A stretch of DNA of 64,000 nt from the NCBI GenBank assembly GCA_963763465.1, contig CAVXOS010000004.1:33879-97878 (forward strand), given 5' to 3'. Below, one piece after another: positions 1 to 64,000 of this stretch. A program made the position numbers and the translations under genes. The stretch is from an uncultured Gaiellaceae bacterium (GTDB lineage: Bacteria > Actinomycetota > Thermoleophilia > Gaiellales > Gaiellaceae). Below the pieces are notes generated by a model. It searched no databases. It was not told the origin of the DNA and saw only the letters and a program-made list of their open reading frames with translations. Each line of letters starts with the position of its first letter. Positions within the stretch are counted from its first letter, which is position 1.

Positions 1-1094
1 AGGTGGCGCGCGCCGGTGGCGCCGGGGAGCAGGAGACCGCGCGACGGCTCGGTGCGCAGGCGGTCTGGCTGTCGCTCGCGTTCGGCCTCGCCGTGTCGTC
101 CCTCATCGCCGTCCTCGCGCCGCAGCTCGTCTCGCTCATGGGCGGCGAGGGTGACGCGGCGGACGACGCCGTCACGTACCTGCGCATCGCTGCGGTGGGC
201 TTTCCGGCGGCGTTCCTCGCGCTGGGAGCGCAGGGCTATCTCCGCGGTGTCGCCGACCTGCGCACGCCGCTCGTCGTGCTCATCGCCGGCAACGTCGCGA
301 ACGTCTTCCTCGAGCTGCTCTTCGTCTACGGCTTCGACTGGGGGATCGCCGGCTCGGCGTGGGGGACTGCCGTCGCACAGCTGGGAATGGGCGCAGCCTT
401 CATCGTCGTCGTCCTCCGGCGCCTCGCGCCCGGCGAGGCCCGCGTGCGGCTCGATCTCGCGCGGCGAGTGCTTTCGCTCGGGAAGTGGATCTTCATCCGT
501 ACGACCGCGCTGATGCTCTCGTTCGTTCTCGCGGGCGCCGTTGCGACGCGCTTCGGCGACGCCTCGATCGCCGCGCATCAGGTCGCGTTCCAGCTCTGGA
601 TCTTCCTCGCGCTCGTGCTCGACTCGGTTGCGATCGCGGGGCAGATCATCGTCGGCCGCGAGCTCGGTGCCGGCCGGCGCGACGAGGCGTACGGCGCGAG
701 CGAGCGGATGATCTGGCTGTCCGTCGTGCTCGGAGGCGTCTTCGCCGCGCTCATGCTCGCGTTCGCGGGTGTGCTTCCACGCCTGTTCACCGGAGACGCC
801 TCGGTGCTCGACGAGGCGGCCCTCCTGTGGCCGATCTTCGCCCTGATGCAGCCGCTGAACGGAGCGGTGTTCGCGCTCGACGGGATCCTCATCGGCGCGA
901 GCGACGGGCCGTTTCTCGCGCTGTCGATGGTGGCGGCGTTCGTCGCCTGCGCGGCGATGCTTCTCGTGACGCTCGAGGCCGACTGGGGGATCCGGGGCGT
1001 GTGGGCGGCGCTCGCCGTGCTCATCGTGGTACGCCTCGGTCTGATGACCTCTCGCTTCCGCCGGCGCCGCTGGCTCGTCACGGGCTGGGCATGA
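1..1094 (+). CDS. MATE family efflux transporter (DinF-like), 5' end outside window
   Basis: ORF 3..1094 is a hydrophobic multi-TM protein with MATE-like sequence. Its 363 aa are shorter than typical MATE proteins, so the start is probably upstream. The stop overlaps the next start (ATGA at 1091-1094). Confidence 0.8.
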   Translation, partial: VARAGGAGEQETARRLGAQAVWLSLAFGLAVSSLIAVLAPQLVSLMGGEGDAADDAVTYLRIAAVGFPAAFLALGAQGYLRGVADLRTPLVVLIAGNVANVFLELLFVYGFDWGIAGSAWGTAVAQLGMGAAFIVVVLRRLAPGEARVRLDLARRVLSLGKWIFIRTTALMLSFVLAGAVATRFGDASIAAHQVAFQLWIFLALVLDSVAIAGQIIVGRELGAGRRDEAYGASERMIWLSVVLGGVFAALMLAFAGVLPRLFTGDASVLDEAALLWPIFALMQPLNGAVFALDGILIGASDGPFLALSMVAAFVACAAMLLVTLEADWGIRGVWAALAVLIVVRLGLMTSRFRRRRWLVTGWA

Positions 1095-1444
1095 ACGTTC
1101 TCGGAGGCGAGCTCGAGCCGTGCTCCGTCGATCCCGCGACCGGCTACTTCCGTGACGGCTACTGCCACACCGCGGGCTCCGACCTCGGATTCCACGTCGT
1201 CTGCGCCGTCATGACCGAGGAGTTCCTCGAGTTCTCGGTGTCAGCGGGGAACGACCTCGTGACGCCGCAGCCGCAGTGGCTGTTCCCGGGGCTCCGGCCG
1301 GGCGATCGCTGGTGCGTCGTCGCCGCGCGCTGGCAGGAGGCGCTCGAGGCGGGGGTGGCACCTCCCGTGGTGCTCGAGGCCACTCATGCCTCGGCGCTCG
1401 AGTTCATCGCCATGGCCGATCTCGAGGCTCACGCGTTCGGCTAG
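1091..1444 (+). CDS. DUF2237 family protein
   Basis: Internal ATG at 1091 of ORF 359..1444. The product MNVLGGELEPCSVDPATGYFRDGYCHT... matches the small Cys-containing DUF2237 family pattern. The ATGA overlap suggests coupling to the MATE gene. Confidence 0.75.
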   Translation: MNVLGGELEPCSVDPATGYFRDGYCHTAGSDLGFHVVCAVMTEEFLEFSVSAGNDLVTPQPQWLFPGLRPGDRWCVVAARWQEALEAGVAPPVVLEATHASALEFIAMADLEAHAFG

Positions 1445-2115
1445 GGGACGCGTCGATGCAGAACGGGCGAGCTCGGGTCGGTGTTCTCGAGCACGAAGTG
1501 GGCTCGTTCGTGCGGCCGCTGCTCCTCGAGGTACCACCTCTGTGCCGGTGTGTAGCGCAGCCGATATCGCTCCCGTGTCGCCTCGACCGACTGCATCCGG
1601 CCCGCATCCCGACGGACTCCGCGCTCGACGGCGACATCGATGCTCGCAGCGACGAATACCGTCAGGTCCCAGGCGTCGAGCAGGTCCTCTCGGTGCAGGA
1701 ACACGCCGTCGCAGAGCAGGACCGCGTCATCCGGGACTGTGACCCATTCGTCCTGAGCGGGGGCGTCGGTCGCGTGATCCCAGGAACGAGCTCGAACGCG
1801 GCGGGTGCCTCCCGGGCCGAGCGGCTCGAGCAGGTGCGCCAGCACGGCCTCGTAGTCGAACGTGTCGAAGTAGAAGCCGTCCGGCGAGAGCTCACGGCGC
1901 CGGTAGCGCGCGTCGCGTGGGCGGTGGAAGTCGTCGACCGAGGCCCGCAGCACGTGCCGGTCGTGGGCTTCGACGAGCGGCGCAAGCTCGTCGGCAAGCG
2001 TCGACTTGCCCGCTCCGTCGACCCCGTCGATACCGACTCGCACCGGCCGACCGAGCTCGATCTTCGCAATGGCGGCTGCAAGCTCGCCGAGCACGGCCGA
2101 GCGCCGACGGTTCAA
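1441..2115 (-). CDS. uridine kinase-like P-loop nucleoside/nucleotide kinase
   Basis: C-terminal 224 aa of ORF 1441..2568. Walker A motif GIDGVDGAGKST. Proposed TTG start at 2115 overlaps the stop of the upstream MBL gene (TTGA). The upstream part of the ORF is Arg/Pro-rich GC-artifact sequence. Confidence 0.65.
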   Translation of the reverse strand: MNRRRSAVLGELAAAIAKIELGRPVRVGIDGVDGAGKSTLADELAPLVEAHDRHVLRASVDDFHRPRDARYRRRELSPDGFYFDTFDYEAVLAHLLEPLGPGGTRRVRARSWDHATDAPAQDEWVTVPDDAVLLCDGVFLHREDLLDAWDLTVFVAASIDVAVERGVRRDAGRMQSVEATRERYRLRYTPAQRWYLEEQRPHERAHFVLENTDPSSPVLHRRVP

Positions 2116-2981
2116 GGATGCGAGGCCGAGGACTCGCGGCGTTTGCGCCAGTACCGCTCGATTCCCTGGTAGTGATGCCAGTACGGAGCGGCACGGTCGT
2201 ACTGGTCGGCGAGATCGGAGTCGGTCTGAGAGACGTCGTGGCGCGCGGCGGCCACGAAGGTCGATTCGTCCATGCCGTCCTCGATCCAGTCGGCCCAGCG
2301 GCTCAGGGTCTCGCGCAGACCCGTGAGGTGCTCCTGCACGTCCTCGTACACGCCGAAGTGGATGAGGCCGAGACGATCGGGGCCGCGGCGCTCCATCTCG
2401 TGGATCGTCTGCTCCCAGGCGTCGAGGTCGAACTCCGGAGGTGGACACGGCGGCATGACGAACGCGCCCCGTCCCACACGCACCCCGGCCGCGTCGCCGG
2501 CGTACAGGGTGCCCTGCGCGTCGAGGTAGGAGACGTGGTGCCAGGCGTGGCCTGGTGTGGGGAAGCATTCGAGCCCCACCACCCTGTCACCGACCGTGCG
2601 GACGTTCTCCGCCGGCACCGGCGCCAGCTCGCCCCAGAGAGCGTCGAAGGCAGCTCCGTAGAGCCGGCGCGCACTGGCCTCGAGCTTCGACGGGTCGACG
2701 ACGTGCGGCGCGCCGACCGCCGAGACGTGCACCTGCAGCCCGGGGTGCTCGCGGACGAGCACGCCTGCCGCTCCCGCATGGTCGAGGTGGATGTGCGAGA
2801 GGAGGAGGTGTCGCACGTCCGTCAACGCGAGCCCGCGCTCGCGCAGGCCGGCTTTCAGATGCTCGACGCACGTCGTCGGGCCGCAGTCGAAGAGCGCGGG
2901 GCCGTCTGCGGTCTCCAGGAGGTAGCACCCGATGATCCCCGGCGAGTCGAGATGCAGCAGGTCCAGCGGAGCGACGCTCAT
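2112..2981 (-). CDS. MBL-fold metallo-hydrolase
   Basis: ORF 2112..2981 carries the metallo-beta-lactamase motif HIHLDHAG (HxHxDH). Confidence 0.85.
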   Translation of the reverse strand: MSVAPLDLLHLDSPGIIGCYLLETADGPALFDCGPTTCVEHLKAGLRERGLALTDVRHLLLSHIHLDHAGAAGVLVREHPGLQVHVSAVGAPHVVDPSKLEASARRLYGAAFDALWGELAPVPAENVRTVGDRVVGLECFPTPGHAWHHVSYLDAQGTLYAGDAAGVRVGRGAFVMPPCPPPEFDLDAWEQTIHEMERRGPDRLGLIHFGVYEDVQEHLTGLRETLSRWADWIEDGMDESTFVAAARHDVSQTDSDLADQYDRAAPYWHHYQGIERYWRKRRESSASHP

Positions 2982-3027
2982 GCGTCGATCTTAGGACTGC
3001 GCGCGCTCGAGACGTCTTTCGAGCGCG

Positions 3028-3459
3028 TCACCCGCTCGTCTCGACGACCTCCTTGAGGCCGGAGAGCATCTTCTCCCAATTGGACTTCGAGTGCTCTGCT
3101 GCTTCGGCCGTCGGGTTGTTGTCCTGGCTCAGCTCCACGCGAGTCACGGGGCCGTCGGCCTCGAGCTCGTACGTGAGCGTGTGGTAGTTCTCGGGAGCGT
3201 CCTCCTGGCCGCTCAGCGGGCTGAAGTGGGTGACCTTCAGGCGCCGCGCCGGCGTGATCTCGACGATCTCGCCCCTGTCCTCGTACGTCGTGCCCTCGTG
3301 CTCGCCCTTCCAGACGATCGAGCTGCCCGGCTGCCAGTCGGTCAGGACCTGAGAGCCGAACATGTACTTCTCGATCTCGGCCGGGTCCGTGAGCGCCGTC
3401 CAGACGCGCGCCGGCGATGCGTCGATCTCGACCGTTGCGGTTGCCACGTGATCTGCCAT
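3028..3459 (-). CDS. SRPBCC domain protein (AHSA1/START-like)
   Basis: 143-aa ORF. N-terminus ATATVEIDASPARVWTALTDPAEIEKY is typical of Aha1/SRPBCC small proteins. Confidence 0.8.
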   Translation of the reverse strand: MADHVATATVEIDASPARVWTALTDPAEIEKYMFGSQVLTDWQPGSSIVWKGEHEGTTYEDRGEIVEITPARRLKVTHFSPLSGQEDAPENYHTLTYELEADGPVTRVELSQDNNPTAEAAEHSKSNWEKMLSGLKEVVETSG

Positions 3460-3516
3460 ACGACCTCCTTGTCGCCTGGCGCATACCCGGCCACGCGGGT
3501 CGGTAATCCTGAGTGC

Positions 3517-4647
3517 CTAGGCCGCCAGCGCGGATTCGAGGTCGTCGACGAGGTCGTCGAGCGACTCGATGCCCACGGAGAGACGGATCAGCCTCGGCGA
3601 CACCGCAAACGGAGCGTCCGCCGTGGACGCGTGGGTCATCCGGGCGGGGTGCTCGATCATGCTCTCGACGCCGCCCAGGCTCTCGGCGAGCCGCCAGATC
3701 CTCGTTCGCGCGACGAGGTCGACGGCTTCCTGCTCGTCCTCCAGCAGGAACGAGACCATGCCGCCGAAGCCGCTCATCTGGCGGGCTGCGACCGTGTGGC
3801 CCGGGTGCGAGGGAAGGCCGGGATAGAGGACGCGCTCGACGCGCTGGTGTCGCTCGAGGAACGATGCGACGGCCGCGGCGTTGGCACAGTGGCGATCCAT
3901 GCGCACCGCAAGCGTCTTGACGCCGCGCAGCACGAGCCACGCGTCGAACGGTCCCGGGATCGCGCCCAGCGACTTCTGCAGGAACGCGAGCTGCTCCGCC
4001 AGCGCGTCGTCGTTCACCGCGACGAAGCCGCCGATCACGTCGGAATGTCCGCCGAGGTACTTCGTGGTCGAGTGCAGCGCCACGTCGGCGCCGAGCGCGA
4101 GCGGCTGCTGGAGGTACGGCGTCGCGAAGGTGTTGTCGACGACGACCGTCGCGCCGAAGCTATGCGCGATCTCGGACGCGGCGGCGATGTCGACGATGTT
4201 GAGCGCCGGGTTCGTGGGTGTCTCGAGCCAGACGAGCTTCGTGCGCTCGTCGATGTGCTCGGCAAGGTCGGTCGAGATCTCCTCGGGCGAGAGGAACGTG
4301 AACCGGTACCCCTTCGGCTCGTACACCTGCGTGAACATGCGGTAGATGCCGCCGTAGACGTCGTTGACGGCGACGACGTGATCGCCCGGCGCGACGAGGT
4401 GCATCAGCGTCGTCACGGCGCCCAGCCCGGACGAGAACGCACGCCCGTGGGCGGCGCCCTCGAGCGAGGCAAGGCACTCCTGGAGCGCCGTCCGCGTCGG
4501 GTTCGCGACCCGTGCGTAGTCGTAGCCCTTGTTGACGCCGACGGCCTCCTGCACGTACGTGGAGGTCTGATAGATCGGCGTCGTGATCGCGCCGGTCGTC
4601 GGATCCGGCTCCTGCCCGTCGTGGATGGCGCGGGTCTCGAAGTCCAT
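3517..4647 (-). CDS. Cys/Met-metabolism PLP-dependent enzyme (cystathionine gamma-synthase/gamma-lyase/beta-lyase family)
   Basis: 376-aa ORF. N-terminus TRAIHDGQEPDPTTGAITTPIYQTSTY plus the STTKYLGGHSD PLP-lysine region are characteristic of the MetB/MetC/MccB family. The exact activity cannot be resolved. Confidence 0.85.
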   Translation of the reverse strand: MDFETRAIHDGQEPDPTTGAITTPIYQTSTYVQEAVGVNKGYDYARVANPTRTALQECLASLEGAAHGRAFSSGLGAVTTLMHLVAPGDHVVAVNDVYGGIYRMFTQVYEPKGYRFTFLSPEEISTDLAEHIDERTKLVWLETPTNPALNIVDIAAASEIAHSFGATVVVDNTFATPYLQQPLALGADVALHSTTKYLGGHSDVIGGFVAVNDDALAEQLAFLQKSLGAIPGPFDAWLVLRGVKTLAVRMDRHCANAAAVASFLERHQRVERVLYPGLPSHPGHTVAARQMSGFGGMVSFLLEDEQEAVDLVARTRIWRLAESLGGVESMIEHPARMTHASTADAPFAVSPRLIRLSVGIESLDDLVDDLESALAA

Positions 4648-4659
4648 TCCGCGCGGATG

Positions 4660-5655
4660 CTACTGCCGCGCCTGCGACCCGAGCCACGCGGAAAGGCTCG
4701 CGAGAGCCTCGTCCGCGCGTGAGGTGTCGCCCCAGGCGCCGAGGACCTCGAGCGTCCCGCTCTTCCGGTCGAACCGTGGCTCGATGCGCCCCACCAGGCG
4801 GTCGCCGACGAGGATCGGGAGCACGTAGTAGCCGTACTCGCGCTTCGCCTTCGGCACGTACATCTCCAGGCGGTAGTAGAAGTCGAAGAGCGCCTCGGCC
4901 CGGTTGCGGTCGTGGATGAGCCGGTCGAAGGGGGAGAGGAACGTCACGCGGTCCGGAACGGGTTCGTCGCCCGCGTCGGGGTGCGCCTCCCAGCCTCTCC
5001 GCGTCAGCCGGACACCGAGTGCCCGGAAACGCTGCTCTGCGAGCGCGCGGTCTGCCTCGCGCGTCGTCATCGTGTCCACCTTCGGATACCAGCGCTCGGC
5101 GAGGTCCCAGAGCCGCTGCTTTCCCTCCCGGCCCGCGACGGCGACGACGCCGTAGGCGTGCAGGATCTCGAGCATGAGCGTCACCTCGCGGCTTCCCCAC
5201 CAGCGGTGCGGCTCGTCGGGCCGCGGAGCGGACTCGTGCTGGAGCGCGCGCGACGGCAGCGGCCCGTTGCGCTCGAGCTCGCGCAGCACGTAGCGCTTGA
5301 AGCGGGCGTTCCGCACGAGGAACTCGGCGCTCCAGCGCTCGTGCGCGTAGTGCCGGCTGCGCCGCCGGCGCCGCATCCGCGCCTGCACGAGCGGCAAGGA
5401 CTCGATCGGCCAGATGTACGCGTTCCACTCGAACAGCTTCCGCTCGTCCCAGAGCAGCCGGTCGAGCTCGGCGACGTCGTACGGCCCGAGACGGCTCCAG
5501 AGGACGAGCTGCTGCGGCGGCGCGACCGTCGAGATCGGGTCGATCTGGAGGAACCCGAGCCGGCGAACGGTGTCGAGGACGGACGTGGCCGTTCCGTCGA
5601 GGAGCTGGGCGCGCACGGCGATCCGGCGCGCTTCCTCGGGAGAGACGATTCTCAC
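4660..5655 (-). CDS. winged-helix DNA-binding domain protein (YcaQ/DUF1006-like)
   Basis: C-terminal 331 aa of the 1059-aa ORF 4660..7839. The LGFLQIDPISTVAPPQ motif is typical of the YcaQ family. GTG start at 5655 overlaps the antiporter stop (GTGA). Confidence 0.75.
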   Translation of the reverse strand: MRIVSPEEARRIAVRAQLLDGTATSVLDTVRRLGFLQIDPISTVAPPQQLVLWSRLGPYDVAELDRLLWDERKLFEWNAYIWPIESLPLVQARMRRRRRSRHYAHERWSAEFLVRNARFKRYVLRELERNGPLPSRALQHESAPRPDEPHRWWGSREVTLMLEILHAYGVVAVAGREGKQRLWDLAERWYPKVDTMTTREADRALAEQRFRALGVRLTRRGWEAHPDAGDEPVPDRVTFLSPFDRLIHDRNRAEALFDFYYRLEMYVPKAKREYGYYVLPILVGDRLVGRIEPRFDRKSGTLEVLGAWGDTSRADEALASLSAWLGSQARQ

Positions 5656-6941
5656 GACGCCTCGTATTCGTGCTCGTGCTGCAGCCTCCAGCGCACCTCG
5701 TCCGAGGCATCGGACTCCGGCGCCGCCTCGACGCGCGCCGACCGTGCGTCGAGCCAGTTCGCGTAGCGCGCCGCGAGGGGTGCCGCCGACGCGCCGTGTG
5801 CGAGGACGGAGAGCCCGACGGTGACGAACACCGTCGTCAGGATCAGCTCCTCGTTGGGAACGCCACCCTCCTCCTCGAGGACCAGGAGGCCGAAGACGAT
5901 CGACGCTGCGCCGCGCGGGCCGAACCACCCGAGGAACGCGACGGTCGGGCGACGGGCGCCGGTTCCGAGCATCGCGATGGCCACGGGAAGCATGCGCACG
6001 AGCGTGAGGCTCAGCACGGCGTAGAGCACGATCTGCCAGGTGCTGTCCCGGAGCGCCGGGCCGAGGAGGATCGCACCGAAGACGACGAATGTCGCCGCCG
6101 CCAGCAGCGCTCCGGTCTGCTCCATGAGGTACGAGATGTCGCCCCCGCGGTGCCGCCGAAGACCGCCGAACACCATCCCGCCGACGAAGGCGGCGATGAA
6201 GCCGGAGCCGCCGATCGCCTCCGCGAGCTCGAATGCGAGGAGCGACCCGGCGAGCGGCACGACCTGGAGCCACGTTGCGTCGATGAAGCGCCGTCCTCCC
6301 GCGTGAACGACGACCGCTGCCGCTGCGATGCCCGCGGCGACGCCGCCCAGCACGCCGTAGCCGATCTTCTCCAGCACGAGCTGCGCGGCTGCTCCGTCCC
6401 CGATCGCACCCTCCTGCGCCTCCGCGATCGCGAGCGCCACGAGGAAGAGCGGGACGCAGATGCCGTCGTTCAGCCCGCTCTCGACGTTGAGGCTCTGCCT
6501 CACCCGCGTGGGTAGGCGCGGGGACGTGACGACGGTCTGGCCGAGCGCCGCGTCCGTCGGGGCGAGGATGATCGCGACGAGCAGCGCCTCCGGCCACGCG
6601 AGGTCGCCGAGCAGCGCGAGGGCGAGGCCGAACCCGGCGAGGATCGTCAGCGGCAGGCCGATCGCGAGCAGGCGCGTGGGTATCCCGAGCGTCCGCCGCA
6701 GCGCCGTCAGGTCGATGCGCGACGCGTCGGAGAAGAGCACGACCGCGAGCGTGGCCTCCGCGAGCGTCCGCACCTCGATCCCGGTCGCCGAGGAGTCGAC
6801 GAGGCCGAGCGCCTCCACTCCGACGACGAGCCCCGCGGCCGTGAACACCATCGGCGCGGTGAGCCACGTTCCGTCGATGCGCCCGGAGATCGCGGCGAAT
6901 CCGAGGAGGATGGCGGCCAGCGCTGCGAGCTGCCAGTGCAC
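5652..6941 (-). CDS. cation:proton antiporter (CPA1, Na+/H+ exchanger family)
   Basis: 429-aa polytopic membrane ORF with Na_H_Exchanger-like sequence (LNDGICVPLF, FGPRGAASIVF). Confidence 0.85.
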   Translation of the reverse strand: MHWQLAALAAILLGFAAISGRIDGTWLTAPMVFTAAGLVVGVEALGLVDSSATGIEVRTLAEATLAVVLFSDASRIDLTALRRTLGIPTRLLAIGLPLTILAGFGLALALLGDLAWPEALLVAIILAPTDAALGQTVVTSPRLPTRVRQSLNVESGLNDGICVPLFLVALAIAEAQEGAIGDGAAAQLVLEKIGYGVLGGVAAGIAAAAVVVHAGGRRFIDATWLQVVPLAGSLLAFELAEAIGGSGFIAAFVGGMVFGGLRRHRGGDISYLMEQTGALLAAATFVVFGAILLGPALRDSTWQIVLYAVLSLTLVRMLPVAIAMLGTGARRPTVAFLGWFGPRGAASIVFGLLVLEEEGGVPNEELILTTVFVTVGLSVLAHGASAAPLAARYANWLDARSARVEAAPESDASDEVRWRLQHEHEYEAS

Positions 6942-7002
6942 CGGGGCAGCCTGTCAGAAGAGGAGACGGCCAACGGCGAGACCGCTGCAGTAGTTTCGCC
7001 CG

Positions 7003-7905
7003 GTGGCCGAATGGGATCCGGAGGTCGTCATCGACGAGCGGCTCGTGCGGGCGCTCCTCGAAGATCAGTTCCCCGAGCTCGACGCCTCGTCGGCGCGGCC
7101 GCTCGGCGAGGGCTGGGACAACGCGGTCTGGCTCGTGGAGGAGCGGTGGGCGTTCCGGTTTCCGCGTCGCCAGATCGCGATTCCAGGTGTCGGGCGCGAG
7201 CTTGCCGTGCTGCCGCGAATCGCCCCGCTGCTCCCCGTGCCGATCCCGACGCCGCGGTTCGTCGGAGCGCCGAGCGAGCGCTTCCGCTGGCCCTTCTTCG
7301 GTGCGCCGGTCCTTCCGGGGCGCGAGCTCGCCGACGCCGGCCTCGACGACCAGGCCCGTGAGGAGCTCGGCGCCGAGCTCGGACGCTTCCTCCGGGTGCT
7401 CCACGGCGTCGAGCTCGATGTCGAGCTCGACGCCGAGCTGCCCGTCGACCCGAACCGCCGCGCGGAGATGCCGTTCCGCGCGGAGCGGGCTCGAGCGTGC
7501 ATCGCCGAGGCCGCGGGTCTCTTTCCCCCGAGCGAGCGCATCGAGGAGATTCTCGAGGAGGCCTCGCGATTGCCTCCGTCCGAGGCGAGGACGCTCGTGC
7601 ACGGCGACCTGCACGCGCGCCACGTGCTCATCCACGACGGCCGGCTCGCTGCCGTCATCGACTGGGGCGACGTCTGCGTCGGCGATGCCTCGATCGATTT
7701 GCAGCTGCTGTGGTCTCTCCTTCCGGCTGCCGGCCGAGCGCGATTCGTGGAGGCGTACGGGCCGATCGACCACGAGCGCCTCCTGCGCGCGCGTGCCGCG
7801 GCGCTGTACTTCTGCGCGATGCTCGCGGCCTATTCCCACTCCGTGGGCAATGCGAACCTCGAGCGTGAGTGCGTCGCAGGGCTCGAGCGGGCCTTGATCG
7901 ACTAG
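7003..7905 (+). CDS. phosphotransferase (APH/choline-kinase-like protein kinase fold)
   Basis: 300-aa ORF with GTG start. Catalytic and Mg loops VHGDLHARHVLI and VIDWGD, as in aminoglycoside phosphotransferase-family enzymes. Confidence 0.8.
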   Translation: MAEWDPEVVIDERLVRALLEDQFPELDASSARPLGEGWDNAVWLVEERWAFRFPRRQIAIPGVGRELAVLPRIAPLLPVPIPTPRFVGAPSERFRWPFFGAPVLPGRELADAGLDDQAREELGAELGRFLRVLHGVELDVELDAELPVDPNRRAEMPFRAERARACIAEAAGLFPPSERIEEILEEASRLPPSEARTLVHGDLHARHVLIHDGRLAAVIDWGDVCVGDASIDLQLLWSLLPAAGRARFVEAYGPIDHERLLRARAAALYFCAMLAAYSHSVGNANLERECVAGLERALID

Positions 7906-8786
7906 TCCGGGACGCCGCCCTCGAGAATCGCCGCGAGCCTCGCCGAGTCGATGTTCCCGCCCGACACGATGCAGACGACGCGTCCCTCACCGGCGAGCCC
8001 GGCCATCGCTGCCGCCACGGGAAGCCCGGCCGCGCCCTCGCCGACGATGCGGGCGCGCTCGAGCAGCAGTCGGACGCCCGCCGCCGCGTCTGCGAGCGAG
8101 ACGGCGAACGCGTCCGTCACCAGCTCGCGCGCGTGCTCCCACATCCTCGGCAGCAGCGAGCCCGAGCCGGCGCCGTCGATGAACGACGGCCGATAGTCGA
8201 CCGCGACCGGTACCCGCCCGTTCGCGATCGCCGCCGCGAAGGGAGCGCCGCTCTCCGGCTCGCAGACGTAGATCTTCACGTCGGGCCGCAACGCGTGCAG
8301 CGCGCTCGCGATCCCGGTGGTGAGCCCGCCGCCGCCCCACGGGATGAGGACTGCGTCGAAGTCGTCGAGATCCTCGGCCAGCTCGAGGCCGATCGTGCCG
8401 TTCCCCGCCATGACGGGCGGATCCTGGACGGGATGGACGTAGAGCCCGTGGACACCTTCGCCGAGGTCGCGCTCGTCGTCCGCGTCGACCGCCGCCCACC
8501 ACTTCTCCCACGTGACGCGGACGATCCGCCCGCCGAGGCGCTCGACAGCGGCGAGCTTCGTCGGCGACGCGTTGTCCGGGACGACGATGGTCGCGGGCAC
8601 GCCGAGCTCGCGGGCCATCCAGGCGACGCCCTGCGCCATGTTCCCGGTGCTCGTCGTGACGAGGCCATCGGTGAGCGCCTCCGGCGGAGCGCTCAGCACG
8701 GCGTTCGCAGCCCCTCGCAGCTTGAACGAGGCGATCGGCTGCAGGTTCTCGAGCTTGAGCCAGATCTCGGCGGGTGCGTCGTCCAC
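7902..8786 (-). CDS. PLP-dependent threonine/serine dehydratase-like enzyme (start uncertain; homology continues to about 8867)
   Basis: ORF 7902..8786 has the PLP-lysine motif SFKLRGA. In-frame sequence upstream (IPLADIEAARERIAGQVVRTPLVRL) is the canonical N-terminus of this family, but it contains no ATG, GTG or TTG. Confidence 0.8.
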   Translation of the reverse strand: MDDAPAEIWLKLENLQPIASFKLRGAANAVLSAPPEALTDGLVTTSTGNMAQGVAWMARELGVPATIVVPDNASPTKLAAVERLGGRIVRVTWEKWWAAVDADDERDLGEGVHGLYVHPVQDPPVMAGNGTIGLELAEDLDDFDAVLIPWGGGGLTTGIASALHALRPDVKIYVCEPESGAPFAAAIANGRVPVAVDYRPSFIDGAGSGSLLPRMWEHARELVTDAFAVSLADAAAGVRLLLERARIVGEGAAGLPVAAAMAGLAGEGRVVCIVSGGNIDSARLAAILEGGVPD

Positions 8787-8863
8787 GCGGAGACGGACGA
8801 GCGGCGTGCGGACGACCTGCCCCGCGATCCGCTCCCGGGCCGCCTCGATGTCGGCGAGCGGGA

Positions 8864-9826
8864 TCAGAAGGAAACCTCGACGCCCAGGCCGCGCTCGCGT
8901 GCACGCTGGACGACGAGCTCGGCCGAGGCGAGATCCTCCACCGCGATCCCCAGCGACTTGAATACCGTGAGCTCGTCCTCGTGCTCGCGGCCGGGGTGCG
9001 CGCCAAGCAGCACCTCGCCGAGCTCGGCTCTGATGTGGTCGGGACCGACGGCTCCTTCGGACGCGGCGATGATGTAGTCGCCGCCCTCGTTCAAGCAGGA
9101 CTCACGAAGATCGGTGAAGAGGGAACAGTGGGCGATGGTCTCCGTGTCGAGCTCGCGAGCCGTGGGGATGCTGGAGCCGACGGCGTTCACGTGCGCGCCG
9201 CGCGCCAGCCATCGCTTCTCGACGATCGGCTCGCGTGCGGCGGTCGTCGTGCACACCACCTCGGCTCCGAAGAGCGCCGCGTCGATGGACGGAGAGACCG
9301 TCGCTCCGACCTCTCCCGCGAGCTCCTCCGCGGCTTCGACCCGGCGTGCCCAGATCCGGATCTCCGGGTCGTCGAGGACGGCGCGCATCGCGTGCACGTG
9401 GCCGCGTGCCTGCGCTCCCGCTCCAAGGATCGCGACTCGTTGCGCGTCAGGCCTCGCAAGCGCCCTGGTCGCGACTGCCGAGACCGCAGCCGTACGGATC
9501 TCGGTGATCGGCGACGCGTTCATGATCGCGAGCAGCTCGCCGGTGTCGCCGTCGTGGAGCAGGACTGCGCCCATGTGCGTGTCCAGGCCGCGCGAGGGAT
9601 TGGCGGGCACGACGACGATCTCCTTGAGCCCGTACGAGGGCGTCGCGCCGCCACGGTAGGACGGCATGAGGCCGAGCAGCGTGTCCGCCCCTTGCGGCCG
9701 GGCCATCGAGCGCAGCGGGTTGAAGAGCTCTCCGCGCGCGAGCGAGGCGAGCACCTCCTCCATCGCCTCGATGCACGAGGGCATGTCGAGGAGCTCGCGG
9801 ACGTCGTGCCCGGAGAGGACGATCAC
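8864..9826 (-). CDS. ornithine cyclodeaminase / mu-crystallin family protein
   Basis: 320-aa ORF with the Rossmann motif VAILGAGAQARGH and family-typical ITEIRTAAVSAVATR. Confidence 0.85.
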   Translation of the reverse strand: MIVLSGHDVRELLDMPSCIEAMEEVLASLARGELFNPLRSMARPQGADTLLGLMPSYRGGATPSYGLKEIVVVPANPSRGLDTHMGAVLLHDGDTGELLAIMNASPITEIRTAAVSAVATRALARPDAQRVAILGAGAQARGHVHAMRAVLDDPEIRIWARRVEAAEELAGEVGATVSPSIDAALFGAEVVCTTTAAREPIVEKRWLARGAHVNAVGSSIPTARELDTETIAHCSLFTDLRESCLNEGGDYIIAASEGAVGPDHIRAELGEVLLGAHPGREHEDELTVFKSLGIAVEDLASAELVVQRARERGLGVEVSF

Positions 9827-10797
9827 GCGAACAACCTTCGCAGACGTTCATGCTCCTCGGTCGAAAGGTCGAGCGAGAGCGCCTCGCCCACCGGCTCGAG
9901 CTGCTCCGCGCGCGTCGGCCCGATCACGACCGCCGTCAGCTCGGGCACGCCGAGGAGCCACGCGATCGCGAGGCCGGCCATCGACACGCCGCGCTCTCGC
10001 GCCTCCTGCTCGAACGCCTCGAGCGCGTCGAAGGTCGTCTCCGACTCGAACTGCCGGTACCCCTCTGGGCGCTGCGTCATCCGCGATCCCTCCGGGTAGC
10101 TCTCGCCGCGCCGGTAGCGCCCGGCGAGCCAGCCTCCGGCGATCGGGCTGTGCGCCTGGAAGCCGAGCCCGTGCTCGCGACAGACCGGGAGCACGGTGTC
10201 GGCGTCGCCCTGGTCGAGCAGGGAGAACGAGCTCTGCGCCCACTCGTAGCGCGTGAGCCCCTCGAGCTCCGAGATCTCGACCGACTCCGCGAGCTGCTCG
10301 GCGGTGAAGTTGGACGCGCCGACGGCACCGACCTTTCCCGCTTTCACGAGCGCGTCGAAGGCGGACAGTGTCTCCTCGACGGGCGTCTCGACGTCGGGGG
10401 CGTGCGCCATGTACAGGCCGACGCGCTCGACGCCCAGCCGTCGCAGGCTCGTCTCGATCTGGCGCGTGATCCGACGTCGCGAGAGGCCGTGATCCTCGCC
10501 CGTGTCCATGGGGTTGAACGTCTTCGTCTCGATCGTGACCGCGTCTCTCACGGCGGGCTCCTTCGTCGCGAGCCACTCGCCGATCCAGGCCTCGCTGCGC
10601 CCGCCGCCGTAGGCATCCGCGGTGTCGAACGTCGTGATCCCGAGCTCCCAGGCGGCGTCCATGATCCGCGGAGCCTCCTCGCGCGAGATCCCCTGCCCGA
10701 AGAGCGCCGGCGCCGAGCCCACGCCGCCGAAGTTCCCGCAGCCGAGGACGATGCGCGTGATCGAGATGCCGCTGCGCCCGAGCTCTCGCCGCTCCAT
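9823..10797 (-). CDS. aldo/keto reductase
   Basis: 324-aa ORF. LGCGNFGG...ITTFDTADAYGGGRSE is the AKR signature. Its stop overlaps the downstream OCD start by 4 nt. Confidence 0.9.
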   Translation of the reverse strand: MERRELGRSGISITRIVLGCGNFGGVGSAPALFGQGISREEAPRIMDAAWELGITTFDTADAYGGGRSEAWIGEWLATKEPAVRDAVTIETKTFNPMDTGEDHGLSRRRITRQIETSLRRLGVERVGLYMAHAPDVETPVEETLSAFDALVKAGKVGAVGASNFTAEQLAESVEISELEGLTRYEWAQSSFSLLDQGDADTVLPVCREHGLGFQAHSPIAGGWLAGRYRRGESYPEGSRMTQRPEGYRQFESETTFDALEAFEQEARERGVSMAGLAIAWLLGVPELTAVVIGPTRAEQLEPVGEALSLDLSTEEHERLRRLFA

Positions 10798-10806
10798 CCC
10801 GTGATC

Positions 10807-11991
10807 CTACGAGGGCTCGGCCGCGGGCACGCGGAGCTGCGTCGGGATGCGGAACAGCACGAGCCCGCCCGCAATCGCGGCGAAGGCCGCGGCGACGAAC
10901 ACGCCGGAGTAGCCCGTGACGGACGCGACGGCGCCGAGGCTCAGGGCGCCGAGCGCGAAGCCGACGTCGATGCAGGCGCTGAACGTCCCGATCACGGAGC
11001 TGCGCTCGGAGACGTCCGCGCGATCGACGGCGAGCGTGAGCAAGGCGGGAAACGCCAGCGCCGTCCCCGCTGCGAAGACCGCGGTGCCGAGGTAGAGCCC
11101 AACGGGAGCCTGCCAGAGGCCGATGACGAGGAGCCCCGCGGCGAGTGACCCGAGCGCCGCTCCGGACGCGCGCTTGGCGCCGAGGCGGTCGGGCAGGCGC
11201 CGACCGAAGACCCGGATCGAGATCACGATCGCGGAGTAGACGAAGAACACCCACCCGGCTCCGCTCAGCCCGAGCTCCCGCGCGTAGAGCGCGACGAAGG
11301 CGTTGAAGCCCGCGAACCCGAACGCCGAAGCGATGAGGACGAGCCCGGGCGCAAGGGCGGCCGGATGAATCAGGCGGCTCTGCGGTGTCTCCGTCGTCGC
11401 CGGCTTGGTCTCGCGCAGCGAGATCCCTGCGAGCGCGGAACCGATGGCGCAGCTTGCCGCAGCGATCCACACGGCGTCGTAGCTCCCGTGGCTGTGGATC
11501 GCCTCGCCGACGACGGGTCCGATGGCAAGCCCGCCCCAGACTCCGAGCGAGTAGAGACTGACGGCCTCACCGCGCCTCTCCTCCGGGGCGACGTCGGTGA
11601 CCACCGTCGCCGCTCCCACGAAGACCATGCCTTCGCCGATTCCGGTCACGAGGCGCAGGAGCACCAGCAGGGCGAGCGTGTCGACGAACGTGTACGCGGC
11701 CACCGATGCAGCCACGATCAGCGGCCCGACGATGACAAGGACGCGTCGCCCGCGCCGATCGGCCAGCCTCCCCGCTAGCGGCTGGACGAGGAGAGCCGTC
11801 GGGCTCGCGGCTGCGATTGCGATGCCGACGCCCACGCTCCCCGTTCCCAAAGGACCCTTGGCGAAGAGCGGCAGAACCGGAAGCAGCATCCCGATCGGGA
11901 ACGAGACGCCGAGAATCGCGAGCACCGCGAGGACGAACGGCCTCGTCAGGACACGATCTGTTGGCATCCGCTCGATCCAAGCAGATCGCAT
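10807..11991 (-). CDS. MFS transporter
   Basis: C-terminal about 390 aa of ORF 10807..12834. 12-TM-like hydrophobic protein with the GRLADRRGRR loop motif. ATG at 11991 or 11967. The remaining upstream ORF is Arg-rich artifact sequence. Confidence 0.8.
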   Translation of the reverse strand: MRSAWIERMPTDRVLTRPFVLAVLAILGVSFPIGMLLPVLPLFAKGPLGTGSVGVGIAIAAASPTALLVQPLAGRLADRRGRRVLVIVGPLIVAASVAAYTFVDTLALLVLLRLVTGIGEGMVFVGAATVVTDVAPEERRGEAVSLYSLGVWGGLAIGPVVGEAIHSHGSYDAVWIAAASCAIGSALAGISLRETKPATTETPQSRLIHPAALAPGLVLIASAFGFAGFNAFVALYARELGLSGAGWVFFVYSAIVISIRVFGRRLPDRLGAKRASGAALGSLAAGLLVIGLWQAPVGLYLGTAVFAAGTALAFPALLTLAVDRADVSERSSVIGTFSACIDVGFALGALSLGAVASVTGYSGVFVAAAFAAIAGGLVLFRIPTQLRVPAAEPS

Positions 11992-12042
11992 CGGCGTGCC
12001 TGGTCGCGAGGAACAGCACGTGTCGAGCCGAACCAGTGCGCG

Positions 12043-12720
12043 ATGACCCTCAGCGATGCGGCCGTTCGAACGCAGGAACGTCGAGAAGCGGCTCCGGCGG
12101 CTGCGACCGTGCTCGTCGTTCTTGCCGCGCTCGCGTTCGTCAGCGAATCGCAAGGATGGGAGCTGCTCGGGCTCCCCTGGTGGATCTGGCTCGCACTGGC
12201 AGTACCCGCCTTGCTTCTCACCATCGATCTTCTGCTCGCGCCCGCCGGCAAGGGTCTCGTTCGATCGCGCATGGCGGCTTTGGTCTTGCTGGGACTTCTC
12301 GCGGCTGGAAACTTCGCGGCACTCGGGATCTTGGTCGCGGGGCTCGTAACCGCGGACACCGCCGATCTCAGTGGAGGCGAGCTCCTGCTCACCGGGTTTG
12401 CCATCTACGCCACGGACCTTGTGGTCTTCGGCCTCATCTTCTGGGAGGTCGACGCTGGCGGGCCGTCTGTGCGGCGAGATGCCCACGCGCGTGAGGCAGC
12501 AGACTTCCGGTTCCCGCAGGACGACTCCGCGAAGGAGGAGTGGAAGCCGCAGGTGTGGGATTACCTCTACGTCTCGCTGACGAACTCGATCGCGTTCAGT
12601 CCTACAGACACGATGCCGCTCTCGCTGCGTGCGAAAGCGCTCATGGGGCTCGAGTCGTTCGTCTCGGCGATCACGGTTCTTCTCGTCGCGGCACGTGCCG
12701 TGAACGTGCTCGGTTCGTAG
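12043..12720 (+). CDS. DUF1345 domain membrane protein
   Basis: 225-aa ORF with four TM segments and the C-terminal motif YVSLTNSIAFSPTD typical of DUF1345. Confidence 0.7.
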   Translation: MTLSDAAVRTQERREAAPAAATVLVVLAALAFVSESQGWELLGLPWWIWLALAVPALLLTIDLLLAPAGKGLVRSRMAALVLLGLLAAGNFAALGILVAGLVTADTADLSGGELLLTGFAIYATDLVVFGLIFWEVDAGGPSVRRDAHAREAADFRFPQDDSAKEEWKPQVWDYLYVSLTNSIAFSPTDTMPLSLRAKALMGLESFVSAITVLLVAARAVNVLGS

Positions 12721-12748
12721 AGGACGTGCCTGCGCTACGGTCAGCCTC

Positions 12749-13807
12749 GTGACCGAGGGGATCAGCCTCCAGGAGCTCCAGCTCGCGGCACGGAACCACG
12801 CGATGCCGCTCGAGGCGCTGCGCTGGGACGTCACGCCGATCGGCCTCCACTACCTCCTCACGCACTACGACATCCCGGACGTCGATCCGGAGGCGTGGCG
12901 GCTCGACGTCGGGGGCCTGGTCGACCGGCCGTTGTCGCTCTCGCTCGACGACCTGCGTTCCCGCCCCGCGGTGGAGGTCGCGGTCACGATGGAGTGCGCC
13001 GGAAACGGTCGTGTGCACATCGAACCGCACGTCGTCAGTCAACCGTGGCTGCTCGAAGCCGTCGGGACTGCGCGCTGGCGCGGTGTCGCCGTTGCCGCGC
13101 TGCTCGAGGAGGCCGGCGTCCAGGAGGACGCGATCGAGGTGCTCTTCACCGGGCTCGATCGCGGCGTCGAAGGCGGGGAGGAGCAGGCGTACGAGCGGAG
13201 CCTCACCGTCGAGGAGGTCATGGCGGGCGACGCCGTGCTCGCGTACGAGGTCAACGGCGTTCCGCTCCCACCGCAGCACGGCTTCCCGCTGCGCCTCGTC
13301 GTTCCGGGTTGGTACGGGATGACGAGCGTGAAGTGGCTGTCGCGCATCACACTCATCGACGAGCCGTTCGACGGCTACCAGATGCGTCACTCCTATCGCG
13401 TCCGCCGAGACGAGGACGACGCGGGAGAGCCCATCACGACCATCGCCCCCCGGTCGCTGATGACACCGCCCGGTGTTCCCGAGTTCGCGACCCGCGCGCG
13501 TGTTCTGGGGGCGGGAACCTGCGAGGTCTCGGGGCGCGCGTGGTCAGGGCGTGCCGAGATCATCGGCGTCGACGTCTCGAGCGACGGCGGTGAGACCTGG
13601 TCGGAGGCGGAGCTCGGGCCGGCGACGCTCGGCCGGTGGGCGTGGCGTGCGTGGCGCTTCGCTTGGACTGCCGAGCCCGGTGAATACGAGCTCTGCTGTC
13701 GCGCCCGAGATGCCGCAGGCAATGAGCAGCCCCTGGAACCCGCATGGAATGTCGGCGGTTACGTGAACAATGCGGTGCAGTGCGTCAGCGTCACCGTGAC
13801 GGAGTAG
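12749..13807 (+). CDS. sulfite oxidase-like molybdopterin oxidoreductase
   Basis: 352-aa ORF with GTG start. The TMECAGNGR molybdenum-cofactor cysteine motif, PLRLVVPGWYGMTSVKWL and a dimerisation-domain tail fit the SUOX family. Confidence 0.85.
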   Translation: MTEGISLQELQLAARNHAMPLEALRWDVTPIGLHYLLTHYDIPDVDPEAWRLDVGGLVDRPLSLSLDDLRSRPAVEVAVTMECAGNGRVHIEPHVVSQPWLLEAVGTARWRGVAVAALLEEAGVQEDAIEVLFTGLDRGVEGGEEQAYERSLTVEEVMAGDAVLAYEVNGVPLPPQHGFPLRLVVPGWYGMTSVKWLSRITLIDEPFDGYQMRHSYRVRRDEDDAGEPITTIAPRSLMTPPGVPEFATRARVLGAGTCEVSGRAWSGRAEIIGVDVSSDGGETWSEAELGPATLGRWAWRAWRFAWTAEPGEYELCCRARDAAGNEQPLEPAWNVGGYVNNAVQCVSVTVTE

Positions 13808-13818
13808 CCGCCGAACGG

Positions 13819-13846
13819 ACGAAGCCCGCTCGAGAGCGGGCTTCGT
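13819..13846. terminator. perfect 12-bp hairpin between convergent genes
   Basis: ACGAAGCCCGCT-CGAG-AGCGGGCTTCGT lies 12 nt after the sulfite-oxidase-like stop. No clear U-tract on the + strand. Confidence 0.5.
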
Positions 13847-13854
13847 GGGTGAAA

Positions 13855-13870
13855 CGGGCACGAATGCCCG
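13855..13870 (-). terminator. 6-bp hairpin followed by TTTCA on the minus strand, downstream of the tRNA-like gene
   Basis: Minus-strand CGGGCA-TTCG-TGCCCG-TTTCACCC lies about 40 nt after the 3' end of the tRNA-like gene. Confidence 0.4.
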
Positions 13871-13911
13871 CGCAACGCCGACAACGTACAGCGAGTGTAG
13901 CGTCGAGGGCG

Positions 13912-13998
13912 CGGAGGGCGCCGGACTCGAACCGGAACCGGCTTTCGCCGGTCGCTGACGCTGTCGACGTCGCATCCCGCCTCGGGATTTCACCCTCC
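13912..13998 (-). tRNA. non-canonical class-II tRNA-like gene (8/4 allo-tRNA / selC-like architecture; anticodon unresolved)
   Basis: Hand-folded minus strand: GGAGGGTG|AA|ATCCCG-AGG-CGGGAT|GCGACG-TCGACAG-CGTC(A)GC|G|ACCGGC-GAAA-GCCGGT|T|CCGG-TTCGAGT-CCGG|CGCCCTCC|G. It has an 8-bp acceptor stem, 6-bp D stem, long variable hairpin, canonical TTCGAGT T-loop and G73. No CCA is encoded. Confidence 0.6.
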
Positions 13999-14045
13999 GA
14001 CGCCATGAGCCACGGTAGAGGCGCTCTTGCCGGTGAATCGTCTGT

Positions 14046-14546
14046 GTGCTCGAGTCGGAACGCATTCGGCGCACTTCTGTGACCTATCGTGTTGCCGTGC
14101 GAGCGCGCGTCGTAGCCGGAGTCGTCATCGCCGTTGCTCTAGCGTCGGTCGCCGCGCGGAGCGGAGCGGCTGCTCCGGCGCAGCTGAAGCTCGACGGCGT
14201 CCCATTTCGTCCCGAGCTGGCCCTCACCTCCTCACAGCAGCAGCGCGGGCTCATGTTCCGCAAGAAAGCGCCGTCCGACGGAATGCTCTTCGTCTTCCGC
14301 CGCGCGACGTCGGGCGGCTTCTGGATGAAGAACACGCTCGTGCCGCTCTCGATCGTCTTCTTCGACACCGCGGGCAGGCGCGTTCGCAGGATCTCGATGA
14401 CGCCGTGCCGGAAGGATCCGTGCCCGATCTACGACCCGGGCAAGCAGTACCGCTACGCGCTCGAGCTGCCTGCAGACGACTCGAGGCCGGCGCTACGCAT
14501 CGGCCCGGCGGCTGAGCTCCGACGCCTCGCCCGCTCAGCGAGCTGA
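14046..14546 (+). CDS. DUF192 domain protein (secreted/lipid-anchored)
   Basis: ORF 14046..14546 with GTG start. An alternative GTG at 14079 lies just before the signal-like segment VVAGVVIAVALASVAA. The core FWMKNTLVPLSIVFFD is typical of DUF192. Confidence 0.75.
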   Translation: MLESERIRRTSVTYRVAVRARVVAGVVIAVALASVAARSGAAAPAQLKLDGVPFRPELALTSSQQQRGLMFRKKAPSDGMLFVFRRATSGGFWMKNTLVPLSIVFFDTAGRRVRRISMTPCRKDPCPIYDPGKQYRYALELPADDSRPALRIGPAAELRRLARSAS

Positions 14547-14549
14547 CGC

Positions 14550-15263
14550 GTGCCGTTACGCCTCGCCGTCCTGGTCGTCGCGCTCCTGCTCGTGCCCGCT
14601 GCGGCCGCGCGGCAGCGTCCGGTCGTCGTGATCGATCCGGGGCACGACCTGCGCGCGAACGCGCAGACCGAGCCGATCGGCCCGGGCTCGCCCACGCGGA
14701 AGATCAAGGACGGCGGCGGGACGCACGGCGTCGTGAGCGGGCTCCGCGAGGCCGATCTCAACCTGCGCGTGAGCCTCCGTCTCCGCACGCTCCTCGAACG
14801 TGCCGGGGTTCGGGTCGTCATGACGCGGACGGAGACTGCCGGCACGAGCATCGGAAACATCGCCCGCGCCAGGATCGCGAACCGCGCCGGCGCGGCCCTC
14901 TTCCTGCGAGTCCACGCGGACGGCTCGACCGACCCGACCGCCCGCGGCACGCACACGCTCTACCCGGCGATGCACGTCGGTTGGACGGACGACGTCTATG
15001 CCGAGAGCAAGCGGGCGGCCAGGATCGTCCAGGCCGACCTCCGGGCGGCGCTCGGCTTCCCCGACCGAGGGCTGCAGGAGCGCACCGACTTCACCGGCTT
15101 CAACTGGGCCGACGTGCCGGTCGTCCTCGTCGAGATGGGCTTCATGACGAACCCGACCGAGGACCGGCTCCTCTCGACGGCCGGATACCAGCGCCGGGCG
15201 GCGACCGGGCTCTGCCGTGGAGCGCTCCGCTTCCTGGGTCGTCCGGTCGCGTCGTGTCGGTGA
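14550..15263 (+). CDS. N-acetylmuramoyl-L-alanine amidase (Amidase_3)
   Basis: 237-aa ORF with a signal peptide. Amidase_3 motifs VVVIDPGH, ADLFLRVHADG-like (AALFLRVHADG) and VLVEMGFMTN. Confidence 0.85.
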   Translation: MPLRLAVLVVALLLVPAAAARQRPVVVIDPGHDLRANAQTEPIGPGSPTRKIKDGGGTHGVVSGLREADLNLRVSLRLRTLLERAGVRVVMTRTETAGTSIGNIARARIANRAGAALFLRVHADGSTDPTARGTHTLYPAMHVGWTDDVYAESKRAARIVQADLRAALGFPDRGLQERTDFTGFNWADVPVVLVEMGFMTNPTEDRLLSTAGYQRRAATGLCRGALRFLGRPVASCR

Positions 15264-15486
15264 CGGTCGAGCGAGAGAACGCTTGCCCGATTCGCAGTCG
15301 TACGCCTGATACGGGGGCCGATTGGACGTCGGCCGACGGCCAGCCTACCTACCCCCAAGACTGGTCGCACGAACGCTTCATGCGCTTCGTCGAGAGCACA
15401 CCGCGATAACACACCGCACCACTCAGGGGACAATCCCGAAACCGGCGCATGGGCAGCAGCGCATCCCACCGGGCTAGGCTGGGCTC

Positions 15487-16056
15487 GTGGTCGGACCGGC
15501 GTACACGGTCAAGGCTCTCGATGAGTCGACGTGGCCGGCGTTCGCCGCGTTGGTGGAACGCAACAACGGCATCTTCGGAGGCTGCTGGTGCATGGGGTTC
15601 CACGAAGACAACAAAGGCACGGTGCCCCCCAAGCGCGAGCGGAAGCTCGCTCGCGTGCGGGCAGGCACGGCCCATGCGGCGCTCGTCTTCGACGGGGACG
15701 ACTGTGTGGGCTGGTGTCAGTTCGGTGCACCCGAGGAGGTGCCGCGCATCAAGAACCGCGCGGCGTACGAAAGGGGTCAGACGACCTCGCCGGACTGGCG
15801 GATCGCGTGTTGCTACGTCGGCAAGGGACACCGGCGTCAGGGCGTGGCCACCGCGGCGCTCGCAGGCGCGCTCGATCTCATCGCGGGCCTGGGCGGGGGA
15901 ACCGTCGAGGGATATCCGGAGGACGCCGGCTCCGTGCCCGCCGGCTTCCTCTACCACGGTGCTCTGTCGACCTTCGACAAGCTCGGGTTCAGTCGGGACC
16001 GCAAGATCGGCAAACACCGCTGGGTCGTGGCCAGGGTCGTAGAGCCGACTGTGTGA
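15487..16056 (+). CDS. GNAT family N-acetyltransferase
   Basis: 189-aa ORF. The HRRQGVATAALAGAL acetyl-CoA binding motif (R/Q-x-x-G-x-A) and FGGCWCMGFH N-terminal region are seen in a GNAT subfamily. Confidence 0.75.
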   Translation: MVGPAYTVKALDESTWPAFAALVERNNGIFGGCWCMGFHEDNKGTVPPKRERKLARVRAGTAHAALVFDGDDCVGWCQFGAPEEVPRIKNRAAYERGQTTSPDWRIACCYVGKGHRRQGVATAALAGALDLIAGLGGGTVEGYPEDAGSVPAGFLYHGALSTFDKLGFSRDRKIGKHRWVVARVVEPTV

Positions 16057-16218
16057 CGAGCCGCGTCAAGAGAGATTCCTGAACTCTCGCGCAGCCGGAG
16101 GTCCTGTCGCCCGTCGCTATGTCGCGACGTCGAGCACTCGATAGATGCGCGAAGGATCCGCCGCTTTCTTGTGTTACCTTGTTCTTCTATGCATGGCACT
16201 TCGAGCCATGGAGGCGGT

Positions 16219-16578
16219 ATGCACATCGACAAAGACCTCGTTGCAGCCTCGGCGACACCGCTCGTGCTCTCGATCCTGGCCGATGGTGAGAGCTACGGCT
16301 ACGCCATCCTCAGGCAGGTGCGTGCGCTCTCCGGGGGCGAGCTCGAGTGGAGCGACGGGATGCTCTACCCGCTGCTCCATCGCCTCCGTCGGCTCGGGTA
16401 CGTGACGACCGAGTGGCGAACGCCGCAAGAGGGGCGCCGTCGCCAGTACTACATGATCACCGACGACGGTCGTGCGGCACTCGCCGACCAGCAACGGCAG
16501 TGGGTTGCCGTCACCCGTGCGCTGAACGACGTCTGGCCGGGCTCCGGCGGGTTGCTGACCGCAGTCGGGGATGTGTGA
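16219..16578 (+). CDS. PadR family transcriptional regulator
   Basis: ATG at 16219 is preceded by GGAGGCGG. LVLSILADGESYGYAILRQV...LYPLLHRLRRLGYV is the PadR winged-helix signature. Confidence 0.9.
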   Translation: MHIDKDLVAASATPLVLSILADGESYGYAILRQVRALSGGELEWSDGMLYPLLHRLRRLGYVTTEWRTPQEGRRRQYYMITDDGRAALADQQRQWVAVTRALNDVWPGSGGLLTAVGDV

Positions 16579-16581
16579 GCG

Positions 16582-17922
16582 ATGGAGAGCGTCGAGTCGC
16601 AGATCTCGGAGTGGCGGGCCTACGTCGCGAGAGGCCCGGCGGTCAACGGCCATGACGTCGACGAGCTCGAGGATCATCTCCGTCACCAGATCGCCGAGCT
16701 GACGGCGGCCGGCCTCACACCCGACGAAGGGTTCCTGGTCGCCGTGAAGCGGATGGGCGACGTCGACGCCTTGTCCCGGGAGTTCGCGCGCGAGCACAGC
16801 GGCCGGCTGTGGAAACAGCTCGTCCTCGCAGGTGACGACGAGCCGGCGCGCGCGGCGAGTGGCTGGGTCGAGGCCTTCGTCTTCGCCGCGGGCGCTGCCG
16901 TGACGATCCAGGCTGCGCGCCTCGCTGCGGGCTTCCCCGACGAGGAGCCGACCTGGTTCGCGCGGAACCTCGCCCTGTTCGTGTTGCCGTTCCTCGCCGC
17001 GTACTTCGCCCGCCGGCGCGAGCTCGACGTCCGGCGATGGGTGCTGACGGCGATGCCGTTCTTGCTGGCAGCGCTGGTGATCAACGTCTACCCGTGGGAT
17101 GCGGGCTCGGACACCGAGGTCATCGCCGCCCTCGCTCTGCCGGTCGTGCTGTGGTTCGTGGTGGCCTATCCGTACATGGGCGGCACGATCGAGTCGCACG
17201 AGCGCCGCATGGACTTCGTGCGCTTCACGGGCGAGTGGTTCATCTACTACGTGCTGATCGCGCTCGGGGGTGGCGTGCTCATGGGCCTCACCGCGGCGAT
17301 CTTCCAACCGGCGGGGGTCGACGTCGACGCGGTCGCCGCGTGGGTGCTGCCTTCGGGAGCAGCCGGCGCCGTGGTCGTCGCCGCGTGGCTCGTCGAGTCG
17401 AAGCAGCGGGTCGTCGAGAACATGGCCCCGGTGCTCACGATGCTCTTCACACCGCTGTTCGCGGTGATGCTTGCCGCCGCCGCGGTCGTCTACGCCGCGA
17501 CGGGGCTCGGCGGCGCCTTCGACCGCGACCTTCTCAGCGTCCTCGACGCCCTCCTGGTGGTCGTCCTCGCTCTCGTCCTGTACGGGATGTCCGCGCGGGA
17601 GCCGTCCACGTCGCCGAACTGGATGGACCGCATCCAGCTGGTCGCCGTGGTGAGCGCCCTCGCGCTCGACCTCCTGGTGCTCGGCTCGATGATCGCTCGA
17701 ATCGGAGACCTCGGGTTCACACCGAACCGAACGGCCGTGCTCGGCCTCAACGTCGTGCTGCTGGTGAACCTTGCCGGGGCGGCGTGGCTGTCCGCCCGGT
17801 TCCTCACCGGACGCAGCAGGTTCCACCGGCTCGAGCGCTGGCAGACGACCTACCTTCCCGTCTTCGCCCTGTCGGCCGCCGCGTTCGTGGTCATCCTCCC
17901 ACCGGTGTTCGCGTTCTCCTGA
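16582..17922 (+). CDS. PadR-associated membrane protein (permease-prefix domain plus DUF4153-like polytopic domain)
   Basis: 446-aa ORF starts 3 nt after the PadR stop. The N-terminal soluble helix region (SEWRAYVARG...LEDHLRHQIAEL) is typical of PadR-partner proteins and is followed by about 10 TM segments. Confidence 0.7.
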   Translation: MESVESQISEWRAYVARGPAVNGHDVDELEDHLRHQIAELTAAGLTPDEGFLVAVKRMGDVDALSREFAREHSGRLWKQLVLAGDDEPARAASGWVEAFVFAAGAAVTIQAARLAAGFPDEEPTWFARNLALFVLPFLAAYFARRRELDVRRWVLTAMPFLLAALVINVYPWDAGSDTEVIAALALPVVLWFVVAYPYMGGTIESHERRMDFVRFTGEWFIYYVLIALGGGVLMGLTAAIFQPAGVDVDAVAAWVLPSGAAGAVVVAAWLVESKQRVVENMAPVLTMLFTPLFAVMLAAAAVVYAATGLGGAFDRDLLSVLDALLVVVLALVLYGMSAREPSTSPNWMDRIQLVAVVSALALDLLVLGSMIARIGDLGFTPNRTAVLGLNVVLLVNLAGAAWLSARFLTGRSRFHRLERWQTTYLPVFALSAAAFVVILPPVFAFS

Positions 17923-18093
17923 ACGAAGCCGGGAGTCTCGAGCGACATCCAGGAACTCTCGCGCCGTGACGGGTCCCGCGCGCGAGTCGGCGGCTCCGTC
18001 ATTTCCGGCACGAGCTCGCCGAAGCCGAGCTACTCGGCATAGGATCTGCTGATCCGGGCCGCTCTGGTTCGGTCCCGACACCCAGGAGGCGTC

Positions 18094-18357
18094 ATGCCCA
18101 CCGTATTCGGCTATCACGACGTGAAGGACAAGGACCATTGGCTTGCCTCGCCCAAGCGTGAGGAGTTCTTCGGTCCTCTCGGCGTGACGAACATCCGCAC
18201 CTTCGTCGACCCCGAGAACCCCACGCGCGTCGGCTTGCTGATGGACGTATCGGACATGGATGCCGTCATGGCCGCGATGGAGACCGAGGCGGCTGCCGAG
18301 ACGATGGCGTACGACGGAGTCTTGCCCGAGACGCTCGTGATGCTCGTCGAGGCATAG
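18094..18357 (+). CDS. hypothetical small protein (87 aa)
   Basis: ORF with a good AGGAGG RBS 6 nt upstream and balanced amino-acid composition. No family recognised. Confidence 0.55.
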   Translation: MPTVFGYHDVKDKDHWLASPKREEFFGPLGVTNIRTFVDPENPTRVGLLMDVSDMDAVMAAMETEAAAETMAYDGVLPETLVMLVEA

Positions 18358-18390
18358 CCGGCGGCGCGACACGCGCCGGCCGGTGCTTGC

Positions 18391-19071
18391 CTACGGGCCG
18401 GGGCTGAACAGCTTCCAGTGCCCCTCGGAGACGACTTCGACGTCGCCGTCGGTCACCTTGATGGCGGTCTGATCGTCGATCGCATACGCGGGATTCGGGA
18501 TCGCGGCCGCCCATCGCTCTGCGTTGGCCATGGTGTTGTCCGGCAGATCCTCGTTGTCCACGTGCGGAAAGATCGAGAAATCGACGATTCCCAAGGCTCG
18601 GTCGCCACCCGCGGGCGGCTTCCAGCCGACGAAGCTTTCCCCGACGCGGGGCGTCATCACCATGCTCCCGGCACTCAGTCCGACCCAGACCGTCTCGGGC
18701 AGCGACGGCAAGAGGCCCGCCAGCCCCGACTGTCGCATCCAGTGGCACAGGTACAAGGCATCGCCACCCGCCACCAGCAGGACGTCGGTCTGCTGGACCA
18801 GGGGAGCCCAACGGTCTTCGTCGATGCTGGGCAGCGCGGTCAGCTCCAGCACTCCGAGGGATTTCCACCCCAGCTCGCACATCGGACAGCTCGGTTCTTG
18901 TCCGCTGATGAACTGCCACGTCTTCTCACCTGGACCGACCCAGGGGTGCCCGTACATCGCGGTGGGAATGCAGAGGGCGCTGGACTCGTCGATCGGTTTA
19001 CCGAGCAGGTCGACCAGCGCGTCGCGGATGCTCGCGTTCTTGACGCCAGCGGACGTGAGAAGAAACCGCAT
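18391..19071 (-). CDS. peptidase E-like / type 1 glutamine amidotransferase-like (S51 family)
   Basis: 226-aa ORF. LVAGGDALYL and VWVGLSAGSMV (nucleophile Ser region) resemble family S51 dipeptidase E. Confidence 0.7.
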   Translation of the reverse strand: MRFLLTSAGVKNASIRDALVDLLGKPIDESSALCIPTAMYGHPWVGPGEKTWQFISGQEPSCPMCELGWKSLGVLELTALPSIDEDRWAPLVQQTDVLLVAGGDALYLCHWMRQSGLAGLLPSLPETVWVGLSAGSMVMTPRVGESFVGWKPPAGGDRALGIVDFSIFPHVDNEDLPDNTMANAERWAAAIPNPAYAIDDQTAIKVTDGDVEVVSEGHWKLFSPGP

Positions 19072-19353
19072 AGTGCCTCCCGGAGTCGGTACCTGTAGAG
19101 GAGAACCTTGTCGGCGCTACGGATTCGTACGCGGTAGAGACTGGCAGACCACCCACATATCATCGGCGTTGATTCACGGCTCTCTGCGGTGGATCCCGGG
19201 CCGATCGACGCACTCGGGTGAACGGCCTCTGCCTCCGGCGCAGAGGGCCACGGCACCGGGCTCCGATGACTTCCGGGTGGGAGTCGCGTCTGAGCACCAG
19301 GGATAGCCCGCAAACGCCGCGGCCCAAGCGCTGCGGTCGGAAAGGAGCTGCAC

Positions 19354-19953
19354 ATGAGCAAGGTGGTCGCGATCATGTCGATGTCTCTCGATGGGTACGT
19401 CGCCGACGAGAACGACGGTGTCGCGGAGGTCTTCGACTGGTACTTCTCGGGCGACGTCGAGGTCGCCACGGCGAGCGCGACGTCGGGAATGACGTTCCAC
19501 GTCTCGGCGCCGAGTGCCGACCATCTGAGGGGCTTGCAGGCCGAGATCGGCGCCATGCTCACGGGCCGGCGCACGTTCGAGCGTGCCGAGGGCTGGGGCG
19601 GCCAGCACCCGTGGGAGGTGCCCGCGTTCGTCGTGACCCACGAGGTGCCCGACGGCTGGCCACGGCCCGGCTCGACGGTCCAGTTCGTCACGGAGGGCAT
19701 CGAAGCCGCGGTTGCTCGAGCGAGATCGGCTGCCGACCCGAAGTCCGTGGGAGTGCACGGCGCCCGAACGATCGAGCAGTGCCTGGACGCCGGGCTGCTC
19801 GACGAGCTCCACATCGATCTGGCTGCCGTGTTGCTAGGCGGAGGAGTGAAGCTGTTCGACCACCTCGCGGACACGCCGGTCGTCCTCGGGGATCCGACAG
19901 TTGTCGCGGGTGTGGGCGTGACGCATCTGCGCTATCCCGTGCAGGCGTCATAG
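19354..19953 (+). CDS. dihydrofolate reductase family protein (RibD C-terminal domain-like)
   Basis: 199-aa ORF with RBS GAAAGGAG. VVAIMSMSLDGYVAD and LLDELHIDLAAVLLGGGVKLF are typical of the RibD_C/DHFR-like family. Confidence 0.8.
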   Translation: MSKVVAIMSMSLDGYVADENDGVAEVFDWYFSGDVEVATASATSGMTFHVSAPSADHLRGLQAEIGAMLTGRRTFERAEGWGGQHPWEVPAFVVTHEVPDGWPRPGSTVQFVTEGIEAAVARARSAADPKSVGVHGARTIEQCLDAGLLDELHIDLAAVLLGGGVKLFDHLADTPVVLGDPTVVAGVGVTHLRYPVQAS

Positions 19954-20004
19954 GCCATCGGCGGTTCGTGGCGCGGAGCGCCTGGCACGTACCTTCGTCC
20001 GAGC

Positions 20005-20454
20005 TCAGGCCGGGGTCGCCGGCAAGCCCGCCTCGGCCAGCTCGGCACGCTCGGCAGCCGTTACCTCGAACGCAGCGCCAGGCTCGGCGCCGATCACGAG
20101 CACGACCGTGTTGTCCGACAGCGCGACCGCGGACCGGATGGTCTTCACGTCGAGGGCGCTCACGAACGTGCCCGCCGGGGCGTCGACCTCCTGACCGTCC
20201 ACTCGGAAGCGCGCGTGCCCTTTGTGGACGAAGTACAGCTCCTGGTGCTGCTCGTCGGCGGGATCCGCGTGGTCGTGCTCGCCGATGAGGCGATCGCCGG
20301 CGTTCCGAGCCGTATAGGCGTTGACACCGAACGCGGAGATCCCGAAGTGATTGCGCACCGGCGTCCACTTCGAATCGGTGTAAGGGACGTCGGCGGTCGG
20401 GATGTCGGTGAGCGAGGCGTGGAAAGGCGACATGGAGTCGATCCTAGTGGCCAC
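20005..20454 (-). CDS. cupin domain protein
   Basis: 149-aa ORF with cupin motifs GEHDHADPADEQHQELYFVHKGHARF and PAGTFV. An alternative start lies at 20433. Confidence 0.7.
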   Translation of the reverse strand: MATRIDSMSPFHASLTDIPTADVPYTDSKWTPVRNHFGISAFGVNAYTARNAGDRLIGEHDHADPADEQHQELYFVHKGHARFRVDGQEVDAPAGTFVSALDVKTIRSAVALSDNTVVLVIGAEPGAAFEVTAAERAELAEAGLPATPA

Positions 20455-20500
20455 TGTGCTCTGGCTTCGCTCGGCGCTCCTCGGACGACCGAGACGCAGG

Positions 20501-20956
20501 CTACTCGCCGCGGGCCAGTGCTCCCAACCGCTCGTGATCGATGGCGTGCACCAGCGCGTCCGCGTGGCGATGCACGACCTCCCAGTCCGATTCTGCGGTG
20601 CGCCGGAAGACCCACGTCACGCGCAGCGACCAGTCCTGCTCCGGCAGATCCCCGACCGTCCCGCGCTGTCGCTCGACGACGACGAGCACCGCCAAGGGAC
20701 CTGCCGCATACGTCTCCACGACCTCGACCTTCGCCTCGCCGCCGCGAAAGAATCGGGCGAGCGCCTCCAACGCCTCGTCCGATTCGTCGAACCCTCGCAC
20801 CGGCTCGCCGCCGTACGGCGACATGAGCGTGTAGTCGTGCGCATGCTTGATCCGCGCGACATAGCCTTCGATGTCGCCCGCGATCAGCGCCTGAGCCGCC
20901 TCGGTTATGCGTCGAACGAGCGCGGCTACCTCTTCATCGGACACTGTGACCGACAA
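20501..20956 (-). CDS. NTF2-like (DUF4440/SnoaL-like) protein
   Basis: ORF 20501..20977. I prefer TTG at 20956 because GGAGGTG lies about 8 nt upstream and it avoids overlap with the upstream gene. C-terminal WEVVHRHAD is typical of DUF4440. Confidence 0.6.
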   Translation of the reverse strand: MSVTVSDEEVAALVRRITEAAQALIAGDIEGYVARIKHAHDYTLMSPYGGEPVRGFDESDEALEALARFFRGGEAKVEVVETYAAGPLAVLVVVERQRGTVGDLPEQDWSLRVTWVFRRTAESDWEVVHRHADALVHAIDHERLGALARGE

Positions 20957-20960
20957 AGGG

Positions 20961-21407
20961 CTACACCTCCCTGGCATCGGATGCTTCTTCAGGAGCAGGG
21001 ATCACGCCGAGTTGCTGAAGGAAGCCGAGCTCGTCCTTGTTCGACCACTTCTCCGCGAGCTGGCCGTGTTCGATCCGGTGCGTCACGGTGGCCGTCGTCT
21101 CCAGCCTGTTCCCGGTTTTCGGGATTCCAGGGAGATCCTCCTCGTGCGTTCCGGTTACGCGAATCCGTGTGACGACCTTGTCCCCTTCGGCGATCTGGTC
21201 CTCGATGTGGTGCCGGCCAGGAGTCGCGACCCAGAAGATCTCGAACGCCTGCTTGACACCGGCGCGACCTGACGAGAGCCCCGGGAAAGGGGGTGGCGAG
21301 TGGTCGATGTAGTCCTCGGCGACCAGTTCATCCATCGCTGCCAGGTTGCCCTTGTCGATCTCCTCGTAGAAACGGCGGACGAGGGCTTTGTTCGCCTCGG
21401 TCGACAT
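20961..21407 (-). CDS. ester cyclase / SnoaL-like polyketide cyclase family protein
   Basis: 148-aa ORF. NKALVRRFYEEIDKGNLAAMDELVAEDYIDH is the classic ester-cyclase N-terminus. Confidence 0.85.
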   Translation of the reverse strand: MSTEANKALVRRFYEEIDKGNLAAMDELVAEDYIDHSPPPFPGLSSGRAGVKQAFEIFWVATPGRHHIEDQIAEGDKVVTRIRVTGTHEEDLPGIPKTGNRLETTATVTHRIEHGQLAEKWSNKDELGFLQQLGVIPAPEEASDAREV

Positions 21408-21652
21408 GACAACCTCCTCGTGTGGGTGGGTCGCACATGAGCGTGGTCTGTCTGGAAGTCTCTACGGTGCTCTTGGCGTCGCTCGCTTCGGTTAGCTCAG
21501 TGAGTTCGGGTGAGGCGGTTTCGCTGGGATAGAGCCAAAGCCCGACGACTGGATCCAAGTGGTGTGAAGCGACGACCAGTATGGCGAAGTACGTGCGCGG
21601 GTGACGTCGCGCTTGTTCGCGGCCTTAGAGCGCCCTCAGCTCACCGCTTTCT

Positions 21653-22111
21653 TCACGAGCTCGCGATCCGTGCCTCCTCGGGGGCGGTCAACGCCGTCAG
21701 CGCGAAGGCGGTCGGCCACATGGCCCCGTCGTCGAGGCTCGCCGCGTCGCTGAAGCCGAGCGTCAGGTACCGCGTCTTGAACTTCGACGCGCTCTGGAAG
21801 TAGCAGACGATCTTGCCGTCCTTGGCATACGCAGGCATCCCGTACCAGGTCCTCGGCGAGAGGGCCGGCGCGCTGGCCTTGATGAGGGCATGGAGCCGCT
21901 TGGCCATGGCGCGCTCGGGCCCGCGCATCTCGGCGATCTTCGCGAGCACGTCGCTCTCCCCGTCGGCTCTGCTCTTGCTCGCGCGCGCTTCCGCCTTCAG
22001 TTCCTGGGCGCGCTCCTTCATCGCAGCTCGTTCCTCGTCGGAGAATCCCTTGGACGCCTTGCGCGTGGTGGTGGTCTTCGCCCCCTGCTTGTCGGACTTC
22101 CTCTCAGCCAC
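21653..22111 (-). CDS. DUF1801 (YdhG-like) domain protein, possibly with a frameshifted C-terminus
   Basis: GTG at 22111 inside ORF 21653..22261. A Lys/Ala-rich N-tail is followed by [27 protein letters not shown], typical of DUF1801. See the finding on the 3' end. Confidence 0.7.
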
Positions 22112-22224
22112 CGTGACACCCCCGTGTGTCGAACCTGCTCGTTGCGTCTCTACGTACCGGTCCCTCGAACCGAGGCTAGCGAAGCACCTGGAGGCGGCGG
22201 CTCGAGAAACGGGCCGAGCTCGTC

Positions 22225-22253
22225 TTGACCTTCTCGAGCAGGTCTGCGATACT
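22225..22253 (+). promoter_or_regulatory. sigma-70-type promoter (TTGACC-17 nt-GATACT) driving a leaderless arsR-family mRNA
   Basis: -35 TTGACC at 22225-22230. -10 GATACT at 22248-22253. The ATG at 22261 is 7 nt after the -10 element, and there is no Shine-Dalgarno sequence. Confidence 0.5.
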
Positions 22254-22270
22254 GAACCCAATGGTTCAGT
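22251..22270. promoter_or_regulatory. perfect 8-4-8 inverted repeat (ACTGAACC caat GGTTCAGT), putative ArsR-family operator
   Basis: The palindrome overlaps the -10 element and the ATG of the ArsR-family gene. Confidence 0.5.
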
Positions 22271-22572
22271 ATACGACGACCGTCGACCGTGCGTTCGCCG
22301 CCCTCGCCGATCCCACTCGGCGTGCCGTGCTCGAACGTCTCGGCGGCGGCAGCGCGACGATCAGCGAGCTCGCCGAGCCCTTCGGCATGTCGCTGACCGG
22401 GATGAAGAAGCACGTCCGGCTGCTCGAGGACGCGAATCTCGTCGTCACGGAGAAGGTGGGCCGCGCCCGCACCTGCGCGCTCGTGCCCTATGCCTTCGAG
22501 GGCATCAGCACGTGGTTGCAGCGGCTCGACCGCTTCGCGCATGTCGTCCACCGCACGAAAGGAGCACGATGA
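22261..22572 (+). CDS. ArsR/SmtB family transcriptional regulator
   Basis: ATG at 22261 in ORF 22225..22572. [16 protein letters not shown]...[28 protein letters not shown] is the ArsR HTH signature. Confidence 0.9.
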
Positions 22573-22994
22573 CCACCACCGTCACCACCCCGAACGAGCT
22601 CGAGATCCGGGTCGAGCGCGTCTTCGACGCGCCGCGCGCGCACGTCTTCTCCGTCTGGACGGATCCGGACCTGATCCCCGAATGGTGGGGCGACGGCACC
22701 GTCGTCGAGGAGATGGACGTCCGTCCCGGGGGTTCCTACAAGTTCCGAACGGCCTTCGGCGTCGTCGAGGGCGAGTTCCGCGAGGTCGTGCCGCCGGCGC
22801 GGCTCGTGCAGACGTTCCAGAACCACCTGCAGACGCTCGAGTTCGAGGATCTCGGGGAGCAGACGAAGCTGACCCAGACGATGCGCTTCGAGACGGCCGA
22901 GCAGCGAGACACCACGTTGCAGTACGGCGTCGAGGAGGGCGCGAAGGAGGGCTTCGCGCGGGTCGACGCGCTGCTGCAGAAGATCGCCGCATGA
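22569..22994 (+). CDS. SRPBCC (AHSA1-like) domain protein
   Basis: ATG at 22569 overlaps the ArsR stop (ATGA). LEIRVERVFDAPRAHVFSVWTDPDLIPEWW is typical of the ArsR-linked Aha1-domain partner. Confidence 0.85.
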   Translation: MTTTVTTPNELEIRVERVFDAPRAHVFSVWTDPDLIPEWWGDGTVVEEMDVRPGGSYKFRTAFGVVEGEFREVVPPARLVQTFQNHLQTLEFEDLGEQTKLTQTMRFETAEQRDTTLQYGVEEGAKEGFARVDALLQKIAA

Positions 22995-23079
22995 GGCCAG
23001 GTCCCGATCGCGTCGTTTGACACATCCTGCGCGCGGGCGCAGAATCGCTGGTGCTATCCCGCCGACAGAGGAGGTCGGA

Positions 23080-23682
23080 GTGTCCTGGAGCCTCAAGGGC
23101 AGCTACGTCGAGACGTGCTCCTGCGATCTCATGTGCCCGTGCAACTTCTCGTTCGACCACGGAGCGACGTACGACTACTGCCGCGTGACGCTCGTCTTCG
23201 ACATCAGCGACGGCGAGATCGAGGGCACAGACGTGAGCGGTCTCAGGGTCGCCGCGATCGCAGACACGCCGAAGGTCATGACCGAGGGCAACTGGCGCCT
23301 TGGCATGTTCGTCGACGAGCGTGCAACGGACGAGCAGGTCGAGAAGCTCACGGCGGTCTTCGGCGGTCAGAAGGGCGGCCCGATGGAAGGGCTGGCGCCC
23401 CTGATCGGCGAGATGCTCGGGGTTGAGCGTGCGCCGATCGAGGTCGTCAACGACGGCCTGCGTCACAGCGTTCGCATAGGCGATGTGATCGACTTCGAAG
23501 TCGAGGACATCGTCCCGTTCGGCATCGAGACAGGCCGGCCGGTGCGCTTCGACGGCATGTTCCATCCTGTTGCGCCGAACCTCACGGCCGCCGAGGCGAC
23601 GCGGTCGCGGATCAGCGCGTTCGGCATCGAATACGAGGGGAAGTCGGGGCTCTCCACATCGGAGTTCTCGTGGGCCGCCTGA
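23080..23682 (+). CDS. DUF1326 domain protein
   Basis: GTG at 23080 is preceded by GAGGAGG. SWSLKGSYVETCSCDLMCPCNF is the hallmark Cys-rich N-terminus of DUF1326. Confidence 0.8.
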   Translation: MSWSLKGSYVETCSCDLMCPCNFSFDHGATYDYCRVTLVFDISDGEIEGTDVSGLRVAAIADTPKVMTEGNWRLGMFVDERATDEQVEKLTAVFGGQKGGPMEGLAPLIGEMLGVERAPIEVVNDGLRHSVRIGDVIDFEVEDIVPFGIETGRPVRFDGMFHPVAPNLTAAEATRSRISAFGIEYEGKSGLSTSEFSWAA

Positions 23683-23823
23683 GCGCTTGATCGCGTCGAC
23701 AGAGGAACGCGCTCCTGCTGCCGGAGGGCTCGCGCCCGCCTTCGCAGCCGCGCGTGTCCGGCTCGGGCTCATCGCCCTCGTCCTCGTCCTTGCCGCGGCT
23801 GGCGGTGGTGGACCGTCGACGAG

Positions 23824-24516
23824 ATGCAGGGAATGGACGACGGTCCGTGGACGGACCTGGGGACGTTCGCCTGGTTCGTCGGCGTGTGGGTCGTGATGAT
23901 GGCGGCGATGATGTTTCCGTCGGTCGCGCCGACGGTTGCGCTCTACTCGCGGATGACGAAGAGCCGCTCGCCGGTCGCGCCGCTCCTGTTCACAGCCGGC
24001 TATCTCGTCGCGTGGACGAGCGTCGGAGTGGCGGCCTTCGCCGTCGCGAGCGCCGGTGGGCGCGTCTCGGGCGACCTGCTCGCATGGGATCGCGCCGGTC
24101 GCTGGATCGCCGGGGCCACCCTGGTCGTGGCCGGCATCTACGAGTTGACGCCGCTCAAGGACGTGTGCCTGGGGAAGTGCCGCAGCCCGCTCGGCTTCCT
24201 GCTCGGCTCCTGGCGTAGTGGGCGCTCGGGCGCGCTCGAGATGGGAGCGCGGCACGGAGCCTGGTGCATCGGCTGTTGCTGGGCGCTCATGGCGTCGCTC
24301 TTCGCGCTCGGGGTGATGAGCATCGTCTGGATGGCGATCGTGGCCGGGCTCATCGCGTTCGAGAAGCTGATCCCCTCCCGACGTGCCGCGACCTACGTGA
24401 CGGCGGCGATGCTGCTCGTGCTCGGGGTGCTCGTGCTCGCGTCTCCCGACAGCATTCCGGCGCTGACCTTCCCGGGCGCCGGCCCGATGTCTCCGATGGA
24501 CCAGATGAGCCCGTAG
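23824..24516 (+). CDS. DUF2182 domain membrane protein (N-terminus probably lost to a frameshift)
   Basis: 230-aa ORF. WVVMMAAMMFPSVAPTV is the DUF2182 core. A likely first TM helix is encoded in another frame from TTG 23687. Confidence 0.75.
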   Translation: MQGMDDGPWTDLGTFAWFVGVWVVMMAAMMFPSVAPTVALYSRMTKSRSPVAPLLFTAGYLVAWTSVGVAAFAVASAGGRVSGDLLAWDRAGRWIAGATLVVAGIYELTPLKDVCLGKCRSPLGFLLGSWRSGRSGALEMGARHGAWCIGCCWALMASLFALGVMSIVWMAIVAGLIAFEKLIPSRRAATYVTAAMLLVLGVLVLASPDSIPALTFPGAGPMSPMDQMSP

Positions 24517-24658
24517 CCCGCTGTGGCACCCCCGCTGCGAGCGCGCTCCTGCGAGCGGGACTGGTTCGGGTCGTGCCGAGCTTGCATCTACGGCGCAGGA
24601 GCTCGGCCGCAGGCTCGAGGAGAGAGAACCCGGACGAAGCGCTGTGTAGCGTTGACAG

Positions 24659-25690
24659 GTGGCCGAACGCGTTCTCACACGACGCGAGCTGGGTCGCGCG
24701 ACACTCGCGCGTCAGCTCCTGCTCGAGCGGAAGCGGCTGTCGCCGACGGCGGTGATCGAGCGTCTCGTCGGCATGCAGGCGCAGTGGCCGTCAGCGCCGT
24801 ACGTCGGCATCTGGACGCGCGCGGCGAGCTTCCGGCGGGAGACGCTCGAGCGCGAGCTCGCACGCGGCGCCGTCCTCAAGGCAACCTTGATGCGGCAGAC
24901 GCTGCATCTCGTCACCCGTCGGGACTACGGGCTCCTCCGCGCGGCGATGGGCGAGATGATCTCCCGTGGGGAGTCGGCGCACGCGGAGAGCCTCGCGCCG
25001 TCCGTGCGCGCGCTCGCTGAAGCAGGCCCAGTGGCCTCGGCGGACGCGCTTGCCCAGCTCGAGCGGGAGCACGGGCTCACCGGGATCGACGCGCGGCGCG
25101 CCTGGCGCGCAGCCCGCGTGCGCGCACACGTGCTGCATCACCACGAGACGGCGCTCTGGCACGGGCGACCCGAGGGGAGGTTCGTGGCGATCGAGGAGCC
25201 AGAGGCGCACGACCCGCTCGAGGCGCGCGCCGAGATCCTTCGCCGCTATCTCGCCGCGTTCGGGCCCGCGTCGCGTCGCGACATCGTCGCCTGGAGCATG
25301 ATGCACGTGCCCGACCTGCAGCGAGCGCTCGACGTGCTCGAGCCGCTGCGTCGCTTCCGCGACGAGCAGGGCCGCGAGCTCTTGGACGTCCAACGCGCGC
25401 CGCTGCCGGACCCCGACACGCCCGCGCCTGTGCGCTTCCTGCCGAAGTGGGACAACGTCCTGCTCGCGTTCGCTGACCGGACGCGCGTGCTCCCGGAGGA
25501 GTACCGCAAGACCGTGATCCGCACGAACGGCGACGTCGCGCAGACGTTCCTCGTCGACGGGCTCGTCGCGGGTATGTGGCGGGTTGAGAACGGTCGCGTT
25601 GTCGTGGAGCCCTTCGGCGCGCTCTCACGCGCCGTTCGCCGCGAGCTCGAGGACGAGGCCGGCCGCCTGGAGGCCTTCCTCGCCGACTAG
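24659..25690 (+). CDS. winged-helix DNA-binding domain protein (YcaQ/DUF1006-like), second copy in window
   Basis: 343-aa ORF with GTG start. RATLARQLLLER...VGMQAQWPSAPYVGIWTR is the family-typical N-terminus. Confidence 0.75.
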   Translation: MAERVLTRRELGRATLARQLLLERKRLSPTAVIERLVGMQAQWPSAPYVGIWTRAASFRRETLERELARGAVLKATLMRQTLHLVTRRDYGLLRAAMGEMISRGESAHAESLAPSVRALAEAGPVASADALAQLEREHGLTGIDARRAWRAARVRAHVLHHHETALWHGRPEGRFVAIEEPEAHDPLEARAEILRRYLAAFGPASRRDIVAWSMMHVPDLQRALDVLEPLRRFRDEQGRELLDVQRAPLPDPDTPAPVRFLPKWDNVLLAFADRTRVLPEEYRKTVIRTNGDVAQTFLVDGLVAGMWRVENGRVVVEPFGALSRAVRRELEDEAGRLEAFLAD

Positions 25691-25911
25691 GCGCCTCGGG
25701 GCGCTATCAGCGTCGCGAGGAGCTCGGTCCCTGCTGTCGTCAACAGCACGTGCCCGCGGTCGATGCGAACGAGACCGTCCGCCAGGGCGTCTTCCCACAC
25801 CGACAGCCGGGGGCAGGACGTCTTCCAGGCCTCGATCGTCTCCTCGTAGCTGCGCGAGCGTTCAGCGATCCACGCGAGCAACTGAGCAGTCGGCGCGGCT
25901 GTGGTCGGCAC
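25687..25911 (-). CDS. hypothetical small protein (74 aa)
   Basis: ORF with protein-like composition (LLAWIAERSRSYEETIEAWKTSCPRLSVWEDAL). No family recognised. GTG start. Confidence 0.45.
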   Translation of the reverse strand: MPTTAAPTAQLLAWIAERSRSYEETIEAWKTSCPRLSVWEDALADGLVRIDRGHVLLTTAGTELLATLIAPRGA

Positions 25912-26207
25912 GAGTCACACCGTGACAGATGTGCTCGCAAATGTGGCGGCCAGTCGATCCACGGTGTCGCGCCAGCCGTTCTGGATCCCCAGTGAGAGCC
26001 ACTCGTGCACCTCGGCTTCGGAGAGGCTCGCCGGCAGCAGCGCGTGTCCACGATCTCAAGGAGAATCGCCGCGATTCGGCACGCGCGGGTCGTCGGGCGA
26101 CGAGCCGACGAAGACGGCTGCCAAGGGGCGCGTCGAGGAGCGCGCGCATTGGAGCCAACCCGCCTCCACGCCAGGTAGCCTCGGCGCGCGCGTGGCATGG
26201 TACGGCG

Positions 26208-26624
26208 GTGGCGGTGCGGATCGACGGATCGCTCGAGGGGATCGACTGGGCTCGAGCCAAGGCTGATCTGCAAGCGGACGACTTCGACAACGGCCGGAGT
26301 GTCGACGCGTTGCGACGATCGTTCGAGCAGTCGCAGCACGTCGCGTTCGCACGCGACGGCGAACGAGTCGTCGGTATGGCGCGGATGCTCTCCGACGGAG
26401 TCTGCAATGCGTACGTCCTCGACGTCTGGACGCTGTCGTCCTACCGGCGCCAGGGCATCGCGTCGGCCATGATGCGCGCGCTCATCGCCCACGTTCCGGG
26501 GCACCACGTCGGGCTCCAGACCGACGACGCGCAGGCGCTGTACGAGTCGCTCGGCTTCGAGCAGCAGCCGGAGTTCTGGTCGCTGGTCGTCGGCACGTGG
26601 CTCGACAACGACGCGAATCGGTGA
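26208..26624 (+). CDS. GNAT family N-acetyltransferase
   Basis: GTG at 26208 (or 26214) within ORF 25929..26624. SYRRQGIASAMMRAL is the acetyl-CoA motif. Upstream ORF sequence is Arg-rich artifact. Confidence 0.75.
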   Translation: MAVRIDGSLEGIDWARAKADLQADDFDNGRSVDALRRSFEQSQHVAFARDGERVVGMARMLSDGVCNAYVLDVWTLSSYRRQGIASAMMRALIAHVPGHHVGLQTDDAQALYESLGFEQQPEFWSLVVGTWLDNDANR

Positions 26625-26634
26625 GCGGCAGGCG

Positions 26635-28569
26635 CTAGCGCCAGTCGACGGAGACGACCGCGACGGGTTGTGAGACCCCCTTGAGCGTCTCGGTGCGCGG
26701 CTCGGAGAGCCGGAACGACGAGCCGATGCCGTCGAGCGTCTCGGCACTGACCAGGATCTCGCCCGCCCGCGCCGCCGAGCCGATCCGCGATGCAACGTGC
26801 ACTCCCTGGCCGCCGTAGTCGGTCGAGTCGGCCCCGGTGCGGAATGCGTCGCTGGCGTGAGCGCCGATCCGGACGTCGGGCGCGACGATCTCGTCGGCGA
26901 GCGCGCGCTGGATCGCGATCGCGGCGTCGACGGCGGCCTTCGGGTTCTCGAACGACGCGAAGAATCCGTCACCCGTGTGCTTCACGACCTCGCCGCCCGC
27001 GTCCGCGATGCACTCGCGGATCAGCTCGTTGTGGCGCGCCAGGAGCCGCTTCCACTTGTCGTCCCCCAGCGTCTCCAGCAGCTTCGTGGAGTCGACGATG
27101 TCGGTGAAGAGGAAGGTGCGGCGCGCTTCGACCCGGCCGAGCAGCTCCTTGACCCGCGCTTCGTCGACGGGGGCGCCGAGGCGCTCGAACGTCGCCAGCG
27201 CCGCCTCGAGCTCGACCGTGCCCGCATGCGCGTCTCCGGCGCGCGTGTACGCGAGGCCGAGCAGCGTCCGCGCGCGAGCGGTCTCGTACGGAGCGCCGAC
27301 GCCGTGCCATTCGTCGCGAGCCTGCTTCAGCGACGCGATGGCTCCCGCCCAGTCCTTCTCGGCCAGCCCGATCTGGCCGCGAGCGAGGTGCACCGTCGCG
27401 TCGAACGCAGCAGCGCGTCGATCACCGATCTTGTACTCGTCGACGATGCGGTCGCTCTCGTCGGTCGCCGCGCGAGCCGTCTTGAGGTCGCCGGCCGCGA
27501 CCGCGATCTCGACCTGAGCCGGAAGCCGGCGCAGGCGAAAGAGCGGCTGGGACGCCTCGTCGAGTGAGCGCGTGATCCCGGCGACGGCGGCGTCGATCTT
27601 GCCTTCGGCCAGCCGGAGCAGCGAGAGGCCCGGCTGTGGCTCCCGCCCCATCTCGTTCGAGGTGCGATAGGCCTCTTCGGCCCCCGCGAAGTCTCCTCGG
27701 CGGCGGCGGATCTCGCCGATCTCGTAGTGGCCACCGGCCGTGATCATGCGGTCGAAGTCGTGGAGCTCCTCGCATGCGGCGACCGCCTGCGCCTCGGCAG
27801 CCGACCAGTCCCCGCGTAGCCTCATAGCCTCGGCGCGGTGGATCCGACACGCGCCCGGGAAGCCCGTGACGTCGAGCGTGTCGCACCAGCGGTTCGCCGC
27901 CTCCGTCCACTCGGCTGCCCGTCGGAAGTCACCGACGTCCTGGCACGAGCTGATGGTGATGCAGTACACGAGGCCGGCCGAGTGGGCACGCAGGTCGCCG
28001 CACATGGCGGAGGCGCTCGCCTCGTCGAGCAGCGCGAGGCCCTTGTCGATCTGGCCGTGCTTGATCAGGCTCCGCCCCTTCCCGGAGAGCGCGAGCATCT
28101 GCACGTCGCGGCTGCCGACTCTCTTGCCGAGCTCGTAGGCCTCGTCGAACAACTCGGCCGCATGCGTGAAATCGCCCTCGGCGAACAACGCGGCGAGTGC
28201 ATGCATGAGCTTCAGCCGCCCGTGCTCGGGAGCCTCGGGAAGGTCGGCGAGCAGGCGTTCCGCGTTCGCAAGCCAGCCTCGCGCGACTGCGAACGAGCCG
28301 CGTGCCTCGTGATCCCAGCACAGGGCGAGCGCCATCCGAGCGGCGCCGAGAGGGTCGTCGTCGGCGGTGTACGCCGCGTACGCGCGCTCGCGGTGAGCGA
28401 TCGCCTCGTCGATCTTCCCGCTCCACCAGGCGGCCTCGGCGAAGCTCTCGTGGTCTGCGGCAGTCAGGGCTCCCGGATCGACGTCGGCGTATGCGGCATA
28501 CGCCGAGCGCCACGCCTGCTTCGCGGCGGCCGCGCGTGCGTCGTCGAGCACGTCGATCAGCTGAGACAT
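26635..28569 (-). CDS. adenylate/guanylate cyclase with N-terminal TPR-like helical repeat domain
   Basis: ATG at 28569 in ORF 26635..29118. The C-terminal class III cyclase domain (RTFLFTDIVDSTKLLETLGD...KHTGDGFFASF...GQGVHVASRI) follows about 450 aa of helical repeats. Confidence 0.85.
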   Translation of the reverse strand: MSQLIDVLDDARAAAAKQAWRSAYAAYADVDPGALTAADHESFAEAAWWSGKIDEAIAHRERAYAAYTADDDPLGAARMALALCWDHEARGSFAVARGWLANAERLLADLPEAPEHGRLKLMHALAALFAEGDFTHAAELFDEAYELGKRVGSRDVQMLALSGKGRSLIKHGQIDKGLALLDEASASAMCGDLRAHSAGLVYCITISSCQDVGDFRRAAEWTEAANRWCDTLDVTGFPGACRIHRAEAMRLRGDWSAAEAQAVAACEELHDFDRMITAGGHYEIGEIRRRRGDFAGAEEAYRTSNEMGREPQPGLSLLRLAEGKIDAAVAGITRSLDEASQPLFRLRRLPAQVEIAVAAGDLKTARAATDESDRIVDEYKIGDRRAAAFDATVHLARGQIGLAEKDWAGAIASLKQARDEWHGVGAPYETARARTLLGLAYTRAGDAHAGTVELEAALATFERLGAPVDEARVKELLGRVEARRTFLFTDIVDSTKLLETLGDDKWKRLLARHNELIRECIADAGGEVVKHTGDGFFASFENPKAAVDAAIAIQRALADEIVAPDVRIGAHASDAFRTGADSTDYGGQGVHVASRIGSAARAGEILVSAETLDGIGSSFRLSEPRTETLKGVSQPVAVVSVDWR

Positions 28570-28589
28570 GAACGTCTCATTGTGACCGC

Positions 28590-29597
28590 TCAGCGAGCGG
28601 TCGCGCCACCCGGATGCCGGGCGATCTGCTCGCGCACCGCCGGCGCGACCTCGCGGCCGAGCAGCTCGATCGAACGGAGGATCCCCTCGTGGGGGATCCC
28701 GCCGATCGTGAACTGGATCATGAACCGGTCGTGACCGAAGATCTCGTGCTGGAAGAGGATCTTCTCCACGACGTCCTCGGGCGTGCCGACGAAGTTCGCA
28801 CCGCGGAGCGCCGCTGCCGCGTCGTAGTCGCCGCGTGACATCGGCGGCCAGCCGCGCTCGAGGCCGATCCTGTTCATCGCGGCGGAGACGTACGGGAACG
28901 ACTCGTCGAGCGCTCGCTGCCGGGTCTCGGCGATGTAGCCGTGCGAGTTGATGCTCAGGCGCGGCGGCGCGTGCCCGGCCTCCGCGGCGGCGCGGCGATG
29001 GAGATCGGCGAACGGCCGGAAGCGCTCCGGCTGCCCGCCGATGATCGCGAGCGCCATCGGCAGGTCGAGCATGCCCGCGCGCACGGCCGACTCGGGCGTG
29101 CCGCCGACCGCGACCCACACGGGGAGGGGCTCCTGCACCGGGCGCGGATGGATCTCGTAGCCGTCCCGTGAGCGTCCCGTCTCCCGGATGGAGAGCAGCT
29201 CCGTGAGCTTCTCCTCGAACAGGCGGTCGTAGTCACGGAGGTCGAAGCCGAAGAGCGGGAACGACTCGATGAAGGAGCCGCGTCCCACCATCATCTCCGC
29301 GCGTCCGCCCGAGAGGAGGTCGAGCGTCGCGAACTGCTGGTAGAGACGGATCGGGACGGCCGAGCTCAGGACGGTCACCGCGCTCGTCAGCCGGATGCGC
29401 TCGGTGCGCGCCGCTGCGGCGGCGAGCACGACAGCGGGAGCCGACACGGCGAAGTCAGGTCGATGGTGCTCGCCGACTCCGAAGACGTCGAGCCCGACCT
29501 CGTCGGCGAGCTCGACCTCCTCGATGAGCTCGCGGAGACGCTGCTCCGCCCCTTCGCCCTGCCGCGTGTCGGCAAAGGTGAATACGCCGATCTCCAT
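28590..29597 (-). CDS. LLM-class flavin-dependent oxidoreductase (luciferase-like monooxygenase)
   Basis: 335-aa [22 protein letters not shown] and [13 protein letters not shown] are typical LLM motifs. Confidence 0.85.
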
Positions 29598-29654
29598 GGT
29601 CGGGTTCTAGCGGTTCCTCGCCGTCGCCGAGCGTGCGGGAGGTTGCTCGAAACG

Positions 29655-30470
29655 CTAGGCGTTGATCCCGCGGGCTCGATGCTGCACGTAGTCGACGAAC
29701 GCAAGCGACAGCTCGACAGATCTCGGGCGTGGCGGGTCGTTCCAGGTGACGAATCGGTCTTCGAGCACCTGTTCGATCAGATCGCGCCACTCGGCAGGCA
29801 TCGTTACGAGTGCCCATTCGAGCGCGCGGCGCTTGGAGATGACCTCACCGTGCTCGAGCGTGTACAGCATCCGGCTCGGGGCTTCCACCGCGTAGCGCTG
29901 TGACCAGGAGATGTCCAAGCTCGTCCAGGTCAGGAGGTCGTCGAGGAACGTCTCGATCTGCCTCTGCATCTCTCGGCGCAGGGCCTCCGCCGGGACCTGG
30001 CAGGCGAACGTCCGTGGTGGATCTCCGGCAAGCGTGGGTGCTCGCTCGCGCAGCACCCACCTCACGTCGAGCGCGTTGCAATGGGTCGACCACTCCATCT
30101 CGCGGCTGCCTCGATTGACATAGAGCCATGGTCGGCCGAGCGCGTCCAGAGTGCGAAGGTCGCCTCTTGGCGCATACGACCCTTCGATGTTGTGCGCCCA
30201 GTAACCCGGCCAGGACGGGATCTCCTCGTGCAGGTCACGGAGCTTCTGTTCTTGTTCACCGGTGAGCTGATCGGCCGTCACAACGAGGAAGTCGCAGTCA
30301 CTCGCTGCATCACCGCCTCCAAGTGCAAACGAACCGACGAGGTACGCGCCGACCAGTCCATCGCCGAGGATCGTCCTTCCGCGTCCGAGCGCTTCCGTCA
30401 GGAGCGCGTTCAGCTCCGGGAACGCGGTTGCACCCACGTTTGCCGTCGCCTCGGGTGCCCCGCCGTGCAT
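29655..30470 (-). CDS. nucleotidyltransferase domain plus DUF4111 protein (ANT/AadA-like adenylyltransferase fold)
   Basis: ORF 29655..30533. I prefer ATG at 30470 because it leaves an 83-nt divergent intergenic region. GAYLVGSFALGGGDAASDCDFLVV is the NTase G-S...D-x-D motif. Confidence 0.7.
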   Translation of the reverse strand: MHGGAPEATANVGATAFPELNALLTEALGRGRTILGDGLVGAYLVGSFALGGGDAASDCDFLVVTADQLTGEQEQKLRDLHEEIPSWPGYWAHNIEGSYAPRGDLRTLDALGRPWLYVNRGSREMEWSTHCNALDVRWVLRERAPTLAGDPPRTFACQVPAEALRREMQRQIETFLDDLLTWTSLDISWSQRYAVEAPSRMLYTLEHGEVISKRRALEWALVTMPAEWRDLIEQVLEDRFVTWNDPPRPRSVELSLAFVDYVQHRARGINA

Positions 30471-30553
30471 GGAACGTTTGTAGCGAATGCCCTGGCGCCG
30501 CGGCGCATCCAGGTCCCTGGTGGCCGCTTTCATATCCGGTAGCGTCCTTTGCC

Positions 30554-32065
30554 ATGAGCGACGACACGAAGAACGGCGACAACGAAAGGAAGCCGGACCA
30601 CGAGCCGCCTGCCGGCGCTGAGACCACGGGAACGTGGGGACGCGGACGCAAGGCGATCCAGTACACGGCGACGGGCAAGTGGACCGTCCTGCGCAAGAAG
30701 GAGAAGCCCGCCGCGGAGATTTTCTCGGTCTCGTACATCGCGACGGGGGACGATCCCGCCCGCCCCGTGATGTTCGTCTTCAACGGCGGTCCCGGTGCGG
30801 CGTCGGCGTTCCTGCACATGGGCGCTGTCGGGCCTCAGCGCGTCGACTTCCCGCCGGACGGGACGCTCCCGACCATGCCTCCGCATCTGGTCGAGAACGA
30901 GTCGTCGTGGCTCGGCTTCTCCGACCTCGTGTTCGTCGATCCCGTCGGCACCGGTTTCAGCCGGGTGATCGAGCCCGAGACGAAGGGCGGCGACGCCAAG
31001 GACGGCGCCAAGCCCGACGACGCGCCCGACCCGAAGGAGTACTTCGGCTACAAGCGCGACCTCGAGTCGCTCTGCGAGTTCATGGGGCGCTGGCTCTCCG
31101 AGCACGGCCGCTGGGGCTCGCCCGTCTTCATCGCGGGCGAGAGCTACGGCGGCTATCGCGTCGGTCGGCTCGCTCGCATGCTCCAGGAGACGGCGGGCAT
31201 CGGCCTGAACGGTGCGATCCTCATCTCGCCCGCGCTCGAGATCACGGGGCTCGATCCGACCGATTACGAGATTCTCGGTTGGATCGACCGCGTTCCGACG
31301 ATGGCTGCGGCCGCATTGCACCATGGGCGCTCCCGTGCATTTCGAAAGGGCACATCACTCGAGAAGGCGCTGCGTGCGGCCGAGGAATTCGCTACGGGCG
31401 ACTACGCGTCGTTCCTCGCGCGCGGAGCGTCGCTTCCGGCGAAGGAGCGCATGCGGATCCTCACGCAGCTCGCCGACCTCCTAGGAGTCTCTCTCGACGT
31501 CGTGCTGCGCGCAGAGGGCCGCGTTGGGATCCTCACCTACGTGCGTGAGGTTCTCCGTGACGAGCGCAAGGTGCTCGGTCTCTACGACGCGACGATCACG
31601 GCGACCGACCCGTTCCCCGACCGCGACGGACTCTCCTGGCCGGATCCGACGCTCTCCGGCATCAGCCCCGCGTACACCATGGCCATCAACCGAATGCTGC
31701 GCTCGGAGATCGGCGTCGAGACCGATCGCGAGTACACGCTGCTCTCGTACGAGGTCAACCTCGCGTGGAAGAACGACGCCGAGCATCACGCGTTCGCTGC
31801 GCCTCCGGGGGCGACGGACGACTTCCGCTACGGAATGGCGCTCAATCCGCACATGAAAGCGTTCATCACGCACGGGCAGTACGACCTCATCACACCGTAC
31901 TTCGCGAGCGATCGCCTCCGGAACCTCATGCGGCTCGATCCGCAGATGGCCGGCCGCCTCACCGTTCAGCACTACGGCGGCGGGCACATGTTCTACGCGT
32001 GGGAGACGAGTAGGCACGCGTTTACGGCCGCGATCGCCGCGTTCGTCGCGGACGCGACCGGCTAG
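30554..32065 (+). CDS. serine carboxypeptidase (peptidase S10 family)
   Basis: ATG at 30554 in ORF 30323..32065. VMFVFNGGPGAAS, VFVDPVGTGFS and the catalytic-Ser motif FIAGESYGG are the S10 signature. Confidence 0.85.
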   Translation: MSDDTKNGDNERKPDHEPPAGAETTGTWGRGRKAIQYTATGKWTVLRKKEKPAAEIFSVSYIATGDDPARPVMFVFNGGPGAASAFLHMGAVGPQRVDFPPDGTLPTMPPHLVENESSWLGFSDLVFVDPVGTGFSRVIEPETKGGDAKDGAKPDDAPDPKEYFGYKRDLESLCEFMGRWLSEHGRWGSPVFIAGESYGGYRVGRLARMLQETAGIGLNGAILISPALEITGLDPTDYEILGWIDRVPTMAAAALHHGRSRAFRKGTSLEKALRAAEEFATGDYASFLARGASLPAKERMRILTQLADLLGVSLDVVLRAEGRVGILTYVREVLRDERKVLGLYDATITATDPFPDRDGLSWPDPTLSGISPAYTMAINRMLRSEIGVETDREYTLLSYEVNLAWKNDAEHHAFAAPPGATDDFRYGMALNPHMKAFITHGQYDLITPYFASDRLRNLMRLDPQMAGRLTVQHYGGGHMFYAWETSRHAFTAAIAAFVADATG

Positions 32066-32410
32066 CTGCGCTCCGAGATATAGGCGGCCGCGAGCCGCTT
32101 CGGCGCCTGGATGAGCCAGGCGTCCTCGAGCCGTTCGCGGAGCTCCTCACGATCGATCGCCTCGACTCGGATCTGGACGGCGGGGAAGCCCGTGTAGTGC
32201 GGGCTCGTGAAGTACACGTCCGGGTTCGACTCGAGGATGAGCTCCTTCTCGTCGCGATCCACGCGGACCGCGAGCCCGCCGCCGTCGCGCTCGCGTGCCT
32301 CCCAGGCGAAGCCCTTGCCGCGGACGCCGAACGCGACTCGACCGGAGGTGGCCGGCCTCGGCCTCCGGGAAGGTGAGCGCGAGCTCGCGGACCGTGTCCC
32401 AGTCGGCCAT
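32062..32410 (-). pseudogene. MmcQ/YjbR family DNA-binding protein, frameshifted
   Basis: The N-terminus MADWDTVRELALTFPEAEAG (frame of ORF 32147..32563) continues as TSGRVAFGVRGKGFAWE...YFTSPHYTGFPAVQIRV...APKRL in the frame of ORF 32062..33330. The junction lies in GCCGGCCACC near 32350-32360. Confidence 0.75.
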
Positions 32411-32436
32411 GGCCGGACGATAGTCTCGGCGCGCGA

Positions 32437-33498
32437 ATGAAGACATGGATCGGGATCGGAGCGGCGTTCGTGGTGGCGGCGATCCTCGGGGTGCTCCACT
32501 ACACCGATGCGAACGCCGTCGCGCAGTTCGTGGTCGCGATCGTCGCGCTCGCACTGCTCGCATGGACGGTCGGCGTCGGCACCGAGGTGGTCGGCTCTCG
32601 GTTCGGTCCCGCGACGACGGGCGTTCTCCAGTCGACGCTCGGCAACCTGCCCGAGCTCTTCATCGTCGTGTTCGCGTTGCGAGCCGGCGAGATCGTCGTC
32701 GCCCAGACGTCGATTCTCGGCTCGCTGCTCGCGAACGCGCTCCTGATCCTCGGACTGGCGATCATCGCGGGCGCGTACCGATCGGACGACGGCATCATGC
32801 GCTTTCACACGCGGCTGCCGAACGACACGACGATGCTGTTGATGCTCGTCGTGTTCATGATCGCGATCATCTCGACGTCGATCTCGCTCGGCGACAAGGC
32901 GTCGGACAACGCGGAGACGATCTCGGTGATCGGCGCGGTCCTGATCCTCTGTGTGTACGGCGCCTGGCTCGTGAACTACCTGAGAGCGGGCGCGCAGCAG
33001 GAGCCGGCGATCGAGGACCAGCATGCACCGGCGATGAGCTTTCGCGCGGGACTCGTCGTCCTCGCGCTCGCAGGGGTCGCAGCCGCCTTCACCTCCGAGT
33101 GGTTCGTCGCCGTGATCGACCCGGCCACCCAGGAGCTCGGCATCTCGAAGGCGTTCACCGGGCTCGTGATCGTCGCGATCGCCGGGAATGCGGTCGAGAA
33201 CGTCGTGGGGATCCAGCTGGCGTGGAAGCAGCGGTACGACCTCGCGATCTCGGTGGTGAAGAACTCGGTCGCGCAGATCGCGGCGTTCCTCTATCCGGCG
33301 CTCGTGCTCATCTCGATGCTCTTCGCGCAACGGCTCACCTTCGGCCTGCCGTCGGACGGGCTCGTGCTGGTGGTCGCGCTCGTCTTCGCTGCGCTCGCCA
33401 TCTGGCAGATCACGGGGGACGGGGAGGCGGCACCGTACGAGGGTCTCGCGCTGGTCGCGACCTACGCGCTGCTCGCGACCGTCGTGTGGTTCGAGTGA
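32437..33498 (+). CDS. calcium/proton exchanger (CaCA family, Cax/ChaA-like)
   Basis: 353-aa polytopic ORF with two alpha-repeat motifs, GNLPELFIV and GNAVENVVGI. Confidence 0.85.
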   Translation: MKTWIGIGAAFVVAAILGVLHYTDANAVAQFVVAIVALALLAWTVGVGTEVVGSRFGPATTGVLQSTLGNLPELFIVVFALRAGEIVVAQTSILGSLLANALLILGLAIIAGAYRSDDGIMRFHTRLPNDTTMLLMLVVFMIAIISTSISLGDKASDNAETISVIGAVLILCVYGAWLVNYLRAGAQQEPAIEDQHAPAMSFRAGLVVLALAGVAAAFTSEWFVAVIDPATQELGISKAFTGLVIVAIAGNAVENVVGIQLAWKQRYDLAISVVKNSVAQIAAFLYPALVLISMLFAQRLTFGLPSDGLVLVVALVFAALAIWQITGDGEAAPYEGLALVATYALLATVVWFE

Positions 33499-33505
33499 CC
33501 CAGCG

Positions 33506-33799
33506 CTAGCGGATCGCGGCCGCGATCGACTGGAACGCGACGGGGTGGTCGCGGACGATCGCGTAGTCGAGCGCCGCGGGAAGGCTTGAGAGCTTGACGA
33601 TCACGAGATCGCGCGCGATGTCGAGCCAGAAGAACTGGCCGCAGATGCACGTCGCGTACATGCGGCTGTCGTCGCCCGTTATCCACCACTGGTTTTGATG
33701 GCTGCCCTTCGGATACGCGCGGCCGAACTCGGTCTCCGCCGCGTGCGCCGGATCTCCCCGGCGCCATAGAGCCGCCGAGCCGTCGACTGCACGCAGCAC
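33506..33799 (-). pseudogene. 3' remnant of a serine hydrolase / class C beta-lactamase-family gene
   Basis: The 97-aa ORF encodes only the C-terminal part of the fold (HQNQWWITGD...CGQFFWLDIARDLVIVKLSS). It lies 25 nt from the divergent sigma-factor start, so there is no room for the catalytic SxxK N-terminal domain. Confidence 0.6.
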
Positions 33800-33824
33800 T
33801 GCTCGTAACGGCTAGCGTGGCGTC

Positions 33825-34796
33825 GTGGCCGGGACGTCCACCGCGACCCTCGCCGTCGAGCAGCAGCTCGAGGCCTACCGCGTCGAGCTGACGGCGTACT
33901 GCTACCGGATGCTCGGCTCGGTCGACGCCGAGGACGCCGTGCAGGAGACGTTCATCCGCGCGTGGCGCGCGTACGACCGCTTCGAGGGGCGCGCGGCGCT
34001 GCGCTCCTGGCTCTACCGCATCGCGACGAACGTCTGCTTCGACATGCTCGACAGCCGCAAGCGGCGGGCACGGCCGATGGATCTCGGGCCTGCCGGCGCG
34101 CCGGTCGTCGAGAACCTGAGAACGCCCGACCAGCTCTGGATCGAGCCGATGCCCGACAGCCGCGTCGTCGGCGACGGCGATCCGGCGGAGATCACCGATG
34201 CGCGCGAGTCGGTGCGCCTCGCCTTCGTCGCGGCGCTCCAGCACCTGCCGGCGCGACAGCGCGCCGTTCTCATCCTCTGCGAGGTGCTTCGCTGGAAGGC
34301 GAGCGAGGTCGCCGAGCTCCTCGAGACGAGCGTGGCCTCGGTGAACAGCGCCCTCCAGCGCGCTCGCGCGACACTGGAGGCGAGCGACGCGACCCCGTCG
34401 ACGACCGCGCCTTCCGTCGACAGCGCGGACGAGGAGCTCCTCCGGCGCTACGTCGCCGCCTTCGAGCAGTACGACCTGGACGCTCTCACGTCGCTGATCC
34501 ACGAGGACGCGACGCAGTCGATGCCGCCGTTCGACCTCTGGCTCACCGGCCGCGACGACATCTTCACGTGGTGGCTCGGCCCCGGCTCTGGCTGCCGAGG
34601 CTCGCGCGTCATCCCCGCGCAGTCGGCGAACGGCGCTCCGGCGTTCGGCCAGTACAAGCCGCGAGACGACGGGGAAGGCTACGAGCCCTGGGCGCTGCAG
34701 GTGCTCGAGATCCAGGAGGGCAGGATCGTCGAGCTCACCTTCTTCCTCGACGTCGAGACGCTCTTCCCGCGCTTCGGGCTCCCGCTCGAGATCTGA
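33825..34796 (+). CDS. ECF sigma-70 factor with C-terminal SnoaL/NTF2-like extension (ECF41 / SigJ-like)
   Basis: 323-aa ORF. Region 2 (DAEDAVQETFIRAWRAYDRFEGRAALRSWLYRIATNVCFDML), region 4 (LPARQRAVLILCEVLRWKASEVAELLETSVASVNSALQRAR) and a roughly 130-aa NTF2-like tail. Confidence 0.9.
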   Translation: MAGTSTATLAVEQQLEAYRVELTAYCYRMLGSVDAEDAVQETFIRAWRAYDRFEGRAALRSWLYRIATNVCFDMLDSRKRRARPMDLGPAGAPVVENLRTPDQLWIEPMPDSRVVGDGDPAEITDARESVRLAFVAALQHLPARQRAVLILCEVLRWKASEVAELLETSVASVNSALQRARATLEASDATPSTTAPSVDSADEELLRRYVAAFEQYDLDALTSLIHEDATQSMPPFDLWLTGRDDIFTWWLGPGSGCRGSRVIPAQSANGAPAFGQYKPRDDGEGYEPWALQVLEIQEGRIVELTFFLDVETLFPRFGLPLEI

Positions 34797-35109
34797 TCAC
34801 GATTCCGGCAGCACGTTCGAGAGCCCCATGAGCTCGACGAGCTCGAGAAGCGGCTCCGATGCGCCTTGCAGCCGGACGGCGCAGCCGACTCTCATGGCGG
34901 CGAGCTGGAGACGGGCCAGCGCGTCGACCGTCACCGCGTCCGGCGCGGCGCCGGCCACGTCACAGGCGACCTCGCCGGACCAGGCGACCTCGTGCGGCCC
35001 CGATCTGGGCATCGCTCCTTAGACGGGCGAAGTCCCCGAAACTGAGCGGTCCGGCACGCGCGAGCACGATCGAATTGCTAGAACCGAGAGCGAAGCAAGC
35101 GCCGTCCAC
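34797..35109 (-). pseudogene. STAS-domain (anti-sigma-antagonist-like) small protein, apparently frameshifted
   Basis: The C-terminal half is in ORF 34797..35012 (VACDVAGAAPDAVTVDALARLQLAAMRVGCAVRLQGASEPLLELVELMGL). A plausible N-terminal half (SIVLARAGPLSFGDFARL) is in the frame of ORF 34960..35199. The junction is near 34985-35005. Confidence 0.5.
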
Positions 35110-35174
35110 TTCGACCGATGAGATCCGACGCGTAGGCGGGTCGTAACCGCAGCGACCAACCGGGGGGTTCTGGC

Positions 35175-37431
35175 ATGTCCGAGCAACGACTCGCAGCACA
35201 CGAACGACTGTCGACCGGCGGCCTCGCGCGCTGGATGCGCGCCTGCGCGAATCACACGTGGCGCGTCGTCTTCGCGTGGCTCGCGATTCTCGTCGGGCTG
35301 ATACTGCTGGTCTTCACGGTCGGCGGAGGGCTGAAGGACGAGTTCGAGATCCCCGGCTCCGACACGCAGAAGGCGACCGATCTCATCGAATCGCAGTTCG
35401 CCTCCGAGCAGGGCGCTGTCCTCAACCTCGTGTTCGCCGCGCCCGCGGGCGAGCGTCTCGATACTCCCGAGCGCAAGGCCGCGATCGAGGATGCGATCGC
35501 GAAGCTCGAGTCGTCGGAGTTCGCGCCGACGGCCGACAAGGCCGGAATCGAGAGCGTCGGCGATCCCTTCGCCAAGCAGACGTTCTCCAAGGACGGACGC
35601 ATCGCCTACGCAGAGGCTCAGTTCTCGGAGACGATCGAGACCGCGGATCGCCCGCAGGTCGTCGCCGTGCAGGATGCGGTCCGCCAGGCCGTCGATCCGG
35701 CGGGTGTGACCGTCGAGTTCAACGGCGACGCCGAGGTCGCCGCCGATCCAGCAGGGCATCCAGGAGCTGCTCGGGTTCATGGCTGCGTTCATCGTCCTGC
35801 TCTCGTCTTCCGAACCCTGGTCGCAACCGCGATTCCGATCGCGCTCGCCATCGTCGCCGTGGGAACCGCCTTCATCCTCCTCTTCATCCTTGCCGGGCTG
35901 ACCGACATCAACACGATCACGTCCGATCCTCGTGTCGATGATCGGGATCGGCGTCGGGATCGACTACTCGCTCTTCATCGTCACGCGCTTCAGGCAGTAC
36001 CTGCACGAGGGCCTTCCACCGTGTGACGCTGCCGCGGAGGCGGGAGCCTCGGCCGGTCGAGCCGTGCTCTTCGCCGGCCTGACGGTGGCGATCTCGGTGA
36101 CGGGTCTCGCCTTCTTCGGCCTCGACTTCATCACGAAGCTCGGCATCGGCGCTGCTCTCGGCGTGCTGACGACCGTGTTGATCGCGAACTCGCTGCTGAT
36201 CGCCGTGCTCGCCAAGCTCGGACACAAGGTCGACCGCCTGAAGGTTCCGTTCCTGAAGCCGATCGACGACTCCGAGGCAGCGCGCGGGAAGACGCTTCTC
36301 GGACGCTGGGGCAAGTTCGTGACCGCACACGCGAAGCCGGTGTTCTGGATCTTGCTCGCGGTCGGTCTTCTCCTCGCCGGGACGTCGGCACTCGTGCGAC
36401 TCGGAGCGTCGGATCAGGGAACGCAGCCGACCAATCAGACCGCCCGTCGCGCGTATGACCTCCTAGCCGAGGGGTTCGGCCCGGGCTTCAACGGCCCGAT
36501 CCCGATCGTCGTCGACGTCAACAGCGACCAGGGCGCTCCCCAGCGGGTCTACGACGGTGTGCGCGGGCTCGCGGGTGTTGCCTCTGCAGGAGAACCGCAG
36601 TTCAACGACGCAAAGACCGTCGCCATCGTGTTCGTCACGCCCGACTCGGCGCCGCAGGACGAGGCGACCGGCAAGCTCGTCGACCGCCTTCGAAACGATG
36701 TCGTTCCGGAGGCGACGAAGGGTGGTGATGCGGCTGTCTACGTCGCGGGCCTGAACGCCGCGTTCAAGGACATCGCCGACAGGATCATGCAGCGACTGCC
36801 GCTCTTCCTGCTCTACATCGTCGGCGTGACGTTCATCGTCCTGGCGATGGCATTCCGCTCGATCGTGATCTCGTTGACGGCTGCCGTCACCACGATTCTG
36901 TCCGCGTTCATCGGGTTCGGTGTCCTGACGCTCGTCATCCAGGAGGGCCATCTTCTCGGCCTCACGGGCCTCGACCGGACGGGGCCGATCGAAACGTTCG
37001 TGCCGCCGATCGCGTTCGCGATCCTCTTCGGGCTGTCGATGGACTACATGGTGTTCCTCACGAGTCGTATCCGTGAGGAGCACGTCAACGGCCTGAACAC
37101 AAGGGACGCCGTCGAGCACGGCATCGCCGCGATCGGTCGTGTCATCGTCGCCGCGGCGATCATCATGGCCACGGTCTTCTCGGCCTTCATCGTCACGCCG
37201 GACCGCATCTCCAAGGAGTTCGGTCTGTTGCTCGCAGTCGCGATCCTGACCGACGCGATCGTGGTGAAGCTGACGCTCGTCCCGGCGTTCCTGACGCTCA
37301 TGGGCGAGAAGTCCTGGTACATCCCGCGCTGGCTCGACCGGATCCTCCCGAACATCACGATCGAGCCGCCCCACGACGGCGAAGAGCACGCTCCCGGCCG
37401 GCTGCCGGAGCCGAGCGAGGCGACGTCGTAG
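35175..37431 (+). pseudogene. MMPL family RND-type transporter, interrupted by at least 3 frameshifts
   Basis: ORFs 35175..36026 and 35932..37431 together encode a full MMPL protein. The conserved segments PPIQQGIQELLGFMAAFIVLL and PILVSMIGIGVGIDYSLFIVTRFRQ are only readable after frame changes near 35739, 35803 and 35922. Confidence 0.85.
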
Positions 37432-37497
37432 AGCGATGACTTCCGCGGTCGTCGGAGGTCTGAGCAGGAGACACCGACGACCGCGAAAGGACGCCGC

Positions 37498-38947
37498 ATG
37501 AATCTCGACTCGCGAACCCGCTGGCTGGCACTCCTGATCGTCTGCCTGGGCGATCTCATGATCGTCCTCGACGTCACGATCGTCGGGGTCGCGCTGCCGT
37601 CGATCCGCGAGGACCTCGGGTTCTCGGAGACCTCGCTGGCGTGGGTCGTGAACGCGTACCTGCTCACGTTCGGCGGGTTCCTGCTGCTCGGCGGCCGGCT
37701 CGGCGACCTGTTCGGGCACCGCCGCCTCTTCATCGCCGGGATCGCGCTCTTCACCGTGGCCTCGCTCGCCTGCGGTCTCGCAAGCTCGCAGGCTGCCCTG
37801 ATCGGCGCGCGCGCCGTGCAGGGAGTCGGCGGCGCGGTCGTCTCGGCCGTCGCGCTCTCGCTGATCGTGACGCTCTTCACCGAGCCGGCCGAGCGCGCGA
37901 AGGCGATGGGCGTCTTCGGGTTCGTGGCTGCAGGCGGCGGCTCGATCGGTGTCCTGCTGGGCGGCGTCATCACGGACGCGCTCGCCTGGAACTGGATCTT
38001 CCTCGTCAACGTCCCGATCGGCATCGCGGTCGTCGCGTTCTCGCTCATGGTGCTTCCCGGCGGAAGCGGGGTCGGACCGCGTGTGCGGCTCGACGTCGCC
38101 GGTGCCGTGACGGTGACGGCGTCGCTGATGGTCGCCGTCTACGCGATCGTCAACGGGAACGAGGTCGGCTGGGCGACGACGCGGACGCTCGGGCTGCTCG
38201 CCGTCGCGGGAGCGCTGCTGGGGCTGTTCCTCGTCGTCGAGTCGCGCGTCGAGGCGCCGCTCGTGCCGCTCGGGCTCTTCCGGCTGCGCAACCTCGCCGT
38301 CTCGAACGTCGTCGGCGTGCTCTGGGCGGCAGCCATGTTCGCGTGGTTCTTCCTCTCTGCGCTCTATCTCCAGCTCGTGCTCGGCTACAGCCCGCTCGAG
38401 GTCGGCCTCGCCTTCCTGCCGGGGAACCTCATCATGGCCGTCTTCTCGCTCGGTCTCTCGGCGAGGCTCGTGATGCGCTTCGGCATCCGCGCGCCGCTCG
38501 GCGTCGGCCTCGGGCTCGCGGCTCTCGGCCTCTTGCTGTTCGCGCGCGCGCCGGTCGACGGATCCCTGATCGACGTGCTTCCGAGCATGATCCTGCTCGG
38601 CATCGGCGCGGGGATGGCGTTCAATCCGCTGCTGCTCGCGGCGATGGGCGACGTCCCGCAGGAGGAGGCGGGCCTCGCGTCGGGCGTCGTCAACACGGCG
38701 TTCATGATGGGCGGCGCGCTCGGCCTCGCCGTCCTCGCGAGCCTCGCCGCATCACGAACCGAGACGCTGACGAACGACGGGAGCGACGAGCTCGCCGCGC
38801 TGGCCGGCGGGTATCACGCCGCATTTCTCGTCGGCGCGATCTTCGCCGCGAGCTGCGGCGGCGCTCGGGGCACTCATGCTCCGGCCCGCCGGGGCCACCG
38901 CGATGCAGGCGGAGCACGCCGACGCGTCGCTCGCAGACCCCGCGTGA
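37498..38947 (+). pseudogene. MFS transporter, DHA2 (EmrB/QacA, 14-TMS) family, with a frameshift near the 3' end
   Basis: ORF 37498..39522. LGDLMIVLDVTIVGVALPSI and GRLGDLFGHRR motifs. After about 38851 the annotated frame becomes Arg-rich read-through. The +2 frame gives AAAALGALMLRPAGATAMQAEHADASLADPA and a stop at 38945-38947. Confidence 0.8.
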
Positions 38948-38955
38948 GCGCGCGC

Positions 38956-39474
38956 CTACGGGACGTACTGCTGGTCGATCGCGCAGACAGTGTCGACGTC
39001 GACGCGGATCCACACGCCCGTGTCGAGCGGCTCGAACAGCTCGATCGGCTTCTCTCCGTCGACGAGCTGCGCGAGCTCGGCCACCGTGATCGGCGTTGCG
39101 CCGAAGCTCGCCGGATCGCCCTCCCTGGTCAGAACGGTGACGGGGGTGTCCGCGGGCACGAGGTAGGTCAGGAGCCGGTGACCCTCTTCGATTCGGTAGT
39201 TGTCGTTGGGGACTGGCTGCCCCGGCTCGACGACGCCGTCCTCGGCAGCGGCGACGTTCGCCGTCTCGCCGCTCGTGAACCACGCCGGATCGAAGCGCAT
39301 CCGATACCCGTCGCCCTCGGCCGTCAGCGTGGCGATGTGGCCGAAGGACCGGTCGCCGCAGGCAACCGCATCGGTCACGTCTTCGTCGTCGGTGAAGTAC
39401 AGGCCGGCGAAGACACCGGCGGCCACCGCAGCGGCGGCGGCGACGACCGAGACGACGATGAGTGCGATTTTCAC
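38956..39474 (-). CDS. hypothetical membrane-anchored protein
   Basis: ORF 38956..39543. I prefer GTG at 39474 because the ATG at 39543 would overlap the divergent VOC gene start. One N-terminal TM segment (IALIVVSVVAAAAAVAAGVFAGL) and an acidic extracytoplasmic domain. Confidence 0.5.
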   Translation of the reverse strand: MKIALIVVSVVAAAAAVAAGVFAGLYFTDDEDVTDAVACGDRSFGHIATLTAEGDGYRMRFDPAWFTSGETANVAAAEDGVVEPGQPVPNDNYRIEEGHRLLTYLVPADTPVTVLTREGDPASFGATPITVAELAQLVDGEKPIELFEPLDTGVWIRVDVDTVCAIDQQYVP

Positions 39475-39532
39475 GATCTCTCGTGTTCGATGGTACGCCT
39501 CTTTCGCCTGCCTCCTCGCTGAAAGGACTGAG

Positions 39533-39955
39533 ATGGACTTCAAGCTCGAACTCGTGCTCGTCCCGGTCTCGGACGTGGATCGGGCGAAGGCGTTCTATAC
39601 GGAGAAGGCCGGCTTCGCCCTCGACGTCGATCACGCACCGAACGACGAGTTCCGCGTCGTGCAGATGACACCGCCGGGATCGGCGTGCTCGATCACCATC
39701 GGGAAGGGCATCACGAGTGCCGAGCCGGGCTCGTACCGCGGAACGCATCTCGTCGTCACCGACATCGAGGCCGCGCGTGGCGCTCTCACGGAGCGCGGTC
39801 TCGAGGTGAGCGACATTCGCCACATGTCTGCGAACGGATGGGTGGACGGGGTCGACCCCGAGCACGCGGACTACGCGTCGTTCGCCGACTTCGCCGATCC
39901 GGACGGCAACACGTGGGTGCTCCAGGAGGTGCGGACGGTCAAGAAGCAGACGTAG
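39533..39955 (+). CDS. VOC family protein (glyoxalase/bleomycin-resistance fold)
   Basis: ATG at 39533 with AAAGGA RBS in ORF 39200..39955. LELVLVPVSDVDRAKAFYTEKAGF and DPDGNTWVLQE are typical VOC ends. Confidence 0.85.
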   Translation: MDFKLELVLVPVSDVDRAKAFYTEKAGFALDVDHAPNDEFRVVQMTPPGSACSITIGKGITSAEPGSYRGTHLVVTDIEAARGALTERGLEVSDIRHMSANGWVDGVDPEHADYASFADFADPDGNTWVLQEVRTVKKQT

Positions 39956-41153
39956 GTGGGGTGGGGTCCGGAAGGAGCGGCATCGAGATCCCGGGATCGC
40001 GGCCGACCAGCACCGCTCGCGTGACGGCCGCCGAGCCGAAGCGATCGCGAGCCTCGTCGAGCGCCGCGTCGAGCGCATCGGGCCGCCAGTCCTCGGTGAG
40101 CGTGAGCTGGATGCGGTCGGCGTCCTCGAGGTTCGTGAGCGAGATGCCCACCAGCGTGAGCCCCTGGCTCCGGATCAGCGGCGCAGCGCTCGCGAGGAGG
40201 CTGCGCGCGGCGCTGAGAATCGCATGTGAGTGATCGGTCGATCGAGGCATGGTGAGCGAGCGCGTCGCGCGCGAGAAGTCGTCGAAACGAAGCCGCAGAA
40301 CGACGGTCCGACAGCGTCGGCGGCCGGCTCGCAGCCGACGCGCGACCCGGTCGACGATGGCGATGACCGACGAGTCGATCTCCTCGAACGACCTCCGCCG
40401 CCGGCCGAGCGCTCGTTGCGAGCCGATGGACCGTCGTCGCCGGCCGGTCCGGACGCGTCTGGGGTCGCGGTTGTGCGCAAGCGCATGGAGATGCCGGCCG
40501 GATGCTCGTCCGAGCATGTGCACAAGCAGTGCTTCGTCGAGCGCGGCGACCTGGCCCACCGTCCTGACCCCGCGGTTGTGGAGCTTCGCCGCCGTCACCG
40601 GCCCGACGCCCCAGAGGCGCTCCACGGGGAGCGGATGGAGGAAGCCGAGCTCGTCGTCGGGCGGCACGACGAGGAGCCCGTCCGGCTTCGCCACGGCGCT
40701 CGCGACCTTGGCGAGGAACTTCGTGCGTGCGATCCCGACCGTGATCGGCAGTCCGACCTCGTCGAGCACGCGAGCCCGCAGCCTGGCCGCGATCGCCTCC
40801 GGTGGCCCCGCAAGCCGCTCGAGCCCGCGCACGTCGAGGAACGCCTCGTCGATCGAGAGCCCCTCGACGAGCGGTGTCGTGTCCTCGAACACCGCGAACA
40901 CGGCCTTGCTCGCCTCGGAGTAGGCCGACATGCGCGGTGGCACGACGACCGCGTGTGGACAGAGCTGCCGCGCGCGCCGCCCGCCCATGGCCGTTCGGAC
41001 GCCGTACGCCTTCGCCTCGTAGCTGGCGGCCAGCACGACTCCGCCCCCGACGATCACGGGCCGCCCGCGCAGGCGCGCATCGTCGCGCTGCTCCACCGAG
41101 GCGAAGAAGGCGTCGAGGTCGGCGTGGAGGATCGTCGCGGCGCCCACGAACAT
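39939..41153 (-). CDS. dinB: DNA polymerase IV (Y-family)
   Basis: ATG at 41153 in ORF 39939..41417. ILHADLDAFFASVEQRDD, SIDEAFLDV and GIARTKFLAKVAS are the DinB signature. Confidence 0.9.
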   Translation of the reverse strand: MFVGAATILHADLDAFFASVEQRDDARLRGRPVIVGGGVVLAASYEAKAYGVRTAMGGRRARQLCPHAVVVPPRMSAYSEASKAVFAVFEDTTPLVEGLSIDEAFLDVRGLERLAGPPEAIAARLRARVLDEVGLPITVGIARTKFLAKVASAVAKPDGLLVVPPDDELGFLHPLPVERLWGVGPVTAAKLHNRGVRTVGQVAALDEALLVHMLGRASGRHLHALAHNRDPRRVRTGRRRRSIGSQRALGRRRRSFEEIDSSVIAIVDRVARRLRAGRRRCRTVVLRLRFDDFSRATRSLTMPRSTDHSHAILSAARSLLASAAPLIRSQGLTLVGISLTNLEDADRIQLTLTEDWRPDALDAALDEARDRFGSAAVTRAVLVGRDPGISMPLLPDPTPPTSAS

Positions 41154-41193
41154 ATGTTCGCACAGCGCCGGCGGCGGACGGCTAGGTTGCACT

Positions 41194-42198
41194 GTGGACC
41201 GGAAAGCAGAGCGCGCGCTCGACGCGGTCATCGCGGAAGCGCGCTTCTCCGGCGTCGTCCGGGTCGATGGCGGCGGCGATGTCGACCTCGCGAAGGCGTA
41301 CGGCCTCGCGCACCGCGGCCACGAGATCCCGAACGAGGTCGACACGCAGTTCGCGGTCGCGAGCGGGCTGAAGGGATTGACGGCGCTCGCGGTGGTGAGC
41401 CTCATCGAGGACGGCACGCTCGAGCTCGCGCACGACCGCGCGCTCGGTCCTCGGGGAGGTCTTGCCGCTGATCGCGGATGACGTCACGTCGAGCACCTGC
41501 TCGCGCATCGCTCGGGGATCGGGGACTACCTCGACGAGGACGCCGGGGGTGAGATCACCGACTACGTCATGCCGGTGCCCGTGCACCGGCTCGAGGCTCC
41601 GGAGGACTACGTCCCGATCCTCGAGGGCCATCCCACGAAGTTCGCGGCCGGGGAGAGCTTCTCGTATTGCAACGGCGGCTTCGTCGTGCTCGCCGTGCTC
41701 GCCGAGCGGGCGAGCGGGATTCCCTACCACGAGCTCGTGACTCGGCGCGTCTGCGAGCCGGCCGGGATGCGTGACACCGCCTTCCTCCGCTCCGACGAGC
41801 TGCCGGGACGTGCAGCGACCGGGTACCTCTTCGCAGACGGCCTGCGCACGAACGCGCTCCACCTGCCCGTACGAGGCGTGGGCGACGGCGGGATCTACAC
41901 GACGGCGGCTGACGTCCGGGCACTGTGGACAGCGTTCGTCGCCGGACGGATCGTCTCGCCCGACTGGGTCTCCGAGATGACCAGGCCGCGGAGCGACGTC
42001 AACGAGGGCTTCCGGTACGGCCTGGGCTTCTGGCTACGCGCGTCGACGGAGACGGTGGTGCTCGAGGGCTACGACGCAGGCGTCTCGTTCCGCTCGCTGC
42101 ACGACCCCGGCGCCGATCTGACCTGCACGGTCATCTCGAACTGGAGCGACGGCGCCTGGCCCGTCGTCGCCCATCTCCAGGAAGCCCTCGCGCTCTGA
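41194..42198 (+). pseudogene. serine hydrolase (beta-lactamase family), disrupted by two compensating frameshifts creating an in-frame TGA
   Basis: ORFs 41194..41481 and 41569..42198 are in the same frame, separated by TGA at 41479. The conserved segment RSVLGEVLPLIADDVT is only readable in the +1 frame between about 41441 and 41488. FAVASGLKGLTALAV holds the S-x-x-K-like region. Confidence 0.75.
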
Positions 42199-42199
42199 G

Positions 42200-42955
42200 C
42201 TAGACACGTGCGCGCGTGGCCCAGGCCCGGGCCGAGAGCACGAACGGCGCCGGGAGCCGCTCCTCGCAGAGCGCGCGGAGGCGCTCGCGCGCGTCGTCGT
42301 CGAGGCCTGCGACGTAGTCACCGGCAGGGCCGACGCCGAGGGTGTAGGGCTCCCACCAGTCCTCGAAGGTCGGGTGCTGGACCTCGACCGAGAGAACGGC
42401 CTCCTCGGTCGCGTGCAGTCCGGCTGCGTGGAAGATCCGCGTGAGGTCGCCCTCCGTCGTGCCGGCGAGCTCCGACTCGTCACCGGCCGTCGGATCGAGC
42501 TCGCGAACGATCTTCCAGAACGGCCCGAGCGGTCCGCTCTGCGCACCGAAGTCCCAGACGCACGCCGCGACGACCCCGCCTCCACGCGCAACGCGGGACA
42601 TCTCGCGGAGCCCCGCGACCGGATCGTCCATGAAGTGGACGACGAGCTGCGCGAGAATCGCATCGAAGCTCTCGTCCGGAAACGGGAGCTCCTCGGCCTT
42701 CGCCTGCTGCACCGTGATCTCCGGCTGGCGCTCGCGGAGCACCTCGACGAACGGCTCGGAGGGGTCGACCGCGGCGACGCCGGACGGGCCGACGCGGCTC
42801 ACGAGCTCGGCCGTGAGCGCGCCGGGGCCGCAGCCGACGTCGAGCACGTGCTGGCCGCTCACCACGCCCGCGAAGTCCGCGAAGGGTTTCGCGAGAGGGT
42901 TCGAGTACCTGCCCATGAACCGGTCGTAGGCGTCCCCGGCGACGGCGAAGCTCAT
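42200..42955 (-). CDS. class I SAM-dependent methyltransferase
   Basis: 251-aa ORF with SAM motif I VLDVGCGPGALT and FDAILAQLVVHFMDDP. Confidence 0.85.
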   Translation of the reverse strand: MSFAVAGDAYDRFMGRYSNPLAKPFADFAGVVSGQHVLDVGCGPGALTAELVSRVGPSGVAAVDPSEPFVEVLRERQPEITVQQAKAEELPFPDESFDAILAQLVVHFMDDPVAGLREMSRVARGGGVVAACVWDFGAQSGPLGPFWKIVRELDPTAGDESELAGTTEGDLTRIFHAAGLHATEEAVLSVEVQHPTFEDWWEPYTLGVGPAGDYVAGLDDDARERLRALCEERLPAPFVLSARAWATRARV

Positions 42956-42984
42956 GGGCTGAATCTACGCTTCGGAGCTCGCCG

Positions 42985-44076
42985 ATGCCTCATCCCGACC
43001 AGCCAGCGCGCCTCGTCCGCCTTCGTGCGCTGCTGGTGGCGCTCGGTCTCGGGCTCCTCCTCGCGCTGCAGCCCGGAGACACGGCACGCGGCGCGGCTGA
43101 CCTGCTCACGCTCGAACAGCAGGTCGGCCAGCTCGTCATCCTGAGCTTCACCGGCACGACCGTTCCTGCGTATGTCCGAGCTGCGCTCGAGGAGCGCCGG
43201 ACGGCCGGCGTGATCCTCTTCGGCAAGAACATCGTGGATCCGGCACAGCTCCGCGCGCTCACCTCGTCGCTGCGCCGCGCCGGCGGGCGGCCGATCGTCG
43301 CCGTCGATCAGGAGGGCGGCCTCGTCCGGCGGGTGCCGTGGGTCGGGCCGTCACGGTCCGCGCCCGAGCAGGTCGCGGCCGGATCGGTCCGTGCGGACGC
43401 GGAGGCCGCGGCTCGCGGGTTGCACACGCTCGGGATCACCACCAGCCTCGGTCCGGTCGCCGACGTTCCGAGCGTGCGCGGCGCGGCGATCTCCTCGCGT
43501 GCATTCGCGCGGGATCCGCGTGTCGTGAGCGAGGCAGTGCGCGCGTCGGTTCGGGGGTGGCGCGCGGGTGGCGTCGCGGCGGCGGCCAAGCACTTTCCGG
43601 GCATCGGCGCCGCGCCCGCCACGACGGACGACGCGGCCGTGACGATCAGACGCTCGCGCGCTGCGCTGGAAGACGTCGATCTCCCCCCGTTCGCGTCAGC
43701 GATCGCGGCGGGAGCCCCGCTCGTGATGGTCGGGCACGCGCGCTACCCGGCGCTCGACCGTGCACGCATCGCATCGCAGTCGCGCCCGATCATCGAGGGG
43801 CTGCTCCGTGGGGAGCTCGGCTTTCGGGGTGTCGTCGTGACCGACTCGCTCGAGGCGCGGGCGTCGCTCGCCACGGGTTCGATCACCACCGTCTCCGAGC
43901 GTGCGATTCGCGCCGGCGCAGATCTGGTGCTTCTCACCGGGCGCGGCTCGTACACGCCGGTGTATCGGCACTTGCTCGCCGTCGCGCGTCGCGACGTGGC
44001 GTTCCGCGCACGTGTCGAGGAGTCGGCCGCGCGCGTCCGGGCGCTGAAGGCGAGAGGGCCGGCGCCGCCGCGCTGA
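42985..44076 (+). CDS. glycoside hydrolase family 3 N-terminal domain protein (beta-N-acetylhexosaminidase, NagZ-like), secreted
   Basis: 363-aa ORF with a signal peptide. [19 protein letters not shown] and GVVVTDSL are GH3 motifs. Confidence 0.85.
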
Positions 44077-44206
44077 GCGTCCGGGCGGGGTGATTCGCAA
44101 CAAGAGTGCGTCGAACGAGCGTCGATTCGCAAAAGGACAGTGTTCACCGCCGCCGCGAGCCGGTACCAGAGGGGTGGTCATATCCCTCTCGGAAACGGAG
44201 CAGCCC

Positions 44207-45298
44207 ATGCAGCGAGCTCGACTCGTCCTGGCCCTCCTCTTCGCCGGCGCGTTGCTGATCGTGCCGACGGCGCAGAGCGCCTCCTCCGACATGGTCGTCA
44301 GCCAGGTGTACGCGGGCGGCGGCAACAGCGGCGCGACGTATGCGAACGACTTCGTCGAGTTGTTCAATCGCGGCGCGTCCGCGATCGACGTCGGCACCTG
44401 GTCGATCCAGTACGCCTCCGCGGCCGGTACGACGTGGCAGGTCACGCCCCTCGTCGGTTCCGTCCAGCCAGGCAAGTTCTTCCTCGTCCAGCTCGCCTCG
44501 GCGGCCGCGATCGGCACTGCACTGCCGACACCCGATGCGACCGGCACGACGAACCTCGCCAACTCCGGGGGCAAGATCGCCCTCGTGCGAAGCGCGACCG
44601 CCTTGACCTGTGGGGCGACGGCCGGGAGCTGCTCCGCGGACGCCAGCGTCGCAGACCTGATCGGCTACGGGTCCGCGAGCGATTTCGAGGGCTCCGGCGC
44701 CGCGACCGGCCTCGGCAACACGACCGCGGCTCTACGGGCCGACGGCGGCTGCACGGACACGGACGCGAACGCGACCGACTTCGCGGGTGCAGCCCCGACC
44801 CCGCGCAACTCCGCGACCGCTGCGGCACCGTGCGTGGGTGGTCCTCCGCCCGGCGAGACCGCGTCCGGCAGCGCGGGCGTGGACATCGACATTCAGGGCG
44901 TCTTGTCCATCGCGCTCGAGAAGCAGAACATCAGCTTCGGCAACGCGCAGTCCGGCGAGAGCCCGGCGGCCGTCTCGGAGCGCGTCACGGTCTCGAGCAA
45001 CAACGCGGCCGGCTACGCGCTCACGGTTCACCGCTCGGCCTTCCAGCCCGCCGACCTCCCGCTCGGCATGACCGCGTCCGCACCGAGCGGCGGTCAGATC
45101 GGCGCACTGCTCGCGGGAGGAGCGAAAGCCGCCATCCCGATCGCTCCTGCGCCCGATCTGCTGATCGGAACCACCTCGTCCCGCAGTGATGTAGGCGGCG
45201 ATGCCTGGCCGACGAACGTCAGCTTCCTCTCGGCGCTGCCCGTGGTCCCGCCGGGAAGGTACACGGCCACGGTCACGTACACGGTCATCGGACGATGA
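44207..45298 (+). CDS. secreted lamin-tail-domain (LTD) protein with WxL-like C-terminal domain
   Basis: ATG at 44207 with GGAG RBS in ORF 44090..45298. Signal peptide. LTD signature VVSQVYAGGGNSGATYANDFVELFNRG...WSIQYASAAG...GKFFLVQ...GGKIALV. The C-terminal roughly 150 aa end in GRYTATVTYTVIGR. Confidence 0.7.
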   Translation: MQRARLVLALLFAGALLIVPTAQSASSDMVVSQVYAGGGNSGATYANDFVELFNRGASAIDVGTWSIQYASAAGTTWQVTPLVGSVQPGKFFLVQLASAAAIGTALPTPDATGTTNLANSGGKIALVRSATALTCGATAGSCSADASVADLIGYGSASDFEGSGAATGLGNTTAALRADGGCTDTDANATDFAGAAPTPRNSATAAAPCVGGPPPGETASGSAGVDIDIQGVLSIALEKQNISFGNAQSGESPAAVSERVTVSSNNAAGYALTVHRSAFQPADLPLGMTASAPSGGQIGALLAGGAKAAIPIAPAPDLLIGTTSSRSDVGGDAWPTNVSFLSALPVVPPGRYTATVTYTVIGR

Positions 45299-46086
45299 TC
45301 GCCGGCGTTGCCCGCATCGCCGCGCTGGCCCCCGTCCTGCTCGCGCTCGCGTCCGCTTCGGCGGGCGCGAGCGGGGCACGACCGCCCGTCGCGCTCACCG
45401 CGTCGCCCGCACATCTCGAGCTCACCGGTGCGGCTCGGGCGACGGTACGTATCACGAACTCCGGCACGAATCCGGTCGTCCTCGACGTCCGTCGCGCGGG
45501 CTTCGCGCTCGATCCGCGAGGCCGCCCCAAGATCGTCGGCCAGCACGACGCTCGCCGTACGGCAGCGAGCTGGCTCGGCTTCCGCCCTCGAAGCCTGGCG
45601 CTGAGGCCCGGCTCGACCGGTGCCGTCACGATCACGTCGAGAGTCCCGGTGCACGCCGAGCCGGGTGACCACGATGCTCTCGTCCTCTTCACCTCGCGCC
45701 GGCGAGTGAGGGACGGCCTCGCGGTGCGTGTGCGGATGGGCGTGGTCGTCGTGGTTCGGGCACCCGGCACGGTCGTGCGGCGTCTCGAGCTTCGCGGGCT
45801 GCGTGTCACTCGGGCCGGGCACACCCGCGTGTTGGAGGTCGGCGTGACGAATCGCGGCAACGTGACCGAGTCGATTTCGAGAGCACGTTCGACGTTGTCC
45901 CTGTACCGCGACGGGAGGCGTATCGCGAAGCTTCGCGCCGAGCCGCGAGCGCTGCGCCCGCGCACGCATGGAATCGTCCAGTTCCTCTACCGCGGCGCTC
46001 AGCGAGGTGCGGTCATCGCTCGAGTGGATGTCACGCCCGACTCGTCCGAGCGTGCCCTGCGGCGGGCGTTCCGGGCTCGTCTGTGA
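45295..46086 (+). CDS. secreted Ig-like two-domain protein (DUF916/PapD-like by eye), coupled to the LTD gene
   Basis: 263-aa ORF. Its ATG overlaps the upstream stop (ATGA). It has a signal peptide, and repeated beta-strand-rich modules (VRITNSGTNPVVLDV; LEVGVTNRGNVTE) suggest tandem beta-sandwich domains. Confidence 0.55.
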   Translation: MIAGVARIAALAPVLLALASASAGASGARPPVALTASPAHLELTGAARATVRITNSGTNPVVLDVRRAGFALDPRGRPKIVGQHDARRTAASWLGFRPRSLALRPGSTGAVTITSRVPVHAEPGDHDALVLFTSRRRVRDGLAVRVRMGVVVVVRAPGTVVRRLELRGLRVTRAGHTRVLEVGVTNRGNVTESISRARSTLSLYRDGRRIAKLRAEPRALRPRTHGIVQFLYRGAQRGAVIARVDVTPDSSERALRRAFRARL

Positions 46087-46110
46087 GCCGGAAGCCTTCG
46101 TACCGTCGTT

Positions 46111-46731
46111 CTACGGGATCGCCCGCCGAGTCTCGTCCTTCGACGCGATGCTCACCTCGAGATCGCGCAGCAGCCCGTCCTCGAGCCCGTAGACGATCCC
46201 GTGCACCGTGAGATCCTGGCCCCGCGCCCAGGCATCCTCGACGACCGTCGTGTGCCCGACGTTGACGACCTGCTCGGTGACGTTCAGCTCGCACATCCGA
46301 TCGAATCTGCGTTCGTCGGGAAGCGCTGCGAGCTCGGCGGCGTGCTTCTCGGCCACGTCCATGACGTGCCGGAGCCAGTTGTCGACGAGGCCGTGCCGCG
46401 AGCCGTCGAGCGCCGCGCGCACTCCGCCGCAACCGTAGTGACCGCAGACGATGACGTGCTTCACGCCGAGGATGTCGACGGCGTACTGCAGGACGGACAG
46501 GCAGTTGAGGTCCGTGTGCACGACGATGTTCGCGACGTTGCGGTGAACGAACACCTCGCCCGGTGCCAGCCCGACGATCTGATTCGCGGGGACGCGGCTG
46601 TCGGAGCAGCCGATCCAGAGGTACCCGGGCGTCTGGCGCTCCGCGAGCCCGGTGAAGAAGTCAGGATCGCCGGCGACCATCTCCGCCGCCCAGGCGCGGT
46701 TGCGTTCGAACAGCTCCGTCAGCTCTGCCAC
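46111..46731 (-). CDS. can: beta-class carbonic anhydrase
   Basis: 206-aa ORF. The zinc ligands CSDSRV and HYGCGG are the beta-CA signature. Confidence 0.9.
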   Translation of the reverse strand: MAELTELFERNRAWAAEMVAGDPDFFTGLAERQTPGYLWIGCSDSRVPANQIVGLAPGEVFVHRNVANIVVHTDLNCLSVLQYAVDILGVKHVIVCGHYGCGGVRAALDGSRHGLVDNWLRHVMDVAEKHAAELAALPDERRFDRMCELNVTEQVVNVGHTTVVEDAWARGQDLTVHGIVYGLEDGLLRDLEVSIASKDETRRAIP

Positions 46732-46889
46732 GTCCGGACGCTACCCGGCAGACCGGAAGCGCGAGAACCGCGTCCCGAGACGGTCGGGGTCCGGCCGCCA
46801 TACCTGGAGCACGTCGAGCGCCGCGAAGCAGGAGCTCCGAACATCGTCGTCGCGCATCAGTCGATTCTCCGGCCCGGTACCGCAAATGA

Positions 46890-46917
46890 CAAGCGCCCCG
46901 CGATTACGGGGCGCTTG
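46890..46917 (-). terminator. intrinsic terminator-like hairpin after nrdJ
   Basis: An 11-bp stem CAAGCGCCCCG / CGGGGCGCTTG with a 6-nt loop lies 19 nt downstream of the nrdJ stop and is followed by TCATTTG on the minus strand. Confidence 0.6.
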
Positions 46918-46935
46918 GCTGGCTCTCTGTGCAGG

Positions 46936-49713
<2,778 letters not shown>

Positions 49714-49907
49714 CATTTCCTCCCGGACCGAGTTCGACAATACGTCTTCCCGCCCGGGTGAGCGACGTTCGTCATGCGAGCGGGCAGGGGATGGTAGGTC
49801 GCGGGCCGGACGGTACGTCGCGACGAAAAAATCCCTGCAAATAAGGCTAAACGGACCAGACGGACATTCTACCCGGTACCGCCTTGCCGCCGTCGGTCAG
49901 CGAGCCC

Positions 49908-50504
49908 TCAGACGAGGGTATCGTCGCCGCCCAGGTCGCCGGCGTGCGCGGCCTGGCGGCGCCTCGAGACGTACCCGAGGCCGCCTGCGGCCAGGAGTGC
50001 GAGCGAGAGCCCGCCGAGCACGAGGAGCGGAACCGGAACGGACGAGGGCCCGGACGTATCGATCGCGGGAGCCACCTCGCCTCCGCCCCCGTCCGATCCA
50101 CCCTTCCCGTTCCCGCCGTTCCCGCCGTTCCCGTCGCCACCCTTCCCGTCGCCGCCGTTCCCGCCGCCACCGCCGCCCTTGCAGTCGTCCGCCGATCCGT
50201 CGGCGGTGGGATCGCAGCCACCCGGGTCGAGCTCGCTGCTCAGCGCGCTCTGGAGCGCGCGGGTGATGACATCCTCGGCGTCGACGTACGGCCCGATGTC
50301 GTCCGGGATGGCGTCGATCGCCTCCTCGTAGCAGTTGAGCGGGTAGAGCCTGTCGATGCGCCCGTCGTCGTACCAGTCGGCGAGCACCTTCTGTCCGCAC
50401 TTCGTCCCCGCACCGGCGGCACTGGCGAACGAGAGCGACACCACTGCGCCCAGAACGAGCACGAGCGCCACGAGGAACGTGCGGAGTGAGCGGGTGGTTG
50501 TCAC
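49908..50504 (-). CDS. secreted protein with Gly/Asn/Asp-rich repeat linker and C-terminal TM anchor
   Basis: 198-aa ORF with a signal peptide, a Cys-containing N-domain, the low-complexity segment KGGGGGGNGGDGKGGDGNGGNGGNGKGGSDGGGGE, then the hydrophobic helix VPLLVLGGLSLALLAAGGLGYV followed by RRRQ. Confidence 0.6.
   Translation of the reverse strand: MTTTRSLRTFLVALVLVLGAVVSLSFASAAGAGTKCGQKVLADWYDDGRIDRLYPLNCYEEAIDAIPDDIGPYVDAEDVITRALQSALSSELDPGGCDPTADGSADDCKGGGGGGNGGDGKGGDGNGGNGGNGKGGSDGGGGEVAPAIDTSGPSSVPVPLLVLGGLSLALLAAGGLGYVSRRRQAAHAGDLGGDDTLV
50078..50180. repeat. imperfect short tandem repeats (CCGTTCCCG / CCCTTCCCGTCGCC units) encoding the Gly-rich linker
   Basis: Directly visible repetition in 50078-50180. 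Confidence 0.6.
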
Positions 50505-50757
50505 GAATGAGTTCTCACGGGGAAAGACCGGAGACCCGGCCGAGCGGAGTCTCCCGGTGCGCGGTGAGCCGGTGGTGTGGGGAGAGTAAACGAATTGTTA
50601 GACGGAGAGACCGCATCCCCTGCCTTGTTGGCGCAGATCGGCATCCGCTCGCGCGGACACCGATCGCGCAAGATCCCTGAAGCGGCCGCTGGCGCGGCCG
50701 GTGCTGTGGCAGGCATCGCATGTTGAGAAACGGAACACGCTGCTAGCGTGGCCCGCC

Positions 50758-52719
50758 ATGGACTCGGCGTCCGAGCCGCCCGAGCGCGCGTCCGGGACTG
50801 GCGCCGGCGTTCTCGCCGCCCTCGTCGGCGCGGTGCTGCTCGGCGCGATGTTCGCGGGCGACGGATCCGGCGTCGGTGGGACGCTGCCGGTCGGCGGGGC
50901 CGCGCTCCTCCTGCTCGTCGGGGCGCTCGTCACCGTCGCGTTCGGGCGGCTGCCCGCGCCTCGCACGGGTCGGTCGGGAGCGGTGCTCGTCTGGTCGCTC
51001 GTCCTGCTGGTGGCGTGGACGGGCATGACCGTCTGGTGGTCGATCGTCGGCGATCGCAGCTGGGACGCGTTCAACAAGGGCGCCGCGTACGCCGTGTTGC
51101 TCGGGCTCGGGCTCGTGCTCGCGGCGGCGGGCCGTGCGCAGGCGGCCCGGCTGGCGGGGGCGATGCTCTCCATCGTCCTCGGTACGACGCTGGTGTGGGC
51201 GCTCGTCACGAAGGCGGTGCCGGCGCTCGCCCGGGATGAGCGTGTCGCGCGCCTCAACGAGCCGGTCGACCACTGGAACGCGCTCGCTCTGCTCGCGGAC
51301 ATCGCGATCGTGCTGGGCCTCTGGCTCGGCACGGAGCGCGCGCATCGGCGCGCTGTTCGCGTCGGGGGCGCGCTCCTCGTGTACGCGGCGACGCTCGCGC
51401 TCATGCTCACGCTCTCGCGCGCCGGAGTCGTCGTCGGCGTCGGTGTGCTCGCGCTCTGGGTGTTCCTCTCGACGGAGCGCGTGCAGAGCGGCCTCCTGCT
51501 CGTCGCCTCCGCGGGGCCGGCGCTTGCGATCGCGGGCTGGGCCTTCACGCGCGCGGGCCTGTCGGAGGATCTCGCGTCCCTGTCGGATCGCGAGGCAGAC
51601 GGTGCCGTGTTCGGCGTTCTCGCACTCGTCGGCGCGGGCGTCGTGGTCGCGCTGGTCGCGATCGGCCTACGACGTTCGCTCGGCGAGGAAGCGCGGCGAC
51701 GCCTCGGCCGCGCTCTCGCGATCGCAGCGGTGATCCTCGCTCTCGCCGCCGGGGCGGCTGCTTCGGTCGCCGCAGCCGACGCCGTTTCCTCCGGACGCGA
51801 CTGCTCCGCGGTCGTGAACGACCCGAGTCGCCTCGGCTCGCTCGACGTCTCGAACCGTCTGTGCTGGTGGGGCGAGGCGTGGGACGTGTTCGTCCAGCAC
51901 GCGCCGGAGGGCGCCGGCGCGGGGACGTTCGAGATCGCGCGCAAGCGCTTCCGGCCGAACGCGGGAACGGTCCTCCAGCCGCACAGCGTCCCGCTGCAGC
52001 AACTCGCCGACGGAGGAGTGGTCGCGCTCGGGTTGTTCGTTGCGCTGATCCTGGGCGGGGGCGCCGTGTGCGTCTGCGCGCTGCGGCGGCTCGGCGGTCC
52101 CGAGCGTGCCGCCGCGGCAGCGCTCGTCGCGGCGCCGGCCGCGTACCTCGGCCATGCGCTCGTCGACTACGACTGGGACTTCCTGGCGGTCACGGCGCCC
52201 GTGATGGTCGCGCTCGGCGTGCTCGCCGCCGCGGGCCGCGAGCCGGTGGCCGTCCGGCGACGACCGATCCTGGGAATCGGGATCGCGTTGCTGGCGGTGG
52301 CCGTCCTCGTGTCGTTCTCGTTCCCGCGGCTTGCGGATCGCGCCGAGCGCCGCTCGACCCGCGCCCTCGTCGCCGGCGACCTCGACCGGGCGCTCGACGA
52401 GGCACGCTGGGCGCGCCGCTTCAACCCGGTCTCGGCCGACCCGCTCTTCGCACAGGCCCGCGTCGCCGAGCGTCGGCGCGACCCGTTGCGAGCGGAGCGG
52501 GCGTACATCCGCGCGGTCGAGCTGCAACCCGACAACCCGCTCACGTGGTACACGCTCGGCATCTTCGAGTTCGACGTGCGCCAGAACCTCTGCGCGGCGT
52601 ACCGCTTCCTCAACAACTCGTACACGCTCGATCCTGCGGGGAACCAGTGGCAACCGGGCGGCCCGCTCGACGTCGCCCGCGACGCGGTCAACGAGGGCGG
52701 CTGCGCGCCAGGCTCCTAG
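50758..52719 (+). CDS. O-antigen ligase-like (Wzy_C) polytopic membrane protein with C-terminal TPR-like domain
   Basis: ATG at 50758 in ORF 50701..52719. More than 10 TM segments, a Wzy_C-like loop (LTLSRAGVVVGVGVLAL) and a C-terminal soluble helical repeat (RAERAYIRAVELQPDNPLTWYTLGIFEF). Confidence 0.7.
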   Translation: MDSASEPPERASGTGAGVLAALVGAVLLGAMFAGDGSGVGGTLPVGGAALLLLVGALVTVAFGRLPAPRTGRSGAVLVWSLVLLVAWTGMTVWWSIVGDRSWDAFNKGAAYAVLLGLGLVLAAAGRAQAARLAGAMLSIVLGTTLVWALVTKAVPALARDERVARLNEPVDHWNALALLADIAIVLGLWLGTERAHRRAVRVGGALLVYAATLALMLTLSRAGVVVGVGVLALWVFLSTERVQSGLLLVASAGPALAIAGWAFTRAGLSEDLASLSDREADGAVFGVLALVGAGVVVALVAIGLRRSLGEEARRRLGRALAIAAVILALAAGAAASVAAADAVSSGRDCSAVVNDPSRLGSLDVSNRLCWWGEAWDVFVQHAPEGAGAGTFEIARKRFRPNAGTVLQPHSVPLQQLADGGVVALGLFVALILGGGAVCVCALRRLGGPERAAAAALVAAPAAYLGHALVDYDWDFLAVTAPVMVALGVLAAAGREPVAVRRRPILGIGIALLAVAVLVSFSFPRLADRAERRSTRALVAGDLDRALDEARWARRFNPVSADPLFAQARVAERRRDPLRAERAYIRAVELQPDNPLTWYTLGIFEFDVRQNLCAAYRFLNNSYTLDPAGNQWQPGGPLDVARDAVNEGGCAPGS

Positions 52720-53234
52720 GGACCGAGAATGAAGACCAGCTGCGCGCCGCCGAGATCCTTGCCGCGCATGCCGTCGAGCGGTGTGACGAGCTTCACGCCG
52801 AGGTCCCTGCCGAGCCGCCTGCCCTCACCGGCGAAGCCGGGCCTGTACATCACGATGCTGCGGGGGACGAGCTCCGGGGCATTCGTGACGGTGCCGATCC
52901 TGTAGCCGCGCGAATGCACGCGCGACGCCGCTGCGGCGGCGGCGCCGGTGCGGCCGTTCCCGTTCAGGACGAGGACCACGGTCTTCGAGCGCGCGCGCCT
53001 GGCGACGGGGGTCGGCGCGGGCTTGCGCGCGACGCTCCGGTGCGCCTGCTGCACGGGCGCGAGCGCGTGCTTCTCCGCTGCGAGCTGAACGCGGTCGGAG
53101 GCCCAGCCGACGAGCTTGCCGCCTCCGATGAGGAGAAGGAGGAGGAGCTCGACCGCGGCGACGGCCACGGCGACGTAGGCGGCGGTGCGCCAGGGACGGA
53201 CGAGCGCGTCTGGAGCAGAGAGCGGATGATCCAC
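52716..53234 (-). CDS. LytR_C (LytR cell-envelope-related C-terminal) domain protein
   Basis: GTG at 53234 in ORF 52716..54248. One TM segment followed by VVLVLNGNGRTGAAAAAASRVHSRGYRIGTVTNA, typical of LytR_C. Confidence 0.7.
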   Translation of the reverse strand: MDHPLSAPDALVRPWRTAAYVAVAVAAVELLLLLLIGGGKLVGWASDRVQLAAEKHALAPVQQAHRSVARKPAPTPVARRARSKTVVLVLNGNGRTGAAAAAASRVHSRGYRIGTVTNAPELVPRSIVMYRPGFAGEGRRLGRDLGVKLVTPLDGMRGKDLGGAQLVFILGP

Positions 53235-53260
53235 GGGCGAACGTTTCGCCCGCCGCCGGC

Positions 53261-54175
53261 TCAGTCCTTCTCGGTGCCTCGAATCCAGTCCCAGGTGGCG
53301 CGCAGGCCGTCCTCGAGCTCCACCATCGCGCTGAACCCGAGCTCGTGCGCGGCGCGCTCGGGATCGAGGAAGCTGCGCTGGAGCTCGCCCAGACGCGCGG
53401 GCGCATGCTCGGCGGGCGTGCCCGCGCCGGCGACCTTGGCGCACAGCTCGTAGAGCTCGACGACCGACGTCTCGCGTCCGGTCCCGACGTTGAAGACGCC
53501 GCTGTCCTGCCCGAGCGTCGACGTGGTCGCCCGCGCCACGTCGCCGACGTAGACGTAGTCGCGCGTCTGCTGGCCGTCGCCGAAGATCTTCGCCTGCTCG
53601 CCGCGAGCGAGCGCACCGAGAAAGATCGCGACGACGCCCGCCTCGCCGTGCGGATCCTGACGCGGCCCGTAGACGTTTCCGTACCGCAGCGCGATGTGCC
53701 TCGTCCCGTACAGACGGTTGTAGGAGCGGATGTACTCCTCGCCGGCGAGCTTCGCCGTGCCGTAGGGCGAGAGCGGCTCGCACGGCGAGTCCTCGCGCGC
53801 AGGCTCGACGCATTCGCCGTAGATGGCGCCGCCGGTCGACGAGAACACGACCTGCGCGCCGTGGCGACGAGCAGCCTCCAGGATGCGAATCGTGCCCAGC
53901 ACGTTCACCTCGGCGTCCTCGACCGGGTGCTCCACCGAGACGCGCACATCGGCCTGCGCCGCCAGGTGGAACACGGCCTCGGGCCGAACCGCATCGAAGA
54001 GGTCGTCGAGCGGATCTCGGATATCGCGCACGTGGAGCTCCGCGCCGGACGGCACGTTCTCCGCCTTGCCGCGCACGAGCGAATCGATCACGGCGACCTC
54101 GTCGCCGCGCGCCACCAGCGCGTCGACGACGTGCGAGCCGATGAATCCCGCGCCTCCGGTGACGATTGCCCGCAT
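53261..54175 (-). CDS. NAD-dependent epimerase/dehydratase (UDP-glucose 4-epimerase-like SDR)
   Basis: 304-aa ORF with TGGAGFIGSH and the YGTAK catalytic motif. Confidence 0.9.
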   Translation of the reverse strand: MRAIVTGGAGFIGSHVVDALVARGDEVAVIDSLVRGKAENVPSGAELHVRDIRDPLDDLFDAVRPEAVFHLAAQADVRVSVEHPVEDAEVNVLGTIRILEAARRHGAQVVFSSTGGAIYGECVEPAREDSPCEPLSPYGTAKLAGEEYIRSYNRLYGTRHIALRYGNVYGPRQDPHGEAGVVAIFLGALARGEQAKIFGDGQQTRDYVYVGDVARATTSTLGQDSGVFNVGTGRETSVVELYELCAKVAGAGTPAEHAPARLGELQRSFLDPERAAHELGFSAMVELEDGLRATWDWIRGTEKD

Positions 54176-54201
54176 GATCGGATCCTACGGACGACCGTAG
54201 G

Positions 54202-54807
54202 ATGGAGCCGATGTTCATCTCCTTCGAGGGGCTCGACGGATCGGGCAAGTCGACGCAGGCGGAGCTGCTGCGCTCACGGCTCGAGGCCGACGGGCTGGAG
54301 GTGATCGCGACGCGCGAGCCGGGGGGAACGGAGCTCGGTGAGAAGATCCGCGACCTCGTCCTGCACGGAGGCGACGTGACCCCGTGGGCGGAGGCGCTGC
54401 TCTACGCGGCAGCCCGTGCGCAGCACGTCGATGCCGTGATCCGCCCGGCGCTCGAGCGCGGCGCATCCGTCATCTGCGACCGCTACCTCGACTCGTCCGT
54501 GGCGTACCAGGGCGTGGGGCGCGAGCTCGGCCTCGACCGCGTCCTCGACCTGAATCTCGCTGCGGTCGGCGGTCTGCTGCCGGACCGCACGTTCCTGCTC
54601 GCGCTCGACGCCGCCGAGATCGGCAGCCGCCTCGATCGCGAGCACGACCGGCTCGAGCGCGAGTCGGCGGACTTCCACGCGCGCGCCGCGACCGGCTACC
54701 GTGAGCTGGCCGCGATGTTCCCGGAGCGGATCGTCGTTCTCGATGCGACGCGGCCCGCCGGCGACCTCGCCGAGGAGGTGTATGGAGCCCTTCGCGTCCG
54801 TACCTGA
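54202..54807 (+). CDS. tmk: dTMP kinase
   Basis: 201-aa ORF. FISFEGLDGSGKSTQ P-loop and DRYLDSSVAYQG. An alternative ATG lies at 54211. Confidence 0.9.
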   Translation: MEPMFISFEGLDGSGKSTQAELLRSRLEADGLEVIATREPGGTELGEKIRDLVLHGGDVTPWAEALLYAAARAQHVDAVIRPALERGASVICDRYLDSSVAYQGVGRELGLDRVLDLNLAAVGGLLPDRTFLLALDAAEIGSRLDREHDRLERESADFHARAATGYRELAAMFPERIVVLDATRPAGDLAEEVYGALRVRT

Positions 54808-55867
54808 GCAGCCCGAGGCGAAGCGGCTCCTGGCCGCCGCGCTCGAGAGCGGCGTGTCGCACGCCTACCTCCTGCACGGCCCCGCGGGAGTCGGCAAGCG
54901 GACGGCCGCCTTCTCCTTCGCCGCGGCGTTGCTGGGAGACGCTCGCCGCGTGGAGTCCCGCTCGCATCCCGACCTGTACGTGCTCCGGCCGCTCGGCGAG
55001 ATGATCCGCATCGACGACATCCGCGCGCTCCGCCACGACCTGCACATGCGGCCGTTCGAGGCCGATCGCCGCGTCTACGTGATCCTCGACGCCGATCGCA
55101 TGAACGAGGACGCCGCCGACGCGCTGCTCAAGGACCTCGAGGAGCCGCCTGCGTATGCGGTCATCGTCCTCGTCGCCGGTGAGCTCGGGCCGCTTCCGCC
55201 GACAATCCTGTCGCGGTGCCAGCTCATCCCCTTTCGCAGGCTTTCGGAGAGCGCCGTGCGCGAGTGGATTGCGGCGCAGGCGCCCGAGCGAAGCGCCGAC
55301 GAGGTGCGCGTTCTCGCTCGCGCGTCGTCCGGCCGGCTCGATCGCGCGCGCCGGTTGCTCGATCCAGAGGCAGCCGCGCGACGCGACGAACTCATCGCGA
55401 CCGCACGCTCCGTGTACTCGCCCGGCTTCGACCCCGCCGATGCCGTGAGCGTGCTCCTCGGCGCCGCGTCCGCGAGGGGAGAGGAGGCGCGGGAGCGCGA
55501 GCAGGGAGTCGTCGACACCCTGGATCTCCCGGCCCGCGATGCCGAGCAGCGCGTGCGGCGCGCGCAGCGCGGCGCGGAGCGGGACGAGGTCCTCGCCGAG
55601 CTCGAGGGGCTCGAGGCGTGGTACCGCGATCTCGTCGTCGTCGCGTCCGAAGCGGAGGGAGCGGTCGTGCACGCAGACCGTCTGGACGATCTGCGGGAAG
55701 ACGTCGCCGCGGGCGCCTCGGAGGGCGCTGTCGAGGCGGCCGAGACGGTGCGCGAGACGTGGCGGGCGCTCGAGGAGTTCAACCTCAATCCGTCGCTCGC
55801 GCTGGAGTCGCTCTTCGTTCGCTCGCGCCGCGCGCTCGCGGGCGCGGCGCATGCTTCTCACGCCTGA
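54782..55867 (+). CDS. holB: DNA polymerase III subunit delta'
   Basis: ATG at 54782 in ORF 54701..55867. HAYLLHGPAGVGKRT, the NALLKxLEEPP-like ADALLKDLEEPP and SRCQ motifs. Follows tmk, as is common. Confidence 0.85.
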   Translation: MEPFASVPEQPEAKRLLAAALESGVSHAYLLHGPAGVGKRTAAFSFAAALLGDARRVESRSHPDLYVLRPLGEMIRIDDIRALRHDLHMRPFEADRRVYVILDADRMNEDAADALLKDLEEPPAYAVIVLVAGELGPLPPTILSRCQLIPFRRLSESAVREWIAAQAPERSADEVRVLARASSGRLDRARRLLDPEAAARRDELIATARSVYSPGFDPADAVSVLLGAASARGEEAREREQGVVDTLDLPARDAEQRVRRAQRGAERDEVLAELEGLEAWYRDLVVVASEAEGAVVHADRLDDLREDVAAGASEGAVEAAETVRETWRALEEFNLNPSLALESLFVRSRRALAGAAHASHA

Positions 55868-55891
55868 CGCTGGCTAGACTCATCCGTCTTC

Positions 55892-55964
55892 GCCGACGTA
55901 GCTCAGCTGGTAGAGCACTTCACTCGTAATGAAGGGGTCCCCGGTTCGAGTCCGGGCGTCGGCT
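55892..55964 (+). tRNA. tRNA-Thr (anticodon CGU)
   Basis: Hand-folded canonical 73-nt cloverleaf: GCCGACG|TA|GCTC-AGCTGGTA-GAGC|A|CTTCA-CTCGTAA-TGAAG|GGGTC|CCCGG-TTCGAGT-CCGGG|CGTCGGC|T. No CCA is encoded. Confidence 0.9.
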
Positions 55965-55979
55965 TCGCTCTACGAAGCC
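55961..55979 (+). terminator. 7-bp hairpin (GGCTTCG-CTCTA-CGAAGCC) followed by GTTTCC at the tRNA 3' end
   Basis: Seen directly. It overlaps the last 4 nt of tRNA-Thr. Confidence 0.4.
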
Positions 55980-56304
55980 GTTTCCGGAGAGCCAAAGCGC
56001 CGCCTAGTGCATCGTGGCGGCCCCCCTCGGATCGCGGCGCCGATATAACGTACCGCCGTGGAGGAACTCGACCAGCCGCCGACACGGCCGCGCATGAGAT
56101 CCGCGCCATGGCGGCGGCGTGGGTCGCACGGTTCAACGAACGCGCCGCCACTGGGCAGCGTCCGCATGGTGGAGTCGCCGCGTGCTGACGGGGTAGCCGT
56201 TGGGGGGGCGAGCGGCTCGACTGTGGTCCCGTCCGAAGTCGGTAAGGCACGGACGGATTGAGCTGCGGGCGCTTCTCGCAAGACCCGAAGGGGTGGATAG
56301 CCGC

Positions 56305-57471
56305 GTGACACGACCGGATGCCGGAGTTCTCTATCAGGGCGGTCCTCCGGCCTTCGCGACGGTCCTCACGCCCGGTCGCCCCAACATTCTTCAGCCGAAG
56401 CGGACGGCCTCGCTGATCGACGCCGCGATGCGCCGCAACTGGCTTACGAACGATGGCCCGCTCGTCCGAGAACTCGAAGAACGCTTCGCCGAGTTTCAGA
56501 ACGTCCGACACTGCGTCGCTGTTGCCAGCGCCACGGCTGGCCTCCAGCTTGCTGCCAGGGCGATCGGCATGACGGGCGACATCCTAATGCCCGCGTTCAC
56601 CTTCATCGGTAGCGCACATGCTCTGACCTGGATCGGTCTCCAGCCGATCTTCTGCGACGTATCTCGCGCTACGCACACGCTCGATCCTCAGAGCGTTGAA
56701 GCAGCAATCACGAGTGCGACCGGGGGCATTCTGGCCACACACCTCTGGGGCCAACCATCCGACGTCGAGGGACTGCAGCAGATCGCGGATCGCCATGATG
56801 TTCCGTTGCTCTTTGACGCTGCCCACGCCACCGGTAGTCGCTACCGATCGGCTCCAGTTGGGGGCTTCGGGGATGCGGAGGTGTTCAGCCTGCATGCCAC
56901 GAAGTCAATCAACGGTCTCGAGGGCGGCATTGTTGCGACGAATGACGACGACGTGGCGGCACAGGTGCGGCTGTTCCGGAATTTTGGGTTCGTGGCGGAG
57001 GACGCGGTGAGCGGCGTCGGCATCAACGCGAAGATGAACGAGTTTTCCGCCGCGATGGCACTCGCGAATCTCGAGTGCTACGACCAGCTAGAGGCCCACG
57101 ACCGGGAGATCAGCGCGGCGTATCGCCAGGCCCTCGCAGGCCTCGATGGCATTTCGGTGCACGAATGCACACCGGACTCCGCAAGGTGCGAGCACTATGC
57201 CGTACTGGAAGTGTCGGAGACCGCGCCTGTCGGACGCGACGCGCTCCGAGAAGTTCTGGCGGCGGAAAACGTACTGACACGCCGCTACTTCTTTCCGGGC
57301 TGCCATCGATCGCCGCCGTACGATCGTCAGGAATGGTCACCGATGCGGGTCACGGATGTCCTGTGCCGGACCGTACTGCAGTTGCCGACCGGTCTGCAGC
57401 TAACCTCAGACGACGCCGCGACGATCGCGGCCATCGTCGCCAGAACGGTCACAGCCGAAGCCGCGGCATGA
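56305..57471 (+). CDS. DegT/DnrJ/EryC1/StrS family sugar aminotransferase
   Basis: GTG at 56305 in ORF 56200..57471. WLTNDGPLVRELEERFAEF, FDAAHATG and the FSLHATKSINGLEGG PLP-lysine motif. Confidence 0.85.
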   Translation: MTRPDAGVLYQGGPPAFATVLTPGRPNILQPKRTASLIDAAMRRNWLTNDGPLVRELEERFAEFQNVRHCVAVASATAGLQLAARAIGMTGDILMPAFTFIGSAHALTWIGLQPIFCDVSRATHTLDPQSVEAAITSATGGILATHLWGQPSDVEGLQQIADRHDVPLLFDAAHATGSRYRSAPVGGFGDAEVFSLHATKSINGLEGGIVATNDDDVAAQVRLFRNFGFVAEDAVSGVGINAKMNEFSAAMALANLECYDQLEAHDREISAAYRQALAGLDGISVHECTPDSARCEHYAVLEVSETAPVGRDALREVLAAENVLTRRYFFPGCHRSPPYDRQEWSPMRVTDVLCRTVLQLPTGLQLTSDDAATIAAIVARTVTAEAAA

Positions 57472-58382
57472 GGTTCGCCGCCCTGGTGGGTGTCAAGGAC
57501 GAGGTTGAGCTGATTGGCGCCTGCGTGGCGCAGCTCCGAAACATCGGCGTCGACCAGATTATCGTCTCGGATTACGGATCCACGGACGGCACACTCGACA
57601 TCCTCGCGGACGAACGTCGCTGCGGCGACCTAGTCGTGAAGTCGGTCGACGTGTCGACGATCGCGGACTTCGACTCTTGGTCCATTCGAGAGATGGCCCT
57701 CGCGAGGTCGACTGGGGCCGACTGGGTTCTGTTTTTGGACGCCGACGAGTTCTGCATTCCGGCGTCGGGAACACTGCGCGGCTGTCGTCATCTGCTCGAC
57801 GCCGATGTCCTCTACGTTGATCGCTTCAACGTCGCCCTCACTTGGCAACAGCAATCGATGCCGGTCGCGGCGTGGTTCGAGAGCCAAGCTGATCTCCTGC
57901 TGTATACGACGATCCCGGGGGACTATCGACAGTTCGTCGAGGAGCGTCCGGACGTCCCATTCATCACGCTCATGCCGCCGCCGAAGATCATGGCGCGCCC
58001 ACATGCGATTTCAGGTATCGCACCCGGGTCACATGGCGTGTATGAGCGGCCAGGCGACACACCGGTCCGTCGGTTTGAGACGCAAGACCTGCTCGTCGCT
58101 CACGTTGCCTTTTCGACCGTCGGGAGATTCCAGCGAAAGGTCGACAACATCCGCGCGGAACTCGCCCAGAGCTCGGAGTATTTCCACGGCCACAATGGCT
58201 GGCACTGGAAGCGATGGGCCGCAATGACCGACCGCGAGGCTGATCACGAATTTGCAAGGCAGATGCTCGACGGCGATGCGCTTTTGCGTCTGAGGCACAG
58301 TGCCGTTGTTCGCTCCGCAAGAGAGATCTTTGCGGAGCGCTCGCGCGTCAGTGCTGATTCGTCTGAGATGGCGCGGGCCTAG
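57468..58382 (+). CDS. glycosyltransferase family 2-like protein
   Basis: ATG at 57468 overlaps the DegT stop (ATGA). IIVSDYGSTDGT and LFLDADEF (DxD) motifs. Confidence 0.75.
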   Translation: MRFAALVGVKDEVELIGACVAQLRNIGVDQIIVSDYGSTDGTLDILADERRCGDLVVKSVDVSTIADFDSWSIREMALARSTGADWVLFLDADEFCIPASGTLRGCRHLLDADVLYVDRFNVALTWQQQSMPVAAWFESQADLLLYTTIPGDYRQFVEERPDVPFITLMPPPKIMARPHAISGIAPGSHGVYERPGDTPVRRFETQDLLVAHVAFSTVGRFQRKVDNIRAELAQSSEYFHGHNGWHWKRWAAMTDREADHEFARQMLDGDALLRLRHSAVVRSAREIFAERSRVSADSSEMARA

Positions 58383-58822
58383 AGTTATGCGTCGCGGGGT
58401 TGACGGTTGACCCCTCCTGCACCTGCGGACGAGGAGCACGAGCTCGACGCGGGCGGGCTGAACTAGGGCGCCAGGGCTGCTAGCGGTCGAGCCACCATTT
58501 CTCCGGTGCCAAAGGGGCCTACTAGATTCAGTACCACGTCGCGGATGCGCGACCCCTGCGCGGCTGAAAAGCAGAGCGGTGAGCGGGATCACGCGTACGT
58601 CTCGAGCAAGTTTGGCGTCGGCCACGTTGAGGGCCTGGCGCCGCCCGCTGGCGCTCGTCCACGCTCACGTCGGCGTTGAGGAGGTCGCGGTTTGTTAAAC
58701 GATTGAAGTAGCCCGTCCAGTTCTCCTCAAGCCCGGCGCAGTACGGCCCGGGATTCGTCCAATCCGGGACAGGCCTGGTGCGCATCGATGACGACGTACG
58801 CCGAAGGGACAGTGCGAACCAG

Positions 58823-59713
58823 TCAACCCCCCGGCGAAGGGGATGACGGATTCCCGGTCCGAACGACCTCGAGTTGTTGTTCCAGCGCTCTTTGATGGAC
58901 GGCCCAGATTTCCGGATCTTTCACGCCGACTTGCCGACCCACTCCAAGAACCGAAGTCGGCCGGCGTCGAAGGTCTCCCGGGACCTCATGACCGAGCAAA
59001 GCGAGTCGGGATGCTGCCGGTAGCGATACCAGTTTCGGTTTCGGGCGATCACCGGATATCGGAGGAAGAGTTTGACGTTCAGGGCCATGTCCTCGTAGAG
59101 AAAGCCGGCCTCGTCCGTATAGCCTCCCACCTTCTCGATCGCGTCGCGTCGGGCGAATACGCCGACCGGTTCGTTCGACTCGTTGCTGAGGAAGGCCAGC
59201 ATGGCGGCCGGCGGGGGATGATGGTGTCGAAAGGAACGGCGCTCGTGTATATCTGAGTGACGTCGGCGGCGCCCGGCTCCCCCGTCCACGTGTACCACAT
59301 CTGGACCGGCCCGTATACGACTGCGGCGCCCGGATGGGCCTCCAGGATCCGCACCTTGTCCTCCAAGGTAGTGGGCGTAAGGAGTCGTCGGCATCCAGCC
59401 TGGCGATATACCGGCCCCGTGAGCTCCTCTGACCCAGGTTTCGGGATTCGGTTATGCCGCGGTTCGCGCGTCCCGGATGCTCGAGATACCGGATCTTGCC
59501 GGGCCAGTCCCGGGCGTACCGCTTCGCGGTCTCCGGGCTCCGGTCGGTGGATCCGTCCTCCACGAGAAGAACCTCCCAGAAAGGGTACGTCTGCGCAATC
59601 ACGCCTTCGATCGCTTCGGCGAGAAACCTTTCGGCATTCAGGATGGGGATGATTACGCTAACGACGGGCTGTCCATCCCTCGCGTGCAGGGAGTCGCTCG
59701 GGCTCGTCGTCAT
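58823..59713 (-). pseudogene. glycosyltransferase family 2, interrupted by at least 3 frameshifts
   Basis: The N-terminus VSVIIPILNAERFLAEAIEGVIAQTYPFWEVLLVEDGSTD...ARLDADD is in the frame of ORF 58823..59713. It continues as LEDKVRILEAHPGAAVVYGP (ORF 59079..59366), then PPAAMLAFLSNESNEPVGVFARRDAIEKVGGY...YRQHPDS (ORF 58921..59394), then returns to the first frame for the last about 30 aa. Confidence 0.8.
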
Positions 59714-59828
59714 CGTCAGCCTCGACCAGGCAGGACGACGGCGGAGTCCGGTGAGCCTGAGGTCATCTGGCGCGCATCTTCCTCAAAAGGGACGAAATCC
59801 GCATTGAAGCCGGACATCCTGCGGGGCC

Positions 59829-60572
59829 TCATTTTCCCTCACCCGTTCCCGCGAACGTCCGAAGCAGCCGAACGTCGTGGAGCATTCCGCGGACCTCGTC
59901 CACCGAGTTGAACATCATCACGTCGATGATCGAAAGCGCGGGCAGAAACGGCGAAACGACCTGTCGGTACGGCCGCAGTTCCTGCTCAAGGAATTCCAGT
60001 TGCACGCCGTGGTCCGCGTACTTCGACGGGTCGAACAACGCTGCGCCCCCCGCCGGATTGCAATAACGTTCCACCCCCGGCAGGGCCCTGCAGGTCGCGA
60101 GGGCCCAGTCGCCCGGCCGGGGGTCGTCGGGAACCGGAACCTGCATTGCCGAGAAGTCGAGAATCTCGGTTCGGATGCCCAGGTGCGCGCACAGGCGGCG
60201 CAACGCCGCGCGGTCGACATCGGCGATAGTCGTGTGGTCCCCGGCGACCACGTCGGCGAGGATGGCGCGCACCGCGTCGAAGTGTGGTGCTCGCTTTCGG
60301 TAGTGGTCGACCTGCGCGAGGAGCCGCTCGCGCCATGGCTGTCCGTCATCGACCAGCTTTGCTCGGATCGGCGTAGACCGAGAGCTCGCCTGGAGCGGGA
60401 CGCGCACGTACTGCCAGTCTTCACCGCCGGGCTTCAGGATCCGGTTCCGGTCGACCCATCCGTGCCGGATGAACTGCGCTGTGTCGAACAGGACGAAGAC
60501 GTCGACGTGCTCGACGAGGCTGAAGTAGCCGAGGTGCGGGAAGAAGTACGGCTGCATCATCCCAAGTCGCAC
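59829..60572 (-). CDS. WbqC family protein
   Basis: GTG at 60572 (or ATG at 60560) in ORF 59829..60935. (V)RLGMMQPYFFPHLGYFSL is the hallmark WbqC N-terminus. Confidence 0.8.
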   Translation of the reverse strand: MRLGMMQPYFFPHLGYFSLVEHVDVFVLFDTAQFIRHGWVDRNRILKPGGEDWQYVRVPLQASSRSTPIRAKLVDDGQPWRERLLAQVDHYRKRAPHFDAVRAILADVVAGDHTTIADVDRAALRRLCAHLGIRTEILDFSAMQVPVPDDPRPGDWALATCRALPGVERYCNPAGGAALFDPSKYADHGVQLEFLEQELRPYRQVVSPFLPALSIIDVMMFNSVDEVRGMLHDVRLLRTFAGTGEGK

Positions 60573-60646
60573 GTGTTCTCCGTTCGATCGCTGGCGAGAC
60601 TCGAGCCAGTATGGTCCGCGCTGGTTCTGCGAGAGGAGGGCGCGGC

Positions 60647-61306
60647 ATGGCCGAGAAGATCCAGCGTGAGCTGTCGGCGCTCGCCGAGCAGTTTCTGGAG
60701 GCCCACGGGCCTGACACGCCACTCGGGGTCGGTTGGACCCGCGCGTTCGCCGGCCGGTACGAGGTGATGTTCGGCCTGCTCCGTTGGGACCGCGCCCACG
60801 CGAGTACGGAGCGCGTGTCGTTGGTGGACATCGGTAGCGGTGCAGGCCACTTCTACGACTTCCTCCAGAGCCAGACTGCGGTGGAGGTCGATTACACCGG
60901 CGTGGACATCTCGCCGGCGTTCCTCGAGGCCGCACAGAGTCGGTATCCCGAGGCCCGGTTCCTGGAGCTCGACATCCTCGAAGCCGACAGGCCCCTGCCG
61001 CAGTTCGACTACGTGATCGCCAACGGCCTGCTCAACTCCCGCGGGTCCGTCGACTACGTGGAGATGTGGGACTATGCGAAGCAGTTGATGCGGGCCGCCT
61101 ACTCGATGGCTCGCCGCGGCCTCGCGGTCAACGTGATGACCAAGCACCTCGACTGGGAGCGGGAAGACCTCTTCCACGTGCCCTTCGACGACATGGCCGC
61201 CTTCATGCGCGCCGAGCTCAGCCCGCATTTCGTGTTTCGGCAGGACTACGGCGCCTTCGAGTACACGACATACGTGTACCGGTCGGCGTCGACCACTCCG
61301 GACTGA
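60647..61306 (+). CDS. class I SAM-dependent methyltransferase
   Basis: ATG at 60647 lies 8 nt after GGAGG in ORF 60611..61306. SAM motif I LVDIGSGAGHF. Confidence 0.8.
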   Translation: MAEKIQRELSALAEQFLEAHGPDTPLGVGWTRAFAGRYEVMFGLLRWDRAHASTERVSLVDIGSGAGHFYDFLQSQTAVEVDYTGVDISPAFLEAAQSRYPEARFLELDILEADRPLPQFDYVIANGLLNSRGSVDYVEMWDYAKQLMRAAYSMARRGLAVNVMTKHLDWEREDLFHVPFDDMAAFMRAELSPHFVFRQDYGAFEYTTYVYRSASTTPD

Positions 61307-61818
61307 CCGGCGTTCCCGCGCCATCCCTACGACTTCGCGCTCGGTGAACGGCGACCGACAGAACCCGGGCCAAGTCCGAAGAGCGCGCACACGCTTTTTT
61401 CTTTCCCCTGCATTCGCGCCGCAGCAACTCGAGCACGACCTGCTACCGAAGGTCGGCATCGTTCCTCGACCAGCCGATGACCGGCGCACGGTCTCAATGC
61501 AGCCCAATGCACTCCCAGGCGCCGCCGATGGACGCAGATGGCTTATCGATCATGCCAAGCGATCAAGGCCCAAACGCATTCGCCTGCAGATGTCAGGGCC
61601 ACGGTTGATGGACCGACAGATCGATGTCTCTGTACCCCTTGCGCGCCAATAATGAAGAGGAAGGGAGTCCTCCTGACGACGCAAGTCGTGGACAGGCGGC
61701 TCGTCGGGTGCCCGTGCGAGTTAACGTTCCGTTCGTGGGATGCGCGGAAACCACGACGGGTTGCGGGTCACGCGTCAGCTTAACTCCTGGCACAGAGCCT
61801 ATTTGGTGCGAAAGGCTC

Positions 61819-63331
61819 CTAGCAGGTGCCCCATGTACAACCCGGGCGGTCCGGCGGCACAACAAGTGAGAACGGGAGGGCCGCGTCCTTCCCATTTGCG
61901 AGACGGGCTCGTAGGAAACCGGACCGGGCCCTGCTTGAAAACGCGCCGGCGAAGATGCCGTAGCGGTTCGGCCGAAGCGTGTCCACGAGTCGCCAGCTGC
62001 CTCCGGCCTTCTGCTCGACGACGACGGGCGCGCGCTTGGCAGGAGACCTGCCCCAGAACATCACAGAGCGCTTTGCCGGCTCGCTGAAGGCGACGAACGG
62101 GAAGCGGAAGGCGGTCAGCGCCAACTTCGGCGTGTCGGAGGAGATCCCGTCGTTACCTCTGAAGTAGAGGCCGGATTGGAAAGGGCCGACGCCCCAGGAC
62201 TGGTCGCGTATCTGGAACCAGGTGACGAGGCTGACACCCTGCGCCCACATGCGGTAGAGCGCCTCAGCGACCCAGCGGGCGTGGAGCTCCTCGGGAACGC
62301 CGTTGGGATCGGGCGGACTCGTGTCCCAGGCGAACTCGGTCACCCAGAAGCCGACCGGCCCGCGGCTCTTCAGCGTTCCGGCGCGAACGGCCGCGTCGAG
62401 CAGCCTGCGCATCTTCCACAGGTCTGGCAAGGAGATGTCGTTCGGAAGGTTCGCGTGATGTGTGGGATCACCTGACGTGTACGGGTTGTGGCCCCAGATG
62501 TCGAAGCGAATCTGCTTGTGGCATGTGGCTCGTGGCGTGCCGGCGGAGAGGCAGAGCAGCTTTTGCATGAAGAGCAGCGGAGAAATCTTGTCGCCTGGCG
62601 GATCGTCGCCGAACGCGGACATCCCGCCCGCGATCACCTGGTTGTCCGGGTGGACCCCATGGATCGCATCGGCTGCCGCGTTCACCATGAGTCGGTAGAA
62701 GTCCGGCGAGAGCGGGCGATGGGAGCCGTCGACCTGCGGCCTCAAGTACGCGAGGAGGTTCGGCTCGTTCCAGATCTGCCAGTAGCGCACCCGCGGGAGC
62801 CCGCCGAACCCGCCGCCGTAGCGTCGCGCTGCGGCGCCCATGAACTCGGCAAGGGAGCGCGGACTGGGACGGCACGAGCCGATGCCCCAACTGCCGCACG
62901 AATCCGACTCGGCCCACGCAGGTGCCGTCTGGACGTAGATGAATGGGACGAATCCTCTGGAGACGGCGTCGCGAACCTGAGCGTCGGTCCAGGTCCAGTT
63001 GTACATCGAGTCCCCGGGATCTCTGGGCCGGAAGGAAACCGGCTTCGTCGCTCCCCCGGGCGCGACGCTGACCCAGTTCATCATGATCCGCACGAAATGC
63101 GCCCCGGTGCGACGCACGTGCACGTACGCGAGGTTGTTCTCCGGGCCGCCGAGGCTGTCGGGGTCGATGACCCGCGGTCTCGAGTGGCCGGTCGGGGACA
63201 GGCGTCGTCGTCGCACCGGCTCCGTGGAACTCGCGGGTAGCCGCGGAGCTCGCCCCGACGATGGCCACCGACGCTATGACGAGCGCGACCGCGGAGGCAA
63301 CGGCCCAACGTGAGAAGCGTAGATCGCGCAC
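61819..63331 (-). pseudogene. secreted clan GH-A (TIM-barrel, GH5/GH39-like) glycoside hydrolase, with signal peptide in a different frame
   Basis: ORF 61819..63216 contains the IWNEPN (acid/base) and FWVTEFAW (nucleophile) motifs. A convincing signal peptide MRDLRFSRWAVASAVALVIASVAIVGASSA is encoded by ORF 62468..63331 in another frame. The junction is about 63150-63215. Alternatively this is an intact cytoplasmic CDS from GTG 63216. Confidence 0.7.
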
Positions 63332-63414
63332 GGGCGCCGATGGTAGCTCGGTGGTCAGCTGACTCCCTCTCCGTACGCACGATCGCTACATGCCCGCAAT
63401 AGACTCGACCTCGA

Positions 63415-64000
63415 ATGACGACGCCTGCCGTCGACGTGGTGATCGTCTCGTACAACGCACGCGAGTTGCTCCGCCGCTGTCTGACCTCGCTCCACGAGCA
63501 TGCTCCTACACCGGCCGTCAGGACTTGGGTGGTGGACAACGGCTCGACGGATGGCACCGTCGAGCTGGTCGAAGGCGAGTTCCCGGATGTCGAGTTGATC
63601 GCGGCAGACCAAAACCTAGGCTTCGCGGCGGCGAACAACTTCGCGATCCGGCGGGGATCGGCGCCGTACGTCCTCGCGCTCAACCCGGATACCCGTGTGA
63701 CAGCAGGAGCCCTCGACCGCATGCTCGCGCTCATGGATTCGGACGACTCGATCGGGATCGCCGGCTGCCGCCTCGAGCTCGAGGACGGCACGTTCGACCA
63801 CGCGGCACGCCGCTCGTTCCCCACGCCGCTCAGCGCGATCGGCCACTTCACCGGAGCCGGGCGGAGCGAGCGCGCTCCCGCCGGACTCGCCGCCTACCGC
63901 GCGCCGTCGGTGGGGCGCGGGCCGGTCGACGCCGTCAACGGCGCGTTCATGCTCTTCCGGCGGCAGGCGCTCGACGAAGTCGGCCTCTTCGACGAGGGCT
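63415..64000 (+). CDS. glycosyltransferase family 2 (3' end outside window)
   Basis: Own translation from ATG 63415: MTTPAVDVVIVSYNARELLRRCLTSL...VVDNGSTDGTVE...LNPDTRV...NGAFMLFRRQALDEVGLFDEG. The frame is open to the window end and is not in the ORF track because it has no stop. Confidence 0.8.
   Translation, partial: MTTPAVDVVIVSYNARELLRRCLTSLHEHAPTPAVRTWVVDNGSTDGTVELVEGEFPDVELIAADQNLGFAAANNFAIRRGSAPYVLALNPDTRVTAGALDRMLALMDSDDSIGIAGCRLELEDGTFDHAARRSFPTPLSAIGHFTGAGRSERAPAGLAAYRAPSVGRGPVDAVNGAFMLFRRQALDEVGLFDEG

Follow-up and report, generated by a model that had tools for sequence, protein, structure and literature searches.

The window, that is the whole 64,000-nucleotide stretch of DNA analysed here, carries an 87-nt tRNA-like gene on the minus strand at positions 13912-13998, where the sequence is exactly as an earlier note, made from the letters alone, had described it. 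The mature 5´ end is the G at 13998 and the discriminator G73 lies at 13912; CCA is not encoded. The cloverleaf proposed in that note is the unconstrained minimum free energy (MFE) fold of the gene (-49.5 kcal/mol, z = -4.0), and none of 200 shuffled sequences folds as well. The acceptor stem comprises 8 bp, one U7.G66 pair among them, with the 5´ strand GGAGGGUG (13991-13998) pairing in the MFE fold with CGCCCUCC (13913-13920), and is followed by an AA linker. The D arm AUCCCG-AGG-CGGGAU (13974-13988, minus strand, as are all parts of the gene) can be drawn with a 6-bp stem and a 3-nt AGG loop, or alternatively with 5 bp and a 5-nt loop, and the G18 and G19 of its loop, the residues of the elbow contacts, are invariant across relatives. 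Both the MFE fold and the family alignment described below place the anticodon arm GCGACG-UCGACAG-CGUC(A)GC at 13954-13973. Here, four pairs close the 7-nt loop UCGACAG (13961-13967), to which the MFE fold adds U32.G38 as an extra pair, and two more pairs lie beyond a bulged A43 (13956); the stem thus has 4-5 + 2 bp, and counted as six pairs interrupted by the single bulged A it compares with the >5 bp used to define (8/4) allo-tRNAs. The loop holds C33 (13966), the anticodon GAC (13963-13965) and A37 (13962). A long variable arm follows at 13936-13953 (GACCGGC-GAAA-GCCGGUU, a 7-bp hairpin with a GAAA loop in the MFE fold), and the T arm CCGG-UUCGAGU-CCGG (13921-13935) has a 4-bp stem and a canonical T loop.

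The acceptor branch accordingly contains 12 bp, 8 in the acceptor and 4 in the T stem. This 8/4 division is preferred over 7/5 because the G8-C65 pair is kept in relatives (148/149), whereas a 7/5 branch would oppose U49 to C65. A 9/4 reading with an additional C(-1):G73 pair, as drawn in the Rfam alignment, was rejected since relatives often have A at -1 and the pair is not conserved. The 8/4 architecture claimed at the outset is therefore upheld by the MFE cloverleaf, by G8-C65 and by compensatory changes in a divergent paralogue (L056, see below).

The gene has the layout of an independent transcription unit between hairpins, in agreement with the earlier note. Upstream, a -10-like hexamer TACCGT (14012-14017, minus strand) lies 13 nt from the mature 5´ end; it is kept in the three syntenic orthologues while adjoining sequence diverges, and the leader is conserved as well. 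We take TACCGT as a candidate promoter element, although a scan for consensus sigma-70 promoters found nothing. The layout resembles that of the canonical tRNA-Thr gene in the same window, which has TAGACT at a similar distance and does not encode CCA either. Downstream, a candidate terminator on the minus strand (13852-13870; CGGGCA-UUCG-UGCCCG followed by UUU) recurs, with another loop, in the orthologues at loci L175 and L248. A second, 9-bp hairpin (GAAGCCCGC-N6-GCGGGCUUC, 13821-13844) separates the tRNA-like gene from a convergent gene and is also kept in the orthologues. This convergent gene (12749-13807, plus strand) encodes a sulfite-oxidase-like molybdoenzyme (PF00174, PF03404) with its best named matches in Gaiellaceae, and was used only as a synteny anchor, without any implied functional link. 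On the other side lies a DUF192 gene (14079-14546, plus strand), the probable GTG start of which, at 14079, was placed by alignment with relatives.

ARAGORN called no tRNA at 13912-13998, and in an Rfam scan no family, RF00005 included, reached its gathering score; the best match below threshold was to tRNA-Sec (RF01852), with 34.7 bits where 47 are required (E = 3e-5). Of 17 family loci scanned against Rfam, none passed any threshold. A covariance model (R1) was built from 149 non-redundant relatives. The window copy, itself one of the 149, matches R1 over its full length (model positions 1-91) with 87.6 bits (E = 7.5e-16) and is the sole match in the window, and the independent orthologue at L248 scores 84.7 bits. 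Another odd tRNA in the window, the 'tRNA-???' reported by ARAGORN at 53168-53260, was discarded as spurious, with z = -0.19 and nothing matching in Rfam.

Relatives were collected by scanning metagenomes and species-representative genomes with the 3´ 22-mer of the window gene, which gave at least 120 matches in each of the two sets. At least 210 copies with the 22-mer are full-length, at least 202 of them unique, at 82-95 nt. Among the matches listed, almost all hosts are Thermoleophilia (Solirubrobacterales, Gaiellales and others), in which 8/4 genes are common and often multi-copy; the expectation that such genes would be rare did not hold. The 3´ pattern had no match in viral contigs, and where the 3´ half matched Ensifer adhaerens plasmids by blastn (E = 6e-3), the regions were not tRNA-like and the matches were set aside. 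A single phage match also turned up in the similarity searches. A literature search, by the window's sequences in paper text and for allo-tRNAs of Thermoleophilia, found no description of the family. The window gene belongs to a large, structurally conserved and apparently undescribed 8/4 family that is characteristic of the class Thermoleophilia.

Conservation of the fold across the 149 relatives is pronounced. In the family alignment, 92.7% of cells are paired versus 77.7% in shuffles, and the covariation score is 0.441 versus 0.166 in shuffles (0/500 reach 0.441), with slid registers scoring at most 0.121. Double changes occur in 15 pairs of the D, anticodon and variable helices, compensatory ones being found at 5/5 D-stem pairs and at 5/6 of the pairs counted in the variable arm. 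These three arms drift freely with compensation, whereas from one order to the next the acceptor/T arm hardly changes at all. Compensatory changes in the acceptor and T stems were seen in members found without the 22-mer search key (L056, L248 and L118): the paralogue L056:4122-4210 has acceptor C5:G68 together with a compensatory G:C swap in the T stem, and L248 and L118 have U7-A66 in place of U7.G66. The earlier note had feared that the bulged A, the 3-nt D loop and the anticodon loop were indel errors. This is not borne out, since all these features, C33 included, recur in independent homologues and, taken together, in hundreds of independent assemblies. D loops of 3 nt are standard in the window's subfamily (in subfamily B, the 6-bp D stem carries an RGGY tetraloop with Y20), bulges in the anticodon stem are frequent across the family, and a base is bulged at the very same site in six relatives (L175, L205, L244, L030, L199 and L242). 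On these comparative grounds, the window locus is a real, intact gene, neither a sequencing artefact nor an isolated oddity.

L175 and L248, from more distant relatives, carry syntenic orthologues of the gene at the same place. The four closest syntenic relatives are without it, and in total it is absent at the locus in 7/9 relatives examined, three of which keep only a 3´ relic. In L003 and L004, the spacers align to the T loop, the 3´ acceptor strand and the trailer over 27-28/33 nt, a score reached by 0/2000 shuffles. Distant relatives have the gene and closer ones keep relics, a pattern of ancestral presence followed by deletion; a recent insertion or a mobile element was accordingly rejected. 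By this pattern of loss, the gene is dispensable at its locus.

The anticodon loop of the family is 7 nt long. Among 148 non-redundant members, position 33 is U in 112 and C in 34, position 37 is a purine in all, and A35 is present in 145. The anticodons (GAC 63, GAG 34, GAU 24, CAG 14, CAC 8, GAA 2, GCC 2, GGU 1) are nearly restricted to GAC, GAU, GAG, CAG and CAC, that is to Val, Ile and Leu, and UCA occurs in 0/148. Within one synteny class the anticodon switches among GAC, GAU and GAG with A35 fixed. A shift of the loop register by -1, which would place the Ser anticodons UGA or CGA at N33-G34-A35, is disfavoured; it needs U32 (found in 38%) and a purine at 36 (34%), and the standard register is favoured by U33 in 76% and a purine 37 in 100%. 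The proposed GAC (Val) anticodon preceded by C33 consequently stands in the standard register. The orthologues at L175 and L248 share GAC and both have U33, for which reason the C33 of the window copy is taken as derived.

Ser-type identity elements are present, namely the long class-II variable arm and the G73 already noted at first sight, together with the acceptor pairs G1-C72, G2-C71, A3-U70 and G4-C69. These four pairs and G73 are identical to those of a canonical tRNA-Ser(UGA) at L155:1162-1255, in a family-carrying metagenome-assembled genome, with which the window gene also shares the long variable arm and the canonical T loop. In that canonical tRNA-Ser, by contrast, the branch is 7/5, the D stem is short and its loop large, position 8 is U, and the anticodon is one for serine. 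In the window gene position 8 is paired, and the gene therefore does not match the 7-bp/5-bp/U8 plan of canonical 7/5 tRNAs.

The closest known counterparts are the (8/4) allo-tRNAs (Mukai et al., 2017, Nucleic Acids Res 45:2776; PMC5389517), to which the earlier note had compared the locus. The likeness is one of described architecture, and in this respect the comparison was apt: shared are a 12-bp branch split 8/4, the long variable arm, G73, a non-serine anticodon (GAG included) and sub-threshold matches to tRNA-Sec. The D arm compares in part, its stem being long and tRNA-Sec-like, with the RGGY tetraloop and Y20 present in subfamily B. Published allo-tRNAs cover 35 codons, mostly UAU, GCG and GUC, with Val only once (PMC5389517), and the (8/4) type has so far been reported sporadically from Acidobacteria, Clostridia, Proteobacteria and phages, often at toxin-antitoxin loci. 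In contrast, the present family is hosted by Thermoleophilia (Actinomycetota) rather than Clostridia, Proteobacteria or Acidobacteria, confines its anticodons to Val/Ile/Leu with A35 nearly invariant, and occupies conserved housekeeping positions without toxin-antitoxin or transposon association; the 3-nt (or 5-nt) D loop of the window's subfamily is a further difference. In E. coli, an (8/4) allo-tRNA-GAG of Silvibacterium bohemicum brings Ser into proteins at CUC codons (PMC5389517).

Bacterial tRNA-Sec (selC, RF01852) resembles the window gene in three of its stems (8-bp acceptor, 6-bp D, extended anticodon) as well as in the long variable arm, G73 and an identity of the SerRS type. Nevertheless, the window gene is not a tRNA-Sec, and the selC-like label first given to it does not fit: the T stem has 4 bp instead of 5, the branch is 12 bp (8/4) and not 13 (8/5), the anticodon is GAC instead of UCA, the RF01852 score is below threshold, and Sec machinery is not seen nearby, as none of the 35 ORFs scanned in the window has a SelA-, SelB-, SelD- or SerRS-type Pfam domain. 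A further parallel is the tRNA-Ser(CAG) of Candida and the CUG clade, a eukaryotic tRNA of canonical 7/5 form that combines Ser identity (long variable arm, G73) with a Leu anticodon. A base other than U at position 33 damps its decoding and mischarging, and it is tied to a fixed codon reassignment. Subfamily C of the present family, with NAG anticodons, G37 and frequent C33, is alike in these traits, whereas in hosts of the 8/4 family canonical tRNAs presumably coexist and no reassignment is evident.

The reading that we favour, with a probability of roughly 0.55, is that the gene encodes an RNA of the allo-tRNA (8/4) type that is probably charged with serine and weakly reads the Val codons GUC and GUU. 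The RNA would be transcribed from its own putative promoter and trimmed by RNase P and 3´ processing, with CCA added post-transcriptionally as for the tRNA-Thr of the window. Seryl-tRNA synthetase, which recognizes a tRNA by its long variable arm and acceptor stem and disregards the anticodon, would then charge it, and pairing of GAC with GUC/GUU would lead to low-level insertion of serine in competition with normal tRNA-Val. With C33 instead of U33, the window copy is probably a weakened decoder. Replacement of the near-universal U33, the bulge in the anticodon stem and the dispensability of the gene at its locus count against this reading. Moreover, harm would be expected from constitutive Ser insertion at those Val/Ile/Leu codons that are commonest in a high-GC genome, and still the family is conserved and present in multiple copies. 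Serylation blind to the anticodon would not lead one to expect a nearly invariant A35, which hints that something reads the anticodon. A bolder version, which we consider less likely, is that Thermoleophilia as a class maintain, often with several copies in one genome, a parallel set of 8/4 tRNAs decoding the commonest Val/Ile/Leu codons, in a conserved and regulated form of ambiguous decoding of hydrophobic codons by free-living bacteria in which position 33 and the bulges would tune the strength. Charging would be with Ser or, via SelA, possibly with Sec, an option raised by the tRNA-Sec-like D arm.

It is conceivable, if somewhat doubtful, that the RNA has kept the tRNA shape, and maybe aminoacylation, for a role off the ribosome, in which a reader recognizes the acceptor/T minihelix and the anticodon. 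Such an RNA could donate its aminoacyl group to a tRNA-dependent transferase, act as sensor or decoy in T-box-type or other regulation by branched-chain amino acids, or serve as decoy or target of an anticodon nuclease. The near-frozen acceptor/T arm, next to three arms that drift, agrees with this idea, as does the combination of invariant A35 with Val/Ile/Leu-only anticodons, which suggests sequence-specific recognition; C33 in 23% of members and the frequent anticodon-stem bulges are poor features for decoding. However, constraints such as the 7-nt loop, the purine 37 throughout and the G37 of the stable NAG subfamily are what one would expect if the tRNA decodes, the window contains no T-box or other riboswitch at Rfam thresholds, and no partner gene is enriched beside the family. 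The latter applies equally to transferases and integrases, and toxin-antitoxin, aminoacyl-tRNA synthetase and transposase families are absent from the Pfam families with the most matches among 138 flanking ORFs. Neighbours of the family include MFS transporters, Rml enzymes, ion channels and AdoHcy hydrolase.

Alternatively, the family could consist of cognate extra isoacceptors charged according to the anticodon by ValRS, IleRS and possibly LeuRS, which would make the window copy an odd-shaped tRNA-Val that causes no mistranslation, and anticodon switches neutral. In E. coli, A35 and N36 are major identity elements for ValRS and IleRS, and the restriction of the anticodons to amino acids with closely related class Ia synthetases, together with the GAC/GAU/GAG flips at fixed A35, would be accounted for. 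We nonetheless consider this unlikely, as G73 stands against the A73 of tRNA-Val, -Ile and -Leu in E. coli, and the first four acceptor pairs are those of a canonical tRNA-Ser. Among bacterial tRNAs, long variable arms of class II are otherwise not known outside those for Ser, Leu, Tyr and Sec. Bacterial LeuRS does not read the anticodon, and still one third of members carry NAG.

The gene could also be a pseudogene in the making in this particular genome, disabled by the U33-to-C change at a locus prone to loss. The derived state of C33 relative to both syntenic orthologues, the deletions in 7/9 relatives and the missing ARAGORN call are in line with this. We regard it as improbable, given that all stems are intact in an MFE fold that is the full cloverleaf, that conservation extends to the promoter-like box and the terminators, that under R1 the gene scores on a par with other members (87.6 versus 84.7 bits), and that C33 is spread over all three subfamilies and hence tolerated or selected. 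Least credible is that the gene is a selC variant whose anticodon reads a sense codon, or that assembly indels have distorted a canonical tRNA-Ser or tRNA-Sec: tRNA-Sec is indeed the best Rfam match, but the 12-bp branch, the sub-threshold score shared by the 17 loci scanned, the complete lack of UCA among members and of sel genes in the window speak against the former, and recurrence of the same features in independent assemblies contradicts the latter.

tRNAs in which identity and anticodon disagree are raw material for changes of the genetic code and a chassis for its expansion. The present family of at least 202 sequences stands out by its occurrence in an abundant soil class, its housekeeping positions, its near-frozen acceptor/T arm and its Val/Ile/Leu anticodons. 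If charged with Ser, it would offer the first phylogenetically broad system for testing adaptive or regulated mistranslation; if not, it would represent a new class of tRNA-shaped RNAs with a reader that recognizes G34/C34-A35. On the practical side, tRNA complements and codon-decoding inferences for carrier genomes may be wrong, because the family stays below the Rfam gathering thresholds and about half of it (124/227 members) is called tRNA-Val, -Leu or -Ile by ARAGORN.

Finally, the family includes 27 5´-truncated copies, for which a role as attachment sites of integrative elements was considered and is not supported; no integrase was found near them, and they have the same housekeeping neighbours as intact copies. 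One HipA gene adjoins one family relic.

The 8/4 tRNA-like gene at 13912-13998 (-) has the sequence GGAGGGUG-AA-AUCCCG-AGG-CGGGAU-GCGACG-UCGACAG-CGUCAGC-GACCGGCGAAAGCCGGUU-CCGG-UUCGAGU-CCGG-CGCCCUCC-G, and almost certainly it is intact and belongs to a conserved family of 8/4 tRNAs. The unconstrained minimum-energy fold (-49.5 kcal/mol, z = -4.0, equalled by 0 of 200 shuffles) is a cloverleaf: the acceptor stem has 8 bp, the D stem 6 bp closing a 3-nt loop, the variable-arm hairpin 7 bp and the T stem 4 bp below a canonical T loop; a single A bulges from the anticodon stem, and the discriminator is G73. This is identical to the drawing in the earlier note, which was correct in every detail, although its importance could not be demonstrated from sequence alone. 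The note's main interpretation, a gene resembling the 8/4 allo-tRNAs that combines serine-type identity with a valine anticodon, holds in fold, G73, variable arm and GAC.

The gene occupies a 271-nt spacer between a sulfite-oxidase-like gene (12749-13807, +) and a DUF192 gene (+, probable start 14079), the latter followed by an amidase_3 gene, in a window of ~69% G+C. The closest named relatives of the sulfite-oxidase-like protein are found in MAGs of Gaiellaceae, a family within Thermoleophilia (Actinomycetota). Syntenic orthologues are present in L175, a Gaiellaceae MAG (sulfite oxidase 79% identical to that of the window), and L248, an 812-kb contig (81%); the L248 copy was recovered by the covariance model (84.7 bits), not by the 22-mer. 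Both carry anticodon GAC with U33, and C33 of the window copy is thus derived. Across the three copies, four flanking elements are conserved while the rest of the spacer has diverged: TACCGT (13 nt upstream of the mature 5´ end), a leader reading GGCGYC, and two hairpins, CGGGCA/UGCCCG with UUU after it and GAAGCCCGC/GCGGGCUUC. Promoter and terminator are putative, because a generic sigma-70 and terminator scan found nothing. TAGACT lies 11 nt upstream of the window's canonical tRNA-Thr gene (55892-55964), which does not encode CCA either, so the absent CCA is normal for the organism.

The family was collected with the 3´ 22-mer, comprising T loop, T stem and 3´ acceptor strand, which occurs in at least 120 stretches of metagenome contigs and at least 120 of a one-genome-per-species collection. 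The 80 genome records with listed titles are nearly all Solirubrobacterales, Gaiellales/Gaiellaceae, Thermoleophilaceae or 'uncultured Actinomycetes/Actinomycetota' MAGs, the exceptions being one Chloroflexota and one 3´-only fragment in Bryobacterales. A full-length gene lies upstream of the 22-mer at no fewer than 210 loci (at least 202 distinct sequences, 82-95 nt); every full-length member among the matches listed starts with GGAGGG(U/C)G, and most give the same 8/4 cloverleaf when folded alone. Among these distinct sequences, subfamily A, the window type, has 73 (AGG D loop; mainly GAG and GAC; mainly Gaiellales and 'uncultured Actinomycetes'), subfamily B 111 (6-bp D stem with RGGY tetraloop; mainly GAC and GAU; mainly Solirubrobacterales) and subfamily C 18 (AGG D loop as in A; mainly NAG followed by G37; mainly Solirubrobacterales). 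Several contigs, e.g. L008, L013, L059, L118, L182 and L237, hold two or three copies within a few kb. On the metagenomic contig L118, three members (1536-1624, 6598-6687 and 8433-8523; GAC, GAU and GAC) lie within 7 kb, separated by ordinary genes, and genomes may carry a substantial number of copies.

In an alignment of 149 members of less than 88% mutual identity, RNAalifold recovers the cloverleaf, and the explicit 8/4 structure pairs 92.7% of cells against 77.7% when shuffled. The earlier note had proposed orthologous loci and covariation as checks; besides the orthologues in L175 and L248, a covariation score of 0.441 was found against 0.166 for shuffled alignments (reached by 0 of 500), slid registers giving at most 0.121. 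Compensatory double changes occur in 5 of 5 D-stem pairs, 5 of 5 anticodon-stem pairs and 5 of 6 variable-arm pairs. To judge from this alignment, the 8/4 structure is under selection. The acceptor and T stems cannot vary here because their 3´ strand is the search key. Found independently of the key, L056:4122-4210 has both stems compensated (acceptor GGAGCGUG/CGCGCUCC, T stem GCGG/CCGC) and folds as an 8/4 cloverleaf (z = -3.8), and U7-A66 replaces U7.G66 in L118:6598-6687 and in the orthologue L248 (found independently of the key). The L056 gene (+), a divergent paralogue whose anticodon is GCC (Gly), has a subfamily C member (L056:3804-3893, -) as a neighbour ~230 nt away; the family therefore reaches beyond the 22-mer and beyond A35 anticodons. 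G8-C65 is present in 148 of 149 members, and a 7/5 reading would oppose U49 to C65 in nearly all of them. Together with the 8/4 pairing, the invariant D-loop G18 G19 and the canonical UUCGAGU T loop, itself part of the key, are consistent with a normal tRNA elbow.

Sequencing error, suspected previously for the bulged A, the 3-nt D loop and the anticodon loop, is excluded as their source because each recurs in relatives. The AGG D loop is standard in subfamily A, the 3´ side of the anticodon stem has a bulged base at the equivalent position in L175 (U), L205, L244, L030, L199 and L242, and C33 occurs in 34 of 148 members, across all three subfamilies.

Read in the standard register with 7-nt loops, these 148 members carry GAC (63), GAG (34), GAU (24), CAG (14), CAC (8), GAA (2), GCC (2) and GGU (1), with A35 in 145, U33 in 112 and a purine at position 37 in all. 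Predicted decoding is essentially limited to the C/U- or G-ending codons of Val, Ile and Leu. In one synteny class, the anticodon takes the forms GAC, GAU, GAG and CAC, always with A35. Positions 33-35 read UGA or CGA in 99% of members (13964-13966 in the window), which are serine anticodons one position out and may reflect an origin from tRNA-Ser(UGA/CGA) through a 1-nt loop shift. Decoding in that -1 register fits the flanking positions much worse: 38% have U at position 32, and 34% a purine at position 36.

SerRS does not read the anticodon. The class-II variable arm, G73 and the first four acceptor pairs (G1-C72, G2-C71, A3-U70, G4-C69), identical to those of a canonical tRNA-Ser(UGA) ~900 nt from a family member in L155, in bacteria point to SerRS as the charging enzyme. 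The full mechanism that we consider most likely, at slightly better than even odds (about 0.55), is that the RNA would be serylated blind to its anticodon and would then decode GUC/GUU weakly. One main rival, a tRNA-shaped RNA with a non-ribosomal role, would have some factor read G/C34-A35; a simple missense model does not account for the frozen acceptor/T arm or for the invariant A35, which are the loose ends of most interest. The other is cognate charging by ValRS, in keeping with the GAC anticodon. In E. coli, tRNA-Val, -Ile and -Leu use A73, and the family acceptor end, with G73, does not fit any of them. For misincorporation of serine there is a precedent, an (8/4) allo-tRNA with anticodon GAG that inserts Ser at CUC in E. 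coli (PMC5389517).

Compared by published description, the family shares its architecture with the (8/4) allo-tRNAs of Mukai et al., which come from Clostridia, Proteobacteria, Acidobacteria and phages, span 35 codons with UAU, GCG and GUC dominant and valine only once, and often lie near toxin-antitoxin or transposon genes (PMC5389517). It differs in host phylum, anticodon spectrum, genomic context and a near-invariant acceptor/T arm. Pfam scans of 138 ORFs flanking 69 members gave MFS transporters (13), epimerase/RmlD-type enzymes (11-12), ion channels (12), AdoHcy hydrolase (7) and others, with no enrichment of toxin-antitoxin, integrase, transposase, aaRS or transferase genes. A search of full-text literature found neither the family sequences nor Thermoleophilia/Solirubrobacterales tRNAs of this kind. 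Of the detectors named earlier, ARAGORN made no call on the window gene and Rfam returned one notable match, tRNA-Sec, below threshold; no Rfam family reached its gathering score there, nor at any of 17 family loci scanned. The selC-like alternative fails on a 12-bp branch, the absence of a UCA anticodon and the tRNA-Sec score of 34.7 bits, short of the 47-bit cut-off. Among 35 window ORFs scanned with Pfam (the immediate neighbours at 8867-12849 were among those left out), none gave a SelA-, SelB-, SelD- or SerRS-type domain.

The gene is absent from seven other relatives (L001-L004, L245-L247). Relics of ~33 nt remain at its position and strand in three sulfite oxidase-DUF192 spacers (L001:5060-5095, L003:3208-3241, L004:3985-4018). 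Against the gene's T loop, 3´ acceptor strand and trailer, the 34-nt spacers of L003 and L004 match at 27-28 of 33 nt, a score reached by 0 of 2000 shuffles; the L001 alignment is weaker (31 of 2000). It follows that the gene was ancestral at the locus and lost by deletion, and hence that it is dispensable at this position. At other loci, at least 27 5´-truncated copies sit beside the housekeeping genes that also flank intact copies, with no integrase nearby, and look more like relics than attachment sites. One adjoins a HipA-family kinase toxin gene (L183:4395-5945, +), the sole toxin-type neighbour seen.

ARAGORN also called a second odd tRNA in the window, a 'tRNA-???' of 93 nt whose anticodon has four bases, cgag (53168-53260, +); with a fold no better than that of shuffles (z = -0.19) and no Rfam match, it appears to be a false positive. 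The window showed no repeat of the 3´ end of tRNA-Thr. Directly downstream of the tRNA-Thr gene, 56000-60500 has a G+C content of 0.63-0.64 against ~0.70 and holds a surface-polysaccharide-type cluster with a DegT aminotransferase, two family-2 glycosyltransferases and WbqC.
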